From the IMG/VR virus record IMGVR_UViG_2870490042_000005: a stretch of DNA of 43,696 nucleotides. The stretch is one strand, 5' to 3'. The notes beneath the pieces were generated by a model. The model saw only the letters and a program-made list of their open reading frames with translations, ran no database searches and was not told the DNA's origin. The DNA is from a virus (Duplodnaviria > Heunggongvirae > Uroviricota > Caudoviricetes). Below are positions 1 through 43,696 of the stretch, in pieces. Positions within the stretch are counted from its first letter, which is position 1. The number at the start of each line of letters is the position of its first letter. The translations under genes were made by a program, and so were the position numbers.

Positions 1-20
1 TGCAATTAATAAAATGATTA

Positions 21-48
21 TAGCGGCCTTACATTAGTAAGGCCGCTA
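21..48. terminator. Perfect hairpin (agcggcctta / taaggccgct) in ORF-free leader at left edge of window
   Basis: Inverted repeat read directly from sequence; weak T-run only on minus strand; function not established. Confidence 0.3.
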
Positions 49-252
49 CTCACTATTAAATCCTTTAATTTGCAACAAGAACAGCAGTGTCAGCCCTAGG
101 TTTCGGACTTTGTACCGCTTATCTTGTCTTCAAAATCAGCTCGCATCCTGCACAGTTCAGCGCATTACGTTGTAGATCTGTGTTCTGGTCATTTGTTGAT
201 ACGCGAACATAGCCAATAAGCATGATAGCTCCTCCTGACAAAAACAGGAACG

Positions 253-759
253 ATGCCATTTGCGCGCTATTTCTGCATTTTCATAAACGTTGGTTTGGGC
301 GAAACGATAAATAAAGCCTCCGGAGCTATGCAGAAATCGGCTAATGGAGCTGATATTTCTGATGTATCAGCCTTCCGAAATGCGCTCCAGTTAGGGACCG
401 CCGCAACACGAGATGTTGGAGCAGATAATGCCTCGAAGTTACTGGGTTTAGACAGCTTCAGGTCAATGATGTCAGGGAATGGCTACATCTACATTCCATG
501 CATTGCGACGACAGGAAACCCGGTGAAACTTATGTTGCAGTGGGGAATGGTGGCAACACAAAAGGGAGCTGATGCTGGATATGCCTTACCATTTGCTTTT
601 CCCTATGCAGGCTTATTTGCGACCGGAAACCGTGGAACATCTGGCTACAATGCCGCGATGAATGTGCGTATTGCCAGCAGAACGCATATCAGTATTCAGA
701 ACTGGTCGCCATCCGGAGAGGGCACCGAAGATTGTTGTTTTATCGCGCTGGGGTATTAA
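253..759 (+). CDS. Orphan alternative side-tail-fibre C-terminal segment, inverted relative to stf
   Basis: Shares LQLG-x-AA-x-RDVG motif and C-terminal ...IALGY ending with the stf distal end (…EAIGY); frame closed by stop at 226..228 so no long upstream ORF; first ~17 aa look non-native. Confidence 0.5.
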   Translation: MPFARYFCIFINVGLGETINKASGAMQKSANGADISDVSAFRNALQLGTAATRDVGADNASKLLGLDSFRSMMSGNGYIYIPCIATTGNPVKLMLQWGMVATQKGADAGYALPFAFPYAGLFATGNRGTSGYNAAMNVRIASRTHISIQNWSPSGEGTEDCCFIALGY

Positions 760-761
760 GA

Positions 762-1172
762 ATGAATAAATTTTATAAAGGCTCTTTCTATCCGAAAGCA
801 CTAAAAGAGGTATATATCAGCGCCGGTTCATGGCCTGAAAATGGCGTTGATGTTGATGATGAAACAATGGCAATTTACACAGGCGTAGCGCCACAAGGCA
901 AAACGCTGGGGGCTGATAAAAATGGTAATCCTGCGTGGATTGATATCCCGCCACTCTCCGCTGAACAACAGATTATTCAGGCTGAACAGAAAAGAACGGT
1001 ATTGCGTTCTATGGCTGATAAGGAAATAGCCTGGAGACAGGATGCTTTTGATGCGGAAATCGCGACGGCAGAAGAAACCGCCGCGTTATCTGAATGGAAA
1101 AAATACCGGGTCTTGCTGATGCGCGTTGATACAGCAAAACCCGTATGGCCTGTCAATCCGCAGGATATTTAA
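762..1172 (+). CDS. tfa: Tail fibre assembly protein (Tfa family)
   Basis: C-terminus EIATAEETAALSEWKKYRVLLMRVDT resembles lambda Tfa C-terminal conserved region; ATG at 762 immediately after the fibre-tip stop. Confidence 0.7.
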   Translation: MNKFYKGSFYPKALKEVYISAGSWPENGVDVDDETMAIYTGVAPQGKTLGADKNGNPAWIDIPPLSAEQQIIQAEQKRTVLRSMADKEIAWRQDAFDAEIATAEETAALSEWKKYRVLLMRVDTAKPVWPVNPQDI

Positions 1173-1386
1173 CGGGGGCGTTGTAGGTGGTGACATATTC
1201 AAGCAGTTCTGTTGGATATGTCACCGTTGCTGCATCTCGCTCTACGTTAAATGTATCCGCTCCCCAGATAACACACTCCCTCAAAAATGCCTCCACCTCT
1301 GGCGAGACTTCAACCGCATCATCAGGTCGCTCTTGTTCAGAAACATAAAAACCAACGGTCGTTGGGCTGAAATACATATTCTCCAT
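1153..1386 (-). CDS. Tail fibre assembly protein, truncated N-terminal fragment (77 aa)
   Basis: ATG 5 nt after stf stop (1389..1391); converges on and overlaps the 3' end of the plus-strand tfa; much shorter than typical Tfa (~190 aa). Confidence 0.4.
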   Translation of the reverse strand: MENMYFSPTTVGFYVSEQERPDDAVEVSPEVEAFLRECVIWGADTFNVERDAATVTYPTELLEYVTTYNAPVKYPAD

Positions 1387-1388
1387 AT

Positions 1389-1624
1389 TTAGTATCCTAT
1401 TGCTTCAAAATGCAAAGTCGGAATTTCGCCGAGATTGGGTGTCGTATACGACACAGTGAATCGCGTTCTTGATACGTCAGTGCCAGAATCAGTATCGCGA
1501 TGCGTTGCCAGTGATTTCCCAGCCATTGATGACTGGGTCGAAAAGCTGTAACTCGCTAGTGTTGCCAGCGTTGCTATTTGTGCATTTGGGAATTGTCTGG
1601 GGAAATTAACCCTGTAGTAATGGG
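1389..1624 (-). pseudogene. stf: Distal 3' part of stf, separated from the rest of the gene by IS629
   Basis: Removing IS plus one copy of GGG restores an open frame continuing …GGVLYYT-HYYRVNFPRQ… to stop TAA at 1389..1391, ending …HFEAIGY. Confidence 0.7.
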
Positions 1625-1666
1625 TGAACCGCCCCGGGTTTCCTGGAGAGTGTTTTATCTGTGAAC

Positions 1667-2557
1667 TCAGGCTGCCAGATCATCGTTTCCGATGGAAGCA
1701 TAATAAGCTTTTTCTGCTTCTGCCGGAGGAGTATGGCCCAGCCTTTCCAGCAATCGTCGATTGTTATACCAGTCCACCCACGTGAGTGTGGCCAGTTCCA
1801 CTTCTGCACGGTTTTTCCAGCTCTTACGGTGTATTACCTCCGCTTTGTAAAGACCATTGATGCTCTCCGCCATCGCGTTGTCATACGAGTCGCCTGTACT
1901 TCCTGTTGATGCCAGTAATCCGGCTTCCTTAAGCCGCTGTGTGTAGGCCAGCGATACATACTGAGAACCTTTATCACTGTGATGGACCGTGCCGGACGGT
2001 CGACGGGCCCATAACGCCTGCTCCAGTGCATCCAGCACGAATGTCGTTTCCATGGACGATGAGACCCGCCACCCCACGATGTATCCGGCAAACACATCAA
2101 TGATGAACGCCACATAGACGAAGCCCCGCCATGTGCTGACGTAAGTAAAATCAGCCACCCACAGCTGGTCAGGTCGTTCTGCCACGAACTGACGGTTTAC
2201 GCGGTCGCCTGCGGCAACGGCTTTCCGGCTGATGGTCGTACGGACCTTTTTACCCCGGAGAACACCGGCAAGTCCCATAACCGCCATGAGACGTGCCACA
2301 GTGCATCTGGCCACTCTGATACCTTCCCGTAACAACTGACGCCAGACTTTACGCACACCGTATACCTTGTGATTTTCATCGTATACGCGCTGTATCTCTT
2401 TCTTCAGCCAGTCATCGCGCTGCGCACGGGCACTGCGTTTATCCGGATGATGTCGCTGTTGCTGACAGTGGTAATACGTTGACGGGGCAATATGCAGTTC
2501 GCTGCATAGCGGTCCGACCCCGTACTGCTCACGCAGCTTATCCAGCAGTGGCATCAT
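1667..2557 (-). CDS. IS3-family transposase OrfB (DDE integrase domain)
   Basis: 296-aa ORF with IS3-family OrfB-like sequence (…WVADFTYV…HSDKGSQY…); overlaps orfA end as expected for -1 frameshift fusion. Confidence 0.9.
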
Positions 2558-2880
2558 TTTTTCCAGAGGCGGTCGAACTCCGCCTTCGCAAAATAAGCGG
2601 AAGCCTGGCGAAGGATATCGTTACTGCGGCGCAGTTCACGATTTTCACGTTCCAGCTCTTTCAGACGCTGACGTTCAGCGGTGGTGAGCCCTCCATCACC
2701 GCCCCCGGTATCCCGCTCATGCTGGCGAACCCAGACACGCAGAGTCTCCGGCGTACAGCCAATCTTTGGAGCAATGGAACAAATTGTCGCCCATTGTGAG
2801 TCATATTCGCTCTGACTTTCCAGAACCATACGGACTGCCCGTTGACGGACTTCGGGGGAAAAACGAGTATTTTTAGTCAT
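2554..2880 (-). CDS. IS3-family transposase OrfA (HTH)
   Basis: 108-aa [22 protein letters not shown]… matching IS629/IS1203-type OrfA from memory. Confidence 0.9.
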
Positions 2881-2934
2881 CCTGTTTACCTCTTTCTCAG
2901 GAAGTTTAGTCTCCAGGATTCCCGGGGCGGTTCA

Positions 2935-5695
2935 GGGTGTAGTACAGCACTCCACCAAGAGTAATTGCGTTGAAATTACCAACAGGCGTCAGTGTCACAG
3001 TACCAACCTGTCGAATCATACCATTTGGGAGAATATCCCAGGCAGTTTGTCCGTTTCGCGACATACCAAATGCGGACATGTCCGGGAGTTGATTATTACC
3101 GGTTCCGACATCCCGTTTTGCCGCTTCTCCCAATTGAAGGTATGCGAGAAGACCAGCTACATCCTTTCCACTCAAATTAGTCAGCGTATTGTCCAGCGGT
3201 TGTTTGCCCGCCAGTGCGCTCTGTACTTCGCTTTTGCTGTAGGCATCCAGATCTTTAGGCGTAAGCGTAATATCCTTCGTGCCGTCAAACGGAACGCCGT
3301 TGATATTCCGTGCAGTCTGTAGTTTTGTGGCAGTTGCAGCATTACCAGTGGTGTTCTGATTACCCGTAGTGTTTACACCTGGAAGGTTAATATTTGCAGA
3401 ACCGTCGAAAACAACTCCACCGATAGATCTTGCCGTCTGCAATTTCGTGGCTGTACTTGCATTACCATTCAATGAACCAGTTAATCCACCTGTAACAGAC
3501 AACGGACCTGAAACTGTTCCTCCGGTTGTTGGCAGTGCTCCAATATCTAACGGCGTCGGTTTCTGATGTGTGCTATACATCGTATAAACAACACCATAGG
3601 TAACGCTGGAAGGCTTACTCGCTGAATATGTTGGCGAGGTATAAACAGAAACTGACGCATTTGCAGTACAATCCCAATGGATATTTACACTCGTCGCATA
3701 ATTGCCAATCTCAACGTAAATATCATATGTATCGCCGGATGTGTTGATCCAGGCGAAATTCGTTAATCCGACGGCTGTACGCTTCCACAAAGCCCCGGTA
3801 ATTCCTTTGGGGTTTCCATTGCCTGCTCGTAGAACCAGTTCTGAAATGCCTGCCTGATGTGGGGAACCGACGTTGTAACCAGCGCCACCAATCAATGCGA
3901 TGTAAACGATGGAACTCGCCTGTGGCATGGTTACCGTTGCTAATTTGAACCAACCAGCACCACCGCTGAATGACATTGTTGTTGAGTTAAGCGTACCAAT
4001 ATCTTTCGGCGTCAGTGTTATATCCGCTGAAAGCGCCTTACCATTCACCTTACGGGCAGAAGGTACCCGACCATTCGCATTATCATTAGCTGCTTTCACT
4101 GCTTTCGGTGTCGCGGCAAGCGTTTCAGATGCGCTGTTGGTTGCACTACTGAGCTGGACAATTCCTTTTTGTGCTGTCGTAGCGTCCTGTGCGGTGTATT
4201 TCCCGTTAGCCAGGTCATACGCGGCCTTAACGGCTTTTGGCGTTGCCGCCTGTGACTCGGAAGTGCTGTTGGTCGCACTGCTGAGCTGTACTACCCCCTT
4301 TTTCGTCGTGCTCGCATCCTCAAGCGCCACAGCGGATGCAATATCCTCTGCCCGTTTTGCTGCTGTCTCGGCGCGCGTTGCCGCGGATTCCGCCGTACTT
4401 TTGCTCTGAGCTGCCGCCGTCGCACTGCCAGCTGCCTCTGTCGCCTTCGTGGATGCCGTCGTGGCGCTGCCCTTCGCTGCTGACGCTTGTCTGGTCGCCT
4501 CATCTTTTGAAGCAGACGCCGATGATGCCGATGACGCCGCCGAACTGGCGGACGATGCGGCAGCCGTTTTTGAGGATTCTGCACGGGTTTCCGACGCTTT
4601 CGCGTTCGTTTCGGATGTCTTCGCTGCGGAAGCTGACCTCGCTGCTGCGCTGGCCTGTTCAGTGGCTTCGCCAGCCTTCGTTGTGGCTGTTGAAGCAGAC
4701 GATGCGGCACTTTCTGCCGACTTTCCGGCAGCGGTGGCACTGGCTGAGGCCTGCCCGGCACTTGTTGATGCGGCACTGGCAGATGATGCAGCCGCTGTTT
4801 TTGAGCCTGCCGCAGCTGAGGCACTCTGTCCCGCTGCCGTTTCAGAAGACCTGGCGTTCGTCTCGGACGTTTTTGCCGCCTTCGCGGAATTTCCTGCCGC
4901 CGTTGCCGAGGAAGCGGCACTACTGGCGCTTGATGATGCGTTCGTTTCTGATGATTTCGCTGCCTCTTTTGAGGCCGCCGCATCCCGGGCTGAGGTGGCA
5001 GCTTCTGACGCCTTTGTGGTCGCTGCGGATGCAGAAGTGGCTGCAGATTTTTGTGACGCTGCCGCATTCGTTTCTGACGTTTTCGCCGCACCGGCACTGG
5101 TAGCTGCCGCGCTTTTTGAGGACTCTGCAGCGGCAGCACTTTTTGAGGCTTCAGTGGCCTTTGTTGATGCCGTTCCTGCGCTGGAAGACGCTGACTGAGC
5201 CGACGTCGCGGCCTGCCCGGCTGATGTGCTGGCTGCGCGTGCTGAGCCTGCAGCATCAGTCGCATGGGTTGCCGCCTCACGGGCTGATGTGCTGGCATCA
5301 CTGGCTGACTTCTTCGCGGCTGCCGTGTTCTGTGCCACCACGGACGCGTTACGCGCCACCTCTTCCACCATCAGCTCAAAACGGCGCAGTGCCTCCGGAC
5401 GGGCATCATCCTCCGTCATGGCACCGAGAAAATCATTCAGCGTACCGGGTCGGGAATCTTCATACACGGTGATGGTCCCGGCATGTGACGGCGGGAATCC
5501 TTCCACCAACAGAATAACGCTGTACTGACCGTACTCAACGTCCATGCTGTAACGCCCGGCTTCATCCGGATTTTCAGATGCCAGCGTGTTCACCACCACC
5601 GTGGTACTGTTACGTTTTGCTTTCAGCTGGATTGTGCAGTTCTGTACCGGTTTTCCTGTGCCGTCTTTCAGTACACCTGAAATTTTTACTGCCAT
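2935..5695 (-). pseudogene. stf: Side tail fibre protein Stf, proximal part, interrupted at 3' end by IS629
   Basis: Starts MAVKISGVLKDGTGKPVQNCTIQLKA (ATG at 5695; ORF track start is an upstream GTG); long Ala/Ser-rich repeat region; ORF runs into the IS end giving an artificial C-terminus …LNRPGNPGD. Confidence 0.85.
4050..4310 (-). repeat. Tandem ~117-bp (39-aa) repeat inside stf
   Basis: Protein repeats KGVVQLSSATNSTSESQAATPKAVKAAYDLANG / KGIVQLSSATNSASETLAATPKAVKAANDNANG; coordinates approximate. Confidence 0.5.
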
Positions 5696-5703
5696 ATTCA
5701 CCC

Positions 5704-5733
5704 CACAAAAAAGCCCGCCTGAAACGGCGGGCT
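5704..5733 (-). terminator. Rho-independent terminator between lom and stf
   Basis: Stem agcccgcc/ggcgggct with run of six T on the minus strand. Confidence 0.6.
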
Positions 5734-5759
5734 GTCATAACACTGTGTTACCTGGCTAA

Positions 5760-6359
5760 TCAGAATTTATAACCGACACCCACGATGAAACCGTCAGTGC
5801 GCCAGTCGCCACTGCCGGAACCTTCATAAGCGACATCAATGGCCACGGACTCGGTCGGGTTAAACTGCACGCCAGCCCCCCACGCCAGAGACGTGTTGCT
5901 GTGGCGACCGTCATCACTTCCGGTCAGCACATCGTGCGTTTTCCCCTTATTGTCAGTTACGCGGATATAATCCCCGGAGAAAGTCGACACACGGCTGTAA
6001 GCTACACCCGCCATCGCATACGCGCTGAACCATTCATTCACGCGCACAGACGGCCCCGCCATTACGCTGAACCAGCGGTTACGAACGGAATCTTCATGCC
6101 AGCGGGTATCGCTGTAACGGGTCAGCTGGCGATTCTTGTCTCCTGCATAGCTGAATGACGTCACCAGCCCCAGTGTGTCCGTAAACTCATAACGGTATTT
6201 CACGTTAATCCCGTTCAGATCATCACTGCCGGGGACGTTCGTCGAGGCATGAAGATACCCCGCGCTCAGCGTGGACTGATGTTCAGACGCCCATGCAGGC
6301 GCACCGGATACGGCCAGACAAATGGCTGCGGACAAAATTGCTGCACAAACTTTACGCAT
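5760..6359 (-). CDS. lom: Outer membrane protein Lom (Ail/PagC/Lom family)
   Basis: 199 aa with signal peptide; matches lambda Lom from memory; ends …VGVGYKF. Confidence 0.9.
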   Translation of the reverse strand: MRKVCAAILSAAICLAVSGAPAWASEHQSTLSAGYLHASTNVPGSDDLNGINVKYRYEFTDTLGLVTSFSYAGDKNRQLTRYSDTRWHEDSVRNRWFSVMAGPSVRVNEWFSAYAMAGVAYSRVSTFSGDYIRVTDNKGKTHDVLTGSDDGRHSNTSLAWGAGVQFNPTESVAIDVAYEGSGSGDWRTDGFIVGVGYKF

Positions 6360-6381
6360 AATTACCTCTCGCTTTTCTGCA

Positions 6382-6407
6382 ATAAAAAAGGCGTCATTCC
6401 TGACGCC
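6382..6407 (-). terminator. Rho-independent terminator downstream of J
   Basis: Stem ggcgtca/tgacgcc followed by T-run on minus strand. Confidence 0.5.
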
Positions 6408-6429
6408 CTTTATTGGGGTTATAAATATT

Positions 6430-9400
6430 TCAACGAATACTGATGCCGGAAGCGGCTTTTTTGGTCACAATCACCGTACAGTCGGTGATATTGCCTGCCC
6501 CCTGATTGCCTTTCTGGAAAATCTTAAACTCCAGAGTGACGCTTCCCCTGCCACTCGGCATATCAATAACTGCACTGTAACTACCGGGAATGGCCCCTTT
6601 AGTTTCTCTGGATGCGATTAATACGCCGTTTTTGCGAACTTCAAAACCATAACCCGTGTATCTTGTGCCTCCTGGGTTATTTCCGCTCCCCGGATCGTCA
6701 TACGCTATACCGTTAAAAATAATGGGCGGAATAATAATCTGGCGGTCAAAGTTATGATCATCGCTGATGGTGACTGTAACCGTACCGTTTGGTGTTTCCG
6801 TGTTACCCCACGTACCGACTTTTTTCGGGAAGGCTTTTGATACAGCTTTAACGAAATCTCCTCTGACCTGGGTCGCCTCCAGCATGCCCTTAATCGTACA
6901 GTTCTGGTTAATCGTGACATTGTTGAGCGTTCCTGAGTTCGCATTCACACTGCCACTGATATCCGCATTTTTCGCCGTCAGTCTCCCGTCTGATGTCAGG
7001 GAAAATGCCGGAGGATTACCGCCGCTGGTAATGGTGGGGGCCGTCAGGCGTTTCAGGAACACTTCATTCATGAATATCTGATCACCCTGACCAACAAACA
7101 TCGGCTTTGTGTTGCCATTCGCAGGATTAATCATCGCAATCCTGTCTGCCGCCAGCAGCACCTGACTCTGCATTCCTGCTGGCGTATTCTCAATACCGGC
7201 ACCGATACCCGCAATATAAAGGCGTCCGTCCTGCATCTGCTGCAGTTTCACGGCCCACATGCTGTTCAGGTTATTATTTGTATCAACCTGAACCTTCTGT
7301 ATCTGCTGGATCGCTGCACTCTGGTCTTCCAGTTTCTTATTGACGGTCTGTGTGATTTCATTGCTGACATCCGTAATGGATGTCCTGATTTCAGCCAGGT
7401 CAGGCGCAAGCTGGCCGTTATCAATCTGCGTCCACAGCTCCTGAGCCAGATGGGTTTTCCCTATCTCGCCTTTGAAAAAATCCAGATAGCCGGATGCGTC
7501 ATCACTCGGCTGACCAACAGCCTCCACGAATGCCGATTTGCCAACGGTGTTCACACTGCGGATATAAAAGTAATAATCATGGCCCGGTTTGATATTGATA
7601 CTGGCGGCTATCCAGTACAGCGCCGTGCCAAGATAGCGTGCTGTGGTTTCAACCTGCCTGATATCCGCAATCCGCTTTTCCGAGAACCAGAACTCAAACT
7701 GTACCGTCGGATCATAAACCGCAAGATGCGGCGTGGCGGTTATCTGAAAATAGCCCGGCGTCAGCTCAATCCGCGACGGCGCTGCCGGTGCGGCAATCCG
7801 GAACGATACCGACGCCGGATCGCCCTGCTGCCCCCACGCATTTACTGCCCGGACTGTCAGCCTGTAGTTCCCCAGCGCCAGTTGTGTGAAGCGGTAAGTG
7901 GTTTCCGTCGTCCGGGCCGTGCTGACCAGCCGCTCACTGCCGTCATCCGCTGCCACGGTCAGGCGAAGCATAAAGCTCACCCCCTTCACCACCTTCGGCG
8001 TGTCCCAGCGCGCCAGCACCTGATATTCCCCGCTGTCTGCGGTGACTTCGGCAGTCAGGTGCTGCACCGCTGGCGGCGTGACACCATTCACCGTGCCACT
8101 CTGTTCGCCGTCAAAGTGCGCCCCGTTATCCACGATGGCCTCTTTTTCCGGCACATGCTGCACGGCGGTGATGGCATACATGCCGTCGTCGTTTTCACGG
8201 ATACTCACACAGCGGAATAGTCGCTGGCGCAGCGTCGGCAGCTTCAGCCCCCATACGCTGTATTCAGCAACACCGTCAGGAACACGGCTCACTTTTACCT
8301 TCACGCCGTCGGTGACGGACTGGACCTCCACGCTGACCGGATTGCCACTTCCGTCAACCAGGCTTATCAGCGTGGTACCGGAGGATGGCAGCGTGATTTC
8401 ACGGTCGAGCGTCAGCGTCCGGGTCTGGCTGTTCACCGCCAGCACGCGCCCGCCGATGCTGATCCCCGCATAGTCATCATCGCAGATTTCAATAACATCA
8501 CCCGGCACATGGCGAAGCCCTTCGGCACCCACGCTGAAATCCACGGTCTGCGTTTCCAGCAGTTCTGTTTTAATCAGCCACAGCCCGGCGCGGTGTGCCT
8601 GCCCCCGGCTGGTACAGCCAAAGGCATCCATCTTCGTGACATTACGACCGTAACGGGCAATGGCCTGCGTATCTTCAACAAGCTCTGTTGCCGTCTCCCA
8701 GCCGTTGTCCGGGTCAATCCAGTTCACCTCAACGGCATTATGGCGGTCCTTCAGGGCGCTGAAGCTGTAGCGGAACGGCGCGCCATCATCCGGCATCACC
8801 ACATTACTGCGGTTATAGGTCCACACCTTATCCGACGGTCGGTCCTGCACGAACGTCAGCGTCTGCCCGTTCCATACCGGCATACAGCGCATCGCCGAGC
8901 AGAAATCACTGAGCACATCCCACGCCTTGCGCTGTGTGGTCAGGTACGCATTACAGGTGATGCGCGGCTCCGTGCTGCCAAAGCCGTCCGGCACTGACTG
9001 GTCGCAGTACTGGCCGATGACATACAGCGCCCATTTGTCCACATCCGCCGCACCAAGACGTTTTCCCATGCCGTAGCGCGGGTGGGTCAGCATATCCCAC
9101 AGACACCAGGCCATGTTGTTGCTGTATGCCGGTTTTAACGTTCCGTCCCAGATACCGCTGTATTGCCGCGTCTGCGGGTTATAGTTCGACGGCACCTGCA
9201 GAATGCGCCCGCGAAGATGATAATTACGACTCACCTGCTGGCTGCCGAACTGCTCCGAGTCCACCTGTACGCCGACCAGTGCCGTGTTCGGGTAGCACTG
9301 TTTCACATCGATGATTTCGGTGTATGACGACCAGAGCGTTTTGTTCTGCAGCTGGTCTGTGGTGCTGTCCGGCGTCATCCTGCGCATCCGGATGTTGAAC

Positions 9401-9927
9401 GGGCGCGGCGGCAGATTATCCACCACTACCGAGGCCAGATACTGCGAGGTGGTTTTGCCCTTAATGGTGATGTCTTTTTCCGTCACCCAGCCACCGTTAC
9501 GTTGTATCTGAACCAGCAGGCGAACTTCCGACGGATTCCTGTCCCCCTTTGAGGTGGTTTCCACCAGTGCCTGCACACCGAAGGTAAAGCGCAGACGGTC
9601 AATGTTTGCCGACGTGATGGTCCGGGTGATCGGCGTGTCATATTTCACTTCCGTACCCAGTACCGTCTCGGAACCTGATGATTCAAATCCCTCCGGCGGT
9701 GTCTGTTCCTGCTCACCTGCCCGGAACACCACCGTGACACCGGAGATATTGGTATTCCCCTCACTGTCCAGCACCGGTGTACTGTTCAGCAGCACGCTTT
9801 TTAATCCATCCACCGGACCTTCAACCGGCCCTTCGCTGATGGCATCGATCACACTCAGCAGCTGCGTGGACTTCAGGTTGTCCTTCGCTTCGCGCGGGGT
9901 ATGCCCCTTACTGCCGCCTTTACCCAT
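6430..9927 (-). CDS. J: Tail tip host-specificity protein J
   Basis: 1165 aa; N-terminus [24 protein letters not shown] and most of the body match lambda J; C-terminal ~150 aa appear divergent. Confidence 0.9.
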
Positions 9928-9987
9928 TCGTCATGCTCCATAAACGATAAAACCGCCCGGAGGCGGTTTCACATAAAACATTTTGCA

Positions 9988-10659
9988 TCAGCGACCAATC
10001 ACCACAACCTGACCACCATCCCCTTCGTCTGCCGTGCTGATCTCCTGAGAAACCACGCGTGACCCCACGCGCATTTCACCGTACAGAACCGGCAGAACAT
10101 TGCCCTGGGCAACCATGTTATCCAGTGAGGAGAAATAGGTGTTCTGTTTGCCGTTATCCGTTGTCTGTGTACGGGGAGTTCTGGCTTTCGGTGCCAGCAT
10201 CTGCGCCACACCACCGAGCACCATACTGGCACCGAGAGAAAACAGGATGCCGGTCATACCTCCGGCCCCAATGGCTGCCCCCCATGCTGCAAGGGTGGCT
10301 CCGGCGGTAAAGAATGATCCGGCAATGGCGGCAGCCCCCAGGACAATCTGGAATACGCCACCTGACTTGGCCCCGGCGACTCTGGGAACAATATGAATCA
10401 CAGCGCCATCAGGCAGAGTCTCATGTAACTGCGCCGTTAACCCGGACGTGCTGACGTCCCGCCCGGCAATCCGTACCTGATACCAGCCGTCGCTCAGTTT
10501 CTGACGAAACACCGGGAGCTGTGTGGCCAGTGCGCGGATGGCTTCAGCCCCCGTTTTCACACGAAGGTCGATGCGGCGGCCAAATCGTTGCAAATCCCCG
10601 TAAAGGCAGATGCGCGCCATGCCCGATGACGCCAGAGGGAGTGTGTGCGTCGCTGCCAT
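9988..10659 (-). CDS. I: Tail assembly protein I
   Basis: 223 aa, lambda I-like (MAATHTLPLAS…). Confidence 0.9.
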   Translation of the reverse strand: MAATHTLPLASSGMARICLYGDLQRFGRRIDLRVKTGAEAIRALATQLPVFRQKLSDGWYQVRIAGRDVSTSGLTAQLHETLPDGAVIHIVPRVAGAKSGGVFQIVLGAAAIAGSFFTAGATLAAWGAAIGAGGMTGILFSLGASMVLGGVAQMLAPKARTPRTQTTDNGKQNTYFSSLDNMVAQGNVLPVLYGEMRVGSRVVSQEISTADEGDGGQVVVIGR

Positions 10660-11300
10660 TTGTCGGTATACCTCTCTCGTTTGCTCAGTTGTTCAGGAAT
10701 ATGGTGCAGCAGCTCGCCATCACCACAGTAAATGGCGGCATGATTCGGCACCGATGAACCAAAACAGCACAGCAGCACATCGCCCGGTTGTGCTGATGAC
10801 AACGGCACCTGATACAGCCCTGTGGCCTCCAGATTATCCAGATAGAGATTCTGACCGTTACGCCACCAGTCATCCTCACGATGAAAGTCCGGCATCTCAA
10901 TCCCCGCCAGATGATAAGCATCCCGGAACAGTGTGTAACAGTCCGTCACACCGTGCTCAAAGCGCCGCCCGGTGAGATGCGGCACACAGCGGAACTTATG
11001 AATCGTCCCCCGGCAGACCAGCCACCACGGCAAATCACTCTGCACCTGCAGCCGCCGGTCGGCCTCACTCAGCCAGGGCAGACCACCGGGGTGGCTGTGG
11101 ACCAGCGCCACAATCTCACCCTGCATTTCTGCCTGCAGCCAGTCTTCCGGCGACATACGGAAATACGCCTCCGGCTCACCGGAGATATTCACGCAGGGAA
11201 AATATCTTTCCCCCTCCGGCGTGCTTACCACGAAGCCGCACGACTCCGCTGGCGCACATCGCCGGGCGTGCGCCAGAATCGCTGATTCTGTCTGTGTCAT
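10557..11300 (-). CDS. K: Tail assembly protein K (NlpC/P60 + JAB/MPN domains)
   Basis: 247 aa, lambda K-like; overlaps I as in lambda. Confidence 0.9.
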   Translation of the reverse strand: MTQTESAILAHARRCAPAESCGFVVSTPEGERYFPCVNISGEPEAYFRMSPEDWLQAEMQGEIVALVHSHPGGLPWLSEADRRLQVQSDLPWWLVCRGTIHKFRCVPHLTGRRFEHGVTDCYTLFRDAYHLAGIEMPDFHREDDWWRNGQNLYLDNLEATGLYQVPLSSAQPGDVLLCCFGSSVPNHAAIYCGDGELLHHIPEQLSKRERYTDKWQRRTHSLWRHRAWRASAFTGICNDLAAASTFV

Positions 11301-11305
11301 GGGAT

Positions 11306-12004
11306 TTACTGCGAAAGTTTGTTAATGGAAAGGAAGCCGCCAAAGTTGCCGACGTTATTGCGGAACTTACAACCGCTCAGGCATTTGCTGCATTTATCCT
11401 TCGTGATATCGGACGTTGGCTGGTCATATTCATCCGCGACAGCCGGACCGCTATAACCGCACTCGTCACCGCGATAGGTCCAGGTGCAGGTGTTGGCCAG
11501 CATGATACGTCCCGGAAAAACAGCGCCATCCGTTTCCGTCGGCGTGGACAGTACAAAGGAGGCACTCACCGCGCTCAGTTCGCTGCACTGCTCAATGCGC
11601 CAGCGGCTGATCACCTCCTGCTCCGGATCGGCGTAACTGTTTCCGTTGACGAAGTTCACCGCATCCAGAAAACGGGCGTAAACCTTACGCCGGACCACCG
11701 TTCCGCCGACCAGACTCTGCATATCTTCCGCCATCCCGGTGACCATACCGTACAGGTTAGAAACCGTCAGCGTGGGGCGCGTACTGGTGCCTTTGCCATT
11801 CAGTTCAAAACCGCTCCCCTGAATGGGATACGGCTGATACTGTCGCCCCTGCCAGGTGACCGGCTCACCTTTTTCGTTCTGCTCATTACAGAAAAAATAA
11901 CGTTCTCCACCGACCTCTGTCAGGTCGATTTCCCAGAGCACCACGCTGGCCGACTGCTCCGCACGGGTGCATTCATTCAGTGTTTCCTGCCGGATATCCT
12001 GCAT
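11306..12004 (-). CDS. L: Minor tail protein L
   Basis: 232 aa, lambda L-like. Confidence 0.9.
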   Translation of the reverse strand: MQDIRQETLNECTRAEQSASVVLWEIDLTEVGGERYFFCNEQNEKGEPVTWQGRQYQPYPIQGSGFELNGKGTSTRPTLTVSNLYGMVTGMAEDMQSLVGGTVVRRKVYARFLDAVNFVNGNSYADPEQEVISRWRIEQCSELSAVSASFVLSTPTETDGAVFPGRIMLANTCTWTYRGDECGYSGPAVADEYDQPTSDITKDKCSKCLSGCKFRNNVGNFGGFLSINKLSQ

Positions 12005-12333
12005 CAGTTCACCACCTGTTCAAACTCTGCGCTGAACTCAACACGCAACATACTGACCCGCGACGACCATTTTGCGCAGGTCACCTTTATCTGCCGCCAC
12101 TCATAAGGCGGCGTCCACAGAAAGGATTTCCAGCCCCCGTGCTCTTCCAGAAACGACTCCAGTACCGTGGCCTCCTCACGGGGGACAGAAAGCGTCACGC
12201 TGTACGTTTTCAGGTTGGCATTCAGCCCGGCAGGCGCTCGCTGAGAATAGCCATCACCAAAGCGCACCTTTCTTACAGAAGGGACCGAAGCCACATCCAT
12301 ACCGGGTTTCACTTTCCAGCGGAAGGTCTTCAT
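12004..12333 (-). CDS. M: Minor tail protein M
   Basis: 109 aa, lambda M-like. Confidence 0.9.
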   Translation of the reverse strand: MKTFRWKVKPGMDVASVPSVRKVRFGDGYSQRAPAGLNANLKTYSVTLSVPREEATVLESFLEEHGGWKSFLWTPPYEWRQIKVTCAKWSSRVSMLRVEFSAEFEQVVN

Positions 12334-14909
12334 CGTCCACCTCCGGAGAACAGGCCACCATCGCGCATCTGCCCGGTCACAACATCCATTGCCGCCTTAC
12401 GGGCTACGTCATAAACAGCCTTCAGCGCCTGTGGCCCTATCTGCCCGTTCGTGCCGTCGTTGTTAATCACCACATGGTTATTCTGCTCAAACGTCCCGGA
12501 CGCCTGCGACCGGCTGTCTGCCATGCTGCCCGGTGTACCGACATAACCGCCGGTGGCATAGCCGCGCATCAGCCGGTAAAGATTCCCCACGCCAATCCGG
12601 CTGGTTGCCTCCTTCGTGAAGACAAACTCACCACGGTGAACAATCCCCGCTGGCTCATATTTGCCGCCGGTTCCCGTAAATCCTCCGGTTGCAAAATGGA
12701 ATTTCGCCGCAGCGGCCTGAATGGCTGTACCGCCTGACGCGGATGCGCCGCCACCAACAGCCCCGCCAATGGCGCTGCCGATACTCCCGACAATCCCCAC
12801 CATTGCCTGCTTAAGCAGAATTTCTGTCATCATGGACAGCACGGAACGGGTGAAGCTGCGCCAGTTCTGCTCACTGCCGGTCAGCATCGCCGCCATATTC
12901 TGTGCAATACCATCAAAGGTCTGCGTGGCTGCACTTTTTACCTGCGACATACTGTCCGTGGCGCTCTCTTCCCACTCACTCCAGCCGGACTTCAGGCCTG
13001 CCATCCAGTTCCCGCGAAGCTGGTCTTCAGCCGCCCAGGTCTTTTTCTGCTCTGACATGACGTTATTCAGCGCCAGCGGATTATCGCCATACTGTTCCTT
13101 CAGGCGCTGTTCCGTGGCTTCCCGTTCTGCCTGCCGGTCAGTCAGCCCCCGGCTTTTCGCATCAATGGCGGCCCGTTTTGCCCGTTGCTGCTGTGCGAAT
13201 TTATCCGCCTGCTGCGCCAGCGCGTTCAGGCGCTCCTGATACGTAACCTTGTCGCCAAGTGCAGCCAGCTGGCGTTTGTACTCCAGCGTCTCATCTTTAT
13301 GCGCCAGCAGGGATTTCTCCTGTGCAGACAGCTGGCGACGTTGCGCCGCCTCCTCCAGTACCGCGAACTGACTCTCCGCCTTCCACAAATCCCGGCGCTG
13401 CTGGCTGATTTTCTCATTTGCTCCGGCATGCTTCTCCAGCGTCCGGAGTTCAGCCTGAAGCGTCAGCAGGGCAGCATGAGCACTGTCTTCCTGACGATCG
13501 CCCGCAGACACCTTCACGCCGGACTGTTTCGGCTTTTTCAGCGTCGCTTCATAATCCTTTTTCGCCGCCGCCATCAGCGTGTTGTAATCCGCCTGCAGGA
13601 TTTTCCCGTCTTTCAGTGCCTTGTTCAGTTCTTCCTGACGGGCGGTATATTTCTCCAGCGGCGTCTGCAGCCGTTCGTAAGCCTTCTGCGCCTCTTCGGT
13701 ATATTTCAGCCGTGATGCCTCAGACTCGGCCCAGTCCTTTGCTGCCATCTCTCTGGCCTTTTCAAGATCGGCCTGCAACGTGGCGGCTGAAAGCCCAAGT
13801 TGCGCATTCGCTCTGTCCTCCCATGCTCCCCGGAGATTGGCAAGAAATGCTGAGGTTTTACCGCGCCGGTGGCTCCGACTCTGATACCACTGCCATTTTT
13901 TGTCCGCCTCATCAAAAGCCTTTTCTGCTTTCTCCAGCATTCCCTGGGCAGTGTCCGGGCGACCAATATCCAGCACCGAATCCCACATGGATTTGAATGC
14001 CCGTGCTGTCCTGTCTGCCCAGGTCTCCAGCGTGCCCATGTTCTCTTTCAGGCGGCGGGTCTGGTCATCAAACCCTTTCGTTGCGGCCTCGTTCGCCGCC
14101 TGCAATGCCCCGGCTTCATCTCCGGAACGCTGCAACTGAGCAACATACGCAATCTGCTCCGCCGTCACGTTACGGAACTGACGTGCCATCGCTGTCAGTC
14201 CCGACGTCGGGTCTGTGGTCAGCTTCCCGAAGGCTTCAGCGACCTTGTCCACCTCCACGCCGGATGCAGAGGAGAAACGCGCCACACTCTGGCTGATCGC
14301 CTCAAACTGCTCACCACCACGCACACCGGCATTCACCAGCGCCGTCAGTGACTCGCTGGTCTGGTTAAACGTCAGCCCTGCCGCCTGCCCGGCTCTGGAC
14401 AGGGCCAGAATACGATCTGCCGTCAGTCCCGCCTGATTGCCGGAAAGGACCAGCGTTTTGTTGAAATCGGACAGGGTTGAGTTGCCCTGATACCAGGCAT
14501 ACGCCAGCGCACCGGTCGCCACCGCCAGCGAGGTGGCCCCCACCATCGGCAGGGTGATCGCACCGGCAAGCCCCCTGAACATGGGGATCATCCCGCCGAA
14601 GGAGTCCTTAACCTGACCACCCTGTTGCAGCAGGATCAGCCACGGACTTTGCCCGCCTGCAAGCTGCGTGGCCACGTCGGTGAACTGTGCAGGCAGCATA
14701 CGCATGGCGGCTTTATACTGCCCGACGGAAATCCCCGCTTTCTGTGCAGCCAGCGCCTGTCGGCTCAGCGACTGTTCAACGACTGCCGCTGTTTTTTTCG
14801 CATCAGTTTCCGTACCGGAAAAATGACGCCTGACTCTGGCCATCTGCTCGTCAAATCTGGCCGCATCCAGACTTAAATCAACGACCAGATCGCCTACCGG
14901 TTCAGCCAT
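12330..14909 (-). CDS. H: Tail tape measure protein H
   Basis: 859 aa, lambda H-like throughout. Confidence 0.9.
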   Translation of the reverse strand: MAEPVGDLVVDLSLDAARFDEQMARVRRHFSGTETDAKKTAAVVEQSLSRQALAAQKAGISVGQYKAAMRMLPAQFTDVATQLAGGQSPWLILLQQGGQVKDSFGGMIPMFRGLAGAITLPMVGATSLAVATGALAYAWYQGNSTLSDFNKTLVLSGNQAGLTADRILALSRAGQAAGLTFNQTSESLTALVNAGVRGGEQFEAISQSVARFSSASGVEVDKVAEAFGKLTTDPTSGLTAMARQFRNVTAEQIAYVAQLQRSGDEAGALQAANEAATKGFDDQTRRLKENMGTLETWADRTARAFKSMWDSVLDIGRPDTAQGMLEKAEKAFDEADKKWQWYQSRSHRRGKTSAFLANLRGAWEDRANAQLGLSAATLQADLEKAREMAAKDWAESEASRLKYTEEAQKAYERLQTPLEKYTARQEELNKALKDGKILQADYNTLMAAAKKDYEATLKKPKQSGVKVSAGDRQEDSAHAALLTLQAELRTLEKHAGANEKISQQRRDLWKAESQFAVLEEAAQRRQLSAQEKSLLAHKDETLEYKRQLAALGDKVTYQERLNALAQQADKFAQQQRAKRAAIDAKSRGLTDRQAEREATEQRLKEQYGDNPLALNNVMSEQKKTWAAEDQLRGNWMAGLKSGWSEWEESATDSMSQVKSAATQTFDGIAQNMAAMLTGSEQNWRSFTRSVLSMMTEILLKQAMVGIVGSIGSAIGGAVGGGASASGGTAIQAAAAKFHFATGGFTGTGGKYEPAGIVHRGEFVFTKEATSRIGVGNLYRLMRGYATGGYVGTPGSMADSRSQASGTFEQNNHVVINNDGTNGQIGPQALKAVYDVARKAAMDVVTGQMRDGGLFSGGGR

Positions 14910-15336
14910 ACCGGACTCCTCCTGCGATCCCTTCTGATACTGTCATCAGCATTACGTCATCCTCCGTCATGTCCGCCACATCCGGGGAAGTAGGGATAAC
15001 TTCATTCCCGTCCGGGCCAAAGCGGACACCTCCGGCAAGCCCTGCCGCTTTCTGCATCAGCACATCATCTTCAGGCTCTTCGTCAGCCTCGCGCCGGTTC
15101 AGCAGACTGAAATCCAGCGGATGCATATCCGGATCGCTGAAAAACAGGCTGAGCACGGTGTACGTCAGCCCGGAAAAGTGCATATCCAGCAGAACATCAT
15201 GAAAATAATGGGTACTGTAAAAGCGGTGCCAGTCGGCATACTCCGTGGATGACATCCCGGCAAGCATGGCGCGCCAGTCAGGTCGCCCCATCTCACGCGC
15301 CAGTTTCAGGGCAAAACTCAGCTCACCGTCGAACAC
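14902..15336 (-). CDS. T: Tail assembly chaperone T region (expressed as G-T by -1 frameshift)
   Basis: 144 aa, lambda T-like; overlaps 3' end of G. Confidence 0.85.
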   Translation of the reverse strand: MFDGELSFALKLAREMGRPDWRAMLAGMSSTEYADWHRFYSTHYFHDVLLDMHFSGLTYTVLSLFFSDPDMHPLDFSLLNRREADEEPEDDVLMQKAAGLAGGVRFGPDGNEVIPTSPDVADMTEDDVMLMTVSEGIAGGVRYG

Positions 15337-15740
15337 TTTCCCGCAGAAACAGGCTCTGCAGGCCCGGCGTCCTCTGCCTGTTCAGGGGCATCATTCACAA
15401 CAAACTCAGACATACCGGACAGACGCATTACCACATTTTCAGCCTGAGCAATTGCCTCTGTGGGCCAGGTGGTAAGCACTTCCTGCTCAATTTGTTTAAC
15501 GGCTTCATTCATGGACGGCATCTTTGTCTTCTGCGGATGGTTATGCCACAGGGACATCGCCACCAGAAAAGCACCGGTTCTGACGAGATCTTCCACGCTC
15601 ACCTGTCGATTGAGACTGGATCCCGCCTGTTCTGCCTGTCGTTTCAGCAGGGCGAGATGCTCAATTCGCTGCAGGGCTGACAGTTCAGAAAGCGTGACGC
15701 TCATACCGTTATATTCAAATGATTCGGTTTTCAGGAACAT
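15318..15740 (-). CDS. G: Tail assembly chaperone G
   Basis: 140 aa, lambda G-like. Confidence 0.9.
   Translation of the reverse strand: MFLKTESFEYNGMSVTLSELSALQRIEHLALLKRQAEQAGSSLNRQVSVEDLVRTGAFLVAMSLWHNHPQKTKMPSMNEAVKQIEQEVLTTWPTEAIAQAENVVMRLSGMSEFVVNDAPEQAEDAGPAEPVSAGKCSTVS
15336..15342 (-). promoter_or_regulatory. Candidate G-T programmed -1 frameshift slippery heptamer GGGAAAG
   Basis: Reverse complement of ctttccc at the G/T overlap. Confidence 0.5.
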
Positions 15741-15755
15741 CGCTGACTCTCCGGA

Positions 15756-16496
15756 TTAACTGTCGGTGACGGTGATTCCTGCAACCACAGCAAGTTCACC
15801 ATTACCGGATACAACCGGAATGTTGACCTTGCCTGCAGCAACACCTTTCACGGTGATGGTCATACCACTGACCGACACGGTGGCTTTTGTTTTATCCGCA
15901 GACACCGCACGGAAGCTCTTGTCGGTTGCGCCTTCCGGCTGGAATGCCACGGTCAGCGTGATGCTCCGCCCTTTCACCACCGAAGTGCTGGCAGGCGTCA
16001 CGGTCATGCCGGTTGCCGCTGTTACCGTGCTGCGATCTTCTGCCATCGACGGACGTCCCACGTTGGTGACTTTCACCGTGCGGGTGATCACTTCCTTCGC
16101 CGTCACCGCCTTACCGATACTGCTGACCCAGCCGCGGAACACATCGACCGTGCCGTTCGGGAAGCGGATTTTATAGGCACGGGTATCCCCTTTATTAAAC
16201 CACGCCAGCAGCGCCTGCTGCCCCTGCTCTCCGGGCATCCACGCCAGCGTGAAGCTGGTATCTCCGGCAGATTTCTGCCCCTGCCCGGTCGCAGTCCAGT
16301 CCGCATTTTCATCATCGAGATAGCTGTCGTCATAGGACTCAGCGGTCAGTTCGCCGGGCGTCAGGTCTTTAACTTTTGCCAGACGCGACCAGTCAACGTC
16401 TGAAAGCGGATTCGCATAAGGGTCACCGCTCCCGTTATAAACCCACAGGGTGGTCCCGGCCCCTTTCACCGGTGCCAGAGGATTTGGTGTTGGCAT
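15756..16496 (-). CDS. V: Major tail protein V
   Basis: Lambda V-like; start taken at [14 protein letters not shown] (ORF track start is further upstream). Confidence 0.9.
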
Positions 16497-16503
16497 ATCG
16501 TCC

Positions 16504-16899
16504 TCACATTTCATAGGTAATGACATAAGTCAGATCGGCTGAACTCCACAGGCCCGCATCATCGTCGCGCCGGTAGTCATAGCCACTGGCCACCATACTG
16601 GTGATCAAATCTGACAGCGCCGGGATATCGCTCATCACCGGATAAATCCGGGACTCCATCCACGAATCCAGCTCTGAATCCGGCACCTGAGCAGGCAGGA
16701 AAACTTCAATATGCAGCTCCGCCTGCCAGGTATCGCTGTCCAGCTCTTCGCCCGTGTATTCAGCGCCGGTGAGATAAACGGCAATTGCCGGAAAATCTTC
16801 CTCATCAAAAGCAGCGGGGCGACCATCAAAAAGCGTCGCCCCGGTGTCATGCTTCTCCAGTGCATCCAGTACGGCTGCACGGAGTTCAGTATGTTTCAT
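16504..16899 (-). CDS. U: Tail terminator protein U
   Basis: 131 aa, lambda U-like. Confidence 0.9.
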
Positions 16900-17474
16900 C
16901 GCTTTATTACCATCCTCAGTTGATGCTGCAGCGCATAGCCCAGCTCTTTCGGAAGACGTTCACGCCGTATCCGCTCAATATTTTGTTTAAACGCCGTGGT
17001 CAGCGGCACCGCCATCGGGATTTTCACCACATCAATGGGGTAACGGTTTTTCCCGGCCACACGCTGCATGACATGCCACCGGCCATTTTTCAGTTGCTGA
17101 ATAAACGCGCCGGGAATACGACGGTTACCCACCACAAGCACGCTGCCGCCACCTTTCAGGGATGAACGCTGCCCCTTTTTACGACGCCTGCGGCGCGAAA
17201 GGACAACCCGCGCATTACCCAGCCTGATTACGGGCAAATCCCCCCGGTTAACTTTGATTCTGGCCTGCGGATTTTTGACCGTGGCCCTTTTCAGCCTGGC
17301 CCTTTCCTTTACCAGTTTCCGGCGTACCTTTGTCTCACGGGCAACCTGTGACGCCGACTGCGATATCGCGGATGACGCAACGCGGTTAATGGCCATTGCG
17401 GCGGCACCGGGCACCGCCGTTCTGCTGATACGGCTGAGGTTTTCAACGGCCTGCTCAAGACCTTTTATGGCCAT
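16896..17474 (-). CDS. Z: Tail completion protein Z
   Basis: 192 aa, lambda Z-like. Confidence 0.9.
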   Translation of the reverse strand: MAIKGLEQAVENLSRISRTAVPGAAAMAINRVASSAISQSASQVARETKVRRKLVKERARLKRATVKNPQARIKVNRGDLPVIRLGNARVVLSRRRRRKKGQRSSLKGGGSVLVVGNRRIPGAFIQQLKNGRWHVMQRVAGKNRYPIDVVKIPMAVPLTTAFKQNIERIRRERLPKELGYALQHQLRMVIKR

Positions 17475-17485
17475 TCATCCCCCTT

Positions 17486-17839
17486 TCAGCGGCGACGGTT
17501 AACGGCAGGCGGTACGCCCCGCCCAAGCCAGAGATGACAGCTTCCGCCATCATCCGGCGAAATCCGGTCTATCCAGAAGTTTTCCTCACCGATGGTCAGC
17601 ATGTCGCCGCGCCGCAGCTGCCGCACATCATCAGTCCGGACAAACAGGGACGGGCTGGAGCCTTCAACGCGCACGCCCTGTCCGGCATAGCTGATATTTT
17701 CAGGGTCATCAAAAACACCACGTATCACAGCACCGGACTGCTCACCGGATGTCATGGTGGCTGACGTTCCCATGTACCCGCGTATCGTTTCATCGGCGCA
17801 GGCAATGGCAGCATCGAACAGGTTATCGAAATCAGCCAC
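17486..17839 (-). CDS. FII: Head-tail joining protein FII
   Basis: 117 aa, lambda FII-like. Confidence 0.9.
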   Translation of the reverse strand: MADFDNLFDAAIACADETIRGYMGTSATMTSGEQSGAVIRGVFDDPENISYAGQGVRVEGSSPSLFVRTDDVRQLRRGDMLTIGEENFWIDRISPDDGGSCHLWLGRGVPPAVNRRR

Positions 17840-17850
17840 AGCGCCTCCCG

Positions 17851-18246
17851 TTATTGCATTCTGGCCAGGCCGCGCTCTGTCATTTCAGCTGCCACACCGG
17901 CAGAGACACGAAACGCCGTTCCCGGCAGCACAAATGCCACAGCCTCATCCCGCGTGGCGTGAAGTGCATCAGTATGCAGCGTCACCAGTGCCACAACCGT
18001 GACCAGATCAGCCGTATCAGTCACGGTATCCGGCTGCGCTGATACAACCTCATTTTCATGCACGGTCAGCACATTTTCCGGGCTGACAGACGTGTCCTGA
18101 CCGGCTGCGTCATCCGTGTCATCAAGCTCCTCTTCCAGCTCTGCCACACGGAGCGCCAGTTCTTCTTTCGTCCCCGTCAGGCTGACATCACGGTTCAGTT
18201 GCTCACCCAGCGAACGGAGACGGGCAATCAGTTCATCTTTCGTCAT
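17851..18246 (-). CDS. FI: DNA packaging protein FI
   Basis: Lambda FI-like; start taken at MTKDELIARLRSLG. Confidence 0.85.
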   Translation of the reverse strand: MTKDELIARLRSLGEQLNRDVSLTGTKEELALRVAELEEELDDTDDAAGQDTSVSPENVLTVHENEVVSAQPDTVTDTADLVTVVALVTLHTDALHATRDEAVAFVLPGTAFRVSAGVAAEMTERGLARMQ

Positions 18247-18287
18247 GGACTCCTCCACAGAGAGAAAATGGCCCCGAAGGGCCATGA

Positions 18288-19313
18288 TTACGCCAGTTGA
18301 ACGGACACGAACTCATCAGGATCAGCCAGCAGCATCAGCGGTGCTGACTGAATCATGGTGAACTCTCGCGCCGGATCGCCGGATGTCTTCCAGTTTTTCG
18401 GATAACGGGGAGACGCATTAATACCCTCACTCAATGCATCCGCATCCTGAATACAGCCATAGGTGCGCAGACCGCGTGCATGAGTGTTACCCAGCACCAT
18501 CGTGTTGTCCGGCAGGAAGTTCTTTTTGACGCCGTTTTCCACGTACTGTCCGGAATACACGACGATGGCCACATCGCCATACATTCCCTTATAAGACACC
18601 GCTTTGCCCAGGTCTTTTACCGCTGTCTCCAGTTCGGAATGAGAGCCGCGACGGGTATCCAGCTTCTCCCTGACGGCTTTGAAGGAACGGAACAGCGCCC
18701 AGCCTTTCGGGTCAAACACGATGATATTCACCACACCGCTGGCGTTCAGCGCGTAGGCTTCGATATCGTCGGTCGGGTCATACGTGGACTTGTCGCGCTT
18801 GCTCCACCCCGTGCTGCCGGACTGCGTGATGTTATTCGCTTCACTGCGACCCATATCCACCTCAACCGGATCGAAGGCTTCACCGGTCATGGTGTATTTG
18901 CCCTTAAGCACGGCAGAAACTGCCTGCATCTCTTCGACCTGAGCAATGGCCAGCTCTTCGTCACGCATGTTCTGCATGATGATGCGACGGCGGCGGTAAG
19001 CCGGGTCCGCCAGATTCTGCGGATCTTCATCCGGCAGGCGACGCAGGGTCATCTGCGGATTCACTTCATGCTTCGGCTTGACATATCCCGGCGTAAATTC
19101 AGAGGTGGAGCCGCCACGGGAACGGATAACCTCACCGGAAACAATCGGCGAAACGTACAGCGCCATGTTTACCAGTCCCGGAATTTGTGAGAGATAGACT
19201 TTCTCCGTAGTGAAGGGATAGCTCTCACGGAAAAAGAGACGCAGAAACAGCGGATCAAACTTAAATTTCTGCTCATTTGCCGCCAGCAGCTGGGCGGTTG
19301 TGTACATCGACAT
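18288..19313 (-). CDS. E: Major capsid protein E
   Basis: Lambda E-like; start taken at MSMYTTAQLLAANE. Confidence 0.9.
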   Translation of the reverse strand: MSMYTTAQLLAANEQKFKFDPLFLRLFFRESYPFTTEKVYLSQIPGLVNMALYVSPIVSGEVIRSRGGSTSEFTPGYVKPKHEVNPQMTLRRLPDEDPQNLADPAYRRRRIIMQNMRDEELAIAQVEEMQAVSAVLKGKYTMTGEAFDPVEVDMGRSEANNITQSGSTGWSKRDKSTYDPTDDIEAYALNASGVVNIIVFDPKGWALFRSFKAVREKLDTRRGSHSELETAVKDLGKAVSYKGMYGDVAIVVYSGQYVENGVKKNFLPDNTMVLGNTHARGLRTYGCIQDADALSEGINASPRYPKNWKTSGDPAREFTMIQSAPLMLLADPDEFVSVQLA

Positions 19314-19368
19314 AAAAAAATCCCGTAAAAAAAGCCGCACAGGCGGCCTTTAGTGATGAAGGGTCAGG

Positions 19369-19701
19369 TTAAACGATGCTGATTGCCGTTCCGGCAAACG
19401 CGGTCCGTTTTTTCGCCTCGTCGCTGGCAGCCTCCGGCCAGAGCACATCCTCATAACGGAACGTGCCGGACTTGTAGAACGTCAGCGTGGTGCTGGTCTG
19501 GTCAGCAGCAACAGCAAGAATGCCAACGGCAGCACCGTCGGTGGTGCCATCCCACGCAACCAGCTTACGGGTGGAGGTATCCGGCATCAACGGAGTCATT
19601 GCTGGCGTTTTCTTACTCAATCCGCCGGGCGCGGTTGCGGTATGAGCCGGGTCACTGTTGCCCAGCGGCTGGTAATGGGTAAAGGTTTCTTTGCTCGTCA
19701 T
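19369..19701 (-). CDS. D: Head decoration protein D
   Basis: Lambda D-like; start taken at [12 protein letters not shown]. Confidence 0.9.
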
Positions 19702-19710
19702 AAACATCCC

Positions 19711-21010
19711 TTACACTGGTGTGTTCAGCAAATCGTTAACGGCATCAGATGCCGGGTTACCTGCAGCCAGCGGTGCCGGTGCCCCCTGCATCAGACGATC
19801 CAGCGCAGTGTCACTGCGCGCCTGTGCACTCTGTGGTGCTGCGGCCAGAATGCGGCGGGCCGTTTCCACGGTCATTCCGGGGGTTTCTGCCAGAACGCGC
19901 GCCTGTTCTTCGCGTCCGTGAGCCTCCTCACAGTTGAGGATCCCCATAATGCGGCTGTTTTCTGCCGCAACCGCAGCGGTGATCTGCGCGTTCACGTCCG
20001 GCTGCGCCGCGCTGGCGTTTTCGCCCTCCGTCGCTGGCACCACGTCAGTAACGTCAGCCTGCGAAGCAGTGGCTGAAACAGTTGTTGATTGAGTCTCTTT
20101 GGTCATTCGCCCTCCTGAGAGACGGGATTTACGTGCATCCAGTGCATCACGCATGACGGTGATCGCATCGGTGCTGTTGACAAGTTCATCAGCCAGTCCG
20201 GCATCAATGGCCTCCTGACCGCTGTACACTGCAGCCTCGGTATCCAGCACAGCCTGCACGGACAGGCCGGTATATGCCGACACCTTCTGCGCAAACATCC
20301 GGCGGGTTGCATCCATCCGGGACTGCAGTGTCTCCCGGACATCATCCGGTAGATGGCTGTAGGGGTTGCCATCCACCTTATGGCTGCCGCTGTAAATCAG
20401 CGTGATTTCCACGCCCTGTTTCTCCAGCGCAGCACCGTAATTACTGTGAGCCATCATGACGCCGATGGAGCCTGTCCGGGCGGTCTGCGTGACCAGACGC
20501 CGGGAGGCGGCACTGGCAAGCAGCTGACCTGCGCTGCAGTTCATGTCATTGGCCAGCGCCCATACCGGCTTTATGTCACGCACACGGGCGATGATGTCAG
20601 CGCAGTCAAATGCCCCTGCCACCATCCCGCCTGGCGTATCCATATCGAGCAGAATGCCATCCACCATCGGGTCGCTGGCAGCCTGTTGCAGACGGGCGAT
20701 AATGCCGTTGTAACCGGTCATTCCCGAATACGGCTGCAGCGCCCGCGTCCGGCTGACCAGCGTGCCGGACACCGCCAGCACGGCGATGCCGTTCATGACC
20801 TGATAACTGCGGGCTTGTCGTGGTCCGTCATCATCACCGGATAACGCCAGCGCCGCGGGTGCCTCTCCGGCAGTCAGGCTGTCGCCGGATACTGCATCCG
20901 TCAGGCGGCTGATCCCAAGCTGGCCTGCAAGCGCACAAAAGAAAACCCGCGCATAGGCGGGTTCAAGCATCAGCGGCTCATTAAAGGCCATGCTGGCAAT
21001 ATGCGGGAGA

Positions 21011-21030
<20 letters not shown>
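19711..21030 (-). CDS. C: Head maturation protease / scaffold C (S49 peptidase); Nu3 nested in 3' part in-frame
   Basis: Lambda C-like from TAELRNLPHIASMAF…; probable GTG start near 21030; overlaps end of B. Confidence 0.85.
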
Positions 21031-24711
<3,681 letters not shown>

Positions 24712-24737
<26 letters not shown>

Positions 24738-25257
24738 TCAGCAACCCCGGTATCAGTTCATCCAGCGCGGCTGCTTTGTTCATGGCTTTGATGATATCCC
24801 GTTTCAGGAAATCAACATGTCGGTTTTCCAGTTCCGGAAAACGCCGCTGCACCGACAGGGGGATCCCGTCGAGAATACTGGCAATTTCACCTGCGATCCG
24901 CGACAGCACGAAAGTACAGAATGCGGTTTCCACCACTTCAGCGGAGTCTCTGGCATTTTTCAGCTCCTGTGCGTCGGCCTGCGCACGCGTAAGTCGATGG
25001 CGTTCGTACTCAATAGTCCCTGGCTGGAGATCTGTCTCGCTGGCCTGCCGCAGTTCTTCAACTTCCCGGCGCAGCTTTTCGTTCTCAATTTCAGCATCCC
25101 TTTCGGCATACCATTTTATGACGGCGGCAGAATCATAAAGCACCTCATTACCCTTCCCACCACCCCGCAGAACGGGCATTCCCTGTTCCTGCCAGTTCTG
25201 AATGGTACGGATACTCGCACCGAAAATGTCAGCCAGCTGCTTTTTGTTGACTTCCAT
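24712..25257 (-). CDS. Nu1: Terminase small subunit Nu1
   Basis: 181 aa, essentially lambda Nu1 (MEVNKKQLADIFGASIRTIQNWQEQGMPV…). Confidence 0.95.
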
Positions 25258-25259
25258 TG

Positions 25260-25460
25260 TTCATTCCACGGACAAAAACAGAGAAAGGAAACGACAGAGG
25301 CCAAAAAGCTCGCTTTCAGCACCTGTCGTTTCCTTTCTTTTCAGAGGGTATTTTAAATAAAAACATTAAGTTATGACGAAGAAGAACGGAAACGCCTTAA
25401 ACCGGAAAATTTTCATAAATAGCGAAAACCCGCGAGGTCGCCGCCCCGTAACCTGTCGGA
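25260..25460 (-). promoter_or_regulatory. cos: cos site region (cosQ-cosN-cosB); cosN cohesive-end sequence at 25435..25446
   Basis: Reverse complement reads GGGCGGCGACCTCGCGGGTTTTCGCTATTTATGAAAATTTTCCGG…, the lambda cos sequence as I remember it. Confidence 0.8.
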
Positions 25461-25645
25461 TCGCCGGAAAGGACCCGCAAAATGATAATAATTATCATCT
25501 GCATGTCACAACGTGCATCTACGCCATCAAACCACGTCAAATAATCAATTATGACGCAGGTATCATATTAATTGATCTGCATCAACTTAACGTAAAAACA
25601 ACTTCAGACAATACAAATCAGCGACACTGAATACGGGACAACCTC

Positions 25646-25879
25646 ATGTCAACGAAGAACAGAACCCGCAGAACAACAACCCGCAACATCCGCTTTCCTA
25701 ACCAAATGATTGAACAAATTAACATCGCTCTTGATCAAAAAGGGTCCGGGAATTTCTCAGCCTGGGTCATTGAAGCCTGCCGCCGGAGACTGTGCTCAGA
25801 AAAAAGAGTTTCTCCTGAAGCAAACAAAGAAAAGAGTGACATTACTGAATTGCTCAGAAAACAGATCAGACCAGATTGA
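25646..25879 (+). CDS. Small YlcI-like protein (DUF3950-type), moron
   Basis: 77 aa, MSTKNRTRRTTTRNIRFPNQMIEQINIALDQKGSGNFSAWVIEACRRRL, resembles DLP12 YlcI from memory. Confidence 0.6.
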   Translation: MSTKNRTRRTTTRNIRFPNQMIEQINIALDQKGSGNFSAWVIEACRRRLCSEKRVSPEANKEKSDITELLRKQIRPD

Positions 25880-25920
25880 AGCAATTTAGATAATCGTGCA
25901 GACTACGCCCCTCATATCAC

Positions 25921-26346
25921 ATGGAAGGTACTACAATGGCTCAGGTTGCCATTTTTAAACAAATATTCGATAAAGTGCGAAATAATTTAAACTATCACTG
26001 GTTTTATTCTGAACTAAAACGTCACAATGTCTCACATTACATTTACTATTTAGCCACAGAGAATATTCATCTTGTTCTTGAAAACGATAATACGGTTTTA
26101 ATAAAAGGACAGGGTAAGGTTGTAAATGTAAGATTTTCAAAAAATAAATGCCTTATAGAAGCCACATTAAAAGGATTCAAATCAGGAGAGTTATCATTTT
26201 ACGAATACAGGAAAAATCTTGCTACAGCAGGGGTTTTCAGATGGATTACAAATATCCACGAAAACAAAAGGTATTACTATACCTTTGATAATTCATTACT
26301 CTTTACTGAGAACATTCAGAACACTACACAAATATTTCCGCACTAA
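25921..26346 (+). CDS. YbcV-like protein (DUF1398), moron
   Basis: 141 aa with …[28 protein letters not shown]…[15 protein letters not shown]…, resembles DLP12 YbcV from memory; AT-rich. Confidence 0.65.
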
Positions 26347-26836
26347 ATCATAACGTCCGGTTTCTTCCGCGCCAGAACCGGACTCGCTGGCATGATGAAA
26401 TATGTGTACCCGGTAACCCCGGTGTGCATCGTTTTTGATTATTCCCGCACACTCGCGCAGAAGGAGTTCCCCGTCGGGCTACGGTCTCTGTTAATACGGG
26501 AATACGGCGACGATACAGCGCATGATGTGTCAGGCTTGAATACCTTTATCCTTTAAAAGGGATATCAGTTAAGTTATCCCGTGTAGGGTATAAGCCATTA
26601 TCAAAGCCACTCTGTAGGAAGTGCTTTTGTAATGGCAATAAAAAGCCCCGCGAATGCGAGGCTAAATCCTGGTATTTGTAATGACTGGCTCTTATCTCAA
26701 CGCAGCCCCTTACCGCGCGCAAAATGCTCAATATCAAGCATCAGCAATGAGATGTTTAATCTGGATTCACTCCAGAAGTGAGCACCACCCTGTCTACAGA
26801 GCCAGATGTGAAGGATGATGAGTAAAATTATCGCTA

Positions 26837-27274
26837 TCATCGAAGGCATTGCGTCCTGATGTACTCCTGCAGGTAGTTAACCTGCGCGGTTATCCTGTCG
26901 ATTCCACTTCGGAGACGGTAATAATTGAGTTCAGCATCTGCTGTAAGTCTTGGGCTTTCTCCATCGCCCATGCTGCTGGCTCCGGTCTTTGACTTTGCAC
27001 ATGAGGCGGCGACTTGCAGCCGCTTACGCCCAGCAGAAACATCATCACGGAGACTTTCGATAGTCGCGTTAGCATCAGCAAGCTCCTTTGTATATCTGGC
27101 GTCGAGTTCTGCTACGTCACGTTGACGCTTCTGCATGTCAGCGATGATGGATGTGGCTTTGTCGCGCTGGGCTTTGTAGGCGATGGCGTTATCACGGTAA
27201 TGATTAACAGCCCATAACAGGCAGACGATGATGCAGATAACCAGAGCGGAGATAATCGCGGTTACTCTGCTCAT
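26837..27274 (-). CDS. Rz: Spanin inner-membrane subunit Rz
   Basis: 145 aa, lambda Rz-like ([19 protein letters not shown]…). Confidence 0.9.
26890..27081 (-). CDS. Rz1: Spanin outer-membrane lipoprotein Rz1, embedded in Rz in an alternate frame
   Basis: 63 aa with lipobox LLGVSGC and proline-rich tail; wholly inside Rz. Confidence 0.7.
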
Positions 27275-27747
27275 ACCTCAATCTCTCTGACTGTTCCGCC
27301 AGCTTCTTTGAATTTTGCAATCAGGCTGTCAGCCTTATGCTCGAACTGGCCATAACCAGCCCCGGGCAATGAAGCCCAGATATTGCTGCAACGGTCGATT
27401 GCCTGACGAATATCACCGCGGTCAATCATCGGTAAAGCGCCACGCTCTTTAATCTGCTGCAGAGCTACAACGTCCTGGCTTTCTGGAGAAAAATCTTTCA
27501 GGCCAAGCTGTTTACGGTAAGCATCCCACCAGCGTGAAAGAAGCTGGTAACGTCCGGCGGCTGTTGACTTGAGTTTCGGGTTTAGCGTGACAAGTTTGCG
27601 AGGGTGATCGGAGTAATCAGTGAAGAGTTCACCACCAACAATAACGTCATAACCGTGGTTACGTGTCGGTTGTCGTCCGTTATCCGTTCCTTCTGACCAA
27701 GCCACCATATCGAGGAAAGCTTTACGCTGGGAATTTAGTACCTGCAT
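27271..27747 (-). CDS. R: Endolysin R (lytic transglycosylase)
   Basis: 158 aa, near-identical to lambda R (…[22 protein letters not shown]…). Confidence 0.95.
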
Positions 27748-27750
27748 AAA

Positions 27751-28077
27751 TTACTCCTTAGAGCCACCAAATTTGTTACCGATTACTCGCATTGCAGCCC
27801 CACGAATAGCATCGACACCGATCAGCCCCACCCCACCACCAATGGCAACAGATAGTGATTTAGGCCATCCGACATACTCAAGAGCGGATGCAAAAGTCAG
27901 CGTCAGAGCGCCACAGAGTAGAATTTCGAGTGTTTTTCGCTTCCAGCCGCCACCACCGCCAAAATAGGCAATACGTAAACCAGCCATAACAATCGACATA
28001 ATCACTGCGCCCAGCGGTGTGTCTCCACGCCACCAGCTCTGGACCAACTCCAGCCAGGTATTTGGGTTATGAGGCAT
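27751..28077 (-). CDS. S: Holin S (class I)
   Basis: 108 aa with transmembrane segments, C-terminus resembling lambda S. Confidence 0.8.
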   Translation of the reverse strand: MPHNPNTWLELVQSWWRGDTPLGAVIMSIVMAGLRIAYFGGGGGWKRKTLEILLCGALTLTFASALEYVGWPKSLSVAIGGGVGLIGVDAIRGAAMRVIGNKFGGSKE

Positions 28078-28217
28078 TTGTAGTTATCTCTCACCTCGCC
28101 AATACAGGAGGTGCAAATTGAGGGAACATCATGTACCGCAAATCAGAAGCGGAAACGTAAAAGAGGCCGAGCCAATGGATAACTGCGGTATAGACCAGGC
28201 TCAACAAATAGCCGGGG

Positions 28218-28250
28218 CCAGAAACGACAAACCCGCTCGACGGCGGGTTT
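28218..28250 (-). terminator. Terminator-like hairpin upstream of S (possible tR'-type)
   Basis: Stem aaacccgc/gcgggttt, T-rich tail on minus strand; assignment is inference. Confidence 0.35.
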
Positions 28251-28477
28251 AAGCTGTGTGGCGAAGTGACCACTCTTAACACGATACAATAGTTTTTGCG
28301 TACGCGTTAGCATTTTTGATGGAAGTTAATGGTTGTTAATCTTATACTCAGTAAACAAAATTTATGCCGCCTTGAGCATGATGCGACATGAGGCACATGT
28401 TTGGATCTTCCTCGAAGATTCGTGCGGTAGCTATGCTCAAAATCCAATCAGCTCATAAAACATACTATGGGTTTTAA

Positions 28478-29227
28478 ATGCTCATTCCAACATCTCTATC
28501 AAAACAACCAGTAATCGAAGCTGCTTTCGAAATGCGTTTTTCTAAAGAAACACAAATATCGGAAATAGTTCCAGGGTTTCTTTTTCACGCTCTAGGTTGT
28601 ACAAAACCAGTAATTAGTTTACCACCCAGTCAAATACCTAAAAATGTTCGTGAGGGAGATGAACAATTACATTACGCAGTTGTCAGTCGCCTCGAAATCG
28701 AAGGGTACTATATTGGACTAAGTGACCATGGTGTTGTTGTATCCACCAGCACCAAATATCAAGGGTGGAGTCATTTTAGAGAAAAAATCATTCATGTATT
28801 AAATGAGCTTAACAAATTAAATTTAAATGACAACATCATCCGCTACTCATTAAAGTATGTAGATTTTTTCCCAAAAGAAGACGATTCTAATTTATTTGAT
28901 AAGCTAAACGTCAGCTTAAATATGGCTGGCGAGTCTATGTCTAATTATCCGATCAATATCAGAATCGATAAAAATGAAGGCGCATTTCTAAATATAATTC
29001 AAATATTATCTCATGCTTTAGTCATGTCAGATAATGGAGAATTTAATAAAAAAGGACTAATCCTAGACATAGACAGCATTAGGCAAATCACTAATACTGA
29101 TGAAATAGATAAGTTTAAAAACGAACCAAAAAAAATTCTTGATGATCTTCACTCCTGTAATAAATTAGCTTTCTTTAGTTGCCTTAAAGAGTCAACAATT
29201 CAAGAACTAGAACCATCCTACAAATAG
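28478..29227 (+). CDS. Cassette ORF-A, hypothetical protein (249 aa)
   Basis: Long ORF in AT-rich DNA on strand opposite to late operon; no recognised catalytic motif; N-terminus KQPVIEAAFEMRF. Confidence 0.6.
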   Translation: MLIPTSLSKQPVIEAAFEMRFSKETQISEIVPGFLFHALGCTKPVISLPPSQIPKNVREGDEQLHYAVVSRLEIEGYYIGLSDHGVVVSTSTKYQGWSHFREKIIHVLNELNKLNLNDNIIRYSLKYVDFFPKEDDSNLFDKLNVSLNMAGESMSNYPINIRIDKNEGAFLNIIQILSHALVMSDNGEFNKKGLILDIDSIRQITNTDEIDKFKNEPKKILDDLHSCNKLAFFSCLKESTIQELEPSYK

Positions 29228-29242
29228 AAATGGTGGTATGAT

Positions 29243-29587
29243 ATGTATCCGTCTCATCATGTTTATCGAGCTCAACTTCAAGTATTAACTTTGGTTTTAT
29301 ATGGTCTGCATATAACTGCATTAACAGACATTGCCCAAAATCAACAGCATGGTCCTCAACAAAGTTTAATCGTCAAAAATCACGCTTTGGAGTATAAGTC
29401 TTCAACTACCGATTCAGTTCATTCCATCACACAAACATATAAAGCAGGGAGCACAATCTCAGTTGATCAAAGACTTGCAGTCTCGATGACAAACTTTTAT
29501 GAAAAATTATCGACAAACCAGGTGTCTTTAGGCAGTGAAATAAATAAAGTCGTTCATGCTTCACTGTGGGATTTATACTTGGATTAA
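29243..29587 (+). CDS. Cassette ORF-B, hypothetical protein (114 aa)
   Basis: ATG preceded by ggtggt RBS-like motif; same frame as ORF-A, separated by TAG plus 5 codons. Confidence 0.5.
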   Translation: MYPSHHVYRAQLQVLTLVLYGLHITALTDIAQNQQHGPQQSLIVKNHALEYKSSTTDSVHSITQTYKAGSTISVDQRLAVSMTNFYEKLSTNQVSLGSEINKVVHASLWDLYLD

Positions 29588-30205
29588 GTGATGAGTAATA
29601 ACATTTTTGATATCGAGAAATTCAAAGATCAAATTCCATATTATTTAACAGCTCATCAAAAAGAAGGGCTAATAAATGCACTTAGAGATTTCCCTGAAAA
29701 CACTAACTACTACCTTAGCAATTATCATGATGATCTGAAAAATGCTGCACTTCAGGGAGATATATTTAAGGAGCTTACAGTATATTCAATTAAAGGGACT
29801 AAAAAAACACGAGGCATTATATTAAGCAACAGTTGCGATATAGATACAAGTAATAATCGTGATGTGCCAATGCGTGCAGTCTTTGCTCCGTTAGTAAGTT
29901 TATCTAAGTTCGAAGCTATTCTTCTCTCCAACGGAGTTTCTAAGACTTCAATAGATAGCAAAATTGATGCTATAAGGAAGCAGTTAATTACTAATATTTT
30001 TTATCTTCCTGAATCAGACAACTTAGAAGAATGCATCGTTTTTCTTGATGATGTATACCAATTACCAACGGAAGAATTACAAAAACTCTTGAATGATAAA
30101 TGCAAAGCCATAACTTTAAGTCAAGTTGGTTTCTACATTTTACTATTCAAAATATCTATTCACTTTTGTAGATTCCATGAAAACATACAACGATTCGATC
30201 ATTAA
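29588..30205 (+). CDS. Cassette ORF-C, hypothetical protein (205 aa)
   Basis: GTG-ATG immediately after ORF-B TAA stop, same frame; terminator follows. Confidence 0.55.
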   Translation: MMSNNIFDIEKFKDQIPYYLTAHQKEGLINALRDFPENTNYYLSNYHDDLKNAALQGDIFKELTVYSIKGTKKTRGIILSNSCDIDTSNNRDVPMRAVFAPLVSLSKFEAILLSNGVSKTSIDSKIDAIRKQLITNIFYLPESDNLEECIVFLDDVYQLPTEELQKLLNDKCKAITLSQVGFYILLFKISIHFCRFHENIQRFDH

Positions 30206-30232
30206 GGCGGTACTACCGCCTTTTATTATTTT
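30204..30232 (+). terminator. Rho-independent terminator ending the plus-strand cassette
   Basis: Stem aaggcggta/taccgcctt followed by ttattatttt. Confidence 0.65.
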
Positions 30233-30590
30233 ACACAAGTATACTTACAACCCCCTCTATAAAACCGATTGCGGTTTGCAACTCCTTCCTAATAGTGCCA
30301 TCAGAGCACCTTCTCCTTTTGGCAATAGTGCGTAATGAGATACCAATAACAAAGTGGGCTATGATGAGCTCATATTCCTCTGGTTTATACTTTCTCAACC
30401 GAGCCACACAACTGTCTATCATAATGCCTTCGTCATCATCACACTGAATCCGTGACTTTTTGCCATGAGGTAAAAGCCCCTTGAAGCCTGCTGCTACCGG
30501 CTGCCAGTCCACACCACTGTTGTCTGCTGCAGCCCATGCTCCCCAGCGGTCCAATACTTCATACATATCACGCATCAACTTACCCCACAA
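30231..30590 (-). CDS. Q: Late gene antiterminator Q (Phage_antitermQ type, not lambda Q)
   Basis: …MRDMYEVLDRWGAWAAADNSGVDWQ…GFKGLL… matches the antitermination Q family from memory; true start may be ATG at 30575. Confidence 0.75.
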   Translation of the reverse strand: MWGKLMRDMYEVLDRWGAWAAADNSGVDWQPVAAGFKGLLPHGKKSRIQCDDDEGIMIDSCVARLRKYKPEEYELIIAHFVIGISLRTIAKRRRCSDGTIRKELQTAIGFIEGVVSILV

Positions 30591-30593
30591 AAA

Positions 30594-31589
30594 TCAGGCC
30601 AGCACGCCAATTGCCAGCGCACGATCGATAAAACGAAATATCAGCTCCAGCTGGGAACCATACTTCTCTTCAAATGCCACGGTATCCGCATGCAGCTCGT
30701 CGTGATGCTTTCTGCACAAAGGCAACACAAAAAGGTCATGCGCTTTTGTTCCCATTCCACCCTGACCGTGACCTATCAGGTGGTGGGGATCATCAGCGGG
30801 CTTTCCACAACATGCACACGGTTGTGTCTTAACCCAGCGCGTGTACTTTTCATTAACCCAGCGGCGACGTTTTGGGCGTAACATAAAAGACTCCGGCGAC
30901 TCCGGATCCACTTTCAGCGCCAGCACCTTTTTCGCTTTATCCTGGATGATGCTGGTGGCAGGAACAGAAGGAACAAGGTCACTTTCCCGGGTGACAGACG
31001 GCACAACAGGCTTCGGTAATCTCAGTGCCTTACGGGCTGCACTTTCCGGCAAGGCATCCGCCAGGTCATTACGAACCAGCCACCAGCACAGTTCCGGCAT
31101 TGTCACAACGTGACTGTCATCAAAACCGAGATCCCGACGCACGACAGACAACACCCAGCGGGCACAGTTATCCGTTGCCATTGATTCCAGCCGTTCCGTG
31201 AACTGGTCACGCAGCTGGTTATCACAGTGCCAGCACAGACGGATTGCGCCCGGAGCGTGCCGCATTGTGGTCATGTTCTCGCTGTGCCAGTCGGAATGAG
31301 GCCACTGACAGCCCTTTTCACGAAGTAACCAGCTTTCAAGACATTCCACGCCACCAGCACGACGGATCACTGCCTCATTGCGGAACACGGCCCGAACGGC
31401 AGGATCATCCGCCAGCGGTTGTGATGCCGCCGGAACGGCACCACTGGCGAAAGATGAATAACGTTCCGGCTCAGGCTCCAGCAGGACACGCCCCTGCATA
31501 AACAGGGGCATCAGCTCTGAACCTGGCCTGAACAATACGATCCCCATACGCGGGGCAATTTCAGGGGTCAGTAGTGCTCTCACGGTCAC
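30594..31589 (-). CDS. DUF968-type protein with C-terminal HNH-like motif
   Basis: 331 aa; C-terminus …HHLIGHGQGGMGTKAHDLFVLPLCRKHHDELH; start codon uncertain. Confidence 0.6.
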   Translation of the reverse strand: MTVRALLTPEIAPRMGIVLFRPGSELMPLFMQGRVLLEPEPERYSSFASGAVPAASQPLADDPAVRAVFRNEAVIRRAGGVECLESWLLREKGCQWPHSDWHSENMTTMRHAPGAIRLCWHCDNQLRDQFTERLESMATDNCARWVLSVVRRDLGFDDSHVVTMPELCWWLVRNDLADALPESAARKALRLPKPVVPSVTRESDLVPSVPATSIIQDKAKKVLALKVDPESPESFMLRPKRRRWVNEKYTRWVKTQPCACCGKPADDPHHLIGHGQGGMGTKAHDLFVLPLCRKHHDELHADTVAFEEKYGSQLELIFRFIDRALAIGVLA

Positions 31590-31590
31590 C

Positions 31591-32388
31591 TCAATGAACG
31601 GTATCGAGCAGCTTTAACAGCTCAGGGAATCGGGATTCGAAGAAATGCGGCTGCGTCTCGCGCGGATTTGCAGGACTGGTGATGTTCTTGCCGAACATGC
31701 AGCCTTTCGCTGGCAGCGACCAGAATTTTTTGATGTTGTTAATCGCGGTACGGCTGTATCGTTCGCGCTGCTCGACGATCCCCAGCTTCACCATCTGGTG
31801 ATATGCCTGATTAGCCGTAAGGCGGATACCATACTGTTTCAGCAGTGCACTCAGCGACAGCGTGGGGCGACTTGAGCCATCAGGCGCGTCAGCAGGAGCA
31901 TCAATGGCATAGCGCGGTGCCAGATTCGGTAAGCCAACAGCCTCCTGAAGCTTCTGACAGGCTCCAAGCACTGATGAGTTAGACAGGTTTAATTCCCTGC
32001 GCATAAAGTCCAGCAGGATCACGCCAGCCTGCATCTTGTCAGCAGCCTGCCCGGATATTTTTTCCGGTGTGCTGGTTACCATATCGAAAGTACGGATCAC
32101 CTTCAGATGGAATGACGGGCTGATCCACATTGCATAGGCATACACCAGTTCTTTGCAGACATACGTCCCCTGGTTATTTCCGCCACGAATAACGTTAACT
32201 GGCTCTATATTGACCGAGTTGCAAATCTGCAACTCGCTTATTAAACGTTCAGTTTGCTCATTGCGGAGCCAGAATGCAGGCTTATGCTTATCCAGAGAAC
32301 CGGCAGCCCTGTGCAGATCGTTCAGGCTGTAACGCCCATAAGCATCACGACGAACTTCAATACCATCAATGACCATCAGATTATTCAT
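31591..32388 (-). CDS. KilA-N domain protein (antirepressor-like)
   Basis: N-terminal …MVIDGIEVRRDAYGRYSLNDLHRAAG… is KilA-N-like; start taken at ATG 32388 with GGAGA upstream. Confidence 0.65.
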   Translation of the reverse strand: MNNLMVIDGIEVRRDAYGRYSLNDLHRAAGSLDKHKPAFWLRNEQTERLISELQICNSVNIEPVNVIRGGNNQGTYVCKELVYAYAMWISPSFHLKVIRTFDMVTSTPEKISGQAADKMQAGVILLDFMRRELNLSNSSVLGACQKLQEAVGLPNLAPRYAIDAPADAPDGSSRPTLSLSALLKQYGIRLTANQAYHQMVKLGIVEQRERYSRTAINNIKKFWSLPAKGCMFGKNITSPANPRETQPHFFESRFPELLKLLDTVH

Positions 32389-32407
32389 ATTTCGTTTCTC
32401 CTCTTGA

Positions 32408-32797
32408 TCAGGCGGCTGCACCCGCCGTTTTCTCGTACTTACTGATAGTGATCTCGACCTTCCCTTCCGGGATAACCGGTCCCCACTCCACCAGCATTCT
32501 TTTCACCTGGCTGTCGTCTTCCCACACACCCGCGTGGGTCAGGGCGTCAAACAGCGCCTTGTTATAGTTGTCCAGATCGCGGATCCGGTTATCCGGAGGA
32601 AACAACACGATCTCCACTGAAGCAGGTGCCGACGTTGGTTTTGGCAGACGACGTAACTGCTCAACTATTGCTGCACACGCCGCGCTCTGGAATTTGCGCC
32701 CCGCCGCGCTTATCAGGCTCTTACCTGCAAACGCCCCTTTGTTGGGGTGTCGCCAGTACGTGTTCACGCTGGGCGGGAAAGGCAGGATCAGCTTCAT
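32408..32797 (-). CDS. rusA: Holliday junction resolvase RusA
   Basis: 129 aa, MKLILPFPPSVNTYWRH…DLDNYNKALFDALTHAGVWEDDSQV, typical RusA. Confidence 0.85.
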   Translation of the reverse strand: MKLILPFPPSVNTYWRHPNKGAFAGKSLISAAGRKFQSAACAAIVEQLRRLPKPTSAPASVEIVLFPPDNRIRDLDNYNKALFDALTHAGVWEDDSQVKRMLVEWGPVIPEGKVEITISKYEKTAGAAA

Positions 32798-33120
32798 ACT
32801 TTCAGACCCCTCTCATGTAACCAGTGGGCTGCACGCAGCCTGGCGTTTTCCTCACCGGCAAGCAGTGAGCGGATAATCCCGACCGCCTCGCTGTCGTCGT
32901 CCTTGACCGCGGTATGAAGCGTTATCCCCCGGGCCACACCACGCTTTATCGTGATGACGCCTTTTTTCTCCAGTGCGCGAAGATGCTCCACCGCTGCATT
33001 CACCGAACGGTATCCCAGCATGGTTGCCACCTCCTGATTGGTTGGCGGGAAGCCACGTTCTTTCTGATAAGAAATCAGCATATCCAGCACCTGCTGCTGA
33101 CATTGAGTTAACGTCGTCAT
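32794..33120 (-). CDS. LexA DNA-binding-domain-like protein lacking peptidase domain
   Basis: 108 aa; …LTQCQQQVLDMLISYQKERGFPPTNQEVATMLGYRSVNAAVEHLRALEKKGVITIKRGVARGI… parallels the LexA N-terminal winged helix. Confidence 0.6.
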   Translation of the reverse strand: MTTLTQCQQQVLDMLISYQKERGFPPTNQEVATMLGYRSVNAAVEHLRALEKKGVITIKRGVARGITLHTAVKDDDSEAVGIIRSLLAGEENARLRAAHWLHERGLKV

Positions 33121-33770
33121 GCCACCATCTCCCTGACCAGTTTTTCTGCCTGCTGGCGAACCTGCGCCAGAAAGGCCTCACCACATGCCTCAAGTTCATC
33201 GCGCCCGATGTAGCTGATTGCCGGTCCCTTCCAGGTCTTGTCGAAAACAGCAATAGCACCAGCGAAGAAAGCTCCTGTCGGCACCTGCTTCTCATCCTTC
33301 GGGATAAACCAGGCAGGCAGTTCAAAACCGATACGCCCGCGAATAAAAGCAATATGATCTGCATCTTCCGGCCACCACACTTCGCTGGTGGCAGCTTTGA
33401 TCAGGAAAACATTGCGCCCACCTTTATCACGCATGGCACTGGCATGCTTCATGATGTAACGCATGCCTGTGATGTATTGCCCCTCATGCTGACTGGCGCG
33501 GCTGTATGGGGGATTACCAAAGGCAGCACCTTTAAGCTCCGCAAGGCGTTCTGACCAGTCATGCGCCAGCGCGTTGTCTTCCGCCGTGTAATACGCAGCA
33601 CATTTGGCGTTATCACCGTCAGTGAACAGATCCAGAACAAACGGGCCAAACAGGGTGTTAATTCCCCAGAAAATGTTGTCCGGCGTGCGCCACTGATCGC
33701 CCACTTCCTTCAGTTCATGGGCTGGTTTGTTCCGCAGTTCCACCAGCGCCTGGCAATATTTATTACTCAT
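33117..33770 (-). CDS. Phage N6-adenine DNA methyltransferase (Dam type)
   Basis: Contains FGNPPYS motif and phage Dam-like N-terminus; start taken at internal ATG overlapping upstream stop. Confidence 0.75.
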   Translation of the reverse strand: MSNKYCQALVELRNKPAHELKEVGDQWRTPDNIFWGINTLFGPFVLDLFTDGDNAKCAAYYTAEDNALAHDWSERLAELKGAAFGNPPYSRASQHEGQYITGMRYIMKHASAMRDKGGRNVFLIKAATSEVWWPEDADHIAFIRGRIGFELPAWFIPKDEKQVPTGAFFAGAIAVFDKTWKGPAISYIGRDELEACGEAFLAQVRQQAEKLVREMVA

Positions 33771-34264
33771 TAAGCCCCCACGTAATTCCCTGACAGATAC
33801 CACTCATCACCCGGTACAGCGCGCTTGCTGCTTTTCCGTAAACACCGCTCACGACGCGCAAGAAAATTGTTTCGCTCTGGCTGGGAGTGGCTTTCACGGA
33901 ATGCCGCCATCCACACCGTTGCAGCACGACGGTATAAGCCCCTGGACTCCAGTTCTTCCGCCTGGCGGGTCAGGCACAAAATCACCCGCGGGTCGTTAGT
34001 GCCGACATAGAAATTGCGCACAGGTCTGGTTTCACGAACTGGTTGTGGTTCCGGATCCTGCGCTCTCTCAGTCAGGCGCGGGAAATGTCTGTGTGTATCT
34101 CCTTCACAACGGTGAGCCACACGCCCACTCTGACGTAACTTGCTTGCTGACTGCAGAACGCGCTGCCGTGAGTAACCTGCAAAAGCATCCGCAATGTCTC
34201 CGGAAGTACAGCCCGGATGGGCTTCAATGAATTTCTGAACGTCATTCAAAAGACTCATGATCAC
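33770..34264 (-). CDS. PerC-like domain protein
   Basis: 164 aa; …AEELESRGLYRRAATVWMAAF… resembles the PerC/Pch motif (LE-x-KGLWRRAA-x-W) from memory. Confidence 0.5.
   Translation of the reverse strand: MIMSLLNDVQKFIEAHPGCTSGDIADAFAGYSRQRVLQSASKLRQSGRVAHRCEGDTHRHFPRLTERAQDPEPQPVRETRPVRNFYVGTNDPRVILCLTRQAEELESRGLYRRAATVWMAAFRESHSQPERNNFLARRERCLRKSSKRAVPGDEWYLSGNYVGA

Positions 34265-43696: not shown

Follow-up and report, generated by a model that had tools for sequence, protein, structure and literature searches.

Positions 1..5701 of the window, by which we mean the whole 43,696-nt stretch analysed, make up the distal end of a complete lambdoid prophage, whose insertion site is tRNA-Thr/proA; a related phage, phi458, was isolated on MC1061. 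Our reading of this region, which we hold with a probability of about 0.8, is that it carries an invertible switch for the tip of the side-fibre gene stf, of the e14 P-segment type (Mu G / P1 C-type), whose cognate invertase is dead and which is probably turned in trans. The segment has inverted, with exchange at the core dinucleotide, and the evidence goes beyond the "footprint" of an invertible segment reported in the preliminary description. The features discussed below are as follows.

1..89, no strand assigned: non-pin DNA in place of the 3' part of pin; it flanks a DUF262-domain gene on the 3' side
90..223, minus strand: remnant of the dead pin gene (PinE-type serine invertase), its first ~134 nt, running 223→~90
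139..202, minus strand: putative Fis (recombinational) enhancer equivalent within the pin stub, its nearer end ~95 bp from the centre of site A
253..759, plus strand: Sv', the alternative tip in the silent position, 168 aa, ending IALGY
278..303, no strand assigned: crossover site A, pix-type and pin-proximal, core dinucleotide TT at 290..291
291..3136, no strand assigned: invertible segment, ~2.85 kb with the insertion element (IS) and ~1.53 kb without it, exactly inverted in strain 164
762..1172, plus strand: Tfa', tail-fibre assembly chaperone paired with Sv', 136 aa, Caudo_TAP E=2.4e-31
1153..1386, minus strand: conserved 77-aa ORF paired with Sv, Tfa-like in residues 1-31 only (phrog_188 E=8e-5)
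1389..3124, minus strand: variable tip Sv in the expressed position, 140 aa past ..LGE, ending EAIGY
1625..2934, minus strand: IS629-family (IS3 family) element, 1310 bp, orfA/orfB, inside the invertible segment
3125..3150, no strand assigned: crossover site B, inside stf, encoding ..LLAYLQLGE, core AA (+ strand) at 3137..3138
3151..5701, minus strand: constant part Sc of stf, reading from outside into the segment, with phage_tail_N and Phage_fiber_2 domains

The Sv-U / U'-Sv' layout that had been proposed for this region is borne out by paired inverted sites, in-frame isomers and flipped genomes. Two cassettes converge, with the plus-strand tip ORF and its Tfa facing the minus-strand stf tip and the 77-aa ORF, as had been described. 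The assignment of 253..759 as a second fibre tip is supported by a match of the Sv' ORF to Pfam Gp53-like_C (E=1.8e-8), and that of 762..1172 as a Tfa by the Caudo_TAP hit listed above and by a match to phrog_188 (E=3.8e-42). The LQLG-AA-RDVG motif is found in Sv and Sv' alike. Pairwise similarity between the two tips is marginal (E=0.059), though Gp53-like_C also matches Sv (E=1.2e-6), and the two may differ in host range. The Sv' ORF begins 25 nt outside the segment and crosses site A, leaving a variable part of 151 aa (304..759). No sigma-70-like promoter was found in 1..1700, so separate expression of this pin-proximal ORF is unsupported; the alternative tip at 253..759(+) is promoterless.

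On the expressed side, stf lies downstream of lom and J, and its Sv tip is split by the IS into 1389..1624 and 2938..3124. The element has the features of IS629, namely a length of ~1.3 kb, orfA/orfB (with HTH_Tnp_1 and rve Pfam hits) and a 3-bp target duplication (GGG at 1622..1624 and 2935..2937), and PGAP labels the same IS copy in CREC8 as "IS629 family". This interruption of stf was absent from the preliminary description. Removal of the IS in silico restores a 999-aa stf ORF; the site is empty in strain 32-4, where the stf ORF is intact. PGAP wrongly labels the intact stf as truncated. In the other orientation, seen in flipped genomes, Sv' is joined to the stf constant part to give an intact Stf of 1008-1010 aa; thus, both orientations are in frame, and both crossover sites are placed where the constant part of the fibre ORF passes into the variable part (..LGE|).

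The 77-aa ORF had been taken for a tfa gene cut short at the overlap of the two cassettes. We rejected local truncation because its homologues in Citrobacter, Enterobacter and Phytobacter (59-97% identity) have the same length of 77 aa. The resemblance to Tfa is confined to the N-terminus, and the product is a probable short assembly factor. A second chaperone of this kind is atypical for an invertible fibre segment.

Site A (TTTTCATAAACGTTGGTTTGGGCGAA) is the best match in the window to a 20-position site consensus (17/20), a score equalled by no hit in 100 shuffles. The reverse complement of TTTTCATAAACGTTGGTTTGGGCGAA agrees at 25 of 26 positions with the pin-proximal site of K-12 e14, TTCTCCCAAACCAACGTTTATGAAAA (4606..4631 of locus L003), which is a much stronger match than the 17 of 26 first reported against gix, a figure that is approximate. 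A partner, said earlier to be lacking, is present within stf: site B (TTCTCCCAATTGAAGGTATGCGAGAA), found through alignment to the e14 sites and a half-site consensus scan, is the second-best site of the window (16/20), where about 0.01 hits scoring 16/20 or more are expected by chance per shuffle. It agrees with the distal e14 site at 20 of 26 positions, and both lie at the same fibre codons (..LGE). Sites A and B are in inverted orientation and have the same 2-bp core (TT/AA), and they are equal at 16 of 26 positions, with identical runs of at most 5 nt. A search of the window for a second copy of 278..303, exact or with up to three mismatches, returned none, and a generic inverted-repeat finder left A and B unpaired. 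The inner half-site of B is degenerate, with CCCAATTG where CCCAAACC is expected, and inversion may be slow as a result. A third candidate site, at the second LQLGTAATRDVG motif in Sv', was rejected; it matched pix at 8 of 26 positions in a hand alignment and fell below the scan threshold.

Inversion isomers, which the preliminary description had proposed looking for, were found among complete genomes, by comparison of one genome with another. In strain 164, 287..3138 is inverted with one mismatch in 2852 nt, and window positions 1..291 and 3137..10550 are colinear, with flanks that are 100% identical. The breakpoints map to 287..291 and 3137..3138, that is, to the 2-bp cores. Of complete E. 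coli genomes, 41 contain the stf-side hybrid junction predicted from exchange at the cores (823 nt, 100% identity), and at least 20 genomes contain the reciprocal pin-side junction (651 nt, 100% identity).

These breakpoints bear on whether the isomers could have arisen without an invertase, either through RecA-type homologous recombination at inverted repeats or because phages exchanged the region. Lambdoid prophages are highly mosaic, and the DUF262/dead-pin module adjoins different cassettes in different prophage types, as such exchange would lead one to expect. Since identical runs between the two sites do not exceed 5 nt, homologous recombination between them is ruled out. Furthermore, each breakpoint coincides with the 2-bp core of one of the two best pix-like sites, and the 100% identity on either side contains none of the polymorphism that an imported region would bring. 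We therefore regard a route of this kind as very improbable and attribute the isomers to site-specific inversion.

What adjoins the segment is not a functional serine invertase gene but ~134 nt of frameshifted pin. The statement that no invertase gene lies to the left of the cassette needs amending accordingly: the remnant on the minus strand (223→~90), MLIGYVRVSTNDQNTDLQRNALNCAGCELI, matches Pfam Resolvase (E=1e-5). It has a -1 frameshift in the A-run at 132..135 and has lost its 3' ~420 nt, and in a tblastn comparison it aligns with PinE residues 1-34 and 31-44 in two frames. Homology to intact pinE loci stops left of about 90-100 in the alignment, and a DUF262-domain gene ends just left of the window, according to the annotation of a related locus. 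A strong hairpin lies at 20..49, within the non-pin DNA. Strain 2017.15.02CC has an intact 184-aa pinE at the equivalent position, and PGAP labels the gene in strain 32-4 as a frameshifted, incomplete recombinase. No other serine recombinase was found within the 43.7-kb window. Within the stub, 139..202 (64 nt) shows no difference from K-12 pinE, and it can be aligned with a Hin-like invertase gene at the latter's 5' end. For Hin, an enhancer of 65 bp is described, ~100 bp from a hix site and with ATTTA/TAATG tracts inside it (PMC3798978). By homology to hin, the stub thus appears to retain the stretch corresponding to the Hin Fis-enhancer, and it may function as one.

The distribution of these lesions suggests that the segment has turned since pin was lost. 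The pin deletion is common to 287 complete E. coli genomes, and the -1 frameshift is common to strains 32-4, 164 and NDM6 and the window and is not found in other deleted alleles; roughly 45 genomes have the frameshifted allele. Flipped complete E. coli genomes with the same dead pin and the same IS exist; 10 records, every one of them flipped, match the IS junction at 100%, and the window carries the IS with the segment the other way round. Genomes without the IS are found in both orientations. Because all four combinations of IS and orientation exist, at least two inversions must have followed the death of pin. The preliminary description had allowed that the cassette would be a fixed relic if recombinase, partner site and isomers were all lacking; two of the three, the partner site and the isomers, are present, and the cognate recombinase is dead. 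A relic of another sort, invertible while pin was intact and frozen since its truncation, would fit the dead gene next door, the degenerate site B and the strong correlation of orientation with lineage. We consider it unlikely, given that the same deletion and lineage-specific frameshift occur in both orientations, with and without the IS, in combinations that call for those repeated inversions, and that, apart from the inversion, one base in 2852 nt is all that separates the window from strain 164.

The four combinations could instead be mimicked by independent IS629 insertions, or by assembly choice or error, with just one inversion that possibly preceded the decay of pin. IS629 is a common element of E. 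coli, with 6745 matching records, and the window's own configuration was not found among complete genomes. Independent insertion is hard to reconcile with an IS whose nucleotide position, orientation, target duplication and sequence are the same in the window and the 10 records, and assembly error with the many independent complete assemblies in which the isomers are seen; all classes, moreover, have the frameshifted pin. We give this explanation a very small chance and favour repeated inversion. Near-identical relatives with intact pinE are all in the window's orientation, and the flipped ones all have dead pin, so that orientation looks largely clonal; flips may be rare.

Because the cognate invertase is dead, the enzyme would have to come from another Pin-family gene in the cell, and a Pin-family invertase acting in trans is the simplest cause of the inversions, and a probable one. 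There is precedent in PinQ of the Qin prophage, which inverts the e14 P segment in trans (PMC12529663). With a query that included the 3' 404 nt of pinE, a second matching place, taken as a match to that part of the query, was found in seven of the eight distinct IS-bearing relatives listed; one assembly stood in the list under two accessions, and CREC8 was not in it. These second matches were counted only, and no intact invertase gene was located in any genome of the lineage. Of 5426 genomes, 1802 have a pinE-like 3' end; the lineage of strain 164 was not among the best 60 matches to the pinE 3' end, and in some flipped genomes no pinE-like second locus was found at megablast sensitivity. In strain 164, e14 is absent from icd, and no recombinase was found in the neighbouring potB prophage.

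We propose the following mechanism. The constant part of stf would be read into the segment across site B (..LQLGE|), continuing in the window's orientation into Sv and then the 77-aa factor; with Sv broken by the IS, no full side fibre can be made from the window isomer. Invertase dimers would bind both 26-bp sites and be assembled into a complex by the Fis-bound enhancer, after which each site would be cleaved at its two central base pairs (TT/AA), one half rotated by 180 degrees and the ends religated. Inversion between A and B would join the constant part in frame to Sv', followed by Tfa', for an intact Stf of 1008-1010 aa, and would move the IS-damaged Sv tip to the silent position. As for the invertase, a defence-type DUF262 gene has taken the place of the 3' part of pin, leaving ~134 nt to which this lineage added the frameshift; the enzyme would now be supplied in trans by another Pin-family gene, acting with the enhancer-equivalent stretch retained in the stub.

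The DUF262/pin deletion left both sites and the stub with the putative enhancer, and the resulting module sits beside P-type segments of several prophage kinds. It is possible, and we suggest it tentatively, that this module, which goes back to one ancestral deletion in the 287 genomes, is a stable "orphan switch" design rather than simple decay. If so, the fibre, or a StfE2-like surface-blocking product, would switch only with the Pin-family invertase of a co-resident prophage or an incoming phage, and the host range or defence state of one prophage would be coupled to the presence of others. Apart from this possibility, the locus offers a natural case, resolved to the base pair, in which an invertible fibre segment outlives its own invertase and appears still to flip, with a fibre gene that is IS-broken in one orientation and intact in the other. 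It speaks for a cross-talking network, among prophages that share a cell, of Pin-family invertases and their segments, as the action of PinQ on e14 has recently shown. For annotators and inversion surveys, a pseudogene recombinase next door is poor ground for calling a cassette a relic.

The mechanism is a textbook one, which makes the gain incremental; the system, a clean orphan example, belongs to a known kind (e14 P, Mu G, P1 C). The closest counterpart is the e14 P segment with PinE of E. coli K-12. Besides the 25 of 26 positions shared by the pin-proximal sites, the two have in common the crossover at ..LGLGE/..LQLGE codons, two convergent tip-plus-chaperone cassettes, a pin gene transcribed away from the segment with an equal spacer, identity to pinE over the 64 nt of the enhancer equivalent, and a restriction or defence gene past pin (mcrA in e14, DUF262 here). 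They differ in that pin here is ~134 nt long and frameshifted, that the fibre is a lambda-type Stf of ~1000 aa versus the 209-aa StfP, and that one inner half-site is degenerate and one chaperone a 77-aa short form; the e14 segment is 1797 bp long, compared with 1.53 kb here (2.85 kb with the IS).

Mu G with Gin and P1 C with Cin follow the same Sc, Sv-U / U'-Sv' logic, with 26-bp sites, a 2-bp core and an invertase gene that adjoins the segment from outside. In these systems the 5' end of the invertase gene contains the enhancer, and one enzyme can stand in for another. Unlike them, the locus described here belongs to a lambdoid siphovirus and has no functional cognate invertase, and its site appears nearer to pix than to gix. 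The invertible fibre segment of Klebsiella phage KP12 (partial record OM835952) has a tip of the same type, with ..NLGLGE|AAKRDVG.. and the end ..HFESMGY, followed by a homologue of the 77-aa ORF and converging on a Tfa, and it adjoins a Hin-like invertase; KP12, however, has an intact invertase, a canonical half-site and a tail with a P2/Mu-type baseplate. A segment turned by an invertase encoded elsewhere is also reported for Fin (Fels-2) with Hin in Salmonella, in work by Kutsukake et al. in 2006 that PMC4272514 cites. The present case resembles this pair, and PinQ with e14, in that an invertase encoded elsewhere in the genome would turn the segment; those systems have a working invertase of their own, whereas here action in trans would be the sole source.

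Window 1..5701 forms the distal end of a lambdoid prophage that looks complete. In the near-identical prophage of strain 32-4, as annotated by PGAP, the order starting at the window's far end runs tRNA-Thr/proA, integrase, immunity, replication, lysis, head, tail, J, lom, and stf. The features bearing on fibre switching are as follows.

Features of the tail-fibre region (window coordinates)
From 5701, minus strand: stf, with phage_tail_N and Phage_fiber_2 domains
253..759, plus strand: alternative tip (Sv'), 168 aa, ending …IALGY, Gp53-like_C
762..1172, plus strand: chaperone (Tfa'), 136 aa, Caudo_TAP (E=2.4e-31)
1625..2934: IS3-family element with orfA/orfB, 1310 bp, interrupting stf, flanked by a 3-bp duplication (GGG)

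The stf tip in the expressed position (Sv) ends …HFEAIGY and is followed by a 77-aa ORF (1153..1386, minus strand), on which the plus-strand ORFs 253..759 and 762..1172 converge, so the convergent fibre-tip/tfa layout noted in the preliminary description is real. Sv and Sv' both match Gp53-like_C with only marginal pairwise similarity, and the two tips likely differ in receptor specificity. No promoter-like sites were seen in 1..1700. The 77-aa ORF had been regarded as a Tfa cut by the overlap, a view that does not hold: nearly all of its 34 homologues share the length of 77 aa, even where identity falls to 59% in Citrobacter, Enterobacter, and Phytobacter, and its likeness to the Tfa N-terminus is confined to residues 1–31 (phrog_188, E=8e-5). 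It is one of a family of proteins that keep this length across several genera of enterobacteria and are always placed after the ..AAKRDVG..EAIGY tip type. An unannotated homologue in Klebsiella phage KP12 (L009, about 1118..1360) follows the same tip type in another invertible segment, adjoined by a Hin-like invertase. The ..AAKRDVG-type tip also adjoins a recombinase gene on two plasmids of 94–96 kb (H289 and H290, ~92% identity), which may be P1-like phage-plasmids.

Strain 32-4 carries the same DNA free of the insertion element, with window 1..1626 (100%) adjoining 2935..8939 (99.95%), and its stf ORF is intact at 999 aa. PGAP calls this 999-aa stf, in 32-4 (L001 7389..10388, ~window 1389..5701 minus the IS) and in strain 2017.15.02CC, a pseudogene “missing C-terminus”; since the ORF is complete, the call is an artefact caused by the unusual tip. 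PGAP labels the same IS copy “IS629 family” in strain CREC8, where a group II intron (ltrA) has invaded it within the segment (L006 7790..11273). In strain 164, the stf end of another, second lambdoid prophage, which adjoins potB, was also struck by IS629 and a group II intron (L011 2559..6574).

The ends of the K-12 e14 P segment are TTCTCCCAAACCAACGTTTATGAAAA beside pinE and CTCTCGAAAACCTTGGTTTGGGAGAA within stfP at codons ..ENLGLGE; these inverted repeats are those reported previously (PMC12529663). The reverse complement of 278..303 (site A) matches the pinE-side e14 site at 25/26 positions, is spaced from the pin start exactly as in e14, and codes for ..INVGLGE within the plus-strand ORF. 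A partner, missed in the preliminary description, is present at 3125..3150 (site B; TTCTCCCAATTG AA GGTATGCGAGAA) in stf codons ..LLAYLQLGE; it matches the distal e14 site at 20/26 positions, its inner half-site differing at three core-adjacent bases. When all window 26-mers were scored against the half-site consensus TTCTCNNAAACC, sites A (17/20) and B (16/20) ranked best, shuffled windows gave 0.01 hits at ≥16 and none at ≥17, and no third site was found in the whole window. The plus-strand cores, TT in A and AA in B, place the sites in inverted orientation. A second LQLGTAATRDVG motif lies inside Sv' at 383..421, 30 aa past the crossover site, and parallels the stf junction ..LQLGE/AAKRDVG. 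Its DNA was rejected as a site (8/26 by hand alignment, below threshold in the half-site scan); it may be a fossil junction of an older cassette fusion.

An invertase gene, earlier reported as lacking to the left, is there in part: the minus strand from 223 to ~90 encodes MLIGYVRVSTNDQNTDLQRNALNCAGCELI…, the PinE N-terminus with the catalytic serine region (Pfam Resolvase, E=1e-5; tblastn match to PinE). When aligned with intact pinE genes, the A-run 132..135 proves to carry a −1 frameshift, and left of about 90–100 pinE homology ends and the 3' flank of a DUF262-domain gene starts. In strain 2017.15.02CC the same cassettes adjoin an intact 184-aa pinE. The frameshift is a trait of the window's lineage alone, common to 32-4, 164, and NDM6 and absent from the other deleted pin alleles.

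The flipped junction expected from these sites (the constant part of stf, then TT, then Sv') occurs in 41 complete E. coli genomes at 100% identity across all 823 nt, and the reciprocal pin-side junction in at least 20 genomes at 100% over 651 nt. Strain 164 has 287..3138 inverted, with 1 mismatch in 2852 nt, IS included, between flanks (window 1..291 and 3137..10550) that are identical and colinear, so the breakpoints fall within 287..291 and 3137..3138, i.e., the 2-bp cores. Homologous recombination is not a credible cause of the isomers because the longest identical run between sites A and B is at most 5 nt. In the flipped form, stf is intact (1008–1010 aa) and followed by Tfa', with the IS-damaged tip in the silent position. 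Ten records match the IS/tip junction at 100% identity, and every one of them is flipped relative to the window. Of the IS-less genomes with the frameshifted pin, some have the window's orientation (32-4, WCHEC025985, 3090, BDSF8-3) and others are flipped (NDM6 as well as many ST167-like assemblies). IS and orientation occur in all four combinations on the same dead-pin background, which requires at least two inversions since the invertase gene died. Among near-identical relatives, all that keep an intact pinE show the window's orientation in their assemblies, and a dead pin accompanies every flipped assembly; this correlation indicates that orientation is largely clonally inherited. Flips may be rare, perhaps owing to the degeneracy of site B. 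Phage phi458 (L008, OP434518, 4508..8305), isolated and grown on E. coli MC1061, has this same segment oriented as in the window; an IS1 lies within its Sv', and its annotated “DNA invertase” is short (92 aa).

Since no serine recombinase other than the pin stub was found in the window, the inverting enzyme probably acts in trans. Gin, Cin, Pin, and Hin can substitute for each other. The family is known to act in trans, PinQ of the Qin prophage inverting the e14 P segment (PMC12529663). Among 5426 complete genomes, 1802 contain pinE-like 3' ends. A query made up of a lineage-specific anchor and the portion of pinE removed by the deletion found a second chromosomal match place in 7 of the 8 distinct IS-bearing relatives listed (one assembly stands under two accessions; CREC8 is absent from the listing), which we take to be a pinE-like gene; a search for a second invertase gene located and read none. 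In strain 164, e14 is ruled out as the source, being absent from icd.

Wild-type invertases require a Fis-bound enhancer in cis. That of Hin spans 65 bp, lies about 100 bp from a hix site, and contains ATTTA and TAATG tracts between its two Fis sites (PMC3798978). In pin and in the Hin-like gene of KP12, these tracts lie within codons 8 to about 29. The equivalent stretch, window 139..202, is identical to K-12 pinE, is contained entirely in the stub, at about 95 bp from site A's centre, and stops just short of the frameshift, suggesting that the stub may still work as an enhancer.

The DUF262/pin deletion junction goes back to one old ancestral event: 287 complete E. coli genomes have it, matching from query base 1 on, and its endpoint is identical in four other prophage contexts. 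The DUF262/dead-pin module stands beside P-type invertible segments of differing prophage kinds (L012–L015, around 4500..4730): in e14-like baseplate prophages at tRNA-Pro/yejM, at flxA/ydfV, and beside a type ISP R-M gene. The junction (window 1..~100) behaves as a mobile mosaic module. Separately, a 56-bp repeat (96% identical; window 42245..42298 and L001 476..531) links the prophage's far end to a position 5.5 kb beyond the window's left end, near another integrase gene; it may be att-type, bounding a larger composite element.

The proposal of an invertible fibre segment is thus strengthened by the sites, their position, the cassettes, and the observed inversion; an intact adjacent invertase is lacking. 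A fixed relic, the alternative that this loss might suggest, is disfavoured by that inversion. An invertible segment that is orphaned, apparently still flipped in trans, and rendered defective in one orientation by an IS is modestly interesting, and the spread of the DUF262/dead-pin module across prophage types adds a further point. In its working, the window's segment is like the invertible tail-fibre segments e14 P, Mu G, and P1 C, with which it is grouped by sequence.

Follow-up and report, generated by a model that had tools for sequence, protein, structure and literature searches.

The interrupted part of the side tail fibre gene (stf) in this window, by which the whole 43,696-nt stretch of DNA analysed here is meant, is one arm of a Gin/Pin/Cin-type DNA switch, the other arm of which is intact. 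The best explanation of the locus, and one held with considerable confidence, is that a lambda-like prophage carries an IS629-type insertion sequence in one arm of an invertible fibre-tip segment (positions 290–3138) and that inversion of this segment restores an intact stf. All of the components are of kinds already known and none is new. The same insertion is already present in public sequences in the other orientation, alongside an intact stf.

A complete IS629-type insertion sequence of the IS3 family, 1310 bp in length, occupies positions 1625–2934, with its transposase genes on the minus strand in the same direction as stf. Its ends are formed by TGAACCGCCCCGGG, found as one forward copy (1625–1638) and one reverse-complement copy (2921–2934); the terminal inverted repeats are identical at 14 of 14 positions and at 23 of the first 25, making them imperfect, and have TG...CA ends. 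The element is bounded by two copies of GGG (1622–1624 on the left and 2935–2937 on the right) where IS-free alleles have a single GGG, a target-site duplication of 3 bp that lies within the 3–4 bp criterion for IS629 (IS3 family). Both transposase reading frames are on the minus strand: orfA (2554–2880; 108 aa) contains an HTH_Tnp_1 domain (Pfam PF01527, E = 7e-13), and orfB (1667–2557; 296 aa) contains HTH_21 (PF13276) together with an rve DDE core (PF00665, E = 8e-28). OrfB scored 314.6 bits against the NCBIfam model for IS3 family transposases (NF033516), over the cut-off, and its exact sequence is on record, also in CFT073, in a cluster with members named IS629 OrfB. An ALIL pseudoknot with a TGGAAAAAATGA slippery region was found at 2483–2599 on the minus strand (Rfam RF01497; 120.2 bits, gathering score 50), and this pseudoknot and the A-run at the orfA/orfB overlap predict a programmed −1 frameshift that would fuse orfA and orfB.

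Over its full 1310 bp, the element matches many copies on plasmids and chromosomes at 100% identity, including the copy in Escherichia coli strain 164 (NZ_CP048367). ISfinder treats elements with at least 95% nucleotide identity to a reference IS as isoforms of it. Comparison with annotated copies gave identities of 96.0% to the IS629 of phage BP-4795 and 96.3% to a copy named IS1203 by PGAP. In a dog isolate, two IS fragments lie at the same site, of which the orfA-proximal one (795 nt, 100% identical) is named "IS3-like element IS629 family" by PGAP and the other (99.6% identical) "IS3 family" only. The present element resembles the IS629, IS1203 and IS3411 group in its length of 1310 bp, TG...CA ends, orfA/orfB −1 frameshift, ALIL pseudoknot and 3-bp duplication, but differs by about 4% from the O157:H7-type and BP-4795 copies; it is an isoform seen chiefly in CFT073-like chromosomes and on many plasmids. 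The TGAACCGCCCCGGG ends, the reading frames and the identical copies bear out the first-pass annotation, which had described a 1310-bp IS629-type element of the IS3 family with terminal repeats; the 3-bp GGG duplication that it proposed is likewise confirmed.

As found, stf (2906–5695, minus strand) encodes 929 aa, made up of 853 constant residues, 67 residues of a variable tip, termed Sv, and 9 residues derived from the IS (LNRPGNPGD), with the stop codon inside the IS end; the IS-derived terminus ...NRPGNPGD had been recognised previously. The interrupted reading frame therefore retains 920 native residues, adds 9 and loses 77. When positions 1625–2937 were deleted, the frames joined exactly to give a 997-aa reading frame that has no internal stop and ends ...TLHFEAIGY at a stop codon at 1389–1391. 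The severed 3' part of the Sv arm (1389–1624, minus strand) comprises 77 codons and the stop, close to the 80 or so restorable codons ending in HFEAIGY that had been estimated, and contains most of a Gp53-like_C domain (PF21882). In the restored protein this domain takes up the final 109 residues (29.3 bits against a cut-off of 24.9), and it is cut by the IS. The N-terminus of Stf contains phage_tail_N (Pfam PF08400, residues 1–134, E = 1e-71) and is accompanied by Phage_fiber_2 repeats (PF03406). Upstream, as in lambda, lie intact lom (5760–6359) and the intact tail-tip gene J (6430–9927), both on the minus strand and named so by PGAP in identical relatives, giving the gene order J-lom-stf that is expected for a lambda-type side tail fibre.

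The exact sequence of the restored 997-aa protein is already on record, and an exact look-up of the 929-aa product among some 15 billion proteins found no copy. Uninterrupted homologues from phages phi458 (99.4%), phi456 (98.3%) and KP12 (73%) share the restored C-terminus and extend to the restored end when aligned. Searched by sequence against solved structures, the restored tip gave only matches at chance level. In lambda stf, frameshifts within the final 20% of the gene remove the side-fibre phenotype (PMC2762979), and side fibres are predicted from the sequence to be defective here in the present orientation only. An IS-truncated Stf without most of its Gp53-like_C tip would be expected to form no working side fibres, and J-dependent adsorption should stay unaffected. 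The earlier proposal that the fibres are probably non-functional, as in lambda PaPa, agrees with the truncation inside Gp53-like_C, but the analogy with PaPa is valid for the present orientation only and the loss of the fibre is probably reversible.

To locate the crossover sites, the window was scored against a hix/gix/cix-like consensus, and the sites were then confirmed with natural recombinants; a general inverted-repeat search had missed them because they are too short and degenerate. Site A (278–303) is a 26-bp sequence, TTTTCATAAACG TT GGTTTGGGCGAA, with its TT core at 290–291, and is the best match to the consensus in the whole 43.7 kb, agreeing at 16 of 18 specified positions. Site B (3125–3150), the second-best match in the window, lies inside stf at the border between the constant part of Stf (853 aa) and its variable part, and reads TTCTCGCATACC TT CAATTGGGAGAA in reverse complement, with its core at 3137–3138. 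The two sites, with cores TT and AA, are inverted 26-bp imperfect palindromes, and the segment between them, taken from core dinucleotide to core dinucleotide (290–3138), includes the last 144 codons of restored stf. Its limits are supported by inversion in silico and by natural breakpoints, with both junctions found exactly at the cores. When 290–3138 was flipped in silico, no mismatches to E. coli strain 164 remained over 6400 nt, the IS was found at the same site, and the flipped state encoded an intact Stf of 1008 aa identical to the one annotated in that strain. Strains 164 and NDM6 differ from the window by the inversion only, with breakpoints at the central TT/AA (290/291 and 3137/3138) and all mismatches confined to the exchanged half-sites.

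Within the segment, two cassettes, each with a fibre tip and a putative chaperone gene, are arranged tail to tail: Sv and a 77-aa reading frame on the minus strand, and a second tip, S'v, and a Caudo_TAP gene on the plus strand, with the 77-aa frame and the Caudo_TAP gene overlapping at 1153–1172. The silent alternative tip S'v (253–759, plus strand) contains Gp53-like_C (PF21882, E = 1.8e-8) and ends in FIALGY; after inversion it adds 155 aa to the constant part, and strains 164 and NDM6 have it joined to stf in an intact gene for the 1008-aa protein. The S'v cassette is completed by a canonical tail-fibre assembly gene (762–1172, plus strand; 136 aa) that matches Caudo_TAP (PF02413, E = 2.4e-31) and PHROG 188 (E = 4e-42). 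In the present orientation this gene does not directly follow stf but sits on the other strand in the silent arm.

The reading frame that does follow the restored stop directly on the minus strand starts at 1386, as had been noted. It is a conserved frame of 77 aa (1153–1386) directly downstream of the Sv tip, for which a chaperone role is suggested by position only. It had been called tfa, a name that is not upheld, as the protein is not a recognisable Tfa: only residues 1–31 are weakly Tfa-like (PHROG 188, E = 8e-5), no Pfam or NCBIfam match was obtained, and PF02413 (Caudo_TAP) was not matched even at E ≤ 10. An AlphaFold2 model of the protein (pLDDT 92) gave no significant fold match among PDB structures. 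Homologues of 77–80 aa with 59–97% identity occur in several enterobacterial genera, and the frame adjoins the same tip in the P1-like phage phi456 and in Klebsiella phage KP12. The possibility that it is a truncated form of a normal Tfa was ruled out by this length of 77–80 aa, which is constant across genera and phage types.

Beside site A lies the remnant of a Pin/Gin-family serine invertase gene (102–223, minus strand; MLIGYVRVSTNDQNTDLQRNAL...), a stub of about 122 nt or some 40 codons in which around 30 conserved N-terminal codons are followed by a frameshift and truncation. In identical relatives PGAP labels it [quoted passage not shown]. No functional invertase and no other serine-recombinase motif was found within the window. 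Since the local gene is only a stub, any flip must be catalysed in trans, and presumably this is how the inversion took place. Action of a Pin-family invertase in trans on the segment of another prophage is documented (PMC12529663), and most of the IS-bearing chromosomes contain two further pin-like 5' regions, as counted by similarity. In Gin, the Fis-bound recombinational enhancer acts in cis from within the 5' part of the invertase gene (Kahmann 1985, as cited in PMC3798978); a scan of the stub for paired Fis sites gave none at the canonical 48-bp spacing.

The orientation of the segment and the presence of the IS were counted across 5426 complete genomes. The arrangement of the window, in which the IS is present and Sv is the expressed arm, was found in 0 of 5426, whereas nine records carried the IS with the segment flipped, meaning that every public record with the insertion is flipped. 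In the same set, Sv was the expressed arm, without the IS, in at least 8 chromosomes, and the flipped junction was present at 99% identity or more in about 80 genomes. Both orientations occur in genomes with the IS, the window included, and in genomes without it. IS-free alleles, which had been suggested as a check on the insertion, were found in related strains at 100% identity: in E. coli BDSF8-3, 32-4 and 3090 the whole 6400-nt query aligned over 5087 bp (6400 minus 1313), and WCHEC025985 has the allele at 100% identity with a one-base gap. The IS-free allele contains an uninterrupted reading frame of 999 codons, and the PGAP call of stf in BDSF8-3 as a pseudogene with "missing C-terminus" was rejected as an annotation artefact. 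Many of the relatives carry strain names such as NDM3 to NDM6.

Because the nine IS-bearing records are flipped and the window has the same insertion in the opposite orientation, at least one site-specific inversion must have followed the insertion. The order of events that appears most likely, on grounds of parsimony and from a few phylogenetically non-independent genomes, is that the IS entered the silent copy first and that the segment flipped afterwards in the lineage of the window. The statement in the first-pass annotation that the IS splits stf consequently holds for the gene as sequenced, but parsimony and the genome counts indicate that the element most likely entered a silent cassette.

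It is unlikely that the locus instead represents a fixed knock-out of stf by the IS, comparable with the frameshift of lambda PaPa, with the inverted tip and Tfa gene as inert remnants and the orientation frozen by a dead invertase. Such an explanation accords with the frameshifted invertase stub, with a window that holds no other serine recombinase, and with the many IS-free relatives that have this stub alone on the chromosome, mostly in one orientation. It does not accommodate the same insertion in the opposite orientation with zero other differences, which calls for at least one precise inversion after insertion in a lineage that already carried the stub, nor the IS-free relatives with 100% identical flanks that show both orientations.

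An inversion after insertion would be unneeded if one GGG in Sv had acted as a hot spot and had received IS629 twice, independently, in the two orientations of the segment. A partial palindrome in the target region and a degree of target preference among IS3-family elements would favour this, but in both orientations of the segment the element shares its position, its direction relative to Sv, the duplication and the whole 1310-bp sequence, and no other IS629 insertion lies nearby in the cassette among the 5426 genomes, so that such a coincidence appears extremely improbable. Equally hard to credit is a difference in orientation produced by an assembly artefact or by general homologous recombination rather than by a site-specific event. 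Assemblers can be misled by inverted repeats, and where a locus switches, an assembly gives only one orientation of a mixed population. The repeats here, however, are imperfect and no more than 26 bp long, which is too little to mislead an assembler or to sustain exchange by RecA. The crossover falls exactly at the 2-bp core, in sites with a match to the invertase consensus, and both orientations are seen in dozens of independent complete assemblies.

In the preferred explanation, an IS-bearing arm of an invertible segment, stf consists of an 853-codon constant part and a variable tip inside a Gin/Pin/Cin-type segment (290–3138) that carries alternative tips in opposite orientation, Sv with the 77-aa frame and S'v with the Caudo_TAP Tfa. 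An intact IS629-type element has transposed into Sv, duplicating GGG. In the present orientation the IS-bearing Sv is joined to the constant part and the encoded fibre stops after 9 codons of the IS; were the 2-bp cores to recombine, S'v would be joined instead, giving a complete Stf of 1008 aa together with its Tfa. A related invertase encoded by another prophage or on a P1-like plasmid presumably carries out the flip, and switching may still be going on. A more tentative proposal, which could be correct but is somewhat doubtful, is that this is an orphan segment that has kept its site beside a stub invertase and is flipped by the invertases of co-resident prophages or P1-like plasmids, turning side fibres on and off. 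If true, the side fibres would toggle between on and off rather than between two specificities, depending on the co-resident mobile elements.

The arrangement resembles the G segment of Mu (Gin), the C segment of P1 (Cin) and the P segment of e14 (PinE) in having alternative fibre C-termini with chaperone genes set tail to tail, inverted 26-bp sites with a 2-bp core, one of them at the boundary of the constant and variable parts of the fibre, and an invertase gene, here a stub, adjoining the other site. P1-like phi456 has the Sv cassette as well, as does Klebsiella phage KP12, where it is 73% identical and adjoins an intact invertase. The present segment differs from those of Mu, P1 and e14 in belonging to a lambda-like phage with a Stf-type fibre and a stub invertase, which leaves inversion to an invertase acting in trans, and in having one arm broken by an IS, so that the switch would exchange a complete fibre for a defective one instead of one host range for another. 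Lambda PaPa, whose stf frameshift is attributed to Hendrix and Duda (1992, as cited in PMC2762979), is similar in the truncation of a lambda-type Stf that has a PF08400 N-terminus and is encoded downstream of J and lom, and in the retention of J-dependent adsorption, the loss of fibres being a prediction in the present case. In PaPa, however, the lesion is a fixed 1-bp frameshift in a non-invertible gene, whereas the IS here lies in an invertible arm, where inversion could get round the lesion or precise excision could undo it. Insertion sequences in or just after the fibre genes of lambdoid phages are also seen in BP-4795 (IS629) and phi458 (IS1), but at other sites and with other elements, the IS1 of phi458 lying in the S'v arm with the Sv arm expressed. 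Phage phi458 is recorded with a laboratory host, and thus phages with such an IS can be viable.

Exact breakpoints and identical flanks indicate a recent inversion in a fibre segment that has lost its own invertase. This points to cross-talk between mobile elements of the type demonstrated by experiment for PinQ and e14, and is relevant to predicting prophage host range and adsorption in multidrug-resistant E. coli lineages. With PinQ, the invertase of one prophage flips the fibre segment of another (PMC12529663), but PinQ action on the e14 P segment was shown experimentally and yields a chimeric protein with anti-phage activity, whereas the present case is drawn from genome sequences. For annotation, where tip and chaperone genes lie inverted beside a "pseudogenised" fibre gene, that gene ought to be taken as one state of a switch and not as a dead gene.

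The element that interrupts the 3' part of stf, placed there by the first-pass annotation together with its terminal repeats and GGG duplication, is present at 1625..2934. It is 1310 bp long, bounded by TGAACCGCCCCGGG at 1625..1638 (plus strand) and the reverse complement of TGAACCGCCCCGGG at 2921..2934 (plus-strand coordinates), and flanked by GGG at 1622..1624 and 2935..2937; 23 of the first 25 positions match between the two ends. It carries the full set of IS3-family parts: orfA (2554..2880, minus strand; Pfam HTH_Tnp_1), orfB (1667..2557, minus strand; HTH_21 and rve, NCBIfam 'IS3 family transposase' at 314.6 bits), an A-run where the two overlap, and an ALIL frameshift pseudoknot at 2483..2599 (Rfam RF01497, 120 bits). 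Many plasmid-borne copies are 100% identical to it over 1310 bp. The orfB product exactly matches CFT073 proteins, and its cluster includes members named IS629 OrfB. Since its identity is also 96.0% to a BP-4795 phage copy that is annotated as IS629 and 96.3% to a PGAP 'IS1203' copy, 'IS629-type' appears a fair label for an isoform, as judged against these annotated copies. The target is partly palindromic (CTGTAGTAATGGG / GGGTGTAGTACAG, at 1612..1624 and 2935..2947) and encodes YYTHYY, a tandem-tyrosine stretch of the fibre tip.

Removal of 1625..2937 yields a single 997-aa ORF that opens with the ATG at 5695, closes with the stop at 1389..1391 and ends ...TLHFEAIGY. The reconstruction is exact, and the earlier figure of about 80 further codons is right. 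As it stands, stf encodes 920 native residues followed by LNRPGNPGD from the IS end, the IS-derived terminus already noted, with the loss of 77 residues. IS-free alleles were found in strains BDSF8-3, 32-4, and 3090, which match window 1..6400 at 100% identity over 5087 bp (6400 minus 1313), and WCHEC025985 matches the same interval over 5086 bp. The BDSF8-3 locus contains an uninterrupted 999-codon ORF, and the exact sequence of the restored 997-aa protein is on record. The same restored C-terminus is reached by the uninterrupted homologues of phages phi458 (99.4% over the last 178 aa) and phi456 (98.3%) and Klebsiella phage KP12 (73%). PGAP calls the IS-free, Sv-expressed stf of BDSF8-3 (locus L001, 5070..7382) a pseudogene 'missing C-terminus' despite its unbroken frame, probably an artefact of comparison with an S'v-type reference.

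The Stf N-terminus is lambda-type (PF08400, E 1e-71), and the gene follows lom and an intact J. Pfam Gp53-like_C matches the final 109 residues of the restored protein above cut-off, and the IS therefore removes about 70% of this distal domain. Because frameshifts clustered in the last 20% of lambda stf abolish the side-fibre (high-adsorption) phenotype (PMC2762979), loss of side-fibre function is predicted to be likely in the window orientation. As J is intact, adsorbing particles could still form, as in lambda PaPa. The comparison with PaPa made in the first-pass annotation holds for this predicted loss, but this prophage is only one inversion away from an alternative tip that is intact and has a Tfa of its own. 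That reading was incomplete: the locus is a DNA switch of known type, captured in one of its states and with an IS in one arm.

Left of stf and on the opposite strand lie the 168-aa S'v ORF (253..759; Gp53-like_C, ending ...FIALGY) and a canonical tail-fibre assembly gene (762..1172, Caudo_TAP). A Pin/Gin-type serine invertase stub lies at 102..223 (minus strand), in which about 30 initial codons (MLIGYVRVSTNDQNTDLQRNAL...) precede a frameshift and truncation; PGAP annotates it as a partial recombinase in identical relatives. This layout is shared with the Mu G, P1 C, and e14 P segments. When every 26-mer of the window was scored against a hix/gix/cix-like consensus, the two top-scoring positions were 278..303 (TTTTCATAAACG TT GGTTTGGGCGAA) and 3125..3150, the latter inside stf. 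Over the following 24.6 kb of the prophage, from J to the lysis region, many genomes show 100% identity to the window but do not appear among the best stf-region matches; the two that were inspected explain this, as both have the segment inverted. In NDM6, stf is annotated as intact (1008 aa) and followed by a Caudo_TAP gene; strain 164 has the same arrangement plus an IS3-family element in the silent Sv arm. In the alignments the crossover falls precisely on the central dinucleotides 290/291 and 3137/3138, with all mismatches confined to the exchanged half-sites. Once 290..3138 is inverted in silico, the window and strain 164 agree across 6400 nt with 0 mismatches, the IS being 100% identical, at the same site, and in the same orientation relative to Sv. 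The flipped sequence encodes a 1008-aa Stf (853 constant plus 155 S'v residues) that is identical to the Stf annotated in strain 164.

Junction-specific queries were run against 5426 complete Escherichia coli genomes. The window's own state, with the IS present and Sv joined to stf, was found in 0 of these, and the truncated 929-aa product was not found in about 15 billion proteins. The IS occurs with the segment flipped in 9 records (164, EC29, NDM_11.16372, NDM_12_14482, 5270, 41EC2, LS992185, and two that apparently represent one dog isolate, having identical length and coordinates), and in strain IH5 it was later rearranged, leaving 79 bp beside unrelated genes. At least 8 chromosomes have Sv joined without the IS, a junction also present at 99.5% identity in many plasmids of 90-118 kb, and about 80 genomes carry the flipped junction at ≥99% identity. 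The occurrence of one insertion in both orientations means that the segment inverted site-specifically at least once after the IS had arrived, and by then the lineage had only a stub of its own invertase. Parsimony favors an order in which the IS would first have landed in Sv while that arm was silent, with a presumably neutral effect, and the broken arm would have reached the expression site through a subsequent inversion in the window's lineage. All parts are of known kinds, the IS is a common one, and public genomes already contain this insertion with the segment in the opposite orientation. Only one aspect is mildly unusual, the clear evidence that a segment without an invertase has inverted recently.

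The window encodes no serine recombinase besides the stub, and the inversion must therefore have been catalysed in trans. Such cross-action is established for PinQ of Qin, which inverts the e14 segment (PMC12529663). According to references in PMC3798978, invertases of this family use 26-bp sites and an enhancer bound by Fis; the invertase gene itself contains this enhancer in Mu. A crude Fis-motif scan of the stub found no pair of sites at the canonical 48-bp spacing. Three pin-like 5' regions were counted by similarity in most IS-bearing chromosomes, consistent with extra invertases there, and the stub alone in most IS-free flipped ones. Many plasmids of 88-119 kb carry tail-fibre genes with 99.5-100% identity to the constant/Sv junction of this lambda-type stf; their size and the match to P1-like phi456 suggest P1-like phage-plasmids. 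This similarity suggests recent fibre-cassette exchange with lambdoid prophages; the plasmids would also be candidate sources of a Cin invertase.

The 77-aa minus-strand ORF at 1153..1386, previously called tfa, does not bear that name well: it has no match in Pfam or NCBIfam, and its resemblance to Tfa is limited to the first 31 residues (PHROG 188, E 8e-5). Even so, it is a real gene, with homologues of 77-80 aa (59-97% identity) in Citrobacter, Enterobacter, Phytobacter, and other genera; both a P1-like phage and KP12 (49% identity) have it after the same tip. Its AF2 model is confident (pLDDT 92) but has no significant match among solved structures. Tfa proteins bind the fibre through a variable N-terminal domain and trimerise through conserved C-terminal helices (PMC9608196); speculatively, the ORF may represent a minimal chaperone that resembles the N-terminal domain. 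The family always directly follows a HFEAIGY-type Gp53-like_C tip, whether in lambda-like, P1-like, or KP12 (baseplate-type tail gene) contexts. One homologue (P0117) has a C-terminal extension, ...PDIDWPEKPTK, reminiscent of Caudo_TAP ends.

IS insertions in these fibre cassettes appear recurrent. In phi458 (OP434518; recorded with the laboratory host MC1061), a closely related phage whose invertase is annotated only as partial, IS1 lies in the S'v arm of the same invertible segment (L003, 3136..3833). In the dog urine isolate (NZ_CM148374; L009, 6305..9884), the silent Sv arm holds the same IS629 copy, itself invaded by a group II intron carrying an ltrA reverse transcriptase/maturase, giving an intron in an IS in a fibre cassette in a prophage. 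In IH5 (NZ_CP168269; L010, 5305..5383), all that is left of the IS at this site is its terminal 79 bp, directly adjoining pbp4b-murP-murQ, which suggests that an IS629-mediated chromosomal rearrangement or deletion took away the rest of the prophage end.

A DUF262-domain gene adjoins the invertase stub in relatives (L001, 1111..3223; L011, 2524..4637), and the window begins just after its position. Strain B1S11 has the same pairing in a different prophage, next to tail genes of baseplate type (J/gp47, gp46, V), and the DUF262 gene may be a mobile module that took the place of the invertase's 3' part. Just past the stub, a GC-rich hairpin at 20..52 (tagcggccttac...gtaaggccgcta) resembles an intrinsic terminator that would separate the stub from the DUF262 gene upstream.

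Follow-up and report, generated by a model that had tools for sequence, protein, structure and literature searches.

Where does late transcription begin in a prophage whose antiterminator gene Q is parted from the first late gene by a cassette read in the opposite direction? The question is raised by the window, by which we mean the whole 43,696-nucleotide stretch of DNA that was analysed. It contains a lambdoid prophage with its late genes on the minus strand, where Nu1 and the terminase come after Rz, and the flanks of the locus are 94% identical to Shigella phage SfII. Positions 28078..28477 lie between the holin gene S and the first gene of the cassette (28478..29227, plus strand), and the open reading frames inside them are merely short and overlapping, 41-63 aa long. 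The original prediction had reasoned that a late promoter with a short terminated leader had to be sought either in these 400 nt or in the 3' end of the cassette. The locus is laid out as follows, in the direction of the late genes:

30594-31589, DUF968/HNH gene, preceding Q
30231..30590, minus strand, Q antiterminator gene, 119 aa (PF06530, E=1.4e-44)
30204..30232, plus strand, intrinsic terminator of the cassette, from terminator scan and sequence (hairpin 30204-30222, T-run to 30232)
28478..30205, plus strand, AT-rich cassette of three genes (ORFs of 249 aa, TIGR04255 family, 114 aa and 205 aa)
28323..28477, plus strand, region upstream of the cassette genes and specific to this cassette, which presumably supplies the promoter and 5' UTR of the TIGR04255 gene; relatives with other cassettes cannot be aligned to it
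28078..28220, minus strand, distal leader from tR' to the S start codon, by alignment common to SfII, SfIV and DLP12-type S modules
27751..28077, minus strand, holin S, the first late gene (PF05106)
27271-27747, endolysin gene, after holin S
26837-27274, Rz gene (PF03245), after the endolysin gene

A conserved block on the far side of the cassette

Every relative with the same Q family carries a block of about 90 nt that corresponds to positions 28310-28221 on the minus strand of the window. When the region before S was aligned between SfII, SfIV, cdtI and the Stx2a phage 1447, about 95 nt were common to all of them (CTAACGC(G)GTACGCAAAAAnTATTGTATCGTGTTAAGAGTGGTTACTTCGCCACACAGCTTAAACCCGCCGTCGAGCGGGTTTTGTCG), and each of the four has a different two-gene cassette on the opposite strand, after Q or at that position. 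The Q genes of SfII, cdtI and 1447 show 88-95% DNA identity, while SfIV shares only the leader and the holin. Eighty phage records contain the block, as do all 80 IMG/VR loci that were retrieved with the Q protein, and a further 175 block sites were gathered by the 16-mer TTAAGAGTGGTNACTT, a way of collecting loci that itself imposes part of the invariance observed in the -10 element and the leader. Parts of a 2.2-kb query comprising leader and cassette are matched by 2224 of 5426 complete E. coli genomes (41%).

Wherever there is an insert, the block follows it on the late-gene side, and it stands directly before the lysis and late genes. In the cassette-free relative 1720a-02 it begins 0-38 nt past the Q stop codon, the distance to the anchor TTAAGAGT being 38 nt, and outside 1720a-02 an insert of 0.6-3.8 kb separates the Q stop from the block; in the window the anchor is 1950 nt from the Q stop. 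The best explanation is that the module originally stood directly behind the Q stop codon. We conclude, with a probability of about 0.8, that the block is a late-control module consisting of the promoter pR', a probable Q site and a short terminated leader. Positions 28078-28477 are then best explained as two halves standing back to back, the upstream region of the cassette on the plus strand and the late control module on the minus strand. The idea that the cassette separates Q from its late promoter holds, the matching block (28310..28221) being on the far side, and the comparison with phages of the same Q type, which had been suggested as a check, does mark the probable promoter region by the conserved block, in 1720a-02 right at the Q stop.

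It could be argued that the late promoter lies beside Q, at 30100-30235 (within the cassette 3' end or just at it), that the cassette is crossed antisense, and that the hairpin at 28250 is a downstream attenuator. Classical lambdoid maps place pR' right after Q, and AT-rich DNA is rich in weak promoter-like hexamers. A promoter scan of the minus strand of 30100..30235, where the original prediction had asked for one, however finds no promoter-like site, and the sequence after the Q stop is wholly different between cassette types, with nothing conserved between relatives that carry different cassettes and thus no conserved Q site there. Moreover, all 157 loci have their Q-matched element beyond the cassette, as seen from Q, and the block sits directly at the Q stop in the cassette-free relative. 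A promoter beside Q is for these reasons very improbable, and of the two places first proposed only 28078..28477 stands.

Predicted promoter, leader and Q-binding element

The elements that we assign to the late-control module, all of them on the minus strand, are:

28293..28310, candidate Q-binding element CTAACGCGTACGC with an A5 tract, from its pairing with the Q type
28305-28298, 8-bp dyad GCGTACGC, with its centre about 27.5 bp upstream of the predicted start
28309-28304, -35 position TAACGC, poor, overlapping the candidate Q-binding element
28286-28281, -10 hexamer TATCGT of the predicted late promoter pR' (TAnnnT and then G invariant)
28274, predicted first nucleotide of the pR' transcript, bracketed in TTAAG[A]GT, transferred from the homologous K-12 Cappable-seq TSS (to about +/-1 nt)
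28262..28277, conserved initial transcribed region AAGAGTGGTCACTTCG, near-invariant in all Q types
28277-28272, candidate sigma-dependent pause element AAGAGT (putative function)
28265-28262, candidate pause site TTCG, at about +12/+13 (putative function)
28221..28250, tR' intrinsic terminator, by scan, repeat finder and fold

Directly 5' of TTAAGAGT only TAnnnT and the following G are invariant in all seven Q/element types, and from the -10 element onward the sequence is common to all Q types. Upstream of it the types differ: D and E have TTTACA or TTTACG 16 nt upstream of the -10 element, and C has TTGCGG 17 nt upstream. In the window the -35 position TAACGC is poor, and the promoter scan made no call for pR'.

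The start site is taken from K-12, where a Cappable-seq TSS was recorded at U00096.2 576452 (+) (PMC4782308, supplementary file 1). With an offset of 777 nt this becomes NC_000913.3 577229, which is the A of TTAAG[A]GT in the block of prophage DLP12 and lies exactly 7 nt downstream of the -10 hexamer TATGCT; the neighbouring TSS 576081, used to check the offset, likewise stands 7 nt after a TATTAT. The DLP12 signal is weak, with a relative read score of 1.7 that is near the cut-off of the paper, and a second TSS data set, the SMRT-Cappable-seq supplements, has no entry for it. DLP12 is the source of the only experimental TSS, and this TSS was recorded without induction. A start at 28274 in the window, transferred as it is by sequence homology from a cryptic prophage of K-12, has support but no proof, and a sigma-70 promoter with a weak -35 would start the leader there.

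Another arrangement was considered, with the geometry of phage 21: a -10 element TATTGT at 28292-28287, a start at about 28279 and TAAGAGT as a pause element at +2, a spacing that is exactly that of phage 21. It was rejected as the main promoter, since four Q types (C, D, E and G) lack TATTGT, whereas the TAnnnT that overlaps it occurs in all seven and is also the one that the K-12 TSS fits. A minus-strand promoter predicted by the scan, TTAACA-16-AAAAAT at 28339-28312, lies in cassette-specific DNA that is not conserved and was also put aside.

The transcript would start with AAGAGT-GGT(T/C)ACTTCGC, a near-invariant stretch that resembles AACGATGGGTTAATTCG of lambda pR'. AAGAGT is followed by GG-TTACTTCG as in lambda (the pause-like region can also be written AAGAGT-GG-TCACTTCG), and the natural variant AAGTGT retains both critical bases, A2 and T6. 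Our proposal that AAGAGT is a sigma-dependent pause element, with a pause near +12/+13, is a tentative one, to which we would give somewhat less than even odds. The hexamer spans -3..+3 relative to the predicted start and so overlaps it, which is earlier than in any characterised case.

The tR' hairpin has the stem AAACCCGC/GCGGGTTT at 28250-28243/28236-28229 (minus strand), a 6-nt loop CGTCGA, and a tail GTCGTTTC that reaches to about 28221 and is also delimited as GUCGUUUC. It is listed both by the terminator scan and by the repeat finder (as I6) and dominates the fold of 60 nt, at -20.3 kcal/mol; its U-tract is interrupted (UUUGUCGUUUC). A hairpin with a T-run is found in 70 of 73 distinct relatives, unrelated hairpin sequences included, and in these leaders the T-run ends 41-58 nt from the start. 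The terminator-like hairpin that had been seen in 28078..28477 is thus real and conserved, and because hairpin and T-run are kept even where the hairpins are non-homologous, the comparison of sequences gives good evidence that termination is probably a selected function. The predicted leader RNA is about 50-54 nt long, with its 3' end at 28224-28221. A mini-hairpin at its 5' end (GUGGU/GCCAC) was dropped, as the fifth pair is broken in several variants, three pairs are invariant and there is no support from covariation. In the distal leader, 28228-28060, no significant structure is predicted (fold z-score +0.05).

Without Q, transcripts from pR' would end at about 28221, and with Q loaded at the promoter-proximal pause the polymerase would continue into S-R-Rz and the structural genes. 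Both termination and Q-dependent read-through at tR' are what we infer from this order of elements. Could the block instead be an autonomous sRNA gene, which constitutively gives a terminated, StxS-like RNA of about 50 nt and does not respond to Q, the late genes being reached by read-through of early transcription? Short terminated pR' leaders can be sRNAs, as StxS is (PMC7547250), the transcribed part of the block is more conserved than Q itself, and the K-12 TSS is present without induction. The element upstream of the start, on the other hand, varies with the helix-turn-helix type of Q while the transcribed part is constant, which is unexpected for a plain sRNA promoter. The block also always comes after Q and directly before the lysis and late genes, and an Rfam scan of 27900-28600 at E<=1 matched no family. 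Such a gene seems improbable to us. The sRNA role and the Q-responsive role of the block are in themselves not mutually exclusive.

If the block is a late-control module, a site for Q is to be looked for in it. Judged by its sequence, the Q of the window is a short member of the Q21 family with a helix-turn-helix of type A (ISLRTIAKRRRCSDGTIRKELQ); the match to the PF06530 profile covers 112 of 118 positions, and the match to the Q21 structures 6P18/6JNX is distant (E=1.4e-3). Seven types of dyad were found in the blocks, GCGTACGC, GCGGTCCGC, GGAATTCC, TTTAC-AATC-GTAAA, TTTACGTACGTAAA, ATTCG-TTA-CGAAT and TGTTATAACA, all with their centres 22.5-23 nt upstream of TTAAGAGT, i.e. at the same base +/-0.5, and each followed by an A- or T-tract. 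They pair one to one with seven helix-turn-helix types of Q, without exception in the 157 loci. The elements are not built like that of phage 21, from two 8-bp direct repeats in tandem; all seven types are dyad-symmetric, and 8-bp direct repeats occur only in the type C element, besides its dyad symmetry.

A variable dyad followed by a common downstream part is the pattern expected of a Q-specific loading site followed by a module specific for RNA polymerase. The GCGTACGC dyad, which occurs a single time in the window and lies in the promoter spacer, is the probable binding site of the Q of this phage, and we infer the binding of Q to the dyad from their pairing. This pairing could partly reflect linkage, since Q and the dyad flank the same hotspot. 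Type A Q and dyad stand on either side of 19 or more different cassettes, and each cassette cluster was seen with a single Q type. Seven natural and apparently orthogonal pairs of Q and operator on a common leader could be of use for dissecting Q specificity, or as antitermination parts.

The junction of Q and pR' as an insertion hotspot

Between the Q stop and the dyad there are 115 distinct intervals, 111 of them with an insert of at least about 600 nt and the remaining 4 with a length of 14 nt or less. The junction of Q and pR' is a very common insertion hotspot. The layout had been called unusual, a description that does not fit these numbers, and the DLP12 prophage of K-12 has the same arrangement. 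The inserts form at least 35 clusters with a GC content of 0.30-0.42, of which 33 are coded entirely opposite to the Q strand. The left junction is within the last ~10 codons of Q and the right one in the A-rich stretch or A-tract before the dyad, and most cassette types close with a hairpin immediately at the Q stop. The same was claimed for the window, and correctly so: the terminator of the cassette takes up all 25 nt from the cassette stop (30205) to the Q stop (30231-30233).

The cassette of the window belongs to insert cluster C03 and has a GC content of 0.34. Its first gene matches TIGR04255 (E=2.6e-27), a family of unknown function, and neither Pfam nor PADLOC gave a match for the cassette. 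An identical cassette and leader are present in 91 of 5426 complete E. coli genomes. Among the alternative inserts are KwaB of Kiwa (E=1e-143), the PADLOC candidates PDC-S20, PDC-S33, PDC-S60 and PDC-M53A, an HNH protein similar to PDC-M68A and, judged from K-12 and phage annotations, an NmpC/Lc-like porin. The interval from the Q stop to the dyad is thus a place to mine for new anti-phage or lysogenic-conversion cassettes, the TIGR04255 cassette included.

We envisage that in this prophage, as in the majority of its relatives, a self-contained, AT-rich cassette with its own terminator would have been swapped into the junction of Q and the module, where it stands convergent with Q and divergent from pR'. 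Because Q acts in trans, the separation of 1.95 kb would do no harm to the circuit. The original prediction also held that late transcription runs antisense through the cassette, but pR' lies on the late-gene side of the cassette and directs transcription away from it. The best explanation is that transcription from pR' never enters the cassette, and that only early read-through from Q can cross it antisense. The T-run that goes with the terminator at the Q stop is confined to the plus strand, so that early read-through of Q can enter the cassette antisense. For Tai of phi80, a gene that is likewise reverse-oriented, antisense shut-off has been proposed (PMC11364771), and by analogy such read-through might switch the cassette off at induction.

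The promoter of the cassette is presumably in 28323-28477. The best -10 in the upstream region is TATACT (28343-28348), with a weak -35, TGGAAG (28320-28325), both picked by eye and below the threshold of the scan. The 8-bp inverted repeat that had been offered as a part of the late leader is found in the same cassette-specific half (28323..28477), which speaks against that role. It is present, at 28372-28379/28433-28440 and thus 1-2 nt off the 28373..28438 first given, but at chance level: the 400 nt contain two perfect 8-mer inverted repeats, the terminator counted among them, where 1000 dinucleotide shuffles gave 1.25 on average and two or more in 34% of cases. The repeat and another WTGAGCA, the third, at the start codon could nevertheless form a real operator or RNA element, either for the cassette or for the late leader. 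There are three copies of WTGAGCA in 114 nt (28372-28485) and 20 in the 43.7 kb, which gives a rough post hoc p~0.02, and the motif equals the Q-binding half-sites of phage 21, ATTGAGCA/AATGAGCA. Besides its chance frequency, however, the inverted repeat is unused in the minimum-energy fold of the plus-strand RNA (z-score -1.29), and this Q is only remotely related to Q21 and has its matching element elsewhere. The 45 nt beside the block are near-identical in all 18 loci with the window cassette, so conservation cannot decide here. We hold such an element to be unlikely.

Taking promoter, dyads and hotspot together, a more far-reaching picture can be drawn, which is speculative and which we regard as possible rather than probable. 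The short Qs (119-127 aa) would use a way of loading that has not been described, where a symmetric dimer sits on a dyad at about -27.5 in place of a good -35 and captures the polymerase at an unusually early sigma-dependent pause, with a -10-like element that overlaps the start. At least seven orthogonal specificities would share one transcribed and terminator module, and the junction of Q and pR' would be an insulated docking bay for defence genes, which would be on in the lysogen and turned off by antisense early read-through. Seven dyad specificities and a hotspot for defence genes at the junction of Q and pR' make up a family-wide pattern that merits testing.

The module locates the likely late promoter, Q site and terminator for a group of prophages that about 41% of complete E. 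coli genomes carry, and that spans DLP12 of K-12, the serotype-converting Shigella phages SfII and SfIV, and several Stx1, Stx2, Stx2e and Cdt phages. In a study of STEC, some Stx prophages have been reported to "lack the reference pR' site" (PMC6266700). In the literature that we searched we came upon no account of such a promoter type.

Comparison with known late regions and hotspots

Lambda resembles the window in that a promoter downstream of Q feeds a terminated leader (pR'-qut-tR', 6S RNA), and its initial transcribed sequence AACGAT-GGGTTAATTCGC is close to the one described above. The sigma-dependent pause element of lambda is AACGAT, at +1..+6, the polymerase pauses at TTCG, at +16/17, and the leader of about 194 nt is far longer than the ~50 nt of the window. 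Lambda also differs by its unrelated Q family (PF03589), its consensus-like -35 and the lack of an insert between Q and pR'.

The DLP12 prophage (qsr') of K-12 has the same layout as the window, in the order quuD, nmpC (reverse and disrupted by IS5), block and essD. Its QuuD is a short Q of the PF06530 type with a helix-turn-helix of type E, and its own dyad TTTACGTACGTAAA and a terminator are followed by the holin. It differs from the window in Q specificity type, dyad and insert, and in being a cryptic prophage. No paper on the late promoter of DLP12, between quuD and essD, was found in the literature searched.

The hotspots of P2 and P4 (PMC9122126) and the 'noncontiguous operon' of Tai in phi80 (PMC11364771) likewise have conserved flanks and alternative AT-rich cassettes that are directed against phage transcription. 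The hotspot of the window type is specific in its place, which extends from the final few Q codons to the Q-binding element in pR' and is hence upstream of the late promoter. Tai of phi80 lies inside the late operon, whereas an antisense shut-off in the window would stem from early read-through and not from pR'.

In phages with StxS, the pR' transcript that ends at tR' gives a short RNA in lysogens, where a leader of 258 nt is processed to 74 nt, and this RNA goes with the clade of 144-aa Q proteins in 933W-type Stx phages (PMC7547250). The leader of the window, at about 50 nt against 258 nt, is set apart from StxS by its length and by the clade of its Q, and judged by these two features the StxS-type leader appears unrelated to the block.

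The nearest known relative in kind is the late region of phage 21, annotated in OL657228 and studied structurally (bioRxiv 10.1101/651190), with which the window shares the PF06530 family of Q, the order of the elements as predicted here and a very short leader followed by the late genes. OL657228 gives the order -35 TTGACA, QBE ATTGAGCA and AATGAGCA, -10 AACACT, TSS, SDPE TAAGCTG and a terminator at +3..+50. The differences are several. The Q of the window has 119 aa and Q21 162 aa (E=1e-3 between them). The putative Q site of the window is a dyad at about -27.5 followed by an A-tract, while in phage 21 two 8-bp direct repeats stand in tandem at -27..-12. The -35 is poor in the window and TTGACA in phage 21, and the pause element is at +2..+8 in phage 21, the candidate in the window being at -3..+3. 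Since this candidate overlaps the start and the dyad differs from tandem repeats, the geometry of loading would not simply be that of Q21. Finally, the -35 of phage 21 begins 7 nt past the Q stop, where the window has a 1.95-kb cassette on the opposite strand between Q and the promoter. What we describe is a late control module of the Q21 family that lacks two traits of phage 21, the tandem direct-repeat Q sites and the adjacency to Q.

Q and the hotspot junction

The final ~8-10 codons of Q, the antiterminator gene, vary with the type of cassette, and the remainder of the gene is conserved, both in the window (30231-30265, minus strand) and in the equivalent stretches of the related loci L001-L084. 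Since the 3'-terminal codons follow the cassette while the rest is kept, the mosaic junction of the hotspot falls within the coding sequence of Q. Each cassette supplies its own C-terminal tail of Q and, at the stop codon, a hairpin.

Of the 35 insert clusters, two lie on the strand of Q; such inserts would be transcribed together with Q, not convergently:

L087 (phiP27), 1239-2468, same strand as Q: protein of 409 aa; its annotation in phiP27 is GIY-YIG nuclease
Insert cluster C08 (L195), same strand as Q: 214-aa protein

Gene sets opposite to the late genes

Two sets of genes in the window lie on the strand opposite to the late genes:

28478-30205, plus strand: the cassette, with genes for a TIGR04255-family protein of 249 aa and for proteins of 114 aa and 205 aa; GC 0.34
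25646-26346, plus strand: genes for DUF3950 (77 aa) and DUF1398 (141 aa) proteins, located between the Rz gene and that of the small terminase subunit

Neither Pfam nor PADLOC gave any match for the three genes of the cassette. Among 5426 complete E. coli genomes, 91 carry the cassette unchanged, and the hotspot that it occupies carries Kiwa and PADLOC candidate systems in other loci; we regard it as a candidate for an uncharacterised defence or moron system. The DUF3950/DUF1398 pair is a second opposite-strand set, situated within the late operon itself; at this moron position, transcription of the late genes would truly be antisense.

The leader RNA and its terminator

The conserved 5' part of the leader RNA, UCACUUCGCCA (+6 to +16; 28259-28269), is complementary at 10 of 11 positions to UGGCGAGGUGA (28091-28101), which lies directly upstream of the start of the holin gene S and spans its likely Shine-Dalgarno sequence. 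Chance alone would give about 0.8 pairs of this kind in the interval, and the complementarity is therefore not significant on its own. In all loci a CTTAA stands directly 5' of the terminator (leader +22 to +27; 28253-28249 in the window), and it is retained also where the terminator hairpin is non-homologous and placed further downstream. The hairpin and its T-run are missing in 3 of the 73 distinct leaders (IMG/VR loci L017, L163 and L187), which retain the promoter and the initial ~28 nt of the transcript; in L017 the homology ends within the terminator stem. These three may be rearranged or decayed prophages.

Start sites and motif copies near the late promoter

In DLP12 of K-12 (L209) there is a second start site, 7 nt downstream of a TATTAT, which is divergent from nmpC and points to the DLP12 pR' block ~370 nt away:

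NC_000913.3 ~576858 (U00096.2 576081), plus strand: strong Cappable-seq TSS with a score of 90, immediately upstream of the start of nmpC

The motif WTGAGCA occurs 20 times in the whole 43.7-kb window, and three of these copies are found inside 114 nt of the cassette upstream region and start codon:

28372-28378, plus strand: copy 1
28440-28434, minus strand: copy 2
28485-28479, minus strand: copy 3

The clustering has p~0.02, a rough and post hoc estimate, and may be a coincidence. The annotated Q-binding half-sites of phage 21, ATTGAGCA and AATGAGCA, are the same motif.

Follow-up and report, generated by a model that had tools for sequence, protein, structure and literature searches.

The stx genes of Stx phages are located between the antiterminator gene Q and the lysis genes, on the late-gene strand and downstream of pR'/tR', and they are Q-dependent. 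In phage lambda, the rexAB genes adjoin cI. Among toxin-antitoxin (TA) pairs, the tails of MazE, Kis and CcdA neutralise their toxins, and the catalytic residues of E. coli MazF are R29 and T52. The old/tin locus of P2 is a defence hotspot position, as is psu-int in P4 (Rousset et al, 2022, PMC9122126). Toxin-antitoxin-chaperone (TAC) systems, such as CmdTAC (PMC11618068) and the HigBAC-type systems (bioRxiv 10.1101/2024.02.24.581848), combine an effector and a labile neutraliser with a third protein, which could couple the sensing of phage to the stability of the neutraliser, and the Type II Gabija protein GajC is a split MazF-like effector whose partner is the UvrD-like helicase GajB (PMC13069673). 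We compare with these systems a cassette of three genes, named A, B and C, carried by the window, i.e. the whole stretch of 43,696 nucleotides of a Caudoviricetes genome that was analysed (IMG/VR record IMGVR_UViG_2870490042_000005).

The three genes form a self-contained operon that is horizontally mobile and that occupies, as an antisense moron, a cargo slot in a lambdoid E. coli prophage (Table 1). The minus strand encodes Q, the holin, the lysozyme and Rz, so that the cassette runs antisense to the late genes and converges with Q. An earlier, sequence-only reading of this DNA had proposed a survey of the cargo between Q and S in related prophages, and this survey reveals a swappable slot: a backbone common to five prophages extends up to '...TTTTTGCGTACGCGTTAG' (~28311) and resumes at the Q stop codon (30231), with a different cargo in between in each of the five. 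Exactly the same slot is occupied in sister E. coli prophages by TIR-TM (PADLOC, 1.7e-57), PDC-M53A/B, an SDH Clp-fold protease and others, all of these alternative cargos being antisense and provided with their own terminator hairpin at the same place. The presence of PADLOC-recognised defence cargo in the slot of these prophages renders a defence role of the cassette plausible. Non-defence cargo, namely OmpC and a methyltransferase, is also found in this hotspot. No description of the antisense Q-to-holin slot as a defence hotspot was found in the searched literature.

Table 1. Features of the cassette and of its flanks in the window (positions are those of the window).
Feature	Coordinates	Strand	Basis or remark
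Lambda-family holin	27751..28077	-	PF05106, 5.7e-25
Conserved holin-proximal leader	28078..28311	-	near-identical in five prophages; terminator-like hairpin 28251 to 28228
Swappable cargo module (moron), from conserved holin leader to Q stop codon	28312..30230	.	five-prophage comparison
Upstream region specific to the cargo (presumed to be promoter and 5' UTR)	28312..28477	+	E. coli/Citrobacter conservation
Gene A, TIGR04255-family protein, 249 aa	28478..29227	+	
Gene B, small acidic protein, 114 aa	29243..29587	+	phrog_5728
Gene C, predicted MazF/Kid/CcdB-fold protein, putative effector, 204 aa (205 from GTG 29588)	29591..30205	+	
Intrinsic terminator of the cassette, directly next to the stop codon of Q	30204..30232	+	hairpin and TTATTATTTT
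Antiterminator Q, convergent with the cassette	30231..30590 (RefSeq CDS 30231-30575)	-	PF06530, 1.4e-44

As in the P2 old/tin and P4 psu-int hotspots (Rousset et al, 2022, PMC9122126) and in rexAB beside cI, self-contained cargo is inserted here at a fixed slot whose content varies among similar phages, but the slot is here delimited by Q and the holin leader, and TIR-TM and PDC-M53 are its alternative occupants. The trio equals none of the P2/P4 hotspot systems of that study. Its identity with Rst_3HP of the P2 hotspot was rejected, as the pFR109 proteins (~330, 365 and 225 aa; Table S2A of the same study) are visibly unrelated in sequence, and the Tai system is likewise unrelated. The position had also been likened to that of the toxin genes of Stx phages. 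With stx cargo, the cassette does share the interval from Q to the lysis genes; it lies, however, outside the late transcript, on the opposite strand and upstream of the conserved holin leader, and ends in its own terminator, so that the analogy is imprecise. Late-operon cargo in the manner of stx lies on the strand of Q and S, downstream of the late promoter, and the cassette on the opposite strand does not belong to this class. The leader probably holds the late promoter, qut and tR', the promoter being a putative assignment. A predicted minus-strand promoter, at 28339-28312, sits in cargo-specific DNA and is therefore unlikely to be pR'.

The cassette displays two hallmarks of a moron, an autonomous cargo transcription unit: a terminator of its own and a deviant base composition. 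The cargo has a GC content of 0.338, the lowest of any 1.9-kb stretch in the window (0.521 overall), against 0.507 in the lysis-gene flank and 0.530 in the Q-side flank, and the terminator is formed by an 8-bp stem at 30204-30222 (AAGGCGGTA-CTA-CCGCCTT) followed by the T-run TTATTATTTT. The earlier description of a discrete, AT-rich and self-terminated accessory cassette in the Q-to-lysis interval is in agreement with these values. Upstream of gene A, the 166-bp cargo-specific region is conserved in both the E. coli and the Citrobacter cassette and contains a palindrome, ATCTTC-CTC-GAAGAT, at 28404-28418, which carries a compensatory change in Citrobacter (GTCTT...AAGAC). A consensus scan of the plus strand upstream of gene A found no sigma-70 site.

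The three plus-strand ORFs of 249, 114 and 205 aa reported by the sequence-only reading are confirmed by the coordinates, and all are in frame 2, between 28478 and 30205. The stop codon of A (TAG, 29225-29227) is followed by five codons before the ATG of B at 29243, and that of B (TAA, 29585-29587) is immediately followed by GTG ATG, the ATG of gene C being one codon (3 nt) away from the stop of B, or the distance being 0 nt if GTG 29588 is used. This common frame had raised the alternative of one ancestral gene of ~575 aa, now a pseudogene with two nonsense codons or else read by programmed stop-codon readthrough, and a Citrobacter relative is likewise in the same frame throughout, with single-codon spacers. 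In nearly all of the ~130 loci where the trio was found, however, including phage Dobby, phage VW-6S and Klebsiella prophages, B is in another frame than A and typically overlaps it by 8 nt. No fusion occurs among the 466 matches of the C family (all ~200 aa) or the 2,733 clusters of the A family (matches all ~250 aa), and each ORF matches its own PHROG end to end. Gene B is preceded by its own Shine-Dalgarno sequence, GGTGG, and the TAA-GTG-ATG start of gene C is a typical termination-reinitiation junction. The RefSeq annotation already has three CDSs at the cassette, and three CDSs are present every time in the 92 of 5,426 complete E. coli genomes that carry it with at least 99% identity. 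The hypothesis of a single gene has, in our opinion, next to no chance of being right.

The trio is widely distributed. It is found in at least 1,000 E. coli/Escherichia contigs, and its ~130 loci belong to several phyla (Proteobacteria, Bacteroidota, Ignavibacteriota, Nitrospirota and others). About 80 of 85 genome loci and 47 of 48 viral loci have the complete order A-B-C, with A/B overlaps that are typically of 8 nt and B/C gaps typically of 2-17 nt, or short overlaps. Gene B was identified between A and C in 82 of the 85 genome loci by an iterative HMM. In the P2-like phage Dobby, the trio is beside the portal gene, which is the old/tin hotspot position; in VW-6S, it is directly downstream of the CI repressor gene; and in the Klebsiella prophages, it lies in the nin region. 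Elsewhere it is found by integrases, by MazEF, or in an island with ParE, BrnT, Wadjet and a group-II intron. The commonest immediate neighbour is an integrase (8 of 136), with scattered restriction-modification, AbiTii, AriA and HipA genes; outside phages, defence genes are only moderately enriched, and housekeeping genes account for many of the neighbours. In three loci C is broken while A and B are intact, and in three others A is broken while C is intact; these are mostly MAGs, some probably long-read, and the coverage of the B model is uneven.

Gene A matches the NCBIfam model TIGR04255 with 96.2 bits (E 2.6e-27; residues 7-244 on model positions 2-251 of 252), where the curated cut-off is 30 bits, and the RefSeq name of its product agrees with this assignment. 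Its predicted monomer has a duplicated TBP-like fold with no recognisable catalytic site, a modelled structure that provides no functional clue. The monomer predicted for gene C has the SH3-like barrel of the MazF/Kid/CcdB type. The earlier statement that none of the three ORFs belongs to a recognised family must consequently be amended for A and, as regards the fold, for C. In Pfam and in PADLOC-DB v2.0.0 (E <= 0.1 for the latter), no match was obtained for A, B or C. The trio has no functional name in PADLOC v2, Pfam, PDB sequences, the searched literature or the source annotations, so that the earlier proposal of an undescribed module stands, its defence role being plausible.

Gene C is twice as large as MazF and has a helical extension at its N-terminus as well as an insertion of two helices. 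No sequence match to PemK/MazF (PF02452) was found in Pfam at E <= 0.1, a profile search of PDB sequences returned neither MazF nor anything relevant, and hhalign aligned it with MazF/Kid/PemK at a probability of 0.5%. With these three sequence tests negative, the relationship with MazF is proposed at the level of the fold only. The polar residues D57, C82, K187, H191, R194, E197 and R201 are strongly conserved in the family. When aligned by eye, a basic residue, R/K74, precedes the invariant G75 where MazF has R29-P30, while the position after P100, counterpart of T52, is not conserved. For mechanistic study, gene C may offer a divergent effector of MazF fold, whose invariant residues (the seven named above) form a set of their own.

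The N-terminus of gene B has a hydrophobic stretch of ~13 residues, its middle part varies, and its C-terminus holds a conserved helical motif with the consensus FY..L...QEPLG.EFE.VL..NLWDLYES. Its net charge is about -6 and its KD19 median 1.48. It is the fastest-evolving member of the trio, its identity being 33-35% in comparisons in which that of A and C is 42-66%; synonymous sites are saturated, so that from dN/dS it can only be stated that pN < pS. Being small, acidic and fast-evolving with a strongly conserved C-terminal motif, gene B would behave like an antitoxin. Its hydrophobic N-terminus could, in turn, be a signal or anchor sequence, in which case the conserved C-terminus would be outside the cytoplasm and the antitoxin model would be broken.

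As is characteristic of type II TA systems, the putative toxin gene of the trio and a small protein gene are adjacent, co-oriented and translationally coupled, whereas the DNA-binding domain of type II antitoxins is absent: neither A nor B has an HTH, RHH, AbrB or other DNA-binding domain, or a match to an antitoxin or chaperone family, in Pfam, NCBIfam and PADLOC. In comparison with MazEF, Kis-Kid and CcdAB, the trio shows no sequence-level homology, B is devoid of AbrB or RHH, C is double the size of MazF, and gene A leads the operon. The TAC systems (PMC11618068; bioRxiv 10.1101/2024.02.24.581848) would resemble the trio in their three-part logic, with an effector, its labile neutraliser and another protein that could link the latter's stability to phage sensing, and both are candidate abortive-infection systems, but A is not SecB-like (no SecB match in Pfam and NCBIfam), the proposed order is sensor-adaptor-toxin and the toxin fold is another one, so the analogy is a functional speculation only. 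GajC (PMC13069673) provides a precedent for a divergent MazF-fold effector in an anti-phage system. The identity of the trio with Type II Gabija was rejected, since it has no helicase or ATPase and its partners are unrelated.

The fold of gene C, that of MazF-type toxins, makes the cassette a good, though unproven, candidate for an anti-phage defence system of a new kind, based on a toxin. We propose that it is a tripartite toxin-antitoxin-like abortive-infection module (anti-phage or superinfection-exclusion) expressed in the lysogen, with C as effector, B as neutraliser or adaptor and A as sensor or stabiliser, a proposal to which we would give an even chance of being correct. We infer a toxicity of gene C, which would be a growth-arresting effector, most likely an endoribonuclease and less likely a gyrase poison. 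Gene B may be a labile neutraliser or adaptor whose acidic C-terminal helices would keep C inactive, in the manner of the MazE, Kis and CcdA tails, and whose N-terminal hydrophobic segment would tether it to A or to the membrane. The state of gene A, as sensor or stabiliser, would decide whether B restrains C, and A could be functionally analogous to the chaperone of TAC defence systems.

It can also be hypothesised that the trio is a plain addiction module, acting by post-segregational killing and stabilising its carriers without any role in phage defence. A MazF-fold C next to a small acidic B is consistent with this proposition, as are the carriage of the trio on a plasmid, integrative elements and prophages and its vicinity to the classical TA pairs MazEF, ParE, BrnT and HipA. 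Nevertheless, a larger conserved third partner such as A would be superfluous for simple addiction, and in phages the trio is found both in slots where it alternates with defence cargo and at positions typical of lysogen-expressed exclusion genes (cI-adjacent, P2 old); we hold plain addiction to be quite unlikely, and addiction and defence are mutually compatible. A non-toxic accessory operon, for lysogenic conversion or regulation, in which the barrel of C is a binding scaffold and A binds a ligand or macromolecule, seems rather unlikely to us. The patchy cross-phylum spread on mobile elements, the tight coupling of the three genes and the conserved polar residues of C suggest instead an effector, catalytic or toxic, that is subject to conflict-type dynamics, even if C has no MazF sequence signal, TBP-like and Bet v1-like folds are often ligand binders, OmpC or a methyltransferase can occupy the same hotspot and many non-phage neighbours are housekeeping genes. 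A type III-like toxin, in which an RNA antitoxin would hold C and the roles of A and B would be unrelated, is highly improbable: within 27900-30700, Rfam gave no match and the search for a tandem repeat array yielded only a chance match of 10 nt in 2 copies, and the fold of gene C scores much higher with MazF/Kid/CcdB than with type III toxins.

If the trio serves for addiction only, or is a non-toxic accessory operon, it would be of modest interest. If it is a defence system, it would add a widely spread one, from Proteobacteria to Bacteroidota, that PADLOC v2 and Pfam have missed, provide the first function for the TIGR04255 family of 2,733 clusters, and make the antisense Q/holin-leader slot of lambdoid prophages a hotspot that can be mined for defence cargo.

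A broader and doubtful, though conceivable, extension of the abortive-infection proposal is that TIGR04255 proteins are an unrecognised class of modular sensors of phage infection, which would rule interchangeable toxic effectors via a small adaptor. Phages, satellites and integrative elements would then have spread a new, tripartite architecture of immunity across many bacterial phyla. The N-terminal segment of the adaptor would be conserved in character, and the effectors would be the MazF-fold protein in the canonical trio, a 147-aa R-x4-H protein in Paraburkholderia, and others. With divergent A proteins as queries, tblastn gave no match in phages, and the one plasmid match was again the canonical trio. 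The alignment of A homologues is too divergent for a pattern scan of viral contigs. TIGR04255 and the RefSeq accessions returned nothing in the searched literature. An identification of the 147-aa protein as HEPN has only the motif RTRADYH in its favour, and as Pfam, NCBIfam and PDB are blank for it, this is kept as a speculation. A modularity of this kind also speaks for the abortive-infection proposal itself, as distant TIGR04255 proteins lead other small operons: in Paraburkholderia, a 182-aa protein with a B-like N-terminus is followed by the unrelated 147-aa protein, with an integrase adjoining, and behind another A comes an unrelated protein of 170 aa.

The cassette formed by genes A, B and C is a real, conserved and mobile three-gene module. 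The sequence-only reading had described three plus-strand ORFs of 249, 114 and 205 aa, closed by a terminator of their own, and both elements were found (see the table). The AT-richness, which had not been computed, is confirmed: the GC content of the cargo is 0.338, whereas the flanks have 0.507 and 0.530 and the whole window 0.521, the cargo being the lowest-GC 1.9-kb stretch anywhere in the window. The single reading frame is likewise as described: all three ORFs start in frame 2, with TAG (29225-29227) and five codons preceding the ATG of B (29243), and GTG ATG directly following the TAA of B (29585-29587). Each ORF has an end-to-end match to its own PHROG.

Features of the cassette, alternative cargo of its slot and positions of the trio in other hosts
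Feature	Position	Orientation	Remark
Gene A (ORF1), 249 aa	28478-29227	+	ORF call
Gene B (ORF2), 114 aa	29243-29587	+	ORF call
Gene C (ORF3)	29588-30205	+	205 aa from GTG; 204 aa from ATG 29591 (RefSeq start)
Cassette terminator	stem 30204-30222, then TTATTATTTT		3' of third ORF
Sister-prophage TIR-TM protein	same slot	antisense	PADLOC PDLC03016, 1.7e-57
Sister-prophage PDC-M53A/B	same slot	antisense	
Sister-prophage SDH-type Clp-fold protease	same slot	antisense	
Sister-prophage pair of hypothetical proteins	same slot	antisense	
Trio, Citrobacter prophages	same Q-holin gap	antisense	
Trio, Klebsiella prophages (L089-L091)	5905-7615, early-right (nin) region	antisense	beside DNA_pol3_theta (HolE-like) gene
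Trio, P2-like phage Dobby			beside portal gene
Trio, phage VW-6S			directly downstream of CI repressor
Trio, Trinickia			between integrases, adjoining filamentous prophage and P4-like element
Trio, Allochromatium			adjoining MazEF
Trio, Candidatus Symbiobacter			ParE/BrnT/Wadjet/group-II-intron island

The shared frame had been read either as three coupled genes or as one gene that is broken or decoded by readthrough. Of 5,426 complete E. coli genomes, 92 have the cassette at 99% identity or more, with three CDSs annotated every time; the trio is also found in the Pseudomonas phages Dobby and VW-6S, at ~32% identity and with its genes in differing frames. In a scan with the C alignment, taking one genome per species, A and B lie upstream of C at 82 of 85 loci, those without a complete trio being contig ends or degraded copies; A and B typically overlap by 8 nt, B and C are typically separated by a 2-17 nt gap or overlap shortly, and the frame of B almost always differs from that of A. 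The trio is complete at 47 of 48 loci on viral contigs. Homologues present only as one uninterrupted degraded gene would, by the sequence-only reading, have told against the module; a fused form was found neither among 466 C-family matches (all ~200 aa) nor among the best 150 of the 2,733 A-family clusters (all ~250 aa). The homologue frames and the lack of fusions rule out a pseudogene or stop-codon readthrough, and three genes is the reading that stands. In Citrobacter and relatives (L086-L088, 5882-7618) all three genes share one frame, with a stop and one codon between each, and this layout is absent from the Klebsiella cassettes; it is thus an inherited trait of one enterobacterial subclade, not unique to the window.

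To delimit the slot, the window, which is a lambdoid prophage inserted at tRNA-Thr/proA, was aligned to four prophages of E. coli that have Q (the antiterminator) and the holin in common with it (L099-L102). The left backbone extends from the holin start to ~28311, ending '...TTTTTGCGTACGCGTTAG', and shared backbone restarts at the Q stop codon (30231), so that ~28312-30230 constitutes a swappable module. A survey of related prophages, as the sequence-only reading had suggested, found the slot filled with alternative cargo, including a PADLOC-recognised TIR-TM protein; every alternative has its own terminator hairpin beside Q, and further records have a DNA methyltransferase or OmpC among the annotated features. 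The gap from Q stop codon to holin leader is a cargo hotspot, of which no description as a defence hotspot was found in the literature searched. A palindrome, TGCGTACGCGT, lies at 28297-28312, exactly at the left cargo junction, is kept in all five prophages compared and could mark a recombination point for cargo exchange.

The minus strand carries Q (PF06530), the lambda-family holin (PF05106), lysozyme and Rz, so that the cassette runs antisense to the late genes and converges on Q. Within the conserved leader (28078-28311) there is a terminator-like hairpin, and the late promoter/qut/tR' probably lies there too; the promoter was not located, the sole consensus-scan prediction falling in cargo-specific DNA. 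Being antisense and outside the leader, the cassette is a self-contained moron upstream of it, whereas stx is sense cargo of the late transcript; the proposed Stx-like position was thus right as to the interval and imprecise as to the arrangement. Upstream of the cassette, 28404-28418 forms a perfect 6-bp palindrome (ATCTTC-CTC-GAAGAT), whose pairing is preserved in Citrobacter with both arms altered (GTCTT...AAGAC), and which may serve as an operator or form an RNA hairpin.

The sequence-only reading recognised no family for any ORF, which does not hold for A: it scores 96 bits against the TIGR04255 profile (cut-off 30). Its confident model (pLDDT 91.6, pTM 0.89) comprises two repeats of a beta-alpha/beta-beta-beta-alpha unit, a predicted duplicated TBP-like architecture from which activity is not assignable. 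A Paraburkholderia variant operon (L094 6001-7747; same element in L095), adjoining an integrase and a relaxase, is headed by a TIGR04255 protein (85 bits). Its second protein (182 aa) has a B-like N-terminus with a hydrophobic segment (a ~12-residue polar stretch, then ALAGILSVAMLAGI) and a C-terminal part differing from B; the third (147 aa) bears no relation to C and contains an RTRADYH (R-x4-H) motif, for which a HEPN identity is speculation, no library match standing behind it. At another locus (L096 652-1895 and L097, both short contigs) a TIGR04255 protein (89 bits) precedes an unrelated 170-aa protein without B-like or C-like features; none of the 182-aa, 147-aa and 170-aa proteins matched any library searched. 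These two cases, preliminary within a family of 2,733 clusters, hint at A as the constant part of a module whose other members vary.

B is an acidic protein of ~105-115 aa (net charge -6) with a hydrophobic stretch of ~13 residues close to its N-terminus (median KD13 1.98, median KD19 1.48; the usual transmembrane cut-off is attained by just 24 of 80 sequences), a weakly conserved middle and a strongly conserved C-terminus (FY..L...QEPLG.EFE.VL..NLWDLYES). It evolves fastest of the trio: its identity is 33-35%, against 42-66% for A and C in the same comparison, with pN < pS and dS saturated. C is predicted (pLDDT 86.5) to adopt a MazF/CcdB-type fold, to which it adds, relative to MazF, a helical extension at the N-terminus and an insertion of two helices. 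Sequence methods are blind to the relation: Pfam gave no match, a profile search of the PDB yielded no relevant entry and the hhalign probability was 0.5%. The claim for C is therefore limited to a similar fold and does not extend to membership of the family. In 118 sequences that cover all phyla, 13 residues are invariant (Q55, G56, D57, N80, C82, N88, P100, Q131, P140, K187, S189, R194, R201) and H191, D83, R90 and E/D197 nearly so, the invariant polar set being consistent with a catalytic site unlike that of MazF.

The trio is clearly associated with mobile elements. In Klebsiella it uses another slot, within another lambdoid backbone, its portal-adjacent site in the P2-like phage Dobby is that of the old/tin hotspot (PMC9122126), and on a Phocaeicola plasmid it adjoins an integrase. 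Among 136 nearest neighbours in ~70 species, phage integrase is the commonest family (8), type I, II and IIG R-M components, AbiTii, AriA and HipA match singly, and housekeeping genes are numerous; outside phages, the link to defence islands is no more than moderate.

The anatomy of the trio resembles a tripartite toxin-antitoxin-like abortive-infection module: C combines a MazF/CcdB-type fold with polar residues that are invariant; B, encoded just upstream of C and translationally coupled to it, is small, acidic and quick to evolve, with a conserved pair of C-terminal helices; and A is a third conserved partner that lacks catalytic features. The genes are also tightly co-inherited and mobile, and they occupy slots used for defence cargo and sites where genes expressed in the lysogen typically lie. 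C would be the effector, B a neutraliser or adaptor and A a sensor or stabiliser, and we hypothesise that early-right transcription, running through Q towards the cassette, might shut it down while the prophage itself grows lytically. In function, the nearest analogues are toxin-antitoxin-chaperone defence systems (PMC11618068; bioRxiv 10.1101/2024.02.24.581848). Weak points of such a model are the lack of a sequence link between C and MazF, the lack of a DNA-binding domain in B, and an N-terminus of B that could be a signal or anchor sequence. A defence role, well motivated by position and fold, is plausible and unproven, and the trio is a solid, directly testable candidate for toxin-antitoxin-like or abortive-infection cargo.

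The module had been proposed as undescribed, which is correct for the system and not for its genes: these are catalogued (TIGR04255, PHROGs), and in the resources searched (DefenseFinder to 2023 releases at most) the system has no name and no characterisation. PADLOC-DB v2 gave no match for A, B or C, public names are only 'TIGR04255 family protein' or 'hypothetical protein', and TIGR04255 and the RefSeq accessions went unmentioned in the open-access literature searched. Rst_3HP, a three-hypothetical-protein system of a P2 hotspot protecting against P1 (PMC9122126), is unrelated on direct comparison, and the MazF-like GajC of Type II Gabija belongs to a different system.

Elsewhere in the prophage, a second AT-rich insert (25646-26346, plus strand, GC 0.364) separates the lysis genes from nohD, the gene for the small terminase; its two antisense genes belong to the YlcI/YnfO family and to DUF1398 (PF07166, 3.3e-43), and it looks like another moron. 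An IS3-family transposase and a tail-fibre gene annotated as truncated (C-terminus missing) are neighbours (1667-2880 and 3371-5695), a recombinase fragment lies at 102-223, and the prophage may be defective in tail-fibre function. It also encodes a PerC-family regulator (yfdN), an N6-adenine methyltransferase and two LexA-family regulators (32794-33120 and 36434-37060), one short (108 aa) and within the early-right operon, the other at the repressor position.

Follow-up and report, generated by a model that had tools for sequence, protein, structure and literature searches.

A phage-encoded LexA-type DNA-binding head with a conserved tail and no protease, a possible uncleavable counterpart of LexA

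The window, by which we mean the whole 43,696-nucleotide stretch of DNA that was analysed, is a lambdoid prophage at thrW-proA (tRNA-Thr, beside proA), and its early-right operon encodes a 108-aa protein composed of the DNA-binding head of LexA, with the four residues that read CTGT retained, and a conserved 39-aa tail where LexA carries its hinge and S24 protease. We tentatively favour the reading that this protein is an uncleavable LexA surrogate that would bind SOS boxes in trans. Binding to SOS boxes, and with it a link between SOS regulation and the biology of the prophage, appears plausible on the basis of individual residues and of comparisons among relatives of the gene; the DNA target, the oligomerisation and the physiological effect of the protein are inferred.

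The gene itself is not new: it already has an annotation and is extremely common. It is present in 2,232 of 5,426 complete E. coli genomes (41%), with up to four copies per genome, and in 61 phage records, including those of SfV (as orf42), SfII, SfIV, mEp460, cdtI and many Stx2c phages. A comparative study of Stx phages lists it only as pham 237 with pfam01726 (PMC8136144), and our literature search returned catalogue mentions of the gene and no functional study of the family. What is new here is that the four CTGT-reading residues are kept, that the tail is conserved and under selection, and that the gene lies in operons headed by an SOS box in two diverged subfamilies. As a functional kind, it joins the phage-encoded truncated homologues of LexA, and its host-type readout residues and conserved tail set it apart from the single example that has been characterised.

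The gene, its operon and its LexA-type head

The ORF has exactly the coordinates given in the first-pass annotation but is encoded on the minus strand (33120→32794); the plus-strand frame of the same interval is riddled with stops. Its product is identical to WP_000210164.1, which PGAP names 'LexA family transcriptional regulator' in an identical stretch. A GGAG Shine-Dalgarno sequence at 33129-33132 lies 8 nt 5' of the ATG, and the gene shares an ATGA with each of its neighbours (Table 1). These overlaps at both junctions, together with the gene order, support the earlier proposal that the gene sits in the early operon and is translationally coupled to the genes for Dam and RusA. The operon, on the minus strand, runs cro (P22_Cro), a cII-like gene, DUF4222, a replication-initiator-like HTH gene, PerC/YfdN, Dam, the ORF, RusA, KilA-N, DUF968/HNH and the Q antiterminator (PF06530). 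A consensus scan placed the only good promoter-like site upstream on this strand just before cro, making the ORF a delayed-early "nin-region" gene; this presumed PR would drive the whole operon from cro to Q, and the ORF product is expected to be absent from the lysogen and to appear once the prophage has been induced or a cell infected. A PADLOC scan of the cassette on the opposite strand gave no matches.

Table 1. The ORF, its parts and its surroundings, in coordinates of the window
Feature	Coordinates	Strand	Details and basis
108-aa LexA-domain-only ORF	32794..33120	(-)	ATG at 33120, stop codon 32794-32796; ORF list, PF01726, PHROG 362, PGAP
LexA-type winged helix-turn-helix, residues 1-69	32914..33120	(-)	helices 6-22, 28-35, 40-52; strands 56-59, 65-68 (AF2); alignment; Foldseek
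Recognition helix α3, residues 40-52	32965..33003	(-)	…S39-V-N41-A42-A-V44-E45-H-L-R…; S39 just before the helix; alignments, subfamily residue table
Tail, residues 70-108	32797..32913	(-)	short acidic linker, then amphipathic helical hairpin (helices 74-87, 93-102); AF2, conservation, dN/dS, amphipathicity
ATGA overlap, Dam stop (TGA) / ORF ATG	33117..33120	(-)	sequence read directly
ATGA overlap, ORF stop / RusA start codon	32794..32797	(-)	sequence read directly and ORF list
Dam-family phage N6-adenine methyltransferase, upstream neighbour	33117..33803	(-)	PF05869 2.6e-45, TIGR01712 5e-76; PGAP start 33770
RusA Holliday-junction resolvase, downstream neighbour	32408..32797	(-)	Pfam PF05866 6e-15
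Best promoter-like site TTGACC-17-TAGCAT, presumed PR	36363..36391	(-)	directly upstream of cro; consensus scan; function inferred

Among 90 related loci, RusA accompanies the gene in 84, KilA-N in 81, DUF968 in 78, PerC in 77 and Dam in only 51. Dam is therefore an optional cassette and not a fixed partner. In the more distant mEp390, Klebsiella, Edwardsiella and Proteus phages the gene is without exception flanked by the replication genes on one side and Q on the other, and RusA and/or DUF968 are usually close by.

The head belongs to LexA by both sequence and fold. The protein matches Pfam PF01726 (LexA_DNA_bind) over all 65 model positions (1-65/65) with an E value of 2.9e-19 and 69 bits, against a cut-off of 23.7, and its match to PHROG 362 is full-length (E 1.4e-59, positions 1-106/106). 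In a phmmer search of the PDB the best match was the N-terminal domain of E. coli LexA (1LEA, E 7e-16), and the alignment with residues 2-69 of E. coli LexA is gapless at ~50% identity. An AlphaFold model of the protein (mean pLDDT 79.6) found LexA chains as its top matches in Foldseek, the first of them 3JSO, a LexA-DNA complex, at an rmsd of 1.6 Å over 68 residues. Recognition helix α3 is nearly unchanged, reading SVNAAVEHLRAL in the phage protein and SPNAAEEHLKAL in LexA, and the wing motif RGI is shared as well; Arg28 of LexA is replaced by Asn.

According to a review based on 3JSO, CTGT is recognised primarily by S39, N41, A42 and E45, and mutating these residues alters specificity (PMC11442139). 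All four are present in the 108-aa protein and in 80 of 80 SfV-type copies, and neither S39 nor N41 varies in any subfamily examined. Since LexA is the best match by sequence and by fold and the CTGT-reading residues are in place, the head is not that of an unrelated winged-helix family without LexA-like recognition residues, and the LexA N-terminal winged-helix domain named in the first-pass annotation stands. Position 45 varies among relatives: most P0172-type proteins, and roughly half of those of the mEp390-type, have another residue in place of E45, and when Glu45 was set against SOS-box presence within the mEp390-type subfamily the proportions were 5/51 and 1/29 (p = 0.41). Position 44 is occupied by Glu in LexA, by Val in the 108-aa protein and by a non-acidic residue in every member of the family. 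Glu44 is listed as a DNA contact by one source, which cites an older NMR-based model (PMC13416735).

A missing protease and a conserved tail

The resemblance to LexA in sequence extends through the hinge to about residue 86, and the chain ends at residue 108. The protein has no match to PF00717 (S24 peptidase) and lacks the S24 Ser/Lys dyad (Ser119/Lys156 of LexA); against the lexA equivalog model TIGR00498 it scores 70.8 bits, below the cut-off of 110.95, and aligns to only positions 1-91 of 203. In LexA the C-terminal domain accounts for dimerisation, self-cleavage and the interface with RecA* (PMC3159453). The phage protein thus lacks the peptidase, as the first-pass annotation had stated, and its uncleavability follows: with no S24 protease, no cleavage site and no RecA*-docking surface, DNA damage cannot inactivate it. 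A segment that might have been taken for a retained cleavage site, 'LLAGE', aligns with 'VAAGE' of LexA in HMMER, but it is predicted to be helical (AF2) and the Ala-Gly is not conserved; family counterparts read LLAKEE, LLANEE, LLVGEE, LLTRKE and MVERES, so that the AG corresponding to Ala84-Gly85 of LexA varies. Some phage records name the protein "SOS-response repressor and protease LexA" or "RecA-mediated autopeptidase(s)", and these names are wrong for a protein without a protease domain.

Compared with E. coli LexA, the phage protein shares the fold, the gapless head and the readout residues, but it has neither the RecA*-binding nor the dimerisation domain, it carries a 39-aa helical hairpin after the wing, and it is encoded in a prophage without an autoregulatory SOS box. 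It also resembles the lambda-type CI proteins, among them the prophage's own repressor, in that PGAP gives each the name 'LexA family protein' and each has a part in phage regulation linked to SOS. Their domains differ: CI combines an XRE-type five-helix HTH with a cleavable S24 domain, whereas the ORF encodes a LexA-type winged helix and no S24. We considered and rejected a paralogous relationship to the prophage's own repressor (36434-37060, HTH_3 and S24), which has no domain in common with the ORF.

The tail is predicted to be amphipathic, and its residue blocks 81-100 are modelled with mean pLDDT of 87-89 (AF2). It is conserved across subfamilies at 40-50% identity, it bears no similarity to the S24 fold, and Foldseek aligns only residues 1-70 of the model to LexA. 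Standing in for the hinge and S24 domain of LexA, the tail is most likely an oligomerisation module, which would act by dimerisation.

When 1.84 billion representatives were searched exhaustively, 4,563 matches were obtained, including proteins of 105-135 aa that align at 42-52% identity over the full length, tail included, which indicates that the LexA head plus tail forms a family of its own. We define this family here as comprising SfV orf42, mEp390 gp43 and P0125-P0220, that is, proteins of about 105-135 aa with a LexA wHTH and the tail motif ΦΦxxΦΦ…A-x3-A-x3-L-x3-G, encoded in the nin region of temperate phages; the 108-aa protein belongs to it by alignment, by its matches at 42-52% identity and by its genomic context. 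A single-protein scan of contigs representing one genome per species returned 7 loci, mostly true lexA genes or fragments. Among 43 distinct SfV-type alleles, pairwise differences summed to 1022 nonsynonymous and 6778 synonymous, and among 65 distinct mEp390-type alleles dN/dS was about 0.2 for the head and likewise for the tail alone. The ORF is a real gene under purifying selection, which rules out a non-functional remnant.

SOS boxes in relatives and in this prophage

Roughly 200 related loci from viral contigs were used for comparison. Canonical boxes numbered 77 around SfV-type copies, where about 11 were expected, and 49 in the P0137 and P0172 subfamilies, where about 5 were expected, counts that are not independent because the loci within each group are related. 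The position of the boxes is a stronger argument than their number: the gene is preceded, at a distance of 427-508 bp, by a CTGT-N8-ACAG box in 25 of 34 P0137/P0172 loci, and these boxes occur in eight different spacer and flank variants, with CTGT and ACAG kept in all. In one relative (L184), a terminator-like hairpin is followed by an AT-rich promoter with the box, an 82-aa ORF, the LexA-like gene, a 67-aa ORF, RusA, DUF968 and Q. In another (L206), the SOS box overlaps the -10 of the promoter before DinI (PF06183, 1e-23), and the genes after DinI are a 101-aa ORF that is 54% identical to the 82-aa ORF of L184, the LexA-like gene, the 67-aa ORF, DUF968 and, in the position of Q, a Q-like ORF with no Pfam match. 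Elsewhere, an SOS box heads the KilA-N gene directly after RusA in five SfV-type loci, and in a Klebsiella phage DinI is encoded two genes upstream of the LexA-like gene.

The promoter in L206 has visible homology to the dinI promoter of Gifsy-2. The dinI operon of the Salmonella Gifsy prophages has been shown experimentally to be repressed by LexA, and it encodes an antirepressor that induces Gifsy prophages (PMC3121763). P0172-type relatives resemble this dinI-antirepressor-irsA operon in having a terminator, a near-identical promoter, an SOS box over the -10, dinI and a small ORF, and in their place in the genome, which likewise has the replication genes on one side and Q on the other. They differ in the third gene, which in Gifsy is irsA, encoding a DUF1367 protein unrelated to LexA. 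The LexA-like gene is accordingly not irsA, since its product has no similarity to Gifsy IrsA (STM1020), and the small ORF in the antirepressor position of L206 has no similarity to GftA. An SOS box ahead of the gene is evidence only that the operon is under the control of host LexA, and not that the phage protein binds there.

The first-pass annotation had proposed a search of the prophage for LexA-box-like sites, and this search yielded no support: CTGT-N8-ACAG occurs once in the window, inside the tape-measure gene, where 0.56 occurrences are expected by chance, and no near-consensus SOS box was found when as many as 3 mismatches to the core of the consensus were allowed. Apart from that chance match, the window contains no SOS box, either near the ORF or anywhere in the PR operon, and it has no dinI and no homologue of the small ORF. 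CTGT palindromes are not in excess within the prophage at spacings of 0-20 in either orientation, and the seven intergenic regions examined contain no convincing inverted repeats of other kinds. With no SOS box in the prophage, any target must lie in trans.

Possible roles of the protein

The reading that we tentatively prefer takes the head at face value: the protein would be a sequence-specific DNA binder descended from LexA with its CTGT-reading portion intact, and the helical-hairpin tail would supply oligomerisation in place of the missing C-terminal domain. The phage protein is essentially the same piece of protein as LexA(1-84), the fragment left by autocleavage. That cellular fragment is transient and destroyed by ClpXP, whereas the phage version is encoded as such, selected and provided with an added, structured tail; the LexA fragment reportedly ends …VAA, unlike the phage protein, whose C-terminus is …RGLKV. 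LexA(1-84) binds its operator weakly and retains residual repression in vivo; the free N-terminal domain binds 10-1000-fold more weakly, and ClpXP must degrade the fragment for full derepression of the SOS response (PMC11442139). Since the free N-terminal fragment already represses, a LexA head alone is a weak SOS repressor, and a head joined to an oligomerising tail, with every element of RecA*-stimulated cleavage removed, could amount to a damage-proof repressor. The N-terminal domains of LexA also form an extensive mutual interface on the operator, which acts synergistically with DNA binding (PMC3159453).

Expressed from the PR early-right operon, such a surrogate would be made only after the prophage's CI-type repressor had been cleaved, or on infection, and, during the depletion of host LexA, it would occupy in trans operators of the SOS-box type, with their CTGT half-sites. 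Its targets would be the host SOS regulon and the LexA-controlled promoters of other prophages or of colicin plasmids, on which repression would be re-imposed on the phage's terms. In relatives whose gene lies behind an SOS box, the protein could exert delayed negative feedback on that operon.

Several observations count against the surrogate. This prophage has no SOS box, Glu44 is replaced throughout the family, and Glu45 has been lost from about half of the mEp390-type proteins and from most of the P0172-type, in which the association with the dinI box is closest. The half-sites may have to be spaced differently for a new dimerisation module, and the characterised precedent, gp6 of GIL01, has come to recognise another operator and is an activator.

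That precedent defines the main rival, which is possible but, in our judgement, somewhat unlikely, namely that the LexA-derived head has drifted to a private operator (in half-site, spacing or both) and controls a phage promoter, for example that of Q, late or moron genes, with no effect on the SOS boxes of the host. GIL01 gp6, from a tectivirus of Bacillus thuringiensis, is a truncated LexA homologue that binds GaCACAnnTGTGaC and not the LexA box, and it activates the late promoter, whose -35 is overlapped by the palindrome it binds (PMC6182141). In our comparison with the published description, both proteins are truncated LexA homologues encoded by a phage, but gp6 uses Lys38, whereas the 108-aa protein comes from lambdoid phages of Enterobacteria whose late genes are Q-antiterminated, and it has host-type readout residues and a conserved tail. 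A private operator would fit the departure from LexA at position 44 across the family, the variation of Glu45 between subfamilies and the lack of an SOS box in this prophage, and the half-site geometry may indeed differ, since the tail replaces the dimerisation scaffold of LexA. All four direct-readout residues are nevertheless kept, and the intergenic regions of the prophage offer no alternative conserved palindrome; the scans of CTGT spacings and of intergenic inverted repeats revealed neither an excess of CTGT-type repeats at other spacings nor a candidate for a non-LexA palindrome of the gp6 type. The late genes have the Q antiterminator and hence do not need an extra activator. In addition, the gene travels across mosaic phages that differ in their immunity and late regions, which fits a target in trans that all the hosts have in common better than a phage-specific site.

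It is improbable that the protein is instead a DNA-targeting accessory of the recombination and nuclease module (RusA, DUF968/HNH, NinG), binding structures or sites in phage DNA and thereby directing or restraining these enzymes rather than regulating transcription. RusA and/or DUF968 do adjoin the gene at every evolutionary distance examined, from the 90 close loci counted above to the mEp390, Klebsiella and Edwardsiella phages and the L184 and L206 loci. The interval from the replication genes to Q is, however, where all of these genes ordinarily lie as nin-region cargo, so that adjacency may reflect gene order only, and the LexA-type recognition helix, with its base-reading residues conserved, suggests binding to operators of specific sequence. 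We know of no precedent for a LexA-type accessory of a recombination module.

Least probable of the alternatives that we weighed is interference at the protein level, in which the phage protein would pair with host LexA in mixed dimers, or with RecA*, and alter cleavage or operator occupancy without repressing on its own: DinI, a modulator of the RecA filament, co-occurs in relatives, but the solution dimer interface of LexA and its RecA* contact both lie in the C-terminal domain that is absent here, the tail is unlike the S24 fold, and the 'AG' aligned with Ala84-Gly85 is not conserved. Heterodimerisation with LexA, which had been suggested from the sequence, is consequently not supported in its usual sense, and only contacts between N-terminal domains on DNA are conceivable; because these domains interface on the operator (PMC3159453), one can imagine LexA and the phage protein sharing a single SOS box as a mixed pair. 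The remaining probability falls to explanations outside those considered here.

Returning to the uncleavable surrogate, a stronger version of it seems unlikely to us. In this version the protein takes over SOS boxes once host LexA has been destroyed and silences SOS functions, the LexA-controlled antirepressor operons of rival prophages and colicin genes, and in relatives the delayed feedback would fall on the dinI-antirepressor operon. If this were so, the lambdoid prophages in about 40% of E. coli genomes would carry an 'SOS reset' of their own that is also a weapon against other prophages. Prophage induction, the release of Shiga toxin, mutagenesis and tolerance to antibiotics are all governed by the SOS response. 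A damage-proof mimic of LexA would alter the duration and strength of SOS gene expression, and of LexA-gated prophage switches, in polylysogens after DNA damage, and it would bear on the induction of toxin phages by antibiotics and on competition between prophages. The gene is carried by Stx2c phages, by cdt phages and by the serotype-converting phages of Shigella.

SOS boxes at other genes of the related loci

SOS boxes also lie at genes other than that of the LexA-like protein. A near-perfect box, TACTGTTTTTACATACAGTA, at position 2332 of L002, a locus related to that of the LexA-like gene, falls within the coding sequence of a CI-like repressor gene and not in a promoter, and the same box lies 2.9-5.3 kb ahead of the LexA-like gene in ~25 other loci of the SfV-type subfamily (that of the window). 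In a second related locus, L010, the TACTGTAAAAATAAACAGTG box at position 10640 lies across codons 3-9 of a DNA methyltransferase gene; this pairing of box and methyltransferase is present in ~20 further loci, including L185-L187 and L212, which carry the diverged P0137-type subfamily, and recurs across unrelated phage backgrounds.

In a minority of SfV-type prophages (L067, with the box at 6767, and L050, L069 and L070), RusA and a different KilA-N allele are separated by a 150-bp intergenic region containing an SOS box, suggesting that an antirepressor-like KilA-N gene adjoining the LexA-like gene is LexA-controlled in these loci. In the window, by contrast, KilA-N overlaps RusA and the box is absent.

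Features of the window and of related loci
Locus	Feature	Coordinates	Strand	Product (aa)	Remarks
Window	Three-gene cassette	28478-30205	+	249, 114, 204	
Window	Q antiterminator	30231-30575	minus		
L002	CI-like repressor gene	1866-2558	minus	230	Contains SOS box
L010	DNA methyltransferase gene			350	DPPY motif; downstream of Q; SOS box overlaps codons 3-9
L206	SOS box with UmuD'-like ORF	3838-4206		109	Klebsiella-type prophage; behind SOS-box promoter
L206	Small ORF	4589-4894		101	Directly upstream of LexA-like gene
L184	Small ORF	4713-4961		82	Directly upstream of LexA-like gene

UmuD'-like, small and two-domain proteins

In L206, one of the loci in which a diverged LexA-like gene belongs to an SOS-box-headed operon, a box of perfect consensus, TACTGTATATATATACAGTA, overlaps the promoter driving an ORF that had no Pfam match. 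Pairwise alignment with E. coli UmuD (E 1e-7) begins precisely where processed UmuD' does, at Gly25, and places Ala where UmuD has its nucleophile, Ser60. The product looks like a LexA-controlled, pre-"cleaved" and catalytically dead UmuD'-like protein.

Both SOS-box-headed architectures (L206 and L184) also have a small ORF preceding the LexA-like gene; the two versions are 54% identical (E 2e-31) and lack a Pfam match. This ORF occupies the slot that holds the antirepressor in the Salmonella Gifsy prophages, but shows no similarity to the Gifsy antirepressor GftA; its product could be an antirepressor, or else could partner the LexA-like protein.

Several proteins of 140-350 aa, including P0156 and P0160 from the exhaustive search with the LexA-like protein, lack an S24 domain and have two LexA_DNA_bind domains in tandem within a single chain. 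These proteins may be single-chain pseudo-dimers, a further means of dispensing with the LexA dimerisation domain.

The window prophage and its public records

Between Q and the holin gene, on the strand opposite to Q, lies a cassette whose first gene PGAP names "TIGR04255 family protein"; neither Pfam nor PADLOC gave a match for any of its three genes. The corresponding position in Stx phages is occupied by stx. Possibly it is an uncharacterised cassette of the moron or defence type; late transcripts would run through it in the antisense direction.

Around the LexA-like gene, a 2.3-kb query (window 32000-34300) matches E. coli strain 190 (L001) at 100% identity. In other parts, the calls for the tail-tip J gene are slightly offset, at 6430-9927 in the window and at 6427-9906 in L001, and the ORF annotated at 893-1666 in L001 does not translate at the same coordinates in the window, so the two prophages apparently carry different mosaic variants of the tail-fibre end (window 1-6400).

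Annotation errors for two proteins propagate through public phage records: the Dam-family methyltransferase (window 33117-33803) is frequently misnamed "phosphoadenosine phosphosulfate reductase", and the protease-less LexA-like protein is misnamed "SOS-response repressor and protease LexA" or "RecA-mediated autopeptidases".
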